Shown: in pieces, positions 1-47,591 of the stretch
Layout: every line of letters starts with the position of its first letter
Numbering within the stretch: the first letter of the stretch is position 1
Assembly (NCBI GenBank): GCA_900128565.1
Contig: LT635927.1
Location: 1 to 47,591 of the forward strand
Reading direction: 5' to 3'
Length of the DNA stretch: 47,591 nucleotides
Origin: Stramenopiles sp. TOSAG23-6
Lineage: Eukaryota
Position numbers and translations under genes: made by a program
Notes under the pieces: model-generated
Seen by the model: only the letters and a program-made list of their open reading frames with translations
Told to the model about the DNA's origin: nothing
Database searches by the model: none

Positions 1-55
1 AATCTGCATATCCAAATTCATTTTCTTTCTTTTTCTTCTTTAATAACATATTCTC
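1..55. repeat. 55-bp exact inverted copy of 3859..3913 (3' end of TBCD)
   Basis: The reverse complement of 1..55 is GAGAATATGTTATTAAAGAAGAAAAAGAAAGAAAATGAATTTGGATATGCAGATT, identical to 3859..3913; the match stops at base 56. Confidence 0.95.
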
Positions 56-57
56 GA

Positions 58-3000
58 CTTGAAACCATCTTTGATAAGTACCAAGAAGAGCCACAGTTAT
101 TAGACCCAGAATTAGAATCTATTGTCTTGCCTTTAATGAAAGGTATTCGCTCAGCTGTAATTGCGTGGGATGTCGCTGCACTGTCTGCAGAATCCACCGA
201 AACTCTTGTTCAAAAAAAAACTGAAGTTTGTGCATTTCCTTTTCAAGCATACAGAAACCCACGTTTAGATCGTTTGCTCAAGGTTGTTTACACACTATGT
301 AAGGTGAGAGGACGGAAAACTGTCGTTCGTTTGATGCCTCATGCTGTGAGTGACCTAGAACCAACTCTACGGTTATTACAGAGTCAAGATCCATGTGACT
401 GTACAACGTGGAAAACACGATATTCTCTATTACTTTGGCTTTCTATTCTTGTGCGTGTACCATTTGATTTGACTTCAATAGATTCCTTGGGTCATAAAAA
501 AGAAAACTCTGATATAAGTCTTATAAGTCGAATCATGTTCGTTGCAAAGTCATATCTCGATGATCCAAATGCTTGTAGAGATGCTGCAGCTGTACTTGTA
601 GGTCAGCTCATGACTCGACCTGATCTTGAAGATACAGAATTAAAGTTATTTTTTGAATGGGCCAATGATAAATTACAACGTCTTATCATGGGTAATGATG
701 ATGAAGATTCAATCAATGATGTAACTGTACCTTCCACACCTCATGAATCAAACGGGCGTGAAGTATTCTTAATAAGTGGTGTTTTCCATGCTCTTGTTGA
801 AATATTTAAACATGGTCATCGTGAAAATGTTTTGCAACATGTTAATATTATTTTTGATAATGTTTTGGATGCTGCGGATTCATCTACTAGGATTTCTACT
901 ACATTGCAACGGAAGATGGCATGTAAATTAGCACAACGTGTTGGCTTAGCATTTCTCCCTCCCAGAATTCCAAAATGGCGTTATGAGAGAGGTCAAAGAT
1001 CACTAGTTGCAAATCTTGAAATATTTGGAAGCTCTGAGTCTAATAAACCAACAAAACCAACAAATGCATTTGCAAACCAGAGCAATTCTGTAGATGATGA
1101 TGAAGAAGAAGATGTTGATCAAGAAGTTGAAGAACTTATTGAGGTACTTTTGTGTGGTTTACGTGACAAAAATACTGTGATCCGTTGGTCAGCCGCGAAA
1201 GGAATTGGTCGTATAACTGGCCGTTTACCTTCTAAATCACTTGCTGATGTTGTCACTCGATCTGTTGTAGAACTTATTACTGAAACAGAATCAGATGGTG
1301 CGTGGCATGGTGCATGTCTTGCGCTTGCCGAATTAGCTCGTCGGGGTTTATTGGTCCCAGAAAGATTAGAGCAAGTGACACCAATGATTGTACAAGCATT
1401 GTGCTATGATGAACGTCGTGGTGCACATAGTGTTGGGGCTCATGTCCGTGATGCAGCTTGCTATGTATGCTGGGCATTTGCTAGAGCATACAGTCCTGAG
1501 GTGATGCGTCCTCATATGTTGGAACTATCACGGGCTATGCTTGTCACCGCGACATTAGATCGGGAAGTCAATTGTCGACGTGCTGCATCTGCTGCTTTTC
1601 AGGAAAATGTTGGTAGGCAAGGTCATGAAAACTTTGCTCATGGAATTGATATTTTGACAAAAGCTGATTATCACTCTCTTGGCCTTCGCACAAATTCTTA
1701 TTTGAATATTGCGCCATATATAGCTCAGTACGATGAATATCGACATTCTCTTGTGGATCATTTGCTTCACACAAAACTGCGTCATTGGGATAAAGAACTA
1801 CGACAACTATCTTCCCGTGCTTTACATAATATTGCTCCATTAGATCCTACATACTTTGTTGAAGTTGTACTACCAACACTAATTCCATGGACACTTAATG
1901 ATCAAGTATTTGTTCGTCATGGCGCTTGTCTTGCCATTGCGGAAGTTGTATTGGCTTTGTCTCAACCACCGCATGAACATGCACAGAAATTGTTAGGTGA
2001 AACAATGCTATCTCAAATCCGCAATATTACAATGAAGGTAGAAAAGGCTCGAATGTATCGTGGACGTGGTGCATATCTAATGCGTGAATCTGTTTGTCGA
2101 CTCATATTTGCTATGGCTGAGGCAAGCCATCCATTAAGTCGACGTGCTCAATTACGTTTACTGAAAAGCATTTTTGAAAATTTGTGTCAAGCTCGTGAAG
2201 AAACACAAACGCTTGCAGTGGAAGCTTTAGGAGCTTTTTCGCATGAATACTTTAATACGTGTGATTCGAAGGATTCTGCTGAACTAATACCTGTCGTAGT
2301 TTTACCACTTATCGAGCAAGTGTCAGAGGAAGTCACGTCAGTTCGTCGAGGAGCTAGTCTTGGTCTTGGCGCTCTTCCACGCAATCTCATTGCACATGAC
2401 TCAGATGTTGTAGAAAAAGTATTGGCTACACTTATATTGGCCACACAATTAGAAATTGAAATAGATCTTCAAGATGCAGAATCTAGACGAGATGCTATTC
2501 GTGGTTTAGTAGGTTTCTGTTGTGAACTCGGCGTTGGCGTCGGCGGTCTTTCGCCTACACAGGGAATCAGAGCTTTCGATTCTTTAATGAATTGTCTAAA
2601 TGATTATAGTGTAACCGATCGTGGCGATGTTGGTTCATTTGTACGCAAGGCCGCCATTATTGGTTTAGAAAAACTAGTTACAATGTTGGTTGGTGCAGAG
2701 TTAAATAATTCCAATAGTGCTCATCAAGAGGAGCTTGTAAAAACTAAATGGGGTGTAGCCAAAGTCCAACGTTGGTTAGCCGAGGGCACTCGTTGTCGTG
2801 TTATCTTTAAGAGCCCTCAAGAAGGTGCGACCCATTTTGAAAATGGTGTTACTGTTATTGATAGAGATATGATTGATTTCAACTCCTCTGAAACATTACC
2901 TGAAAAAAGTTTGAGTGGCACACAGAATATATCTCGACGTGTAGTATTCACGGGTGCGATGAGTAAGAAATTGATGGATGGTCTCTTACGACAGGCTTGT

Positions 3001-3939
3001 GAAAAGATTGATAGTGTTCGTGAATCAGCATGTAAAGTATTTCATCATCTACTTCATATGTCTAATCCGTCATTTCTTCCAGACCTTGAAGATAGATTGG
3101 CCCTAGAGAGAATATTTCCGAAAAAACTAAATGATACAATTAATTGGTCCTCTATGGCACAAACAACACCATATATGCAGCGTGTTTTACATCTTCCTTC
3201 GTATCGCTTTACAGTTGCATCGGGACTTGCTATCAGTTGTGGACTGGTAAATACACGAACAACCGTGGCGGCCGCATCAGAAGCATTTATCGCATGGACT
3301 AGAGATTGTGAAAATATAAGTAACAAATCCGAAGGTGCTGAAGCGGTACAAGCATTGAGTATGGACTTATTAACGGTGCTTAGGCAACATGCAGGTGATA
3401 ATCGTGTGATAATTCCAGTGCTACAGACTTTAACGTTGATAATGGATAAAGGATGGTGTAATGCATTGTATCCTCCTTTTTCATTCTGGGAAAATCTCAG
3501 AGATATCATAAAAAATGAGGTCAATTCACATGCTCGTGATGCTCTGAAATTGATTGCTGTTGTAAGTACTTTTCATGCTCTATTATCATTTCCTGGCCCA
3601 GCAAGGTCAGAAGCCGTGAGAGGTCTTCTTGTATTTATGTTGAACAGTTTTCCGAAAATTCGACGTCTTTCTGCACAAAAGTTATTTGAAGCATTATGCG
3701 CCGACCCTGAATTTCTTGAAAATGAAAGTGTTTTTGAAAAAGTCATTGGAATACTTTCAAACACAGCTTGGGATCAAGATATTGATAAATGTAGAGCGGA
3801 GCGAAATGAGCTGTATCCACTTCTACTTGGAATTCCGGCACCAAAAATAGTTGAACGAGAGAATATGTTATTAAAGAAGAAAAAGAAAGAAAATGAATTT
3901 GGATATGCAGATTTGGTTCGAGATATGCATAGTTTTTAA
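58..3939 (+). CDS. TBCD: Tubulin-specific chaperone D (HEAT-repeat), 5'-partial
   Basis: The frame is open upstream of the ORF-track TTG and reads LETIFDKYQEEPQLLDPELE, the TBCD N-terminal motif. Other TBCD motifs: KVRGRKTVVRLMPH, LLLWLSILVRVPFDL, RWSAAKGIGR, WHGACLALAELARRGLL, VRDAACYVCWAFARAY, DREVNCRRAASAAFQENVGRQG, RGDVGSFVR, EKID. Confidence 0.95.
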   Translation, partial: LETIFDKYQEEPQLLDPELESIVLPLMKGIRSAVIAWDVAALSAESTETLVQKKTEVCAFPFQAYRNPRLDRLLKVVYTLCKVRGRKTVVRLMPHAVSDLEPTLRLLQSQDPCDCTTWKTRYSLLLWLSILVRVPFDLTSIDSLGHKKENSDISLISRIMFVAKSYLDDPNACRDAAAVLVGQLMTRPDLEDTELKLFFEWANDKLQRLIMGNDDEDSINDVTVPSTPHESNGREVFLISGVFHALVEIFKHGHRENVLQHVNIIFDNVLDAADSSTRISTTLQRKMACKLAQRVGLAFLPPRIPKWRYERGQRSLVANLEIFGSSESNKPTKPTNAFANQSNSVDDDEEEDVDQEVEELIEVLLCGLRDKNTVIRWSAAKGIGRITGRLPSKSLADVVTRSVVELITETESDGAWHGACLALAELARRGLLVPERLEQVTPMIVQALCYDERRGAHSVGAHVRDAACYVCWAFARAYSPEVMRPHMLELSRAMLVTATLDREVNCRRAASAAFQENVGRQGHENFAHGIDILTKADYHSLGLRTNSYLNIAPYIAQYDEYRHSLVDHLLHTKLRHWDKELRQLSSRALHNIAPLDPTYFVEVVLPTLIPWTLNDQVFVRHGACLAIAEVVLALSQPPHEHAQKLLGETMLSQIRNITMKVEKARMYRGRGAYLMRESVCRLIFAMAEASHPLSRRAQLRLLKSIFENLCQAREETQTLAVEALGAFSHEYFNTCDSKDSAELIPVVVLPLIEQVSEEVTSVRRGASLGLGALPRNLIAHDSDVVEKVLATLILATQLEIEIDLQDAESRRDAIRGLVGFCCELGVGVGGLSPTQGIRAFDSLMNCLNDYSVTDRGDVGSFVRKAAIIGLEKLVTMLVGAELNNSNSAHQEELVKTKWGVAKVQRWLAEGTRCRVIFKSPQEGATHFENGVTVIDRDMIDFNSSETLPEKSLSGTQNISRRVVFTGAMSKKLMDGLLRQACEKIDSVRESACKVFHHLLHMSNPSFLPDLEDRLALERIFPKKLNDTINWSSMAQTTPYMQRVLHLPSYRFTVASGLAISCGLVNTRTTVAAASEAFIAWTRDCENISNKSEGAEAVQALSMDLLTVLRQHAGDNRVIIPVLQTLTLIMDKGWCNALYPPFSFWENLRDIIKNEVNSHARDALKLIAVVSTFHALLSFPGPARSEAVRGLLVFMLNSFPKIRRLSAQKLFEALCADPEFLENESVFEKVIGILSNTAWDQDIDKCRAERNELYPLLLGIPAPKIVERENMLLKKKKKENEFGYADLVRDMHSF

Positions 3940-3986
3940 TTGGAGAAGAATATAATATAAAAAATATGGAATGATTTATTTTTATA

Positions 3987-6900
3987 TTATGCATCTGCAT
4001 CTCCAAATTCATGTACATCCGAACTTGTATTACTCTTATTACTTTTCGCTACTTCGCACACATCAACCTTTTTATCTTCTTTTTCTTCAACATCATCTTC
4101 ATCGATGTCAATATTATATGATGGATTTGAAAAGTACATAGACCTATTATTTGCTTCAACTGAACCCAGTTTTTCATTATTTTTGTCTACCATTTCAACT
4201 TCAGCAATAGGGAAACATGCAGAGTTGCTTTTACGAATTTGTGTGAGACGGCGTTTATCTAGAGCCGATGCCTTCAGAGGATCATCGCCTTCCCCACGCA
4301 TGCTATTAGATTTCTCTAACTTTGCAGCTGCCCAAAGATCAAGAAAAGAAAATCCAGGAGGGGCAGGGGGAGGTAACTTGTATAAATTATGGGCTTTAAC
4401 TTTTCGATCATACATAAGTTCCCTCTGATGACGTACGCGATAAAGAGCAAGTGCCTTCCATGATCCAATACCAGCAAAAAATACCATCACCCCAGCAACA
4501 AGTGATAAGTATACATATGTTACAAGAGAACCAACAATATAATCACTATAGTCATCTCGAGTTCCCGAAAACTCAAGAACTTTTGCAAGATTAGAAAGAT
4601 CTTCATCAGACATATCTGCAACAGCTGTTTTTACAATGTCAATCTTTAATAATACTGAAAGTGCAACACCAAATAGAAGTATTCCAAATATTATTTCTAC
4701 CCATTTGAACCACAAGAGAATTTTACGACCAGTTGTGCCACGTGTCTCTATAACACTAGAATCATTTCCATCTTTATCTTTTCGTGGAATAGGAGGATAT
4801 CGAGCAGTCATATAATGTGCATACCATCCGATTAAAGAAGTAATCATCAACACACTCGCTGGACCAAGAAGCATAATCATAATCCAAGTTGGTATTGTTT
4901 CAGTTGATATCAAATAACTAGACCATGAAGTAACTATTAATCCAAAGCAGAATGTTATTATATTGGATACCATCATCAAATTAAGTACCAAATTTTTGAA
5001 TGTAAGAATGCGAGCAGATACTGTAACAGCAAGCACAATAGTCAATAAAGTTAGAGAAGCAACAGAAATCAATGTATAAAACCAATGACTCGATTCTTCT
5101 ATAAATTTGTCTAAAGCAGCACCATATTCTAACACATGATACTCCTCTTTCGCATATAAGTATTTATAGGCTTCCCAGTACTCAACTATAGCACGTGAAA
5201 AGAAATCTTTAAAAGCAAGGAAAATTATTAAAATAGATACAATGCCTAGCAGTGATACAATATTAATGTAGAAATACAAAAGAGTTTTCAGATTTGGTTT
5301 TGAATCAGCGATGACCAAGATACCGAGGATAGAATACACTAAATTATAAAAAGCAAAAAAACTAAGCACTGGTATTTGTCGAAAAGAACCTGACCATGTT
5401 TCAACTTCATCCCTCGAAATTAGTATAATCAATATTATCAGCACAAGGCCAAAAAGTAGCCATACAATATTTAAAATGAAGAGAGTCCACGAAAGACAAC
5501 TGCAACCATCTTTGTGTCGAATTTTCCATACTTCCATTTTTTCACGCCATTGTTGATAAGTACTACTATCAGAAATCTCACCATGTTTCACATCAAGCCC
5601 ACAACAAAGTTTCATCCGGATCGAAAGAGGCCGACGAACTCTGCGACAGCAACAGAGCACAATGAAAAATAAAAATGGAATAATTACAATTACCGAAAAT
5701 AAAATCCATTCCAGTAAGATTGAAGATTCACCATAAAGAGTCCCAGAGGTATCTTCCATATCACAGAATTGCTTTGGTATAGGACACATGAAAGATCCTG
5801 TAAATCCAGGAATAAAAATCTTTCCACCGCCTGAGGGGCATTGATACCAAGCTTTCCCAAACCTATTGCGTATCATAACTTGTAAATATGTTGGAGTAAA
5901 ACAATTCATCGCATAACATAGTCCATATGACGCAATTGTAGGTGAAAATTTAGGTGATCCTAGTTCTACTAATGAAGATTGAAAACATCTACAGTTCTTA
6001 CAATGACTCTGTCCACCAAATTTTTCAATATCAGTACTCAATGTAGAAAATAATTTTGAGAAATCCATCTTTACATTTGGAGCACTCATTAATTTATTTG
6101 ATGTTGAGCTTGGTTTTTCATCTTGACAATTCCAATATCCTACACGAACAGGAACATAATCCATGCTATCTGAAAATCCACCGACACTATCTCCAGAGCC
6201 ATAATATCTATACCAAGAGGGTAATGCAGGATGATCTGGATTCCTATAGATTTTAAGAGGCGCCGTAGGTGAACTACCACCAGGTGAAGAAAAATTCTCC
6301 GGTGCTTGAAAATCACCATTAGGCCAACGAAATACATTACATCGTGCACTCATTCTATTATCAGAAGTACACCCAGTTGCATTTGGATCACTTAAATCCT
6401 TACAAACATATTCAGAACTCCAATCTTCAACAGGATTATTACTATTTACAAAAGTACATCCCTGGTGTCGACCCCACCGCAAATAACCAGGTGTACGAAT
6501 TCTAGCAGTTTCAACACCAGTCTTAGTATCGCTAGAAAAAAGACTTGAATCTGCATTTTTTTCTTCTTTAGCAGTTTTATCTAGAAGTCGACCACCCACA
6601 GCAAAATTACCATTCTTGTCTTTTCGGACAATGTACTGTCGCGTATCCTCAAACCAAGCTAATGTTATATCAGAAAGGTAAGGCTCACCTGTGCCACTGC
6701 CATACGACATTAATTCTGGTCCCATTAATCGACTTTCCCAGTGACTGCCACGTCCAAGGACTAAATCTTCCATAGGCATACCATCCATAGTAGGACATCC
6801 ATACTGTTCACGCACTGTAGACAAGACCAAAGGAGTAATAACTTTCAATGCTAATTTTGGGAACTTACCATCATTTGTAGTACCTGACCAGACACCCACG

Positions 6901-7865
6901 GGAAGTTGCTCTGATCCCCATTGTTCTGGTTTAGATACACCATTTAAACACTTTCCATCTTCCTTACGTTTTGAGTCAGTGCATGTAGTATCATCCTGTA
7001 TAAACAATGAAGGAGTTCTTGTAGGATCACAACAACCAAGTAGATGAAATGTCTCGTGTAATGACAATTTACGTTCCTCTTGTTGTACATCAGGAACAAG
7101 AGTGTTTGCTACATCAATCCCTTCAGGAACTATATTATGAAAACCAACTGTACAACGACCATATTGGTCATATTGAACACAGTAAGCAAAACCCGATACC
7201 GATGCTGTAGGATGTGACTGCATCGTTACATATATAACAAGATCAGTATCATCATAATGAATTTTACCTTGATTATCTCGCTTAATAACTGCAGTAGGAA
7301 ACGATAGTAAGGCTGTTTCATCTACTGTAATACCATTTTTCACTGAATTAATAGTAAACGCGTCTTTGATGTAAGAACCAGTCCAAGAAGCAAGACGCTT
7401 CACAACAGCAATGTTTTCGGTTGTGAGAACATTTCCCTTTTTGCACACAAAAGAACAAGGTTGATCATTCCGCAAGCTACACGGATCAACAGTTTCATTC
7501 ACGGAGAAGCACTGACCAGTTCCTTTTACACCAGTCTCTAAAAAGTCAAACACGTAAGTTGTGCGGAAACTGTTGACAGTATTTTTAAGCGCTTCTGACT
7601 TCAAACGCATTGAAGGTGAATAATATCGTAAACCTCCATTAAATTCTACATCTGAGGCATATTCTTCTATTTTAATACTAGTTCTTCGACGGTTTTGTTG
7701 ATTAGTGTGCTCTGAAATAACAAGGTCATTGTGGTAATCTTCGAACCTGGTAACTGGGGTTATCGAGTGGAAGTGACCCGAGAACACGGACGTTCGGTTC
7801 ACAAGCGAAGAAGCTCTACAAATTCCAACACAAACAGCAGCAATGTAAAAGATTAAGGCATTCAT
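3987..7865 (-). CDS. Leishmanolysin-like (peptidase M8) zinc metalloprotease with a C-terminal multi-pass membrane region
   Basis: Signal peptide; HETFH zinc motif (7058..7044); VREQYGC, SHWESRLMGPELM (third His and Met-turn), SDITLAWFEDT, WGRHQGCTF, MDYVP; Cys-rich ectodomain followed by about 9 hydrophobic helices. Confidence 0.88.
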   Translation of the reverse strand: MNALIFYIAAVCVGICRASSLVNRTSVFSGHFHSITPVTRFEDYHNDLVISEHTNQQNRRRTSIKIEEYASDVEFNGGLRYYSPSMRLKSEALKNTVNSFRTTYVFDFLETGVKGTGQCFSVNETVDPCSLRNDQPCSFVCKKGNVLTTENIAVVKRLASWTGSYIKDAFTINSVKNGITVDETALLSFPTAVIKRDNQGKIHYDDTDLVIYVTMQSHPTASVSGFAYCVQYDQYGRCTVGFHNIVPEGIDVANTLVPDVQQEERKLSLHETFHLLGCCDPTRTPSLFIQDDTTCTDSKRKEDGKCLNGVSKPEQWGSEQLPVGVWSGTTNDGKFPKLALKVITPLVLSTVREQYGCPTMDGMPMEDLVLGRGSHWESRLMGPELMSYGSGTGEPYLSDITLAWFEDTRQYIVRKDKNGNFAVGGRLLDKTAKEEKNADSSLFSSDTKTGVETARIRTPGYLRWGRHQGCTFVNSNNPVEDWSSEYVCKDLSDPNATGCTSDNRMSARCNVFRWPNGDFQAPENFSSPGGSSPTAPLKIYRNPDHPALPSWYRYYGSGDSVGGFSDSMDYVPVRVGYWNCQDEKPSSTSNKLMSAPNVKMDFSKLFSTLSTDIEKFGGQSHCKNCRCFQSSLVELGSPKFSPTIASYGLCYAMNCFTPTYLQVMIRNRFGKAWYQCPSGGGKIFIPGFTGSFMCPIPKQFCDMEDTSGTLYGESSILLEWILFSVIVIIPFLFFIVLCCCRRVRRPLSIRMKLCCGLDVKHGEISDSSTYQQWREKMEVWKIRHKDGCSCLSWTLFILNIVWLLFGLVLIILIILISRDEVETWSGSFRQIPVLSFFAFYNLVYSILGILVIADSKPNLKTLLYFYINIVSLLGIVSILIIFLAFKDFFSRAIVEYWEAYKYLYAKEEYHVLEYGAALDKFIEESSHWFYTLISVASLTLLTIVLAVTVSARILTFKNLVLNLMMVSNIITFCFGLIVTSWSSYLISTETIPTWIMIMLLGPASVLMITSLIGWYAHYMTARYPPIPRKDKDGNDSSVIETRGTTGRKILLWFKWVEIIFGILLFGVALSVLLKIDIVKTAVADMSDEDLSNLAKVLEFSGTRDDYSDYIVGSLVTYVYLSLVAGVMVFFAGIGSWKALALYRVRHQRELMYDRKVKAHNLYKLPPPAPPGFSFLDLWAAAKLEKSNSMRGEGDDPLKASALDKRRLTQIRKSNSACFPIAEVEMVDKNNEKLGSVEANNRSMYFSNPSYNIDIDEDDVEEKEDKKVDVCEVAKSNKSNTSSDVHEFGDADA

Positions 7866-8193
7866 AATGCTAAAGCAATGCCCTTTCTCAAACCTTTTTG
7901 GCTTATTTTCTAAAAATAGACTGTTTTAAACTCGCTTCCATGGGCTCGTCGTCAAATAATTTTTTGAATTTGGAATTGAAAAAAAATAGGGATCATTGAT
8001 CACTTTTTGGAGCAACGCATACAATCTCCTTTTCTTCAACGAAGTTCTCCTCTAGGCACATCATTTTAGATTAAATCAGTTGAGGGAAGTTTTCCCAAAT
8101 AAGCAAAGCAGGCGAGATTTTTCTGAAGAATAACTTTAGATTCATATAAATATCTGGGTATATATTATAGAGACGAGTATATAATACTGTCCA

Positions 8194-9069
8194 ATGTCGT
8201 TCCAAGATTTTGGTAGTGGAGTTGGTGGCGGTAGAAGACGTAACTCTTCAACCAGCGCACCATTATCATCGTATCAAAATTCTGGCTTGGAATATCAGCA
8301 AAATTGCCATACAATAAACTCAATGCTAAAGAATTATTCGGTTCTGATTAGTAAAATTCAAGGTTTATGTCAGAGTATGGAAAATGGAAAGAACCTCAAA
8401 AAAACAGATCTTGCTAAAATGCACAGTTCTTCTCAGGAAGCGAATACTATAGCAAATGATATCAACAAGAAAATGACGACCTTTTCCGTATTCTATAAAC
8501 GTGGACAGCTGTCTAAAGCAGAAAAAAAGAATCGCCGTCAACAACATAGAATGTTTTTGAAGGATTCGGAAGCTTTACAAAGTAGGTTTGAACAAGTCAT
8601 ACGCGAAGCTTTGCACGCAGAACAAGAGTATATTGCTCGTGTGAAAGCACATGGTGGATATATCGATAGTTACAATGTTGGAGTAGAAAAAGATATGGCG
8701 TTGGAAACTGATCGCTTGATACAAACGCAGGAACTAGAAGACGAAATCTCTTTTACTGAGTCCATGATCGATGAGCGGAGTAGGGGTATTGAAAACATCC
8801 ACAAAGAATTAAATGTTGTTAGTCAAACATTTCAGGATTTACATCAAATTATAATGGCACAGCGTCCTGATATAGAAAATATTGAATATAACATTGAACA
8901 CGCAGGAGTCCAAGCAGCTGGTGGACTAAAACACGTGAGAGAAGCGAGTGCGTATCAAAAATCTCGACGTAAAACTCTTATGTGTTTACTCTCATGTTGT
9001 TTCTTGACTTTAGCTTCTATTATGATATATTTTTGGTTAATTAGTAATTCACAGAAAAAGATAAAATGA
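8194..9069 (+). CDS. Syntaxin (Qa-SNARE), STX7/STX12/Pep12-like
   Basis: MSFQDF start, helical Habc region, SNARE motif IDERSRGIENIHKELNVVSQTFQDLHQIIMAQRPDIENIEYNI with central Q, and a C-terminal TM anchor. Confidence 0.9.
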   Translation: MSFQDFGSGVGGGRRRNSSTSAPLSSYQNSGLEYQQNCHTINSMLKNYSVLISKIQGLCQSMENGKNLKKTDLAKMHSSSQEANTIANDINKKMTTFSVFYKRGQLSKAEKKNRRQQHRMFLKDSEALQSRFEQVIREALHAEQEYIARVKAHGGYIDSYNVGVEKDMALETDRLIQTQELEDEISFTESMIDERSRGIENIHKELNVVSQTFQDLHQIIMAQRPDIENIEYNIEHAGVQAAGGLKHVREASAYQKSRRKTLMCLLSCCFLTLASIMIYFWLISNSQKKIK

Positions 9070-9146
9070 ATAGAAGAATAAAATTAAGTACAATGTAGAT
9101 AGTCTGGCTTCAGTTTATAGTGTCTAAATATTATTTCAAATATGTA

Positions 9147-9545
9147 TTAGTGATCTCCTTCATTTGGAAGATCACCAAATGCATCTTGATTCCTTTGTTT
9201 ATATGCTTCTACAGCATTTACAAATTTTGACTGTGTTTCAATAACTTCCGCACGAAGATTTCGTAGTGAGTGCGCAAACGAGTCTGTTGGATTATAATTG
9301 TCATTTTTTGTCTGTAATTTAATTTCAAGGTCATTAACTAAGGGATGTGGAACTTTATAACCAGCGAACATATTTTCAGTGTCACGAAGTAGCTCCATGC
9401 GAATAATATTCCCAAGAGTATGGTCTTCCTTCAGTAACGTAAACGTAGCAGCATTCGCAAGACCAGGATCTCTGGTAAATGTTATCTTTTTTTCCCCTGC
9501 CTCTTCATCTAGAACTATTGCCTCGAGTCTATCAGGAGCGTTCAT
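9147..9545 (-). CDS. RPB11: DNA-directed RNA polymerase II subunit RPB11
   Basis: MNAPDR start plus KEDHTLGNIIR and FAGYKVPHPL signatures. Confidence 0.95.
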   Translation of the reverse strand: MNAPDRLEAIVLDEEAGEKKITFTRDPGLANAATFTLLKEDHTLGNIIRMELLRDTENMFAGYKVPHPLVNDLEIKLQTKNDNYNPTDSFAHSLRNLRAEVIETQSKFVNAVEAYKQRNQDAFGDLPNEGDH

Positions 9546-9858
9546 GTTTACTGATATAAGAGCAAGGTTACTATACTAATTGCTGTAATGAACTATTAGC
9601 GTTCAAGAATACGTACGAGTAGAGCAATCGAGTTTATATTTCCTCGTTCTAAGTTGTTCACAAACACATGCGAATCGGAATGTACTCTCGTGAACGTCAA
9701 TCGATCATCGACTCGATCGATCAAGGCTGTTACCGGGTAACTACAATGAGTTCAGTTCAAAAAAATATTTTTTTTGTCTAAAAAGCCTAAAAATACGCAC
9801 GTTTGGCAGTGGAACTTTTAAAAAAATCTTTTCCGTATATTTAAAGAAAGGGACAAGG

Positions 9859-12024
9859 ATGCTGTCAGGCTTGGCAAGCCGATATACAAAGCAATGCGTT
9901 TTAGTTATGCCCCGGTGTACACGATCAATGGGTAGTAAGTCTCGATTTCGAGCAAAGCAGAGGCTAAAGACAGATTTCAAAGTTGTAAAGAGGTCTAAGG
10001 CTGAAAGTACTTTATCGAATGGAATTAAGGAATCTGGACAGAATAGAACAAATAGTACACCGGTAGGAACTGTTGCTAATGTAGATGTGTGTTCTAGTGA
10101 AGAAATTGGTAAAAGTGAAATTGTCTCAGAAGACAGTGACGACTTTGAAGAGAGTGATTCAGAAAGTCTTTCTGAAACTGTAGCGTTTCAACAATTGTTA
10201 AAAGAGCTTTCGCCGAAGAGTTTTGACGCAGAAGACGACGTCAAAGAAGCAAAAATATCATCTAATATTGACGATATCATTGATGATACTAGTATAGAGT
10301 ATGAATATATTTATTCTTCTGAGAGTGACTCTCCAGAAGTAAAAGGAAAGAAAAAGGAACTTCTTAATTTAGCAGAAGGTTACAACTGGAGAACAGTACC
10401 TCAACTCCCGAAAGAACTAGTCTCAGGAATTCAAACTATTGTCAAAGCTAGTAAGCGAAAAGTAAATCCATTGTATAAAGAATATCACAAGTTATGTGGA
10501 GATCTCAAGTATCGTTCTGATCTTAATATGCGTATAGCATTACATAAGATGGAGGAATCACAATCTGATAGCCGAGAACTTGCTGAACAAAAGGAATTAC
10601 ACAAAGAGTTTGCACAAGATGAATCAACTGGTAGAAATAGTTCTGTTGAAGATAAAATGAAAGCAGAGCAAGTAGAAGCAACTCAACCTTTTGTATACTG
10701 TCCAGCACGTACAATTTCACACACTGCATTTAGGATGCCACTTGCTTACTCTACAACGAAAACAGTTTTAAAGCAAATACGTAAAAGAGCACCACATTTC
10801 CAGCCACACTCTGTGCTGGATTTTGGATCTGGACCTGGTACATCACTTTGGGCTGCTCAAGATGTTTGGCCGACAGCAATTGATGAGTGTATTGCGATAG
10901 AGCCATCTCAGTCTATGTCTGTGGTTGCTCAGGCTTTGATGAAACAAGGTTTTACTGGTCCATCACCTAGATGGTTTCCAAGTCTTACAAATATTGCAAA
11001 AAGAGGCCGTGGTTCATCTGCTCGTCCGTTTTCTTTGGTAATTGCATCTAATGTGTTTGGTGAACTTCCAACTGATGGAGCTCGGGAAGCTGCATTACGA
11101 CTTCTTTGGCAATTAGTTGCGAATGATGGTATGCTTGTGCTAGTAGAACCAGGGTCCCGATGGGGTTCACGTTGTATTCAGGATGCTAGATCTACTTTAA
11201 TTGAAAAAGCAGGCGGTGACATGTCTATTATAGCTCCATGTACACATATGAAAAAATGTCCATTGGCTCTGAATACGAGAGATTCCGTGGTAAACTCTTT
11301 GATGTCGTCTGTTGATGAAGAGACAAATGAATCAAAAGAAAAATCAGTGAAAATAAAAAAATCAAAAAGTGCTGGCGGTAGTATTGGTCAAGTGGGTTGG
11401 TTTACTAAACCAAATAAAAGAAAGGGAAATAATAAAACAGGTGTACATTGTCATTTTCCTCAACGAGGACCCGAGCCTCCAATCAAACCTGATGCTGTTG
11501 AGGCCAGATCCACAGTATGGTCTTCGAAGTTTTCTTATTTGTCGGCTGTAAAGTCAAACAAAGAAACTTTCGATAAGAATGTTTCCAATGGTTTAGAAAC
11601 TGATTCAGCAGAGTATTATAATAATGAAAAAATTTCTCGCCTGCTTGGCCACCCTATAAAACGCAAAGGACATGTAATTATGGATCTGTGCAATGCCGAC
11701 GGAAATACTGAAAGAAGAATCGTTACAAAAGGAAAACTAAAAAAGCAAAAAGATGAATTTCCTGGAGCTTTCCGCGCTGCACGTAAGGCAACATGGGGTG
11801 GCGCATGGCCTCATCGGCTCATGCACGACCGTAAAGAAGCTTATTCTTTTGTGAAGTCATGGGAAACTGGCAATAGTACTACAAAGTCAAAACAGAAGTT
11901 AAGTGGTAAAAACTTTAACAATTTACTTGGTTCAGATTTTGATTTTGACGAGAATGATATCGAATTAGTGACAGACAATGATGACAGTGGCGAGAAAGAA
12001 CTTGCTGAAATTTTAAAACAATAA
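9859..12024 (+). CDS. RSM22: Mitoribosome small-subunit assembly factor Rsm22/METTL17 (SAM methyltransferase fold)
   Basis: Arg-rich presequence-like N-terminus; VLDFGSGPGTSLWAA, LVLVEPG, IIAPCTHMKKCPL, HCHFPQR, KFSY, KRKGHVIMDLC, ARKATWG. The Cys/His pattern matches the family's Fe-S ligands. Confidence 0.9.
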   Translation: MLSGLASRYTKQCVLVMPRCTRSMGSKSRFRAKQRLKTDFKVVKRSKAESTLSNGIKESGQNRTNSTPVGTVANVDVCSSEEIGKSEIVSEDSDDFEESDSESLSETVAFQQLLKELSPKSFDAEDDVKEAKISSNIDDIIDDTSIEYEYIYSSESDSPEVKGKKKELLNLAEGYNWRTVPQLPKELVSGIQTIVKASKRKVNPLYKEYHKLCGDLKYRSDLNMRIALHKMEESQSDSRELAEQKELHKEFAQDESTGRNSSVEDKMKAEQVEATQPFVYCPARTISHTAFRMPLAYSTTKTVLKQIRKRAPHFQPHSVLDFGSGPGTSLWAAQDVWPTAIDECIAIEPSQSMSVVAQALMKQGFTGPSPRWFPSLTNIAKRGRGSSARPFSLVIASNVFGELPTDGAREAALRLLWQLVANDGMLVLVEPGSRWGSRCIQDARSTLIEKAGGDMSIIAPCTHMKKCPLALNTRDSVVNSLMSSVDEETNESKEKSVKIKKSKSAGGSIGQVGWFTKPNKRKGNNKTGVHCHFPQRGPEPPIKPDAVEARSTVWSSKFSYLSAVKSNKETFDKNVSNGLETDSAEYYNNEKISRLLGHPIKRKGHVIMDLCNADGNTERRIVTKGKLKKQKDEFPGAFRAARKATWGGAWPHRLMHDRKEAYSFVKSWETGNSTTKSKQKLSGKNFNNLLGSDFDFDENDIELVTDNDDSGEKELAEILKQ

Positions 12025-12074
12025 ATGACATATAAAATAATATATACGTTTTAATGAAAGAAAACAGAAGCTAA

Positions 12075-13577
12075 TTACACTAAAAATGGACTATCTAAAC
12101 ATGAGTAACCCGTAGCCACACCTCCTTCATCAACACCTAATGCTTTGGTTCTCAAAAGTTGTCCACAATGACCCTTATTCATTAAAACATTATTTTCTGG
12201 TAGCGACATAAAGCAACCATAAATTCCCAATTCTTGTACTGATGGGACACATCGGACTTTTCCTTCACGGGCTAATAAAGCATACGCTGGCTGGGGATAA
12301 ATGCGTTGCATCAACACATACGCAGATAGTTCCTCAGGTGACATATTTTCTAAAGCATTCTTAATATCAATACCATAAAGATTATTTCCTCCACCCTCTC
12401 GTTGTGGTTTCATGACATAATTTTCTGGAAACTTTTTGGCTTCAGAAACAGCTAACTCATCTGCATTTGATACACCAGGACCAAGAGCCCATTGTCCAGC
12501 AAAATGTATACTTACCAACTCTGCTTCAGTTTTGCTAAGGAAACGGTGAAGAACATTTGGTGTATTCAAGACTTGTTGGATTTTTTTTGCACCTACTAAT
12601 TGGTATGCCACTGAAGGACACTTAATTGCAAACGACTTTTCAATGGATAATCGAACTTTCCATTCTTTCTCTGTTGGATAATCATTTGGTGTATATCCCG
12701 CACGAAAATAAACAACAGATATTTCTTTTTCACATACAAATAATTTTGTATTACGTATAGCTAAATCTTGAGTAAGTTCTGTAAGTGTTTTTCGAATAAC
12801 AGAAATTCCATGACTTTGCAGTAAAGCAAATTCTAAGGAACGCTGATCAGCAAAATTACGTTCGTCTTTCTGAACAACAAATAATACATAAATGGCTTTA
12901 TCTTCACGTAAGGCAGAAGCGAAACGATTCATTATGTAATATTCGTGAGCGAAAGCAATTCCCGCAGGAATGGACTCAAGCGCCGGATTACTGGGCAAAG
13001 CTGCATTAATGTCTGACTGACTTTCTCCATAAAATGACTTCAATATATTATCATCATGTTCATTCAGATGTTTTTGCATCAACCATTGCATCGCAAATTT
13101 ATGCCACTCACTAACTCCTGCCATTAAACCTCCAAATGATGCAGCAATTGTATTAAGTTCGACCTGCAATAAACGCTGATCTGATTTGTTCAGCATATAG
13201 TCAGATCTGAATATACCAAAGTAAGCAGACTGAGCAAGGCCATCTTTTTGCACTTGCTCAGATATATTCAAAAGCTTCCCTGTGAAAGGATCCGCATCAC
13301 CAGTTTTTTTAAGAGTACTATGAAGCCAAGGAATATCACGAGCAATGCGATCAACAAGCAAATTGAAAATAGGATTGACAGTAACAGCAGTCTCAAATAC
13401 TGTTCGAGAGAACATCGCTGGGAGCAATGTCATTGGTACGTGACAATATTCACCATGTTTACTCGTTCCTGAGACGAGTCCTTTTGTTCCTGCCATGTGT
13501 ATCATTTCCTCAAGAAGTTCTTCCTTTGACGCAGTGCTGAGATCATTCATTTTTTTCATCAAAGTTCGCGAACTCAT
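12075..13577 (-). CDS. GSS: Glutathione synthetase (eukaryotic type)
   Basis: FRSDYM, QVELNTIAASF, ERNFADQ, VVYFRAGYTP, IKCPSVAYQLVGAKKIQQ, MKPQREGGGNN, ELGIYG, EGGVATG. Confidence 0.96.
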   Translation of the reverse strand: MSSRTLMKKMNDLSTASKEELLEEMIHMAGTKGLVSGTSKHGEYCHVPMTLLPAMFSRTVFETAVTVNPIFNLLVDRIARDIPWLHSTLKKTGDADPFTGKLLNISEQVQKDGLAQSAYFGIFRSDYMLNKSDQRLLQVELNTIAASFGGLMAGVSEWHKFAMQWLMQKHLNEHDDNILKSFYGESQSDINAALPSNPALESIPAGIAFAHEYYIMNRFASALREDKAIYVLFVVQKDERNFADQRSLEFALLQSHGISVIRKTLTELTQDLAIRNTKLFVCEKEISVVYFRAGYTPNDYPTEKEWKVRLSIEKSFAIKCPSVAYQLVGAKKIQQVLNTPNVLHRFLSKTEAELVSIHFAGQWALGPGVSNADELAVSEAKKFPENYVMKPQREGGGNNLYGIDIKNALENMSPEELSAYVLMQRIYPQPAYALLAREGKVRCVPSVQELGIYGCFMSLPENNVLMNKGHCGQLLRTKALGVDEGGVATGYSCLDSPFLV

Positions 13578-13764
13578 ATTGGTGTATATATGTAGAAAAA
13601 TGCGCTTCTGTTACGTTTAATATACCTTCGTAGTTGGTACAGTAATAACGAGTAATAGAAAAATATTTATGAGTCACACTAGTTAATACACTACGGCAAA
13701 TGTGTGTGTTATACTGTTCAGTTCGTGTTCACAACTTCTCACATGACGACGAGAAGTTCTTCCG

Positions 13765-13788
13765 GTTGACCGATGAGTTGACCGATGA
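13765..13788. promoter_or_regulatory. 12-bp tandem duplicate GTTGACCGATGA x2 in the GSS/SGNH divergent spacer
   Basis: Exact direct repeat running into TGACGTC; regulatory role inferred from position. Confidence 0.45.
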
Positions 13789-13899
13789 CGTCTAAAAACA
13801 TCAAATCTCAAATCGTGTTGACAGAAACGGGGAACGCAGCAAGTCATAGTATATGAATATGATATATAGTAGGTAGTGTAATTTATCTATTAATAATAA

Positions 13900-14907
13900 A
13901 TGAAAATAATAATTGTTGGCGATTCTCACACAGATGCCTGGAAACTAGCGCGTTTATTACCCACTCCAGCTAAGTGCCACGAGCTAGATATTGTGTTATG
14001 TCGTCGTTCAGGCACGTCGGCAATGGGTTTATGCAACGACTCTAGCAAAACAAAGTCTGGTTTTCGTTGGCGTCGGTTCATTGCAAGTAATGCAAAAAAA
14101 GCTGAGGCTTTGGTGGTCCAAGTAGGTGGAGTGGACTTAGATTATATCTATTTTTACAAGTTACACAATTCTATAGGTGAGAAATGGACATATGAAAAAC
14201 AAATAGAAATTTCTATTCGTGGAATATCAACTTGGTTGAGGTCACTTCGCAACGAGCGACCAAGTCGTGTTGTACTCGTTGGTGTTCAACCTCCAGTTTT
14301 GCCTACACCAGAATTAGTCAAGAGATCTCTTGCAATCGCAGCAAAAAAATCAGCACATTCACAAGAAGCACATTTGAATGTCACAGAATTTGAAGTACTA
14401 TCACATCGAGAACGGACAGAAGCAACGAAAGCGTATAATTTGAAACTTCAGCAGTTAGCAAAATCTTTGGGATTTCTCTACTTGGAGATATCAGATAAGT
14501 TAATTAATGAAGAAACTGGTGTTGTTTGTGAAGAATTTCTTGATCCATCAAGGGTAGCAGCTGCTGATGTACATTTGAGTGAAGAAGCTACAGCACCTCT
14601 ATATATGCGTCAACTAAGGAATATTCTTTGGGATGAAAACATAATTGCATCTACAAGCAACTACGGTATGGGAGCTACTTTGAGTAGTGAAACAATTACG
14701 CTTCCAAAGAAGCGCAGGAAAAGTAGAAAGTTACGTATTCATGGAAATACTGTTCGTGCTTATATAGACGATGTGAATAACAGAGTAATTATACCGAAGC
14801 AAAATGGAGAACACAAAAAATATTTAAATAGTAATAGAGACACTCGCAAAGTCTACAATAGCAATCCTCTAGATACCACAAGAAAACGACCCCGAATACA
14901 AAAATAA
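13900..14907 (+). CDS. SGNH/GDSL hydrolase-fold protein
   Basis: Block I IIIVGDSH, block III-like GGVD, block V DVH; basic C-terminal tail. Confidence 0.65.
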   Translation: MKIIIVGDSHTDAWKLARLLPTPAKCHELDIVLCRRSGTSAMGLCNDSSKTKSGFRWRRFIASNAKKAEALVVQVGGVDLDYIYFYKLHNSIGEKWTYEKQIEISIRGISTWLRSLRNERPSRVVLVGVQPPVLPTPELVKRSLAIAAKKSAHSQEAHLNVTEFEVLSHRERTEATKAYNLKLQQLAKSLGFLYLEISDKLINEETGVVCEEFLDPSRVAAADVHLSEEATAPLYMRQLRNILWDENIIASTSNYGMGATLSSETITLPKKRRKSRKLRIHGNTVRAYIDDVNNRVIIPKQNGEHKKYLNSNRDTRKVYNSNPLDTTRKRPRIQK

Positions 14908-15010
14908 TAGTTCTTATTCTTAAAAAAACGAAATAGTTTTATTATCATATATCAAAGTTATAAAGAGAAATAGCCAAATTCCCCTGAGTTTATTACACGG
15001 CTAGCTATAT

Positions 15011-16495
15011 TTACCATAGAGGACGAGATGTTGAAAACTTTGTCCGCCTTTTTCTTTTTTCTTCCTCACTCTCCTGCTTTTGTAAAAATTCTGGAGGCAA
15101 AGCATGACCTGCATCTTGATGTTCTCTCAACTTGCGTGCAAAAACTTCTTTTACACGAAGCTTGTATACGTCACCATCCATTGCATTACGAGCATCAACC
15201 TCTCTTTGCTGTACAATTTTCTGTTTAGCTTGTTCCTTTCGCCTATCCCTTAACTCTGCAAGTTCTTTAGCATGTTGTATATTAATCTGATGCTTCCTTT
15301 CTTTCTCCCGTTGAAGACGATCCTCAATCACTACTTGCTCTTTTGTTATTCGTGCCATATATGCTTTGTCCAGTTTCTTTTCTATGAGCTCGTCTCTTGC
15401 CTTGAGACGGATTTGTTTATCACGGTCTCGAATCACTGTAGCCATCATTTCTTTTCGATCATCTATTCTTTTTTGATACATTGCATCTTCTTTAAGTTTG
15501 CGCTCTCTTTGGCGTAATTTCGCTCTCTTCTCATCTTCTTCTCCTCGTTTATCATTCGCCTTTTCTTGTAAAGCTCGTAATCTTGCTACCTCGCGGTCTG
15601 CTTCAGCCTTTATTGCTAACTCTCTTGCAACTCGTTGTTCTTCTTCATAATTTTTCATTGCCAAAAACTTCATAATGCGTTTGTCTTCTGCTCTGTCTTC
15701 AGCTGCTCGTATTAAACGGTATTTCCGAGCTTGTATATTAGCAGCAGCTAAAACTTCATTTCGCCTTCTCTGTTCCTCAACTTTACGCTTTTGTGCTTCT
15801 TCGTCTTGTACAACCATTTTTTGTATGCGCCTTTTCATTGCTCGACCTTCTTGCTCTTTTGCCTCAAGTTCCAATATTTTGCGTCGCTCACATTCGAGCT
15901 TCTGCTGGGTTAGCTCAGCCGCATAAGATTTCTTTCGATTGTGTAATCTTATCTGTTCCTGCTCAGCTGCATAAAGAGCTGCATCACGCTCTTTCATTTT
16001 TTCAACAAAGAAGTGTTGATCATATTTATCTTCTTTTTCTTTGCGGGCAATTCGTTCAAAGATCTGTTGCTCGCGAATACTTTTCACTTTCATAATATTC
16101 AGCTTATGTTGTAAAGTCTTAACTTCATCAAGCTCTTCGTCCATCATAGCTGCAGCTCTAACATTTGCTGGACCATCTCCTTGCTCTCGAATACGGCGAT
16201 CATACTCCTGTTGCACAGTAGGTCGAGGTGCAGTTATCCATTTGATATCTGGACCACTTTTTCTTTTATCTTCGGCACGCTNAGCTGCTATTTTCTTTTG
16301 AAGCTCAAACTCTTCTTCGGCAGTTAGTGCTCGACGTTGCATTTGCCTATATGTAGAACGAGATAAACTTAACGGAGCTGTCTCCTGATTTTGGGCTAGA
16401 ACTTGAGAAGCTGTACGTCCAGCGTTTTGTAATTTTTGTTTGCGTCGACGAGCAGCCTGAGACTCCCCGAAGAGTGATTCATCGACGTAGCTCAT
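15011..16495 (-). CDS. CFAP45: Cilia- and flagella-associated protein 45 (TPH coiled-coil microtubule inner protein)
   Basis: N-terminal SYVDESLFG motif; DEELDEVKTL...IREQQI and EVARLRALQEKAND motifs; E/K/R-rich coiled coil. ATG placed at 16495 (the ORF track uses an upstream TTG). Confidence 0.88.
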   Translation of the reverse strand: MSYVDESLFGESQAARRRKQKLQNAGRTASQVLAQNQETAPLSLSRSTYRQMQRRALTAEEEFELQKKIAAXRAEDKRKSGPDIKWITAPRPTVQQEYDRRIREQGDGPANVRAAAMMDEELDEVKTLQHKLNIMKVKSIREQQIFERIARKEKEDKYDQHFFVEKMKERDAALYAAEQEQIRLHNRKKSYAAELTQQKLECERRKILELEAKEQEGRAMKRRIQKMVVQDEEAQKRKVEEQRRRNEVLAAANIQARKYRLIRAAEDRAEDKRIMKFLAMKNYEEEQRVARELAIKAEADREVARLRALQEKANDKRGEEDEKRAKLRQRERKLKEDAMYQKRIDDRKEMMATVIRDRDKQIRLKARDELIEKKLDKAYMARITKEQVVIEDRLQREKERKHQINIQHAKELAELRDRRKEQAKQKIVQQREVDARNAMDGDVYKLRVKEVFARKLREHQDAGHALPPEFLQKQESEEEKRKRRTKFSTSRPLW

Positions 16496-16776
16496 TATCA
16501 ATCCTTGAACGTTTCAAATGTATACTGAATGTATACGTTGTGAGATATAAATATATGTACTCAATCAATGTGTACAATGAAATGTAAAGCAAAATCAATA
16601 GAATATATGATATTCGATATCCGTCGATACTAAAGTACTACTACAACAAAAAGATGTAACGTCAAAAATCGAAATTGGCCATCTTGTGAATTTCTTAATT
16701 TAACTGCTATTTTAAAAAAAAATTTTAATATGGTAGTCAACAAAAAAAAAGCAATATATATTATATTTTCTTTATC

Positions 16777-17865
16777 TTATGTACAAAATTTATCACGCAC
16801 TTGCTTTCCCCTTTGATACCGCTGAATAATTCTAGCAGAGTGAGACTTTGATCTTTGTAAGGAAAGTGGATAACCAAAGAATGAACACTCCACCATTCGA
16901 TGTATGAGTTTTTGTTGACTATTACCATCAAGAAAACTATTATCCACTTTGGAGTTCGAGTATACTTCTATTTGCTTTGAATCATTTTTTCCTTGACATA
17001 GAATATATCGATTCTTAGGTAAAATTATCATTTCTACATTTTTTGAATGACGTAGAATACTAACTGCCACCCACAGTATAGGACAATCGGGCTTCAAAAC
17101 AGGAAGTTTTTGTAGTGCATCATGAAGATCTGGTAGAAGTGTCTTGAGCATAAACGAGGAACTTCGTTGTCTCTCAGATTCTACTTTCTCTCTACCCCCA
17201 CGATAAAAACAGATTATTCCATTTTTATTCTGTACATCTTTAACACTAGCAAGTAAATNCCGCCCAAGCCATAAGTGTAAATCTCTGGGTCTTTCAAGGG
17301 CAATTTCTGTGAGACCTTTTGTTACAACATCCATAACACTCTTCTCTAAATATTCCGTCGTTCTTTCTTGCACGAGACCAGCACGTAAACTAACTAGTTG
17401 ATCAGCGTCAGGAACTCGTTCTGGAATGCGTCTTCGGATACGCTGTGACTTGCCCGAGGTTGGATTATTTTTTCGCATTGTTTCAAATACAATAGTATAC
17501 TTTCGGTTATTTAAAACCAGTTCATTTACACCAAGTTTATCTTCCTTGAAAGAACCTTCGATAATATCCGTGCAATCTTCACCTTCGAAACAGTCAGAAA
17601 AACTTTTCCATTTACCTGACTCATAATATTCCCAAATTGCAGGACATTGACCAAGTGAGGTATTCTTGACAGTTAACCTTCTTTTAACTTCATCCATATC
17701 TGTTCCGAGCAAAAGTTTTGATCCATTAATCCGAGCCTTAAATTCTACATCTGAGGGCTCCGTCTGTAGATATTTTTTTGCCTGTTCTATCTTTTTCAAA
17801 AGCTTTTTTGATTTTTTTACGCTTTTCACCTTCGTTTTCGAGCTCACTATCTTTGCAATGTTCAT
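16777..17865 (-). CDS. WWE domain + two Dpy-30-like motifs + IQ motif protein
   Basis: WWE: WEYYESGKWKSF...IEGSF...YTIVFETMRKNNPTSGKSQRIRR. Dpy-30: YLEKSVMDVVTKGLTEIALERPRDLHLWLG and FMLKTLLPDLHDALQKLPVLKPDCPILWVA. IQ: ARIIQRYQRGKQVR. First in-frame ATG is 17865; a short upstream exon (ATG near 17939, possible 38-nt GT-AG intron 17905..17868) cannot be excluded. Confidence 0.7.
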   Translation of the reverse strand: MNIAKIVSSKTKVKSVKKSKKLLKKIEQAKKYLQTEPSDVEFKARINGSKLLLGTDMDEVKRRLTVKNTSLGQCPAIWEYYESGKWKSFSDCFEGEDCTDIIEGSFKEDKLGVNELVLNNRKYTIVFETMRKNNPTSGKSQRIRRRIPERVPDADQLVSLRAGLVQERTTEYLEKSVMDVVTKGLTEIALERPRDLHLWLGRXLLASVKDVQNKNGIICFYRGGREKVESERQRSSSFMLKTLLPDLHDALQKLPVLKPDCPILWVAVSILRHSKNVEMIILPKNRYILCQGKNDSKQIEVYSNSKVDNSFLDGNSQQKLIHRMVECSFFGYPLSLQRSKSHSARIIQRYQRGKQVRDKFCT

Positions 17866-18163
17866 TTCTGTTAAAAAATATAGTACAATACTCAATGGAA
17901 ACTACTATTCCATCGTTGACTATGCTGATGCATCATCATAAGTGGTATTAAAATAGGTATTTCTTTTCTTTAGTGTTTTGTAGAAAACAGTTACGAAAAA
18001 AGTTTGAATTAGGGTTAGGGTGGAAAAACTGTCAAATTTCATTCGGTGACCGTCATATTTTGTTTTCACGTGACGACCATAAATAAACTCTTTGTTTACT
18101 AAGTCTTTGCAACACTCAGCCACTCTGTACACTAGATTTTATCAATACTCCAGATTCTCAATT

Positions 18164-19291
18164 ATGTTTTCTAAAATGATTCGCTCAGTTGCATCTCGCG
18201 CAGCAATTCGCCAACAGTTTACTCGAAGTTTTGCAGCCACTAAAATCGATGGCACTGCGATTTCGAAGGCTGTACGTGAAGAAGTTGCAGCGGAGACAGC
18301 CGGTCTCAAGGCCAAGCACGGTGATGCTGCAGGTACTCCTGGTCTCGCGGTAGTTCTTGTTGGTGCTCGCCCAGATAGGTACGTCACTTTTATTGAAAAT
18401 TTTCTCTCACAATATATTTATATGTCTCTACNTTTTTNTATTTNTTNTTTNATTTNCAGTTTAGCTAACACTCTTCTCTTTCTCCCATACGTCTTACAAA
18501 ACAGTGCGACATATGTCAATATGAAAGAAAAAGCTTCGGCTGAATGCGGATTTAAGTCTATTAAAGAAGTTCTTGATGAGAATGTCCCTGAAGAGGAGCT
18601 GTTTGCATTGGTAAACAAGTTGAACGCAGACCCTACTGTGGACGGAATTCTAGTACAGCTTCCATTACCTGAGCATATCAATCAAAAGAAGATTCTTGAA
18701 GCAATTTCAGTGGACAAAGATGTTGATGGTTTCCATCCATATAACATGGGTGGACTTGCGCGATTAGGTGAAGAATTGCGCCAGCGTCGTGATGGTTCTG
18801 AGTTTAGTTACCGAGTAGCAGCAAATAATGCTTGTACTCCTCTTGGTTGTGTTGAGCTTTTAGATCGTTCTGGTGTTGATTTGAATGGTGCCAACGTGGC
18901 CGTTTTGGGACGGAGTAACATTGTAGGTCTGCCTGTAGCTATGATGCTTCTTCATCGTAACAGTACTGTAACAATGTGCCATTCCAGAACAAAGAATCTC
19001 GATGAAGTTGTTCGTGCTGCTGATGTTGTTATTGCTGCAATTGGAATGCCAGAATTCGTCAAAGGCGGTTGGATAAAGCCTGGAGCTACTGTAATTGATG
19101 TCGGTGTCAACTTCAAAGATGCCCCAGAAAGAAAGTCTGGTAAAAAAATGTGTGGAGATGTTGACTATGCTGCTGCATTTGAGCACGCTGGTGCAATCAC
19201 TCCTGTTCCTGGCGGTGTTGGTCCAATGACCATTGCAATGCTTATGCGCAATACAGTTGAAAATGCCAAGCGTCGTCTAGGTGAAAAATAA
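18164..19291 (+). CDS. folD: Bifunctional methylene-THF dehydrogenase/cyclohydrolase FolD, probably mitochondrial; exons 18164..18378 and 18505..19291
   Basis: IDG, PGLAVVLVG, spliced junction restores RPDSATYV, DGILVQLPLP, KDVDGFHP, CTPLG, GRSNIVGLP, TPVPGGVGPMTIAML. Presequence-like MFSKMIRSVASRAAIRQQFTRSF. Confidence 0.95.
   Translation: MFSKMIRSVASRAAIRQQFTRSFAATKIDGTAISKAVREEVAAETAGLKAKHGDAAGTPGLAVVLVGARPDRYVTFIENFLSQYIYMSLXFXIXXXIXSLANTLLFLPYVLQNSATYVNMKEKASAECGFKSIKEVLDENVPEEELFALVNKLNADPTVDGILVQLPLPEHINQKKILEAISVDKDVDGFHPYNMGGLARLGEELRQRRDGSEFSYRVAANNACTPLGCVELLDRSGVDLNGANVAVLGRSNIVGLPVAMMLLHRNSTVTMCHSRTKNLDEVVRAADVVIAAIGMPEFVKGGWIKPGATVIDVGVNFKDAPERKSGKKMCGDVDYAAAFEHAGAITPVPGGVGPMTIAMLMRNTVENAKRRLGEK
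18379..18504 (+). other. Spliceosomal GT-AG intron in folD (126 nt, in frame, no stop)
   Basis: AG|GTACGT donor, GCTAAC branch-like site near 18464, ACAG acceptor, T-rich body. Removal restores the conserved D-S-x-x-Y-V motif. Confidence 0.9.
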
Positions 19292-19418
19292 TTATTACCA
19301 TTTTTTTAGCATTATGAACTTGTTCCATAATGTTCAAACATTACACATTTTAAATGCACAAATAAATATTTTATGTCATAGAAATAAACTAAATCATGGG
19401 TCAATTGACTATTTATTA

Positions 19419-22400
19419 TTATGATAATGAAAAAGAAGATAATTCTACTTCTTTGCATTTAAGTTTGAAGTTGATACCCTTGTATTCATTCTTCAGTTGT
19501 TCCATGGTGATTGATTTCGGTTTCTCTGGCGCAACCATTCTCCAGATATATCGCTCTTCATTACTCTGTCCACGTATAACATCATTGTCATTGCCAATGG
19601 CATCTACGCGCATGATACGATGTCGAGAAACATAGTAATTTGGTGGTGGTACCTTCGGTTCACGGATCAACGCGCGCCTCCGCAATATATGTCGTAGATC
19701 CATACGTCGCAAATTTACATCGGCTAGTACAGCCACATCATCGGTAAAGCTACTAAAAGCACCAGCCCAATTGGCAGGTTTGCGCTTACTCATAAGTTGT
19801 GGGAAACAAGGAGGGGTGCTATGTCTAAAAGCAGCTTTGAAAACGCGATATGCGTATAATCGACGGCTAGCGAATGGTTTAGGGAACATACATCCCACTG
19901 ACACTGAATCTTCAACATCACCATTCATTAAATGCCAGAGAAGTTCTACTACTTTTTGCGTAATAGGTGTCATTCCCTGTAACGCAGCTATCAAATACGA
20001 TCCTTCATTCTTACCATCAATATTTTCACACAATGTAACAAGTTCACTCCATATTACAGCTTCTAAACGTGGAAGAAACGCCCGTGAAGCTATTGCGCTA
20101 AAAATCCAACCTAGAGCACGACAACAATTTTCTCTATTATTATCATTACTGTCAATTTCGATCGGTTTATTGCTGTAACCTGACCCAAAATTACCATATT
20201 TTTTACGAGACTTTCCATAAATTTTACCAAACTGTCGAGCAAAAAAATGACATACTATACTTTCAGCAGCAGCATCTCTTACAGGCCATGGCATTTCTGG
20301 GTATGAATTGGAAACTTCTGTATTATTCACAATATTCACAGCAGACTTCTTCAATAAACAAAGTGTGTCGTATGGGGAATCATTCAGTTTCTTACCAGCA
20401 ATTTCTAGTGTACACAATGCTCTAACGCAACTTGCGGCAACTACTCCATTGTAGCTTCGCCTGATATGATCAAAACCGAGATATCTTTTAATTTCCCATA
20501 CTGGACTGCCTACACTTTCTGTAGTGAGTCCACTTGTTGATCCAAACGAACTACTAGCAGCATATGCGCTTGCAAGAGCAGTCACAACAGCTGCAACGTA
20601 ACCACCATCTCCAAAAGTATTGCCACGATTATCATTCTCACGTAAAAGTTCAAGAAGGAAGGTAATAACTGTTTCAGGTACAATACCATTTCGTGCTCGA
20701 ACAGAGGCAATTGCCATTGGTACAGAACACTTGAGGGCATAATCAGAAATATCCGTTGCGGAAAAACGATTTGGTCTCAGCTGATCACTTTCATCAAACC
20801 AACCAGAAACGCGTTTAAAGAAATTAATAAGTAAATTAAGTCCATTCCAACTACCACTTGCGGTCGATGCAGCTGACACAGGTGCATGTAAGTTCTGCCA
20901 TCGCGTCAATGCCCATGCAGCCGCTATTCGGAGTGGTAGACAATTTCGAGGATTTATAAGAACACGATTTATAGAATGACACGCAGTCAATGATGGGGGT
21001 TTCCCAGGTAAAGGAAGACGTGCAAGACCTTGAAGTGCATCTATATGAGCAACAACTCCATGACCATCTGATAATTGTTTAGTGTACATAAATATCTTTT
21101 GTTCAAACTGCAAACGACGCAACCAATGCAAATCAGGATCTATTCGTACAAATAATATAGGAGTATCATTTGTTTCTGAACTATCACCATTATTATTTCT
21201 ATTCTTTTTTGGTTTACTTCGCATTTTTCTTACTTTTGTGTGACAAATAAAAGACCAATCATGTCTCCTTCTCTCTATGCGACGAATATGATCCGTGGAT
21301 CCTGATTGCTCTATTACGCGAACAACAATCTCACCTTCAAATCGTTCTCCAATCTGTTCTAAATGGACTTGAGCCATATTCTGTTTGCGATGATAATTGA
21401 AACTAGCTCGAAAATTAGCTGCCCCAAAGCCACTACCGTATATCCATTGCTGTGCAAACCCTTTGGTTAAACTTTCCGCTGATGTAGCACCATTTGCTCC
21501 TCGTCGAAAGGCAGATAATACAGATTGTGTCGTCATTAACCAATGTTGAGTTCTATTGACCCCACTATCTCCATTACAAGATATAACACTTTCATTGATA
21601 TTACCATTGACGGATGTTTTATTATTTTCGCAATCAATGACAGTTGGAGTCTCTGTACATTGAAGTAAATCTTTACGAAGAGCAACATTCGCATCTGATG
21701 CAGCTTTTAGTAAATTGCGTAATACTATACGGAAACTTCCCACCCCAACACGTCTTTCAATCATATGCGCAACAAAAGCTGCTTTCATTGCTGCTACTGT
21801 TCCTCCACCTACAATATTAGGCATAACTGTCCATAGAGCTGTAGGGGATGGCTGCAAAGGGCGTTGTTGTTTAGGTGCCCTGACTGAGCGCAGATGCCCT
21901 CCTTCTATAGCACATATAGAGACAATGTCATTTAGAGCCCTCATACGACTCCAATAATGATCAACGCCACAAAGCTCTCGGCTGTAGAGGTTGACAAGAC
22001 AACCACAAAATGCTGCTTGTAGCCAAACATAAATCCACGTGGGAACATCCATCAAACCACCAAACCACTGTTGTGCCACACCATTTGCTTGACATAATTC
22101 AGAACGATGAGTGTGATCCAATTCATTCGAAGGTCTAATTAGCTCAGAACTAAGTATAACTAAAGATGAAAAGGCAACCACACTATCCACGAGACCATGT
22201 ACCTTTGGAACACCAGGTGGATGAGCAGGATGTGTTGGAACTTCTAATCCCTGGACAAATACTTGTCTATGTAATACATGCCGTTGCTTTACCACAGTTT
22301 CATTTTTCTCTACCTGCCTTTTCTTTACATTTTTAACCCCATTCTCTATTTTTAGTGATGAATTAGTATCTTCACCGGAGAGAAAAGGATATTCACACAT

Positions 22401-23543
22401 TAAATACTTTCTCATCCACCGAATGGCCCCACCACATGCCGTACAACTTTTCCTGAATTCTTCTTTTTGACATTCAATATTTTTAGAGGAAGAAACTCCA
22501 TGAGAGTCATATACATTTATATTATTATCAATACTAGTCGTCGCGCCTAAAATTGTATCATAGGTTCGATTAGTACCTCCTAAAGCTGATGGAAGACAAA
22601 AATGTGTAACTAAAGGTAATGAATCTTTGGCATCTTCGTTATTATCAGCGACAGCAATAAACGGACCCACAGCAAGACCCAATGATCGTGCTGCTATAGG
22701 TGATTTAATTGCATACTTAAATGTTATTGTGTCAATCAGGTTTTTAGAATCAACATTATCTATCACATCGTCTACACAATATTTTTTATCTTTTACACGA
22801 GCGTGTAAACTCAACGAAGAACTACTATTCCATTGAGAAGCACTGACAAAACCGCGACGAGAACCAAGAAGTTCACCACTACATATTGCAGTATTATTAG
22901 AATCACTTCGAACTGTAATCTCTATTTCGTACGTGTGACGCGATTTTGGTGAATCAATGCATGGGAACCATGCTCGAGGACCAGTTCCTCCGGATAGAAC
23001 AGTGCCACTCCCCGATGGTGCCTGGTGAGTGTACATGTGGGGTATTGAACCAGGAAAAGAATTTGGCCCTATAAATCTAATTCCAGCTGTTGCATCATGT
23101 AGCTCATAATTAACGACAACAGTTATACTAGGCATCATAGATATATTACCCTTGTTTTCCAATACTGCTTTGGGGATAGATACAACAAGCTCTCCTTGTT
23201 CAGCTGCACACATTGCAGCACGATAGTGTACATAAAACGCCTGCAAATCCCGATATTCCTCCCTCGTGGGAACAGCCAAGAAGTCCATCAGCTCATATTT
23301 TGCATCATAACCATTTACGGTGATATTGTTTATTGTACATTGCCGGAAGTGCAGTCGTAATGTTTCGTCTGTCTTCTTTGTTTTCTTGCGTGGAGGACGA
23401 GGGCTAGATTTAGAACTTGCTGATTGACCAGCACCAGTAGGAAGTAGTATTAATTCCGAGCGACCAGCTAACCACTGTTTCTCAGTATCGACGCGTAGTT
23501 CAAGTCGCTGCTTTTGTACGCGAAAACCTCGAGACCAAGTCAT
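19419..23543 (-). CDS. TAF2: Transcription initiation factor TFIID subunit 2 (non-catalytic M1 aminopeptidase fold)
   Basis: LRLHFRQCTI, GELVV, RAWFPCID, QQWFG without HEXXH, QWIYGSG, FVRIDPDLHWL, LLRENDNRGNTFGDGGYVAAVVTAL, SYNGVVAASC. Confidence 0.9.
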   Translation of the reverse strand: MTWSRGFRVQKQRLELRVDTEKQWLAGRSELILLPTGAGQSASSKSSPRPPRKKTKKTDETLRLHFRQCTINNITVNGYDAKYELMDFLAVPTREEYRDLQAFYVHYRAAMCAAEQGELVVSIPKAVLENKGNISMMPSITVVVNYELHDATAGIRFIGPNSFPGSIPHMYTHQAPSGSGTVLSGGTGPRAWFPCIDSPKSRHTYEIEITVRSDSNNTAICSGELLGSRRGFVSASQWNSSSSLSLHARVKDKKYCVDDVIDNVDSKNLIDTITFKYAIKSPIAARSLGLAVGPFIAVADNNEDAKDSLPLVTHFCLPSALGGTNRTYDTILGATTSIDNNINVYDSHGVSSSKNIECQKEEFRKSCTACGGAIRWMRKYLMCEYPFLSGEDTNSSLKIENGVKNVKKRQVEKNETVVKQRHVLHRQVFVQGLEVPTHPAHPPGVPKVHGLVDSVVAFSSLVILSSELIRPSNELDHTHRSELCQANGVAQQWFGGLMDVPTWIYVWLQAAFCGCLVNLYSRELCGVDHYWSRMRALNDIVSICAIEGGHLRSVRAPKQQRPLQPSPTALWTVMPNIVGGGTVAAMKAAFVAHMIERRVGVGSFRIVLRNLLKAASDANVALRKDLLQCTETPTVIDCENNKTSVNGNINESVISCNGDSGVNRTQHWLMTTQSVLSAFRRGANGATSAESLTKGFAQQWIYGSGFGAANFRASFNYHRKQNMAQVHLEQIGERFEGEIVVRVIEQSGSTDHIRRIERRRHDWSFICHTKVRKMRSKPKKNRNNNGDSSETNDTPILFVRIDPDLHWLRRLQFEQKIFMYTKQLSDGHGVVAHIDALQGLARLPLPGKPPSLTACHSINRVLINPRNCLPLRIAAAWALTRWQNLHAPVSAASTASGSWNGLNLLINFFKRVSGWFDESDQLRPNRFSATDISDYALKCSVPMAIASVRARNGIVPETVITFLLELLRENDNRGNTFGDGGYVAAVVTALASAYAASSSFGSTSGLTTESVGSPVWEIKRYLGFDHIRRSYNGVVAASCVRALCTLEIAGKKLNDSPYDTLCLLKKSAVNIVNNTEVSNSYPEMPWPVRDAAAESIVCHFFARQFGKIYGKSRKKYGNFGSGYSNKPIEIDSNDNNRENCCRALGWIFSAIASRAFLPRLEAVIWSELVTLCENIDGKNEGSYLIAALQGMTPITQKVVELLWHLMNGDVEDSVSVGCMFPKPFASRRLYAYRVFKAAFRHSTPPCFPQLMSKRKPANWAGAFSSFTDDVAVLADVNLRRMDLRHILRRRALIREPKVPPPNYYVSRHRIMRVDAIGNDNDVIRGQSNEERYIWRMVAPEKPKSITMEQLKNEYKGINFKLKCKEVELSSFSLS

Positions 23544-23860
23544 GGAACTAAAATCTCACAAGCTAAGTAATACCTAATTTGTTCAGAATCGCATAGAGTA
23601 GAGAAAAAACTTAGACATCAAGTAGTTTGCAGGCGCCGATACACTTGAGAGTAGCTTTATTTTATGAAGGTGTCGAATAGAATCGAATGAGAGAATATTG
23701 TCCTTCAAGTCAACCGAATTATTTCCCAATAATCATAATATTGACCGTCGAAGCCAAAACAGGTTTGCGCCACCGCCCGAATAAAAACGTTACGGTCAAA
23801 AGAAAGAAAAGGTCGAGTCACAACTTTGAATAGATACTACACCAACATATTAATTGGATA

Positions 23861-24979
23861 ATGCCAGGTCGCCATGCTAATCATCTTGGAGCAAATAGTC
23901 TTCGTGGAGGTCGCAACAACTATAGCGCAAAGACTCTAGGTGGCAACTTCGTGGAGGCACGTAATGAACCATCGTATTTTATGAAAGTAGGAAAAGCTGC
24001 ATCTGATCCAGCTTGGCAAAGTACGACACAGTTACAGCAGCTTGATGCGACAGGCCAAGTTCTTAATTCATTTGGTGGAGGTATCCCGGAGGAGAAGTCC
24101 GCTGATATAAATTATGACAATATCGTTAACTTTGATAACAGGCAAAGTGAAAAGAATTGGAAACCACTGAGTAAATCAACTTATGGAAAGGGCAAAAAAA
24201 ACGAGTTTAGTACAGTTTTTAAAGAAAAACCTGCACTGGGAAACAACGAATTAAATGACTACAGGAGACGTTGGACTCAAGAAACCCCCGTGATGCGCCA
24301 GGCTCGATACCGAACCGAGCAAACTATCATGATGAACCGAACTGTTCCAAGTGCATTTACTACTGATGTTTTATCTTCTTTACCAGGCATGCCAAAGGTA
24401 GTCGAGGATGTCCGAAAATTGATACTAAAACGTAGTGGTTCAGATGGAGTTCGTTCGTTAACACGTATGCTCAGGTGTTTCGATGATTCTGGAGACGGCA
24501 AACTCTCTAAAGATGAATTTAAATGGGGTTTGATGGACTATGGTATTGAACTTGAGCCAACGCATTATGATGAGTTATTCAACGCCTTTGACAGAGACCG
24601 TAATGGATTTATTGACTTTACTGAATTTCTTGCAGTAATACGCGGTCCTATGAGCACACCACGGTTGAATGTAGTTGGCAAAGCGTTCTCAAAGTTAGAT
24701 AAGACTGGCGATGGGATAATTAGCGTTGAGGATCTTTTGAATACATTTGATGCAAGCAAACACCCAAGTGTATTATCTGGTTCATTATCAGAGAAAGATG
24801 TGTTAGCAAATATGACTACCGTCTGGGAAGGTGCTACTGGTAATCACGATGGTCAAGTTACTAAGAGTGAATTTGCTGATTATTACCGTGATATGAGCAA
24901 CAGTATGGATTCTGACGACGAATTTATACAAATGGTTCAAAATGCTTGGAATTTATCCAATGATGAAAGAAAAGTATGA
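23861..24979 (+). CDS. Calcyphosin-like EF-hand protein with an N-terminal extension
   Basis: EF-hands DDSGDGKLSKDE, DRDRNGFIDFTE, DKTGDGIISVED; calcyphosin motifs IRGPM, AFSKLDKTGDG, HPSV, DGQVTKSEFADYY, MVQNAW. Confidence 0.85.
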   Translation: MPGRHANHLGANSLRGGRNNYSAKTLGGNFVEARNEPSYFMKVGKAASDPAWQSTTQLQQLDATGQVLNSFGGGIPEEKSADINYDNIVNFDNRQSEKNWKPLSKSTYGKGKKNEFSTVFKEKPALGNNELNDYRRRWTQETPVMRQARYRTEQTIMMNRTVPSAFTTDVLSSLPGMPKVVEDVRKLILKRSGSDGVRSLTRMLRCFDDSGDGKLSKDEFKWGLMDYGIELEPTHYDELFNAFDRDRNGFIDFTEFLAVIRGPMSTPRLNVVGKAFSKLDKTGDGIISVEDLLNTFDASKHPSVLSGSLSEKDVLANMTTVWEGATGNHDGQVTKSEFADYYRDMSNSMDSDDEFIQMVQNAWNLSNDERKV

Positions 24980-25041
24980 AATTTTTTTTGTGTGAAAATA
25001 AAATAATTTTTTTGATCAAATATTTATTTTTTTGATATATT

Positions 25042-26304
25042 TCACCCTGAAGCAGAAAAAAAGAGATCCCTCAACTGCAAACGTTGCACAAACTGCTTTG
25101 TTTCTTCCGGTGAATCACACTTAAACTTAACTCCAAGTTTCATTGTGGATGTTTCTAATACTAATTCCCCAAAAAACATTACTGGGGCAGCATGTTGTGT
25201 TGTATTTTCACCTGAAAAATATAACTTTAGTGTATTATTAACTACTCCAGATGCCATTACACTGAAACCTCTTCTGTTCAGATGTTCTTGTAGTTGAATT
25301 ACTGATGGAACACGATCTACAGCACAATCAAATGCACCACTTTGTGGAAGGCTTTCCCAATATTGTGAAAATAATTCTGGTGTCATTCCAGAACTTCCTA
25401 TACTAGAAATATTAGCAGGGGTTGTATTGTCCCAAATACTGGAACTTTCAGCATCATTCCCACTAACTACTGCACTACTCCCCCAAGTAGTATTAGATAT
25501 TGATGGATCCATTCCATATTTGTCGCCTGCTGTATCAATATTACCTTCCTCAATATCGTCAATAGTATCTCCTCTATTTCCTGGTACAACGGAATGCATA
25601 TCACCAGTCCCATCGCCATAACCACCAGCAGTGTCCGCGTGAGCTTTTTCCAACTGAGATCGTCTATAGAGCAGAAGTAGAAATCGAATATAACCTATTG
25701 AAGCAATAATCATAAATATAAGAATTGCAAATGTAAATACATAAAAGGTAGACGTGCTCCAACATTTCCCAGTCATTGATAATAATAACCAGAAGCTCAT
25801 AGCTAAATCAAAGGCACTCAGTACAGCATTAGAACGAACGTGGCCTCGAGTTACAGTCCAACCTGTTGCAATCCAAACTTGACGTTGGTATGCAACAAGT
25901 AGAGTTACTGAAAGCGTCGAAAGCACCTTAAATATAAGCAATACCAAAAATGATGGACCTCCGCATGTATACTTGAATTCATCAGCCTGTTGGACCTTTC
26001 CAACTTTGAACTCGAGAAGTAAAACGCAAAATAAAAGAACTGTCAATAATGAGCACTGGATACTTGCCATTTTTAAAATTGTTCCTTTAGCTATTTGACG
26101 TGAAGTTAATGAAACTCGAGTAGAACGTCCTCTAAGAGAATCTGCAGTCCCAATTGAATGTCTGAAACGGTTATTCATTGCAGTTCGTCGGTTTGAAGCT
26201 TTCTTTTTTTTTCCTGTTTTAGTTCGGCCATGATTTGAGTTGTAGTCCCCGTTCATTTCAACCCCCACGCTCGGGCGAAGCTCCTCTTTATCTCGTGAAT
26301 CCAT
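25042..26304 (-). CDS. Four-TM membrane protein with a C-terminal beta-adaptin (AP-4 beta-like) appendage platform domain
   Basis: Four hydrophobic helices (~26070..25670) and an acidic linker, then MTPELFSQYWESLP...HLNRRGFSVMASG...KLYFSG...FFGELVL...VKFKCD. ATG placed at 26304. Confidence 0.65.
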   Translation of the reverse strand: MDSRDKEELRPSVGVEMNGDYNSNHGRTKTGKKKKASNRRTAMNNRFRHSIGTADSLRGRSTRVSLTSRQIAKGTILKMASIQCSLLTVLLFCVLLLEFKVGKVQQADEFKYTCGGPSFLVLLIFKVLSTLSVTLLVAYQRQVWIATGWTVTRGHVRSNAVLSAFDLAMSFWLLLSMTGKCWSTSTFYVFTFAILIFMIIASIGYIRFLLLLYRRSQLEKAHADTAGGYGDGTGDMHSVVPGNRGDTIDDIEEGNIDTAGDKYGMDPSISNTTWGSSAVVSGNDAESSSIWDNTTPANISSIGSSGMTPELFSQYWESLPQSGAFDCAVDRVPSVIQLQEHLNRRGFSVMASGVVNNTLKLYFSGENTTQHAAPVMFFGELVLETSTMKLGVKFKCDSPEETKQFVQRLQLRDLFFSASG

Positions 26305-26480
26305 TTCCAGATTCAACACTATGCAGAGCAACCAGTCACTACTTTTCAAAATAAAGAAAAAGGGTTGGACTATTTATTCTAATCTAACCTTGTACTTGCT
26401 ACCGTATTACCCGTACACTCTTGATTAATTCAAAACAGTTACATTTCCTAGTAGTATACAAGTTCCGTTTGATTTTTATC

Positions 26481-26506
26481 AAAAAAAAAAAAAAAAAAAA
26501 AAAAAA
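26481..26506 (+). repeat. Poly(dA) tract, 26 nt
   Basis: Uninterrupted A26 in the spacer between two minus-strand genes. Confidence 0.9.
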
Positions 26507-26593
26507 GAAATGACCGAAAATTTGCCGATTGATATTTCGTGTTTATTTTATTATTTACCATACTAACTATTAAATTATTAATTTCAATTACTA

Positions 26594-27802
26594 CTATTGT
26601 TTCAATTTATTCTGACGCTTTCCCTTGGAACTTTCACTTAAATGAAGATTTTTCCAACGCCATGTTAACTTGAAAACAGATACATTTGAAGGCCAAAAAC
26701 CAAATTTCTCTACTGGACAAATTGGCTCAAATTGATCAATGTTAAAGCACATGGCTAAACGTGAGAAAAATGCCACATTTTCTAGTCCAGGTAAACTACA
26801 CGAGGGCGAAGACCATGGGAAGCGCCCAGGACGATGTTCGAAGCCAAATAATATCAAAGGCTCTGTATTTGTTTGAGCTTTGCATTCAGCAGCCGATGGC
26901 GCCTCCTCAAAAGTATGTTTAGAAGCTAGCCAATTACTATTTAATTTATCATTCTGTAGTATTCTTTCATCAACGTCTAGACTCTGGCGACGACGATGAA
27001 CATTATGAAAGTGTTTTCCAACTACACATTCTTCATTATCACGACTATTAGACTTGGGGTAATAAATACCAGGATGTTTCGCGAGTAAACTTCTTTTAAA
27101 CTTAGTAGATATTATTGTATGTTCTTCTACTTTGTTTATAGCATCAGTGGCCACTTCAGCACAAGTAACAGCTTTTAAATTCACATCAATTGTTTTTGAA
27201 TATATTTTAGGAATTTTAATGTTCCTGTTTGATGGACTTATAGCACTAAGTTCACATAATAATCCAATCAGAGCACTCCATACATCATCGTTGCCATAAA
27301 CAAGATCTGCTCCTAAAACTACATCATAACCACGTTTTGCAATATCTTTCCAAAGAGAATCATCTTTCCAATCTAAACCTTCAATACATATACTACCCCC
27401 TGCTCTGTCTATAGCTACTCTATTGGCTACTACATTTAGCTGCAAAAGTTCTAAACGACCAGCTTCAGAATCTGGCAACTCTGTAAGGGTGACGTGTGCA
27501 CCAAGCACAGCAGCTGCAATACCAAGCAAACCAACGCCAGATCCTAGCTCGAGAACTTTGCAACCACGCCAATATCCTTTAGGAAACGATGAATGCATAG
27601 CAATCATATTTGCCATAGTAGGGGCACACGACCAAAGAGTCGTTAACTTTTCAGCGTGGCCAATTGCTTCGTGAATCTGTATTTCTTGTCCAATATCCCC
27701 ATGGAACTTGAACGGTTCCAAGAGCCTCGTCTTTAACGGTGATTTCAGTAAAGAGCCTTCATTTTTATCTGAAAGGATGGTAGGGAATTTATCGTCCATC
27801 AT
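26594..27802 (-). CDS. Seven-beta-strand protein-lysine methyltransferase, METTL21/Methyltransf_16 family
   Basis: LWSCA, KVLELGSGVGLLGI, VTLTE, LDW, YDVVLGADLVY motifs. Confidence 0.85.
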   Translation of the reverse strand: MMDDKFPTILSDKNEGSLLKSPLKTRLLEPFKFHGDIGQEIQIHEAIGHAEKLTTLWSCAPTMANMIAMHSSFPKGYWRGCKVLELGSGVGLLGIAAAVLGAHVTLTELPDSEAGRLELLQLNVVANRVAIDRAGGSICIEGLDWKDDSLWKDIAKRGYDVVLGADLVYGNDDVWSALIGLLCELSAISPSNRNIKIPKIYSKTIDVNLKAVTCAEVATDAINKVEEHTIISTKFKRSLLAKHPGIYYPKSNSRDNEECVVGKHFHNVHRRRQSLDVDERILQNDKLNSNWLASKHTFEEAPSAAECKAQTNTEPLILFGFEHRPGRFPWSSPSCSLPGLENVAFFSRLAMCFNIDQFEPICPVEKFGFWPSNVSVFKLTWRWKNLHLSESSKGKRQNKLKQ

Positions 27803-27925
27803 GAGGCCAAACCAATGACTAACTATTCAATAGGGAAGCATAACGCAATCGGTTACAGTTAATATAGTACCTGTAGGTGAATGTATGGCTGAGGCTGAAC
27901 TGAATGTTTGATGTCCTGACAGCGA

Positions 27926-27964
27926 TGACATCATGTCAAAAATTTCATTCTTGATGTCAACTCA
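27926..27964. promoter_or_regulatory. TGACAT-c-ATGTCA palindrome and TGATGTCAACTCA motif in a divergent spacer
   Basis: Palindrome at 27926..27938; the 13-mer at 27952..27964 is identical to 32394..32406. Confidence 0.45.
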
Positions 27965-28059
27965 CTGGTCATCGTCAATATTGTTGTCGGCTTGCTTCGC
28001 TTTTCCGTCCAATTTATGTTCTACCTTAACATCTTCTCATTTTACTTCCCTCAGCTTTA

Positions 28060-29067
28060 ATGCTGAGAAAAACTTTTACCAACGCTACTGCTAACGATGT
28101 CTCAGTCTTACTGTGTCATGCAACTGGGTTTTGCAAAGAAGTATGGGTGCCGTTTATTTCAGCCCTTTCATCTCAGTTAAATCAAAATAACGTAGTTTTC
28201 TCTGATATGGGAGAGGTTGAAGTAACCGCATTTGACTTTACTGGACATGGTTCCAATAGTTTAGAAAAAAAAGATTATGCAGTTTCCAATGATACTGTTG
28301 ATTGGTCTATTTTTTCTCAGGATATTTCTAGCGTTCATAATAAACTTGAAGCTAATGACTTTATAAGTAAAAAACAACCTACTACAGTTGGTGTAGGACA
28401 CAGTATGGGTGCTACTGCGCTGTTACTTTCAGAATTACAACAGCCTGGGACATTTTCAGAGCTTGTACTATTTGAACCAATAGTTTTCCCCCCTCGACCT
28501 TCACCAATGACACCTGCTATGGAATTTTTATTATCACAACTAAAACAATCCCCGTTAGCAAGAAGCGCAAAAAATCGTAGAGGTTCATTCACTTCTAAAA
28601 AAAATGCAACTCTAAAGGATTTTCAGACAGAATTAATAGAATATTTCTCATCCAAAAGTGTTTTTCAAAACTGGGATAAGGCAGCCTTGAAATGCTATGT
28701 TGAAGGTGGGTTTCACATCACTAAAGTGCCTGGGGAAGCAGGCAAGCTATTAGCAAAACTTCATTGTGACCCTCGTTTTGAGGCTAATATATACAGTTCT
28801 GATATAACGATGTTAAAAATATGGGAAAATCTTTCTGAAATCACATGTCCTGTTACAGTAGTTGCAGGGAGGAATAGTGTTCACTTAGACCAATTAGCGG
28901 TTCATTATCCAAATCTGAAAGATATAAATACAACGGGAATCTATAAAAGTATGTCAAATTCCTTAAAAGGTTCATTTGTAGGAATAAATTCTGGTCATTT
29001 TATTCCAATGGAATCTCCTGTGGCATCAGCTACAGTTGTAGCTAATGTTATTCAAAGAATCTCTTAG
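28060..29067 (+). CDS. Alpha/beta hydrolase fold protein
   Basis: CHATGF oxyanion region, DFTGHG, GHSMG nucleophile elbow, LFEP, GHFIPME catalytic His. Confidence 0.9.
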   Translation: MLRKTFTNATANDVSVLLCHATGFCKEVWVPFISALSSQLNQNNVVFSDMGEVEVTAFDFTGHGSNSLEKKDYAVSNDTVDWSIFSQDISSVHNKLEANDFISKKQPTTVGVGHSMGATALLLSELQQPGTFSELVLFEPIVFPPRPSPMTPAMEFLLSQLKQSPLARSAKNRRGSFTSKKNATLKDFQTELIEYFSSKSVFQNWDKAALKCYVEGGFHITKVPGEAGKLLAKLHCDPRFEANIYSSDITMLKIWENLSEITCPVTVVAGRNSVHLDQLAVHYPNLKDINTTGIYKSMSNSLKGSFVGINSGHFIPMESPVASATVVANVIQRIS

Positions 29068-29209
29068 GAAAAGCTGATGAAAGGTTAACACTGGAACAGA
29101 CAATATAAGAGAAACAAACTTTATGTAACATTAAAAGATGCACTTTATTAGTTTATTTTATCAGTTTCAATTATTACCCAGTAGTGAAATTTATACAGGA
29201 AAGTATATG

Positions 29210-29656
29210 CTACTGTCGAAGATTTGCGAGGAACGCTCTATTGGAGTCAACTTCCTGTTCTTCTGTTTTCTCTGTAGATTTCATCCTAACCACAGAAGAT
29301 TGCTCCAAAAAATCATAGATTTTCAGAGAAGATTTACGACATGACATTATTGATCCAGACGTAGCTAGTACAGTAATCGATACAGAAGTTTCTTTCAAAG
29401 AAGAGATAAAGTTTAAAGCCGCGTGACACTCTTTTACAAAGTCTCGGCAGACACGAACAACTATCAAACCTAAATGTTCACAGTAAAATTTCACCTGTAA
29501 GGAATCAAGGACAACGCCTAACCCATGTTCTCCAAAGTTACAAGAAATTGATTCCAACAGTGCATCACTCAAATACTTTGGCGTAACGTGGGGTACGCTA
29601 GTGTTTTTGTCCCATTTTAACAGAGCTGTAATATATCGATTCTTAAAGCGTACCAT
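29210..29656 (-). CDS. POP5: RNase P/MRP protein subunit Pop5 (Rpp14/Pop5 family)
   Basis: MVRFKNRY start, NFGEHG, VKFY, IVVRVCR, SGSI. Confidence 0.9.
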   Translation of the reverse strand: MVRFKNRYITALLKWDKNTSVPHVTPKYLSDALLESISCNFGEHGLGVVLDSLQVKFYCEHLGLIVVRVCRDFVKECHAALNFISSLKETSVSITVLATSGSIMSCRKSSLKIYDFLEQSSVVRMKSTEKTEEQEVDSNRAFLANLRQ

Positions 29657-29909
29657 TTTATATTAATTACCTTGAGGTAATAAAGCACGGAGGAGTAAGA
29701 AAATTGTCGCACATTATGCTTATGTTGTAGATATATGGATGTATTTATTTCCTTCCAAGATAATACTGCATCACTTCTTTTGTCCCTTGTTGCAACTTGC
29801 AACGCGTAAATCAAATATATTTTGAGCTTATTCGAGCTCGGCTAGACTAGTACTATGACTGACTACAGTTATACAAGGTTGGTTCGTACTAGTTTTCGCA
29901 CTGACACCG

Positions 29910-29921
29910 TGACACGTGTCA
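29910..29921. promoter_or_regulatory. TGACACGTGTCA palindrome in the POP5/cyclophilin divergent spacer
   Basis: Perfect 12-bp palindrome with inverted TGACA half-sites and a CACGTG core. Confidence 0.45.
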
Positions 29922-30018
29922 AAATTTGCTGTTAAATTCAAATTCTACATCTATTCAAAAAAAACAAGAAGACGAAAAAAAAGTTAAAAAAAAATAAAAT
30001 AATTTCTTTGCTTTTAGG

Positions 30019-31389
30019 ATGACGCTTAGGATGAGGTCTTTTTTCTATAGTATTTTTGTTCTTTTCGAAGTTCATCATTCTATTGTTGTCGCTCAGAAAG
30101 TACAATGTCGGACTACTGCAGGAAGCTTTACGATAAACATGCATAAAGAATGGGCTCCTATCGGTTATGAGCGCTTCATGGAACTTGTAAAGTCCGATTT
30201 CTTCTCCAACCAGATTGTGTATCGTGTTCTTCCAGGTTTTGTTGTTCAATTCGGCGTTGCCGCAGACCCATCAGTTCAAAAAATATGGGATAGTCAACGG
30301 TTGAAAGATGATGTTAAACAAGATATCGATTTCACAGTTGGCACTGTTTCGTTTGCTGGAGCTGGTAAGGATTCACGCACATGTCACATCTTCATTTCCC
30401 TCGAGCCACAAGGGAAGCAACTTGGAAATGCATTTCACGAACGACCATTTGGTCGTATCGAAAATATTGAAGATCAGAAAGTGATCAGTAACTTTTACAG
30501 TGGTTATGGAGACCTTACAAGATTGCAGTCCAGTCTTGCAACAGAAGGAAATGTTGCGTTGAAGGATTTTAGCCGACTGGATAAAATACTATCATGTGAC
30601 ATTATTGAAACTGATAAAGACTACGTGGTAGGTCCATCCCTCATATATCTTATTTTCGAAGTAACAAATTCTCTACTTATTACGTTCATAGCAACTGAGT
30701 ATTGGATCTCGCGTCGTAGTGTACATAAAATGAGCCGCCTTTTATGTTGTGTTATTATTGTAAATATAATTTTCAGTCTGATTTACAACAGCTCATACTT
30801 TAAAAACTATAGTCGCTTTGTTTATAGTATTTCAACACCATTGCACTGGATAGCGGGATTTGTGGGTTCTTCTGGGTTAGCTTCTATGCTTATTACTGGA
30901 ATATGTGCCGGAATTTTAGTTGGTTCTCTCCATCGAAGTAAGGAAAAAATGAAGGAGATACATATAATTCTTTTAATTTCTATTTGGATTGGCCAATTTT
31001 TCATCTTCAAGTTCTTTGGTATGAATGATAATCATATCCATCATCTAGAGCTACTTCGCATTACACTTGCTGCAATATCCTTTATTGTAATATGTTTCCT
31101 TGATTGCAAAAGAATTAGTCCAAGACTTTCGTTTTCACGTTTTTCTAAAGAATTAGGAATGTCTGTACTGCTAGTGTTACCTCTCTTTCCTTGCATAGCA
31201 ATTGGATTTAGTGCATTATTTTTGTTTATAGTAAGCATTTTTAGCGCATTAGGTTTATCAACAGGAAGATCCAGTGTTTTAAATCCTATTATATATTATG
31301 GTACATTGTATGGTCCTTTTTCAGCAGTATACTGGCAAACGAAAACCAAATGTAAGAAAATTAAAGCTATTGGTCCACTACCAGAATAA
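30019..31389 (+). CDS. Signal-peptide cyclophilin-type PPIase fused to a multi-pass membrane domain
   Basis: Signal peptide; TTAGSF, WAPIG, YRVLPGFVVQFG, GTVSFA, PFG; then about 6-7 hydrophobic helices from ~30630. Confidence 0.85.
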   Translation: MTLRMRSFFYSIFVLFEVHHSIVVAQKVQCRTTAGSFTINMHKEWAPIGYERFMELVKSDFFSNQIVYRVLPGFVVQFGVAADPSVQKIWDSQRLKDDVKQDIDFTVGTVSFAGAGKDSRTCHIFISLEPQGKQLGNAFHERPFGRIENIEDQKVISNFYSGYGDLTRLQSSLATEGNVALKDFSRLDKILSCDIIETDKDYVVGPSLIYLIFEVTNSLLITFIATEYWISRRSVHKMSRLLCCVIIVNIIFSLIYNSSYFKNYSRFVYSISTPLHWIAGFVGSSGLASMLITGICAGILVGSLHRSKEKMKEIHIILLISIWIGQFFIFKFFGMNDNHIHHLELLRITLAAISFIVICFLDCKRISPRLSFSRFSKELGMSVLLVLPLFPCIAIGFSALFLFIVSIFSALGLSTGRSSVLNPIIYYGTLYGPFSAVYWQTKTKCKKIKAIGPLPE

Positions 31390-31491
31390 ATACAATTTTA
31401 TTAATCACTACTTGTATGTGATATATTAAACTAATAAATATTATCATCTAATGAAAATGTTTTGATTAATGTAGTTGTTCCTCCAAGTGCA

Positions 31492-32244
31492 TCATAGCTC
31501 AACTTCCACAGTATCGAAAGAAAATATCCTGGAAATATCAGATATATATACACCTCGTGTTGCTATAAGTACTTTATCAGAGTAGGGCTCAGTTACAGAT
31601 AGTTTATTCCACTGGAAATTGTTCTGAGTTAATAACTTCAAGAAATTTTGAACGGATGATAGATGTAAATCTCGCCCAATATTATCCGCTACAATGATAC
31701 AGTCGGTCGCAAGAAGTTCTAAGGTTATAAGTGAATGCATATGAAGTGCATATGTGGTTGAAGGAGAATCGAGAATAATCATATTGTATATATATCCTCT
31801 TGTTGCAAAATCTTTTAAAATTTTGCTGTATTCGCCATTATACAGATTATAATTCGAGCTCGAAGAAGCGTGTGATAAAATTGTTTGAGCAGCTTTATAC
31901 CAATCAACATTATCCTCCAAAGTATAAAGTTTATGATTTGGGCCTTTGAGGTTTCGAAGGATTGCAAGAGTCGAGTCTCCGCAGTGACCACCGACTTCAA
32001 GAATATTTATATCTACATTACCTTCAACAGCAAAACCCACAGCATTTTCAAGAATATGAGTTTTCTGTTTCCCAAGAGACATGCCATATTTATTAGAGTC
32101 ACAGTACTCATTGAATATTGTCAGGCACGAGTCAATATCACCTTTCCTGCAACCATCAGTGACAGCATTTGCAAGACTTTCAGGATTACCTCTTGCATAA
32201 ATCATAGTTGAAGTTACTATACATATAAAAGCTCTTAATTTCAT
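31492..32244 (-). CDS. Catechol O-methyltransferase-like SAM methyltransferase with signal peptide
   Basis: MSLGKQK, ILEVGGHCGDST, LYTLE, MIILD, IIVADNI; C-terminal EVEL. Confidence 0.7.
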   Translation of the reverse strand: MKLRAFICIVTSTMIYARGNPESLANAVTDGCRKGDIDSCLTIFNEYCDSNKYGMSLGKQKTHILENAVGFAVEGNVDINILEVGGHCGDSTLAILRNLKGPNHKLYTLEDNVDWYKAAQTILSHASSSSNYNLYNGEYSKILKDFATRGYIYNMIILDSPSTTYALHMHSLITLELLATDCIIVADNIGRDLHLSSVQNFLKLLTQNNFQWNKLSVTEPYSDKVLIATRGVYISDISRIFSFDTVEVEL

Positions 32245-32393
32245 TTTAAGTAAAAATAATATATGTCTTACTCACTATGAAATTGGTATCCAATCCAATG
32301 TGTTTACAATTCTTATTGAATCGAGGATTATGACTTTTTCTCCGCTTTTTCTCCCTTGGCCTTGAGGTCTAATTGATCAATTGATTTGAAGTC

Positions 32394-32426
32394 TGATGTC
32401 AACTCAACAGAGCAGTCAGCTGACTG
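32394..32426. promoter_or_regulatory. TGATGTCAACTCA motif and CAGTCAGCTGACTG palindrome in a divergent spacer
   Basis: 13-mer shared with 27952..27964; perfect 14-bp palindrome at 32413..32426. Confidence 0.45.
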
Positions 32427-32696
32427 ACGATTTTTTTGATACGAAATTCCGTACCTAATTGTTTTTTGACTAGAGGTACTATAACCACTGGCTGGCAGCT
32501 ACGCCCAACACACACAGCGAGAACTGCTGACGCTGAGTTCCCTAAAATAAGAGATTTAATTACACGTAAGGAGTTAAATTGTGGTACTCTATTTTATATA
32601 ATGGAATTTCAATCGATTGTTTGGAGATGTTTTGCTCTGGTTTGAAACGCTAAACTTATTTTCCACTGCTTGTAGAACTGGAGGACTTTCCTCATA

Positions 32697-35600
32697 ATGA
32701 GTTTTGACCCCGTCGTGTTTTCCCTCGTCTCTGACGACGACAACGAGGGGGATATTAGTTCACATGTTACACATGCTGTTTCAACTCACAATAATAGAAA
32801 TAATAGAATGAATCAGTCTAGTGAGAACCAATCTAGTAGTGAGTTAGATAATTTTAGTGACTGTATTGATAATGGTCCCTCTCTCGAGATAGAGGAAAAT
32901 TTAATGTCTAGCTCAAGTGGTACAAAGAGAAGAAAACGAAAACAGAAAGAAAAGACAGCCAAATCCTCAGATTCGGTTGATGTGCAAAACCTTATTTCAG
33001 ATTCAGATTCAGATTCAGATGATGGCTGTAAAAAAAAGAAGCGTATGCGCCTCTCGGACAAAGTGTCGAAAAGTAATGATGACTGGTTGGATAAGATTAA
33101 GCTTCGCTGCGAAACAAAGTTGCCTTCAGTAACAAGCCGCTTAAAATATGAGTTTGGATTAGATGATTTTTTAAAAGATTATCAGAAAGTAGGAGTTGAG
33201 TATATATGGAAGCGTATAGCTGCAGGTCGAGATGGTGCAGGAGTAATCTTGGCGGATTTCATGGGACTCGGGAAGACAATTCAGGTCATCACAAGTATAT
33301 GTGCCTTTATGAAAAATTGGCAACCGGGAGGAATCGATAATCCTTTGAATGGGATAGAAACGGATGTATCTGAATCTGATTGTTCAAGTGGGAGTGATGA
33401 TGCTGAAGAAGAAATTGATTCAATTTCTCGGAGAAAAAAAAAAAATAAATTAAATGGTAGTGTTGTCAAAAGAAAGCCGGTTACAGTACTTGTCATTGCG
33501 CCTGCCATAGTTGTAGCTAATTGGATCTCAGAGTTTGATAAATGGCTGGGTAATGATATGGAAGCAATGGGTTTAATCCGACCAGTAAAACTGAGTTCGA
33601 AGAATGCAAAATCTTATAAACGCCGATTAGAGATTGCACAAGCGTGGCAACGGAATGGTGGCGTTTTAGTGATGGGGTATGAAATGTTTCGCTTATTAGC
33701 AGTTCCAAAATCGATGCCAAAACAAATGCAAAAACAATTTCATGAAATTTTTACTGATCCTGGACCTGATATGATTATCCTTGATGAAGGTCATCGCATA
33801 CGAAAAGTGAAGTCAGTACTTACTGTAGCATTGAAAAAAGTGCGTACTAAAAGGCGTATTATTATGACTGGATATCCAATTCAGAATAGGCTTAAAGAGT
33901 ATTGGTGTATGGTAGACTTTGCCCGTCCTGGTTATCTTGGTAGTTATGAGACTTTTAAAGAAAGGTTTGAGTTACCTATTAAACATGGTAGTCATAAAGA
34001 TAGCTCGGAAATAGAAGTGACACACGCCCGTCGTAGGTCATATGTGCTTAACTTGGAGATGAAAGGATTAGTGCTTCGTCGTGGACCTGAAGTACTTTAT
34101 GCGATGTTACCTAATAAAACTGAATGGGTCATATGCACAAAGAATTCAGCACTTCAAGGTCAACTATATCGTGCATTTTTAAATAATAGAAAACAACATG
34201 TCGGCGAAGATGGGAAACCAACCAATGGAGGTATTCTTCAGGCATATCACATCTCACTTATGATTGTTAATCATCCTGATATTCTATACCAAGCAACACG
34301 TAAAGCGGATAAATCATCTTCAGGCAAAAATACAGTGGCTAGGAACAGAATTAGTGCACTACTGAATGGAGATATTGATGGTGGTATGATTAAGTCTTCT
34401 AGTGATAAATCTTCCAGTGATGATGATATAACTGTGCTTGGACATTACAAACCCTCTGCTTCTTATGATGATTCTACCTCTTTAGAATGGGCAGCACCAG
34501 CCTTTGTGGGTCATGAAGTAAATATGAATAAGGTAAGTAATTCTGGTAAAATGATGCTTTTAATGCGAATACTTTATCACTCGTGTCGAATTGGGGATAG
34601 AATATCTGTTTTTTCACAGAGTCTAGGTACACTTGAAGTAATAGCTAAGCAGATTGTAATTGCAAATGCGGACAATAAGAAAAGAAACTCTCGCGTACGT
34701 ATGAATTATCTCAAGATTACTGGGTCAACTTCTCTTGAAAAGCGTTTTGACATGATCAAACGTTTTAATTGTGATAAGGATGAGTCGAATGTAATGCTTA
34801 TTTCTACTAAAGCTGGAGGTGAAGGTGTGAATCTTGTTGGGGGCAATCGAATTGTTATTTTTGATGCATGTTGGAATCCATGCCACGATCACGAAGCAAT
34901 GTGTCGATCGCATCGTTATGGTCAGAAAAAAGCTTGTTATGTTTATCGTCTTGTTGGAGCTGGAACGATGGAAAAGAAAATATATGAATTACAACTTCGT
35001 AAAGAAGGTTTATCTAAACGAGTTGTGGATTCGAAAGCAACTGAACGTCATTTCACAGAGAGTGATATGAGTGATTTTCTAAGTATTCAGAAATACCGTG
35101 AAGCTGATAATAAAGAAGTTGATGATGTAAGTCATCGCCGGGATGATGTCAAAGATGATGAGGTAATGAAGTCTGTGTTGCATGAAAGAAATAAATGGAT
35201 GACTGAATACTATAGACAAGATTCTATGTTGAATATTGATAAAGAAGGGACGTGTAAAGAATCTGAGTATGCAGTTGCAATTGCTGATTACAAAAGTATT
35301 TTGCGGGGTAATGAGGATCCTGCTTATAGCTATCCAAGGGATTATTCCTACGGACACCAAAGTCATTTAAACGGACAACCAAATCAAGTAAACCAAGAAA
35401 ATTGTGTCAATATAAATTGCCCTCACTGTAGATCGCAACTTTCAATAACAAAAAATCCCCCATATTTTCCTTTTATTGTACACTGTCCTGTATGTTCGAA
35501 GCCTATTCGACCGGCTTATCAAGATGGATGTTTAGCCGGTGCAAGAATTTTACTCATCAAGCGTGGCATTAACAATTTTGCTCAACTTAAAGTAGCTGCG

Positions 35601-36344
35601 GAAGCAATCGGCGCTAAATTTGTCAAATTGCCAGCGCAGGCTACTCATATTGTAACATCATTTCAAACTCAAGAAAAGGTATTGCGTTGGCTCCAAATTT
35701 CAGAAGTTCCTGCTTCTACGTATGCAACACCACCATTTCAGCAACCTTATATCAAAATATGCAGATTCCAATGGTTGGAGTTGTGTACGTCTTTTAATTC
35801 TGGGTTAATTCCGACACCAACGTTTATTGTTCCCAAGGATAATAGTAATCTTTCTGAAAATCAGTTCTTAGAGTCGTATAAAATTGTCAAAGGTAACTTG
35901 GTGGTGCATAGGAGAAATGAAATCTATAATTTGAATCAACGACTAATCAATCATGGTGGTGGTTCTTTCTTTGAAGTTCAGTGTAAAAAATGTGGTAAAT
36001 GCTTTGCTATTCCAAGGAAAGCACCTCATCTTGATTGGACAACTCATTGTTTTCACTGCCTAGCAAAGTTTACACCGAGTTACCCTGAAGGGCATTTAGC
36101 TGGTGCAAAAATTTTACTTATTAAACGCGGCATTAACAATCACGCTCAAATTATTGAAACTGCTGAAGCAGTTGGTGCCACTTTTGTGAGTCATGTATCG
36201 ATGGCTACGCATGTTGTCTCAACACTTACAATGGAAAAATGTTTAGAGTGGTTTGCGATTCCAAAGTTTCCGGATTATACAACACTTCAACAACCAGAGT
36301 GGCTTATTAGAATTATTTCAAAAGTGCCCAACACAGTTAGTTAA
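32697..36344 (+). CDS. SNF2-family ATPase, ARIP4(RAD54L2)/ATRX-like, with two C-terminal Zn-ribbon + BRCT-like repeats
   Basis: ILADFMGLGKTIQ, GGVLVMGYEMFR, DPGPDMIILDEGHRI, TGYPIQN, EYWCMVDF, SGKM, VFSQS, ISTKAGGEGVNLVG, WNPCHD, RYGQKK. Confidence 0.9.
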   Translation: MSFDPVVFSLVSDDDNEGDISSHVTHAVSTHNNRNNRMNQSSENQSSSELDNFSDCIDNGPSLEIEENLMSSSSGTKRRKRKQKEKTAKSSDSVDVQNLISDSDSDSDDGCKKKKRMRLSDKVSKSNDDWLDKIKLRCETKLPSVTSRLKYEFGLDDFLKDYQKVGVEYIWKRIAAGRDGAGVILADFMGLGKTIQVITSICAFMKNWQPGGIDNPLNGIETDVSESDCSSGSDDAEEEIDSISRRKKKNKLNGSVVKRKPVTVLVIAPAIVVANWISEFDKWLGNDMEAMGLIRPVKLSSKNAKSYKRRLEIAQAWQRNGGVLVMGYEMFRLLAVPKSMPKQMQKQFHEIFTDPGPDMIILDEGHRIRKVKSVLTVALKKVRTKRRIIMTGYPIQNRLKEYWCMVDFARPGYLGSYETFKERFELPIKHGSHKDSSEIEVTHARRRSYVLNLEMKGLVLRRGPEVLYAMLPNKTEWVICTKNSALQGQLYRAFLNNRKQHVGEDGKPTNGGILQAYHISLMIVNHPDILYQATRKADKSSSGKNTVARNRISALLNGDIDGGMIKSSSDKSSSDDDITVLGHYKPSASYDDSTSLEWAAPAFVGHEVNMNKVSNSGKMMLLMRILYHSCRIGDRISVFSQSLGTLEVIAKQIVIANADNKKRNSRVRMNYLKITGSTSLEKRFDMIKRFNCDKDESNVMLISTKAGGEGVNLVGGNRIVIFDACWNPCHDHEAMCRSHRYGQKKACYVYRLVGAGTMEKKIYELQLRKEGLSKRVVDSKATERHFTESDMSDFLSIQKYREADNKEVDDVSHRRDDVKDDEVMKSVLHERNKWMTEYYRQDSMLNIDKEGTCKESEYAVAIADYKSILRGNEDPAYSYPRDYSYGHQSHLNGQPNQVNQENCVNINCPHCRSQLSITKNPPYFPFIVHCPVCSKPIRPAYQDGCLAGARILLIKRGINNFAQLKVAAEAIGAKFVKLPAQATHIVTSFQTQEKVLRWLQISEVPASTYATPPFQQPYIKICRFQWLELCTSFNSGLIPTPTFIVPKDNSNLSENQFLESYKIVKGNLVVHRRNEIYNLNQRLINHGGGSFFEVQCKKCGKCFAIPRKAPHLDWTTHCFHCLAKFTPSYPEGHLAGAKILLIKRGINNHAQIIETAEAVGATFVSHVSMATHVVSTLTMEKCLEWFAIPKFPDYTTLQQPEWLIRIISKVPNTVS

Positions 36345-36420
36345 TATTATGATTTACACTTTTAAAACTTTTATATAATGAATTTTCTTTTTGAAGAAAC
36401 AATAAACTACATATATGCAT

Positions 36421-37908
36421 TTATAAATTAAGTCTTCTTCGGCGACCTTGGTATTGCCAGTCATCAAAAGCTTCAGCTTCAAGCTCATCTCTTTTCACTT
36501 TTTTTCTATCCGATTCGTCTTCATTACTACTGTAATTGTCATTCTTGTCAAATGTGATATTACCATCATTGTCAATATTCTCAGACGCAGTTGGTTTATC
36601 TCTTTTATCACCGCTTTTGTATTGTGCATCAGACAAATGCAACATATATGGATTATTTTTCTTATTTTCTTCATCCGATGAAACAAGTTTCTTTGCTTTC
36701 TCCTCAATTGACTTTTGAGTTTCGATACGCTTTCTCTCAGTTTTAGATTCTTCCTCAAGTTTATTCTGCAAATCTGCAGCTTTCTGTTTTTGTATCGTAG
36801 CGAGTTCTTCAACTTTTCGTTCCCATACACTGTTTGCTTCATGTTCTGATAGTAGAGATGAACCAGATCTCAGATATGTTGCACATGTAAAAGTACAAGC
36901 AGGAATGACATCATTTGATATATTACCTTGAGAAAGAACTAAATGTTTATCATCATGACATCTGAATAAATTACAACCCATCCGTGAAAATCGAGATGCG
37001 TCTAAAGTAACACATATCTGTGGTTTTTCAGTGACGCCTGAAAATTTTGACACAACCTCAATCAATTTCGTTACATCAGACTGATCTTCATTAATTAATG
37101 TTGCCGCAAAGTGTGCATATGTTGAGTTCTTCCGAACGCAAATTCCTTTGTCGCGAATGACATTCCAATCACGTAGTAAACAAAAATATTTTATATCGTG
37201 AAGCTCACTATTTGGTTTTGTTAAAGGATAGACTTGTAACTTTTCGTCAGTAGTTTCAATATGAGCACCAGTAGCACGGACGAACAATTCATCATCGATT
37301 TTTGTGGATTCTAATCGAGCAACACCCAATTTACCGTGCACTGTTCCGTTCTTCTCGACACTAATTGTTTCCAAAACTTGAGCTGGTGAGTATCGAAATA
37401 TTTTTTTCAGAGAAGTGTGTTTTGTCAGACTATCCAATTTTACGTAACCATCAACTCTTGGATTCAAACCTTGACGACGTAAGTTACCACGTAGGACACG
37501 AAGATATGCAAGAATTGCAAACTCAGGGATTACCAATTGTTGTGACTCACTTTTCTTCTGCAGACGTTTTTCTATAGTATCGCTGAGAACAATAGTCTTT
37601 AGCAACCAAACGCGTCGAGAAGATCCAAAACGAATCTTACTACCTTCTATGATTTTTACAGGGACTCCTCGCTGGAGCTTACGACCATTGACAAACGTAT
37701 GATGCGTAGATCCTAAATCACTGAGCATCATTAATTGTGTGAAAGAATCTAAGCTTATCCTCGCATGCTGCCGTGAAATGGACGGATGTGCTAAAGCAAA
37801 TTCACAATGGTCACTATCTCGACCTACAAGATAGGAAGGTTTCCCTTCACACTTTACTGACTCTATAAATTGATTATCTTTAAACGCATCAAATGTGAGA
37901 GCTGCCAT
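36421..37908 (-). CDS. FHA domain protein with a degenerate Tpt1/KptA (RNA 2'-phosphotransferase)-like domain
   Basis: FHA: VGRD, HPSISRQHA, DLGSTHHTFVNG, IRFGSSRR. The central region is collinear with Tpt1 motifs (LR.., GL...DGYVKL, VRATGAH, W..I...G, AHFA, LD, LF, VLSQG...IP). Charged C-terminal tail. Confidence 0.75.
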   Translation of the reverse strand: MAALTFDAFKDNQFIESVKCEGKPSYLVGRDSDHCEFALAHPSISRQHARISLDSFTQLMMLSDLGSTHHTFVNGRKLQRGVPVKIIEGSKIRFGSSRRVWLLKTIVLSDTIEKRLQKKSESQQLVIPEFAILAYLRVLRGNLRRQGLNPRVDGYVKLDSLTKHTSLKKIFRYSPAQVLETISVEKNGTVHGKLGVARLESTKIDDELFVRATGAHIETTDEKLQVYPLTKPNSELHDIKYFCLLRDWNVIRDKGICVRKNSTYAHFAATLINEDQSDVTKLIEVVSKFSGVTEKPQICVTLDASRFSRMGCNLFRCHDDKHLVLSQGNISNDVIPACTFTCATYLRSGSSLLSEHEANSVWERKVEELATIQKQKAADLQNKLEEESKTERKRIETQKSIEEKAKKLVSSDEENKKNNPYMLHLSDAQYKSGDKRDKPTASENIDNDGNITFDKNDNYSSNEDESDRKKVKRDELEAEAFDDWQYQGRRRRLNL

Positions 37909-38177
37909 TTTTCATTAAATATTTATATTTTTCATAAATCTTCCCTGCCTTTTTGTGTTGTTACACAAGTTTGTGCAGTCTGACTTGCGGGGCGTATCAA
38001 ATCACGAGTGTCAATCGAAATCTCAAAATTTAATCGGGAAATGAAAAAGAGATTTTTTTCGGTCATCGGCGTTTTAGGTCAATCACTTGACTTGTATCGG
38101 ACACTGGACTCGGAGTTCATTAATTTATTACAAAGTAATCCAAAGGTACTTTATACACTCGGAAGTAGTAAATTCTG

Positions 38178-39022
38178 ATGACAATTCCAACAAAAATAAA
38201 GTATCAACCAAAGAAAGAATCTGCCTCGGTGCATCCTGAATTGTCTAAAATTGTTGCGTCAGCGCAGAAAGTGATCTGTTGTTCACTGACAAAACCAATG
38301 CCTCCATGTGATGTAGAGCAATTATCAGCTCTACTTTCAGAAAAGGTAACTTTGATTATGACAAAAAGAGACCAAGAAACGGATACAAAAGTTTCAACAT
38401 TTGTGGAACAAATAGATAAAAATACAATGTTATTTGCGGAGCAATTGAAAAATATTGAAAAAGACCTGAAAGCCTTCACAGAGTCATTCTCTACAAATAT
38501 TGATGGAAACAGTGAGTTCAAATACAGTACAGAAAATGACTTTGTAACAGTTCAATCAAATACTGAGAGTAATCATCATTCAACTAAACGAGCTTGGCAA
38601 GATACAGATAATTGCCTTGGAAGAGTGCGTGTACGTTGTCCACTTACATTTCAAATTAATTGTTTTTTTGTACCAAATTTCGTACCTAACGAATTTCAAA
38701 TTTGAGATATTTTTTCACAACTCCTAAACGAATTCGTTGTTCTGCATCTCCTTCAATTAAAACGTTAACAAACACAAGACGAAGTAAATTACCTATAAAA
38801 TCCACTGATATGTTAGCGACATGGTTCATGAATCACAAAACTAATCCATATCCGACTATACAAGAAAAACGAGAACTTGTAGAAAAAACTTCACTTAGTA
38901 TGCGACAAGTCAATAATTGGTTTACAAATATGCGTAAACGTCATTGGAAACCTTTGAAACAAGGACGAAAGCCGAGATCTTACGAAGAGTACAAGCTACT
39001 AGAAGAAATGAAAAAAGGATAA
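38178..39022 (+). CDS. TALE-class homeobox transcription factor (two reading frames; joining unresolved)
   Basis: 38702..39022 encodes RRSKLP...LATWFMNHKTNPYPT..EKREL...QVNNWFTNMRKRHWK with the PYP three-residue loop extension. The upstream ORF from 38178 supplies the likely ATG; intron-like sequence lies at 38631..38706. Confidence 0.8.
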
Positions 39023-39239
39023 ATGTTATATGAATGTATTATTTTTAACTGTAAAAAAGTATAATATATTTCAAACTGAATTTCAATTTGTACATTTTCT
39101 AGAACTATATAATATTCAAAAATAATTTATTAGTCTACATCTTCAAAAAAGTAATATAAAAACATACTACCCCTCCGTGTGAAAGCGATAAGCTTGAAAA
39201 AAAACGACAGTTCTCTCTCTCTTACACAAATGCCTTCCT

Positions 39240-40025
39240 TTATGCATCACTAACAATGGCCAGAATATCTTCCTCGCGGAATAAGAGTAGTTCTGGTTCA
39301 TCATCAGCTGTTGGTAACTTAGTACCACCAAATTCAGGAAGAAACACTTTGTTACCTACTGTTAAACTCATAGGAGCTATGCTTCCATCCATTGTGAGTG
39401 CTCCTGGTCCTACAGCGATGACTTCTCCCTGTGGAAGAGTCTTTTGCGCTGTCTCTGGCAACATGATACCTGTGCTGTAAATAATAGATGAAATCAGAAT
39501 ATGTTCAGTAAAAGATTATGACAAAATATTTGGAAAAAATCCACAAAAAGACACATAATCACGTATATACAGATTGAAATCGTAATATCTGAACCAATCA
39601 CATCATTGGATGTGAATGAATTGGATAGTTATCTCGATATGGCTACTCTAGCGCATGCGTTTACCATTATGTTCATTCAATAAAAATTGTCATTGGTGTT
39701 GACACAACCAACAACAATTTTTACAGGTAGCGAAGCTTGCTACAATAACGATTGGTGATATAACACGCGCAACAATTTCATTGACAGACATGTGAACAAA
39801 ATGAATGACGAACATTTTGATCTGATGTAACTTCCATCAAATATTTGGAAAAAAAATAAAGACGAGCAGTAAAAGCTGCCCGAACACAAACGAAACTCAA
39901 TGAAAGTTGTTTTCAGCAATGTTAAAGAAAATCAACTTACCACCAGCAGTGACTGTCTCAGCCAAAGCTTTCTGTACCAAAACACGGTTTCCTAAAGGTG
40001 CGAGACGGCGAGCGAGGTTAGCCAT
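39240..40025 (-). CDS. HSP10: 10 kDa chaperonin (HSP10/GroES), 104 aa; exons 40025..39941 and 39469..39240
   Basis: Exon 1 (missed by the ORF track) reads MANLARRLAPLGNRVLVQKALAETVTAG. The splice restores TAGGIMLPE, followed by GEVIAVGPG, LPEFGG, FREEDILA. Confidence 0.95.
39470..39940 (-). other. Spliceosomal GT-AG intron in HSP10 (471 nt, phase 1)
   Basis: G|GTAAGT donor and TTACAGCACAG|GT acceptor; removal gives an in-frame, full-length HSP10. Confidence 0.93.
39540..39838 (-). ncRNA. Candidate structured intronic RNA or insertion of unknown class
   Basis: Consecutive hairpins, including a 16-bp stem with two G-U pairs on the transcribed strand (39681..39723), bounded by 16-bp direct repeats. 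No known RNA family recognised. Confidence 0.35.
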
Positions 40026-40165
40026 TGACATTTTTAGTTACACAAACTTCGTTAGTTACTAATCAAAAGGACGCAGTAAACAAACACACAAAGGTAGAAA
40101 GGGCTAAGGGCGCACTGACACCACACAAAAGTCACACAAGTCACGTTTTGACCAAATTTAGAAAT

Positions 40166-40205
40166 TTTTGCCACGTGTCGTGTCGCCAAATTTTGCCACG
40201 TGTCG
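40166..40205. promoter_or_regulatory. Duplicated G-box-like element TTTTGCCACGTGTCG x2 in the HSP10/CLU divergent spacer
   Basis: Exact 15-bp copies at 40166..40180 and 40191..40205, each containing CACGTG. Confidence 0.5.
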
Positions 40206-40338
40206 GCCAACTTCACGGTTTCATAAACTAACGGGTACCTAAAATGGCAGTCACAAGTAATATTTTTTTTTCAAAAGACAATGTCAAATCATTCTTGATT
40301 TACAAAAATTTCCAATTTACAAAATGCTGGAATAGAAT

Positions 40339-43300
40339 ATGGATAGCATGAGCAACGAGGTTATTTTAGACTCTCCAAATAGTATATCATCTTGGATTGA
40401 TGGTGTTGTCGAAGTTGATTCTACAGATGATGAGTTTGATAATGGATTTGACACTGGTGACAACTCTTCAGATAAAGAACAACTAAAAAGAAACGTTCCT
40501 CAAAAGAAACCTGGAAGATCTGGTTCAAATTTTGCAGTTGGTGCTACTAAGCTGTCGAAGAATGACCCTAGAGCCTTGCTTCTTTCTACACGACCATATT
40601 TTGTCCACGGTGCTGGAATAGACTCTGCAAATGGCAAATATACATTTGACCCTGATAGTGAGGTAGACTTTATGAATACTTCAAAATTTAAACGAAGATG
40701 GTATCAGGAAAAAATATCAATTATTGATGATTCCAATAGTGGCGGAAATATTTACGAGCTCTTCGAGTTACTTCGAATTGGAAGGTGTAAATGGGTTTTT
40801 CGTGTCCATACAAATAATTGTGCAACAAGTAAACTCACAGAACTTAAAAATTTCAAAGTAGAAAACTTTGATTGTCACGTTGATCTATACATGTGTGATA
40901 ATCCATCACCACTACCTCCACATGTTGGATGGACATCTTTGAGCCCTCAATATGAACCAGCGCCAATTTTTGTGCAGGAGTCTGGCTATGACCTTGTCAT
41001 ACGTCATATTCAAAAATGTTCTGAAGATCCACAACAGATTTCGACTCTCCGGCGCCGTACTAGTATTGAAACTCAAAATGAAGTTAAAAGTTCTGTCAAA
41101 GATATGAATAGTGATACCCAATCTTTCGTAGCAACATCTCGAATTGTGTCAAGTGAATATACTACGTATGAACCAAATAAAACTTCAAATAATGGTACAA
41201 GTATTAGTAGTAATAACTCTTCACCCGTTGGTGTTTTTGATGGATATACTACTTATGAAACAAATATTTCTCAATCTGATGTTTTCACTGAAAGTACATA
41301 TGAAAGTACCTTACACGCTAAAAAAGATACTTATATTACATATGAACCTAGTGGTTATAGTAGTACAGTTACAACAAGTACAAATGAAAGAGATACGATA
41401 CATTATAAACATGAATTAAGTCAAAAACAAAGCAAACCTGAAGATGATTTAAAAAGAGTCAATTTTAATGCACAATTTCAAAGTGCACTTGAAATGCCTT
41501 CTGAAACAAGACAACAAAAATTGAAAAAGTTTCAAAGATTAACTGAAATTACCCAGAATTTCATTTTTCTGGCAAGAACTTATGCAAAAGTAATTATTCT
41601 TGAACAATTCCTTGCACCTGATAGTAGAACAATTATGCGGAATACAAAATCAATAGGAGGTATCGCTGGCGGAGAAAAATTTATAGTAGGTGATATATTC
41701 TTCAAGGCTGCTAATGTTTCTACTGTGTACAACGGTAGTTACGAATTCGGTGCAAAAGCTCTTGCCAATGATCTTCTGGGCTGTGAACATGCTTTCAATG
41801 CGGAAATTGACGGACTTCATTTCGCGTTACAAGTTGTGATTGACTACCTTGGTCATCGATTGCAAGCGCAAGCGTTGCTACCGATAAAATCAACAAATCA
41901 AGATCCGCAGAAAGGAGTTAATAATAGTACATTAGAGCTGGGTTCGTCGAATGGTTTATGGACTATTGCAAGTCCCTCAGGCTTAGCGGAGACAACTGCA
42001 CAACCAATAGAAAAGATGAGAAAGCTTGGAGAAGCGTTAAATCTGGCTCCACATACGGTAATCGAACGCTCCACAGGAAATAGTCATCTAGTAAGTACAG
42101 CAGCTGATTTAGAAGTACACGTAAGTCACGCTGATAGAAGAACATATCTTGTGGATCTCGCGAGACTTTTTCCACCAGAAAGCCCTCAAGCCGTTCCCCA
42201 TCTCAGGTTTAGTCCTATGCTTGCCGGGATGAAAGGAGCGAGTCTTTTCTGTAGACTTCTGCGACCAGAACTTGTTGCGGCTGGGGCAAAACCACTTTCA
42301 TGTGACACGTTCACTGCGTTTTCTACAGGAGATGAAAAAGGTGATATCTACTCTAGTGATGTCCATGACGCAACAATGAGGCTAATTCAAGATGTGATCC
42401 CACGATTAGCGAGAAAATTATCTTCATCAAGTGGTGCGTTAGACCCTATGTGTGTAGGGGAAACTCTTCATAAGCACGGTATTAATTTACGGCATCTAGG
42501 CCTTCTTCGGGCTCATGTCCCACTTGAATGTGGTCAACTTCGACGAGTTCTACTTGTAGAAATGGTCGTTCGGGCACTTAAGCAATTTATGCGTAAAAGT
42601 CAGCGTATCTTAATAAGGTATGAAAAGAAGGTCAGTATGCAACGATGTAGAGAGTTTTGTGCAACAGCGTACAATACTATTTTTGGTGATGGCCCTCACT
42701 CAATTAGTTTCTGGTGTAACGTTGTTGAGCGCGAAGTACTGTTGAGATTTGGATGGCTTGCGTTTGATGTTGACGAAATCGGTAAACTCCGCGACCTCTG
42801 CCTAGAACGATACCAACGTGAAATACTATTTGAACGGTTGCAGTCATCTACGGGAGTTTTTATAGAGTCATCTGCTCGATATTTACTTCAGACAGAATAC
42901 GCCGACAAGCGAGTATCTAAGTGCATTGAAGCAGATATTAAACTTAAACCTGTGGTACGCTTTCAATATATTCACGACTTTTGGAAAGGGATGCTTCTAG
43001 AACTAAGTGCTGAAACAAAACAATCTTGTTGTGATTACACAAGTTCACTAAGGTTACGTGAAGTAGCTATGCCACATTTCAAGGCTGCATTAGACTCAGT
43101 CCCAAATGACTTATATATCATGGATACCTACAAAAAGTCTCTTTCTCGGCTTGTGCAACTTATGATTTTCGTTAATCCAGTAACACTTGAGCGAAGCACC
43201 AACGAAGGCGTGAAATTACATGGACTTATTCCTTCACCCGTTTGTTTACGCCGCCTTACCGGATTATTAACAGGTCGTGAAGGAATTGATAGTAATATAA

Positions 43301-45957
43301 TCTTTATTTTACAACAGGCTTTAAAATCCGGACAATACCATATCGCCTCTGACATTCTCGTGTTCTTGCGACTTTCAACACCAAAAAATGATATTGTTTT
43401 AACTCTAGATTCTCCTATAAATGAAGCAAGTGACACAAAATCTACATCTATCGAGGAAAGTGGAAAATTTGAGTTACCCAAATCGCTTTCACACACAGTA
43501 TCCTCAACAGGATTTATTCTTCCAGCCATATCACCTGGAATTTCTACCAGAACACGGTCTCTTTCATTAAGCTTTAGCCTATCCGACCTATTTCCGATAG
43601 AATCTACATGTGTTCAAGCCGTGTCTCTTTTCTGTGAAGGGTATGTTTGTGGACGAGGTAATGATATTATTCTAAAATTGAAGGAACTCCAGTCTTTGAA
43701 TCAGTGTAATAATATACGAAGTGCAGCAACTTCGAATTCAACGACTCAAGAAAAGACAGAATCATGGAGACCGGAGTCTTTGAAAGTCTTAGAAGAATCA
43801 AATTCAAGTATTACACTTAAAATTGGTGACTTTTCAGACGTCTTAAGTCATAGAACAAATCGATTGAGTAGTATTGCGTGCCAGTTTTGCGTTCGACGTC
43901 TTATTTCATCTTACTTTCGAAAAAGTAGCATCCGGAACAACATCACATTGAACTTGGGAGGAGCCGATATTGGTAGCCTGAAAAATACTTCTGATGTATT
44001 TACACAGCTTCGTCTGAACCGGAATAGCTCGGGCAGTATCGCAAGGTCAAGTTCGCAATTGTCATATAGTCTGTCATATTCTGACGACGACGATTCTATG
44101 AACTTTTTGAAATCTGGTGGCTCTCCTGGTATCGGGGCATTTTTGACAGAAACGCTTCCTTCAATTAAATCTTTAGAAGGTCTTATACTAGATAAAAATG
44201 ATTTAGAAGATGCTGGTGTTATCGAGTTATGCAGTCTTCCAAAAAATATTCAAATACGCTTCACATCTCTAAAACATCTAAGTTTATGGAATAATAGTTT
44301 TGGTAACCGCGGTGCAACAAGTCTTTGCAAAATTTTAAAAAATATGAATAGCTTGACACATCTTGATGTTAGTTACAACAATATAGAAGATAAGAGTATG
44401 ACACAAATTTTTGTAGCTTCCATGCGATCTAGAATGGAGAAATACCCAGGTATGTTACCACTCCGAATAATATTTGAAAACAACAAACTTAAGAGGTTGA
44501 GTACGTTGGAGCCTGAAATAAATTTAACCGAGGATAAACTACAATCTTTATTACAAAAAATCAACCTTTCACCATCGCCGTCAAAGTCACGTTCTAATGT
44601 TCCGTATAGAAGGGGAAGAGTTTCCGTTAGGGAGATTCAAGAAGAAACTTCAAAGAATGAGCGAGGTGCATGTCGTCTGGTGATGCGTCGTGCTATTGAA
44701 CTTGCTGCCGAGAGTGACGAACATGACTACAAAACTCTAAAAGCCTTACTTTCATTGGATTTTGGAAAAGATATCGTTGAAGCGTGTAAACCGAAATTAC
44801 GACAACTGTTTCAAATGTCTGCAGATGGTATTGATACAAGCTTGTATCGCGAAAATTGCATTCTAAGTGTTTTCCAAACTAATGACACAAGTAATCCACA
44901 ACGTACCGGTCTCGTGGACGAAGAGACGACGTCAACTCTTGCACTTGAAAATGCTACTGTCGTACAAACTGTGAGTCCGACAACCGGGCGATGCAAAATT
45001 CAGTGGGCAGGAACAAAGCATCACTCAATTCAATCAAATATAGTTTCCCGAAACACGCCACTAAGAAGTGAAGTAATAGTGATTGGCAGTGCAAACTTTG
45101 AACATATAGTCTTAACAGATAAAATTCCTCGCGTGAATAGCACACAAATAGGCCACGGCTATAGAAACTGTGTTGGTGGCAATGGTGCCAATCAGGCAAT
45201 TATGGCCGCAAAGCTAGGTGCGTCAGTGAAGTTATTATGTAAATTAGGACATGATGAACACGCGGATCAAATTATTGAAAAGTTGAAAAACAATAATGTT
45301 GACTGCACTCTGGTTTTGCGAAACAAAGATCTCACCACAGGCTTATCTTTCATTATTGTAGATCGCACAGGCCATCATAGCACCGTGTTAAATCCAGGAG
45401 CTAACAAATCGCTCTCTGTTGCTGATATTGATCGTGCTAAATATGCTTTTACTACTGCGAATGTTCTTACAATCTCACTGGGGGTTACACTGGCTGTTGT
45501 GCGTGCCTCCGTAAAACTAGCAATTCGAGAGCGTTTAATGTCGGTTCTTCATCTATCTCCAATATTATCTGACACCTCCTTTGACGAAGATCTTCTCGCA
45601 CTACCAAATGTTGTAGTTATTACAAAGGGAGACATGGATAATCTCCTTGGTATAGCAAATATTCCTGCCCTTCCTTTTGGAGTATCTCAAGACAGCAAAT
45701 ATCTAGGACTTACAGCTTTGGTCGAAAAATATGATTTTAAAGTATTAATACTCATAGAACATGGAAGAGCAACGTTGGCTTTTAGTGATGAGAGAGAAGT
45801 AGAAACTGTTGTTGTTCCTAAAACGAAACGATTTGTTGATTTTTCAGGTGCTGCAGAATGTTTTGTTGGATCATTTGCATTTTTTCTTTCTCAAAAGGAA
45901 ACTATCAGTGACGCTGCAAAACACGCAGCTGAGTTATGCAGTAGTGTACAGTGGTAA
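40339..45957 (+). CDS. CLU-domain protein with leucine-rich repeats and a C-terminal degenerate ribokinase (PfkB) domain
   Basis: CLU: FNAQFQ, ARTYAKVIILE, GGIAGGEKF, IFFK, VIDYLGHRLQAQALLPI, ADLEVH, YLVDLARLFPPE, LLRPEL, LHKHGINLRHLG. RI-type LRRs ~44150..44490. PfkB: VIVIGS, GGNGANQAIMAAKLG, KLGHD, PGAN, VDFSGAAECF. Confidence 0.85.
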   Translation: MDSMSNEVILDSPNSISSWIDGVVEVDSTDDEFDNGFDTGDNSSDKEQLKRNVPQKKPGRSGSNFAVGATKLSKNDPRALLLSTRPYFVHGAGIDSANGKYTFDPDSEVDFMNTSKFKRRWYQEKISIIDDSNSGGNIYELFELLRIGRCKWVFRVHTNNCATSKLTELKNFKVENFDCHVDLYMCDNPSPLPPHVGWTSLSPQYEPAPIFVQESGYDLVIRHIQKCSEDPQQISTLRRRTSIETQNEVKSSVKDMNSDTQSFVATSRIVSSEYTTYEPNKTSNNGTSISSNNSSPVGVFDGYTTYETNISQSDVFTESTYESTLHAKKDTYITYEPSGYSSTVTTSTNERDTIHYKHELSQKQSKPEDDLKRVNFNAQFQSALEMPSETRQQKLKKFQRLTEITQNFIFLARTYAKVIILEQFLAPDSRTIMRNTKSIGGIAGGEKFIVGDIFFKAANVSTVYNGSYEFGAKALANDLLGCEHAFNAEIDGLHFALQVVIDYLGHRLQAQALLPIKSTNQDPQKGVNNSTLELGSSNGLWTIASPSGLAETTAQPIEKMRKLGEALNLAPHTVIERSTGNSHLVSTAADLEVHVSHADRRTYLVDLARLFPPESPQAVPHLRFSPMLAGMKGASLFCRLLRPELVAAGAKPLSCDTFTAFSTGDEKGDIYSSDVHDATMRLIQDVIPRLARKLSSSSGALDPMCVGETLHKHGINLRHLGLLRAHVPLECGQLRRVLLVEMVVRALKQFMRKSQRILIRYEKKVSMQRCREFCATAYNTIFGDGPHSISFWCNVVEREVLLRFGWLAFDVDEIGKLRDLCLERYQREILFERLQSSTGVFIESSARYLLQTEYADKRVSKCIEADIKLKPVVRFQYIHDFWKGMLLELSAETKQSCCDYTSSLRLREVAMPHFKAALDSVPNDLYIMDTYKKSLSRLVQLMIFVNPVTLERSTNEGVKLHGLIPSPVCLRRLTGLLTGREGIDSNIIFILQQALKSGQYHIASDILVFLRLSTPKNDIVLTLDSPINEASDTKSTSIEESGKFELPKSLSHTVSSTGFILPAISPGISTRTRSLSLSFSLSDLFPIESTCVQAVSLFCEGYVCGRGNDIILKLKELQSLNQCNNIRSAATSNSTTQEKTESWRPESLKVLEESNSSITLKIGDFSDVLSHRTNRLSSIACQFCVRRLISSYFRKSSIRNNITLNLGGADIGSLKNTSDVFTQLRLNRNSSGSIARSSSQLSYSLSYSDDDDSMNFLKSGGSPGIGAFLTETLPSIKSLEGLILDKNDLEDAGVIELCSLPKNIQIRFTSLKHLSLWNNSFGNRGATSLCKILKNMNSLTHLDVSYNNIEDKSMTQIFVASMRSRMEKYPGMLPLRIIFENNKLKRLSTLEPEINLTEDKLQSLLQKINLSPSPSKSRSNVPYRRGRVSVREIQEETSKNERGACRLVMRRAIELAAESDEHDYKTLKALLSLDFGKDIVEACKPKLRQLFQMSADGIDTSLYRENCILSVFQTNDTSNPQRTGLVDEETTSTLALENATVVQTVSPTTGRCKIQWAGTKHHSIQSNIVSRNTPLRSEVIVIGSANFEHIVLTDKIPRVNSTQIGHGYRNCVGGNGANQAIMAAKLGASVKLLCKLGHDEHADQIIEKLKNNNVDCTLVLRNKDLTTGLSFIIVDRTGHHSTVLNPGANKSLSVADIDRAKYAFTTANVLTISLGVTLAVVRASVKLAIRERLMSVLHLSPILSDTSFDEDLLALPNVVVITKGDMDNLLGIANIPALPFGVSQDSKYLGLTALVEKYDFKVLILIEHGRATLAFSDEREVETVVVPKTKRFVDFSGAAECFVGSFAFFLSQKETISDAAKHAAELCSSVQW

Positions 45958-46525
45958 TTATTATTGGTAGCTTCTTATATATACTGATTGAAGTAATTTA
46001 AATGTAATACAGATATAATCACATTTTTTTTACTATTGTTTTCCAAACTAAAAGATGATAATATCTAAAAAATAATATAATCCGAGATGAATTTTTTTTG
46101 GCCAAAAAAAATTGACCCTAACCCTCCCCGTCCCTAACTGTAAAAAAAATTAAAAAAAATTATTGTTTGATACATTGACCTTCTAGACCACAATCATAGG
46201 GTCATTTCCCACCAAAAATAATGATGATAGCTCAATTATTGATGAATTGTTCATTTGGTGAGTTTTACAGATACACATTTAGATACGTCAAGAGTTTCAG
46301 GGATATTGCATATTTGGAAAAATATTTCACAAAAAATCTAAAAAAATTTGTTACGTAAAAAATTTCCTATAAAAAAATAAATTTGAAATTGAAAAAAAAA
46401 ATGAAAAATATTATTATTTTTTACACTTTCACAAAATCAGTTTTTATTTCAAAATACATTAACCAGTACAACCCCCATCACTAGTACTTTTATTATTGCT
46501 ATTCTAGTTATAACAAACAAGACAA

Positions 46526-47591
46526 CTAAGCAAGATTTTCCATAAATGTGTCAAAATCCATGACATCTTCACTTTCAAGAGTAGACTTTTTTTTTTCCAG
46601 TTTGTCAATTATTTCCTGAATTGGTCCCTTGCGTAGAGAACAATCTTTGATCAACTTGACAAAGTTGACTCTAACGTAAGAATGTGCAGTATCTGCAACT
46701 TTCATCTTCAAATCGAATCTCTTTGACTTTATCTTTTAGTTTCGAAATCGCCTCCTTGATATCATTTTTAGATTTTGCATCTGAGTAGACTTCAGCTAAT
46801 TTTTCATCTAATACACTTTGTACAAACTGCTCCTTCAGCTTTGCTTGTTGATCCAAAGTTGATTTCAGCAATATTATCTGGTGCCTCAATACCATTTTTT
46901 AGGTGCTCTACCTCTGCAATTTGTCTTCACAACTTCTGTTGCAGGCTTCTAATTTTTTTTTGTTGATTCTGTGTGTTGCTGCCATATCTTTGTCTTTGTT
47001 AACATCATTTGGATTAAATGAATTAGGATCAAAACTTCTTCTTTGGTGTACACGTTTTCGGGTTTTGTTGGAGTTATACGTGTTTTTGTCAGGCATTCTT
47101 TCAGTGAACTCAATGCCGTAGTTCACCTTCAAAAACTCGGGAACTTTCTTTGACATTGTTGCAGGCAAATAATAAACACAATTTGGTTTATCGTATTGAA
47201 TGCATGCCTGCTGCGTACTTGAGTTCAAATGAATTCTTAAAAGGTAGGTATGTGGCCCAGCCTGCACATGCGCACCTACCGTGACACCTGTCACCTCAGT
47301 ATACTTGTCATATACCTGTAATGACAGATCATTGGTCGAAATTGTTTTTTTCCCAGACCGGATAGCCTCCTGAAGGGAAAGCGCACTTCATGAATCTTCT
47401 CTCGCTGATTCTCACACAAAAACAACTTCTGCATCAGAATGACTCATACAATTGTCATCAATATCTACATCCATGGCATGATTGGTTGAAGTAGCAGTTG
47501 AAGTAGTATCATTATTAGCAACATCAACAGTCCCAGTCAATGTATGAGAAGTTGGCAATACTTTATTCCAAGTCTTTCTCCTTAATATCTT
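46526..47591 (-). pseudogene. Interrupted ORF of unknown family, 5'-partial
   Basis: One frame runs from the window end to 46671, broken by TGA (47414, 47390), TAG (46910) and TAA. A different frame (46711..46526) carries a protein-like C-terminus. Confidence 0.5.

Follow-up and report, generated by a model that had tools for sequence, protein, structure and literature searches.

What role can a ribokinase-like domain play at the end of a clustered-mitochondria (CLU) protein when its catalytic residues are gone? The question is raised by a gene in a stretch of 47,591 nucleotides from Stramenopiles sp. TOSAG23-6 (assembly GCA_900128565.1, contig LT635927.1, positions 1 to 47,591, forward strand), which is here called the window. 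The source organism is an uncultured marine protist, and this limits follow-up. An initial annotation, made from the letters alone, described a protein of 1872 amino acids with a small N-terminal domain, CLU and CLU-central regions, leucine-rich repeats (LRRs) of the ribonuclease inhibitor (RI) type, and a PfkB (ribokinase family) domain, and proposed a non-catalytic sugar or nucleotide sensor coupled to a CLU scaffold. What the CLU domain does at the molecular level is poorly defined, and its non-canonical relatives are functionally known only from Dictyostelium.

Continuity of the Open Reading Frame

The gene corresponds to one feature of the window:

40339..45957, + strand: open reading frame (ORF) of 1872 aa, stop included (ORF listing and translation)

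The single ORF that had been annotated is confirmed by translation, with 5616 bases free of internal stops. It begins with an ATG at 40339, and an in-frame TAG lies directly upstream at 40333-40335. In one seawater population this ATG is replaced by ATT, so that Met4 (40348) may serve as the start there. Of the population differences listed for ORF positions 40341-43536, 17 out of 26 are synonymous.

A frame of this length might be an artefact, produced by the chance placement of a CLU-LRR gene and a PfkB gene in the same frame or by an assembly join. Independent seawater-metagenome contigs together span the entire ORF. Run X3 (2024) contributes two pieces, 39000-43907 with 42 differing letters and 43866-46342 with 29, and contigs of run X2 (2015) bridge the junction of the two at 43810-44083; the same continuous DNA is present in two independent data sets. 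The mobile intron of this genome, a high-copy element present in the flanks, has no copy within 40339-45957. Its 9-base core motif occurs in the ORF only with one mismatch and no more often than by chance (9 matches in the window, 5.6 expected).

Transcript data are provided by the metatranscriptomes X7 and X8, which come from one sample and yield short contigs (151-309 bases). The ORF accounts for 74% of the stretch compared and contains 13 of the 16 listed pieces, and one X8 piece (44853-45112) spans the start of the PfkB domain. Another piece lies inside the intron of the neighbouring Cpn10 gene, which shows that the libraries contain DNA or unspliced RNA. None of the pieces bridges domains over any distance, and the lack of a domain-spanning transcript among them favors the artefact, as does the occurrence of the relatives P0008, P0002, and P0004 as pieces. 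However, P0002 holds LRR, linker, and PfkB domain in one gene model, and the linker between the two domains is conserved at the protein level. P0004 has no initial Met and begins at the edge of a contig of 1537 bases, which marks it as a fragment of something longer. Together with the stop-free length and the two data sets, these observations make an artefact highly unlikely and support, at the DNA level, one gene rather than a misassembly.

N-Terminal Domain, CLU Core, and Leucine-Rich Repeats

The region preceding the PfkB domain is divided as follows:

40486..41010, + strand: conserved N-terminal domain, residues ~50-224, with VHGAG, NGKY, PPHVGW, and PAP (P0008 alignment)
41011..41451, + strand: low-complexity linker rich in Ser, Thr, Tyr, and Asn, residues ~225-371 (gappy against P0008, poorly conserved)
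41461..42180, + strand: CLU domain (PF13236), residues 375-614 (Pfam, E 6.3e-44)
42439..43650, + strand: CLU-central (PF12807) and conserved helical region to residue ~1104 (Pfam, homology of relatives)
44149..44490, + strand: RI-type LRRs with cores at residues 1279, 1311, and 1339 (Pfam, PDB sequence search, repeat cores)
44491..45069, + strand: LRR-PfkB linker, residues 1385-1577 (two stretches conserved in P0002)

Alignment with P0008 bears out the small N-terminal domain as a conserved unit: residues 50-224 are covered, and VHGAG, NG.Y, PP.VGW, and PAP are retained. All seven population differences listed for residues 72-207 are synonymous. The domain matches no Pfam family at E ≤ 10 and nothing in a PDB profile search below E 0.14; its AlphaFold2 (AF2) prediction from a two-sequence alignment gave no usable model (pLDDT 35.2). 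Among viral contigs 27 pattern matches were obtained, none of them a relative. Haptophyte and giant-virus hypothetical proteins show an atlas feature similarity of 0.83-0.84, which lies below the significance level and serves as a lead only, and the whole protein gave no usable match in the same feature search. In the low-complexity linker that follows, or next to it, cluster five of the nine listed nonsynonymous differences (residues 256-321, with the fifth just before, at residue 222). An in-frame 3-base indel at 41311 is located in this linker as well.

The CLU domain had been placed from about 41464, that is, residue 376, and the Pfam match begins at residue 375. With a score of 150.9 bits (cut-off 24) and profile positions 1-222 of 225 covered, the region belongs to the CLU family. 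It is 31% identical to the Heterostelium protein P0003 over residues 372-708. The CLU-central assignment is also sustained by an eIF3_p135/CLU-central match at residues 701-757 (E 2e-7, 31.5 bits, cut-off 22), which follows the CLU domain but covers only profile positions 5-66 of 171. Homology continues past this match, to residue 925 in P0003 and to residue 1104 in P0008, and a Phaeothamnion fragment (P0142) matches residues 673-924.

Three repeat cores at the annotated site (~44150..44490) agree with RI-type LRRs. LRR_6 is matched at residues 1337-1353 barely above its cut-off (E 5e-5, 23.6 bits against 23.4), and the type is assigned by a PDB sequence match to ribonuclease inhibitor 1dfj (E 1.4e-7). 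P0002 has a conserved counterpart of the last repeat. The linker at residues 1385-1577 contains no Pfam family, and the only hit is a subthreshold one to Tudor_3 (E 0.014). A suspected likeness of this linker to a DEK-C-like helical motif was rejected, as Pfam gives it no support.

The Ribokinase-Derived Domain

The C-terminal part comprises the following features:

45070..45954, + strand: pseudo-ribokinase (PfkB), residues 1578-1872, ending directly after the last helix (Pfam, PDB, AF2, alignment)
45094..45102, + strand: NFE for NxD, residues 1586-1588, with Glu 1588 at the Asp16 equivalent (alignment)
45175..45198, + strand: GGNGANQA, residues 1613-1620, with the di-Gly and the Asn46 equivalent retained (alignment)
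45475..45483, + strand: SLG for QLE, residues 1713-1715, with Gly 1715 at the Glu143 equivalent (alignment)
45622..45633, + strand: TKGD for NxxE (Mg-ATP motif), residues 1762-1765 (alignment)
45838..45858, + strand: DFSGAAE for DTTGAGD, residues 1834-1840 (alignment)

Pfam recognizes PfkB at residues 1578-1866 (E 7.9e-28, 98.1 bits, cut-off 25.8), and its start coincides with the annotated position of about 45070. The AF2 model (pLDDT 90.8, pTM 0.88) has the ribokinase fold with its lid. In Foldseek the model is closest to human ribokinase (E 3e-28, TM 0.81-0.84), with E. coli 1rkd (TM 0.81) also among the top matches. Sequence searches likewise return ribokinases (E 6e-32; in PDB, E 6e-31 to 7e-31), and the nearest named canonical matches are the eukaryotic ones.

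Motifs were compared in an alignment with 68 canonical ribokinases, in which the E. coli numbering was checked via the 1gqt match (offset 18). All five motifs quoted in the annotation, DFSGAAE, TKGD, NFE, SLG, and GGNGANQA, are present where they had been placed. The catalytic Asp of the G/AxGD motif (Asp255 in E. coli, D in 67/68) is replaced by Glu1840 in this protein and by Gly in both P0002 and P0004. The anion-hole Gly, invariant in the 68 sequences, is Ala in all three proteins (Ala1839 here). At the NxxE motif, which serves catalytic Mg2+ according to PMC10339645, the Asn (68/68) is Thr and the Glu (67/68) is Asp in all three, namely, Thr1762 and Asp1765 here. The GGNGANQA motif had been called kept; this is true of the di-Gly and of the Asn46 equivalent but not of the Lys43 equivalent, which is K in 67/68 canonical sequences and Asn 1615 here. 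Nor is the PfkB domain a full one, as had been stated: the canonical sequences extend past the last helix by 6-93 residues (median 13), GAxxSxP loop included, whereas this domain stops directly after the helix and lacks the loop.

An active kinase of altered specificity, with Glu1840 acting as the base, might still be considered. Glu is chemically near Asp and could in principle act in its place, and the domain retains its fold together with the GG motif and PGAN. However, both relatives have Gly at the catalytic position, the invariant Gly preceding it is Ala, the NxxE Asn is Thr, and the C-terminal loop is missing; in E. coli Pfk-2, as described in PMC5405513, mutation of the catalytic Asp largely abolished activity. 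Such a kinase is very improbable. By contrast, the non-catalytic nature proposed for the domain is well supported by the loss of the Asp, the anion-hole Gly, NxxE, and the C-terminal loop: on the evidence of these motifs, the ribokinase copy keeps fold and lid but would be unable to transfer phosphate.

Predicted Homodimer

A homodimer of the PfkB domain was predicted with a score of 0.56, as compared to 0.00 for the best control. The runs agree in at least 96% of contacts, and the partner pLDDT is at least 82. The predicted interface is the lid sheet, formed by residues 1589-1608, 1666-1686, and 1741-1743. In the benchmark of the predictor, 21 of 30 same-chain pairs and none of 23 single chains reached the mark; among eukaryotic test cases without an older solved relative, only one of seven did so. 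The score may reflect memory of solved ribokinase dimers. Conservation at the interface (61% and 48%) is not clearly better than in the rest of the domain (48% and 47%). On this model, the pseudo-ribokinase end may dimerise lid-to-lid.

Ribose Pocket and the Sensor Question

Ribose is contacted in E. coli ribokinase by Asn14, Asp16, Gly42, Lys43, Asn46, Glu143, and Asp255, as given in PMC9604405. Three of these seven contacts (the Asn14, Gly42, and Asn46 equivalents) are kept here, and the other four are changed (D16E, K43N, E143G, and D255E). P0002 and P0004 retain six, losing only the catalytic one. Of the two ligands proposed in the annotation, a nucleotide is unlikely, given the loss of the ATP/Mg side of the domain. 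A sugar may be the ligand, the case being weaker for the protein in the window than for its relatives; the sensor proposal as a whole is only partly supported.

The domain could be a metabolite sensor that has kept its affinity for a pentose or some similar small molecule; closure of the lid would then alter binding by the LRR or CLU parts, and the scaffold would follow metabolism. The contacts preserved in both relatives are in its favor, together with the greater ribokinase likeness of the N-terminal half (lid and sugar site), whose median identity to canonical ribokinases is 33%, versus 21% for the C-terminal half. Cleft motifs are invariant within the family (this protein, P0002, and P0004), and ribokinase lids close on ribose, as reported in PMC9604405. 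Against this stand the small number of contacts left in this protein and the loss of NxxE, anion hole, and C-terminal loop, which makes a nucleotide ligand unlikely. Sensing of this kind is possible but rather doubtful. More speculative still, and to be regarded as a long shot, is a scenario in which marine-protist CLU scaffolds captured a ribokinase as a pentose-binding, lid-closing switch whose pocket was later remodelled here for another ligand. If it held, ribose or nucleoside breakdown products would control the assembly of a CLU-LRR complex, and a metabolite receptor derived from a sugar kinase would be wired to the CLU module.

Relatives and Conservation of the Architecture

P0004 and P0002 are 50% and 43% identical to the 1872-aa protein and have the same catalytic losses, and P0008 carries the N-terminal half of the architecture. 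As the dead domain is shared by P0002 and P0004 and the N-terminal half by P0008, a small conserved family, not decay, is indicated. Within this family the C-terminal half of the PfkB domain is 47-52% identical and the N-terminal half 47-48%, so that the lower identity of the C-terminal half to canonical ribokinases has no parallel inside the family; this too speaks against decay, as do the 17 synonymous changes among the 26 population differences. In the relatives the full architecture is represented by two separate gene models, P0008 and P0002, which may stem from different genes or even different organisms.

Word-based protein searches returned only P0002, P0003, P0004, and three ordinary PfkB proteins. 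A metagenome scan with generic ribokinase motifs kept 80 loci, all of them ordinary ribokinase-like ones with at most 41% identity over the best segment and none with the fused architecture. The CLU, LRR, and PfkB combination was not found in the literature searched (clustered-mitochondria/Clu-domain, ribokinase, and PfkB-pseudoenzyme topics). Beyond this protein it is shared only by a few related marine sequences.

Proposed Role and Significance

On balance, and with somewhat better than even confidence, the protein is best explained as a Cld-like, non-canonical CLU scaffold whose pseudo-ribokinase end is non-catalytic and probably dimerises. It would be a cytosolic multidomain scaffold comparable to Dictyostelium CldA and CldB, in which a lineage-specific small domain is followed by the CLU/CLU-central core, a short RI-type LRR block, a linker, and the ribokinase-derived pseudoenzyme. 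The term scaffold is used by analogy. The dead domain may act as a structural module pairing two chains via the ribokinase lid-to-lid sheet, and the former active-site cleft, conserved in the family, may be where a partner or a small molecule binds. Because the ribose pocket is partly eroded, ligand sensing, if ancestral, may be altered or lost in this species.

The finding overturns nothing known. Recruitment of a small-molecule kinase as a pseudoenzyme is exemplified cleanly by the dead ribokinase, which is also conserved; in the literature searched, such PfkB cases are few beyond plant FLN1 and FLN2. A domain of 320 residues with a confident model is a tractable target for the study of dimerisation and ligand binding.

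Comparison with Known Systems

The closest functional parallels are the Clu-domain proteins of Dictyostelium, described in PMC2906285 as signalling adaptors that bind an RI-type LRR protein in trans. CldA (Clu, SH2, and TPR) and CldB bind the LRR-SH2 protein LrrB, whose repeats were aligned there with a ribonuclease-inhibitor-like protein and NOD3; ComB, a predicted Rab GTPase, also holds a Clu domain (PMC2906285). Heterostelium P0003 combines CLU and LRRs with a villin headpiece. These cases agree with the earlier remark that protist CLU proteins often carry varied additional domains. Two features are shared with CldA and CldB as portrayed in that source: a Clu domain placed in a large multidomain adaptor, outside the mitochondrial-clustering orthologue, and a functional tie of a Clu-domain protein to an RI-type LRR module. 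In Dictyostelium the LRR belongs to a separate protein and is bound via SH2 and phosphotyrosine, whereas here it is in cis and SH2 is absent; moreover, CldA and CldB have no PfkB domain. The union of CLU and RI-type LRRs in one stramenopile chain echoes the CldA/CldB-LrrB association in trans and may point to an ancient functional connection of the two modules. The best amoebozoan match is P0003, in the CLU region only (31% identity), and the comparison with CldA and CldB is made by likeness, not orthology.

The protein is not a CluA/CLUH orthologue. Canonical CLU proteins have an N-terminal CLU_N domain and C-terminal TPRs. With CluA, Clu1, Clueless, and CLUH it shares CLU (PF13236) followed by CLU-central (PF12807) in the same order; it differs from CluA and CLUH in its N-terminal domain and in its LRR-pseudo-ribokinase C-terminus. 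No Pfam family of the CLU_N or TPR type was detected at E ≤ 1 in the whole protein or at E ≤ 10 in pieces of it.

Ribokinase (EC 2.7.1.15; human RBKS 2fv7/5c3y, E. coli RbsK 1rkd) is resembled in fold, lid, and the GG and ANQ motifs. The domain differs from it by the loss of the catalytic Asp, the anion-hole Gly, NxxE, and the C-terminal loop, by three further changed ribose contacts, and by its fusion behind an N-terminal region of 1550 residues. The plant proteins FLN1 and FLN2 are PfkB proteins without detectable kinase activity and subunits of the plastid RNA polymerase complex, as reported in PMC5405513. FLN2 (PDB 8qma) is matched weakly, with E 0.006 as compared to 6e-31 to 7e-31 for ribokinase, and belongs to a different PfkB branch; both FLN proteins are plastid proteins and carry no CLU or LRR fusion. 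What they have in common with the stramenopile protein, where inactivity is read from the sequence, is a kinase-inactive PfkB fold placed within a larger assembly.

The ORF and Its Surroundings

The protein is encoded by a single ORF that translates without a stop over 1872 codons.

Features of the locus and the window
40339..45957, plus strand: ORF of the CLU, LRR and PfkB protein
39240-40031, minus strand: Cpn10/Hsp10 gene, the divergent upstream neighbour
Cpn10/Hsp10 exon 1, minus strand: starts at 40031, MSMANLARRLAPLGNRVLVQKALAETVTAGG, then GTAAGT
Cpn10/Hsp10 intron, minus strand: roughly 460 bases between exons 1 and 2
39243-39476, minus strand: Cpn10/Hsp10 exon 2 (Pfam Cpn10, E 2.4e-18)
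38178-39022, plus strand: TALE/KN-type homeobox gene (Homeobox_KN, E 1.8e-17), split over ORFs 38178-38705 and 38702-39022
46112-46600: very high-copy intergenic repeat
3987-7865, minus strand: ORF of 1292 aa, leishmanolysin domain (Peptidase_M8, E 3.9e-25)

The limits of the ORF are well set, because the Cpn10/Hsp10 gene lies divergently upstream (the two share about 307 bases of upstream region), an in-frame TAG stands immediately 5′ of the ATG, and the terminal TAA is followed by AT-rich DNA and the high-copy repeat. Metagenome contigs from another study and another year span 39000-43907 and 43866-46342, the junction of these pieces is bridged by contigs of a second run, and no joint falls inside the ORF. 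It is one gene at the DNA level, as the initial annotation had read it; at the RNA level, the metatranscriptome contigs over the region are short (one lies inside the Cpn10/Hsp10 intron, 39503-39691) and not decisive. In a seawater population, a G>T change at 40341 turns the first ATG into ATT (Met1 to Ile), so translation there may begin at Met4. An in-frame 3-base insertion at 41311, also in this population, falls in a low-complexity linker.

Elsewhere in the window genes are densely packed, and long ORFs of ordinary eukaryotic families (TBCD, leishmanolysin, Rsm22, glutathione synthase, TAF2 and SNF2 among them) occur on either strand; the host of the leishmanolysin-domain ORF is a free-living marine protist. 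The repeat at 46112-46600 reaches a summed contig depth of about 100,000 in X2 (the second sequencing run, 2015) and 400-3000 in the other runs. Many loose contig ends occur at 46313-46410, with a consensus that includes GTTAGGTAC. It is probably a mobile intron-like element, of which no copy was found within 40339..45957. The sole exact copy of the motif in the window lies at 38682-38690 (minus strand), in the gap of the homeobox gene, which suggests that this gene is split by one of the genome's mobile introns.

Domain Architecture

Pfam domains of the protein
Residues 375-614: CLU, E 6.3e-44, nearly complete profile
Residues 701-757: eIF3_p135/CLU-central, E 2.4e-7
Residues 1337-1353: LRR_6, E 4.7e-5, barely over the cut-off
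Residues 1578-1866: PfkB, E 7.9e-28

Three repeat cores of the RI-type LRR start at residues 1279, 1311 and 1339, and ribonuclease inhibitor chains were matched at E 1.4e-7 in a PDB sequence search. Translation and alignments bore out the coordinates and all the motifs initially quoted for the protein.

The PfkB Domain

The closest solved structures by sequence are ribokinases (human 2fv7, E 6e-32; E. coli 1gqt, E 1e-21). The AF2 model of the domain, built on an alignment of 71 sequences, has pLDDT 90.8 and pTM 0.88; with it, Foldseek places human ribokinase at the top (E 3e-28, TM 0.81-0.84), and E. coli 1rkd gives TM 0.81. E. coli numbering is related to the present protein by a constant offset. 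The representative search supplied 68 canonical ribokinases, against which the protein and two relatives, P0004 and P0002, were compared.

Key residues (canonical; this protein; P0004; P0002)
Catalytic Asp (Asp255): D 67/68; Glu1840; Gly; Gly
Gly before catalytic Asp (anion hole): G 68/68; Ala; Ala; Ala
Asn of NxxE: N 68/68; Thr; Thr; Thr
Glu of NxxE: E 67/68; Asp; Asp; Asp
Asn of NPAP: N 66/68; His; Arg; Arg
Lys of GGKGANQ (Lys43): K 67/68; Asn; Lys; Lys
Asp of NxD (Asp16): D 66/68; Glu; Asp; Asp
Glu of QLE (Glu143): E 68/68; Gly; Glu; Glu

In ribokinase, Asp255 is described as the presumed base (PMC9604405), the 245-261 motif as serving adenine binding and the anion hole, which a monovalent cation helps to shape, and NXXE as the site for catalytic Mg2+ (PMC10339645). 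In Pfk-2, mutation of the Asp in G/AXGD is reported to abolish activity largely (PMC5405513). Both this protein and P0004 end in ...AAELCSSVQW, directly after the last helix, whereas canonical ribokinases extend a median of 13 residues further (range 6-93), including the GAxxSxP loop. The replaced catalytic Asp, anion-hole Gly and NxxE and the absent loop indicate a ribokinase unable to work as such, in agreement with the non-catalytic domain first proposed.

Relatives and Conservation

An exhaustive representative search with residues 673-1872 returned five proteins at E < 1e-30. P0008 (1003 aa) carries the N-terminal domain, CLU, CLU-central and a helical region, with 48% identity across residues 50-1104. 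P0002 (1245 aa) begins within the last LRR and continues through a conserved linker and the pseudo-PfkB to a protein-kinase domain, while P0004 is a 370-aa fragment encoded at one end of a metagenome contig of 1537 bases. The others are P0009, a NACHT-LRR protein matched only in its LRRs, and a tandem insect ribokinase. P0008 and P0002 have gene names of one style from one source; as parts of a single gene they would fit together. The kinase domain of P0002 (residues ~840-1150; Pkinase, E 6.5e-41) lies beyond the shared C-terminus. Since similarity stops at the very point where P0004 and the present protein terminate, the tail may be a false gene-model fusion with the next gene, or else a further architecture of LRR, pseudo-ribokinase and kinase.

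Among the three pseudo-ribokinases the two domain halves are about equally conserved (47-52%). In comparison with canonical ribokinases, identity is 33% over the N-terminal half, which holds the lid and the sugar side, but only 21% over the C-terminal half with the ATP side. The ATP side has changed and then been held, and these proteins form a conserved family and no decaying relic. The listed differences that separate a seawater-metagenome contig from the window (ORF positions 40341-43536) agree with this: 17 of 26 are synonymous, and five of the nine nonsynonymous ones lie in or beside the low-complexity linker, residues 222-321. A further 33, including those over the PfkB part, fall outside this set.

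Proposed Role of the Inactive Domain

The dead ribokinase domain would have a structural role, probably with self-pairing. Many PfkB proteins are described as dimerising via their lids (PMC5405513), and the predicted homodimer interface is located in the lid. The predicted homodimer scored 0.56 against 0.00 for the best control (contact agreement at least 96%, partner pLDDT at least 82), a pass that the predictor may owe to recall of ribokinase dimers already solved, because only 1/7 eukaryotic cases without an older solved relative reached the mark. In the predictor's own tests the mark was reached by 21/30 true homodimers and 0/23 single chains.

The main rival is a domain that binds sugar without phosphorylating it. 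Ribose is liganded by Asn14, Asp16, Gly42, Lys43, Asn46, Glu143 and Asp255, according to PMC9604405; P0002 and P0004 keep six of these seven contacts and have the look of such a domain, but the present protein retains only three. The sensor initially suggested thus survives as this rival in its sugar part, and a nucleotide is the least likely ligand. A structural, self-pairing module is the reading preferred here.

Comparison with Known Clu and PfkB Proteins

Within the papers covered, the literature search turned up none that brings CLU and ribokinase together, and none on PfkB pseudoenzymes under those words. The PfkB fusions checked among the best 150 representative matches were tandem ribokinase, LIM-PfkB and PfkB-DeoC, none of them with CLU or LRR except P0002. 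The protein combines known kinds, an adaptor of the Clu-domain sort, LRRs of RI type and a PfkB domain without activity, in a new architecture that has so far turned up only in a handful of marine sequences.

The CLU core places the protein among Clu-domain proteins; what else characterises canonical CluA/CLUH was not found by Pfam in the whole protein or its pieces. The closest amoebozoan match comes from Heterostelium and combines CLU, LRRs and a villin headpiece. Two Clu-domain proteins of Dictyostelium, CldA and CldB, are reported to regulate specific genes and to associate in a complex with LrrB, which has repeats of the ribonuclease-inhibitor/NOD3 type (PMC2906285). There, Clu and RI-type LRRs reside on separate proteins, whereas here a comparable pairing occurs within one chain; an inactive PfkB domain, as in this protein, is found in plant FLN1 and FLN2.
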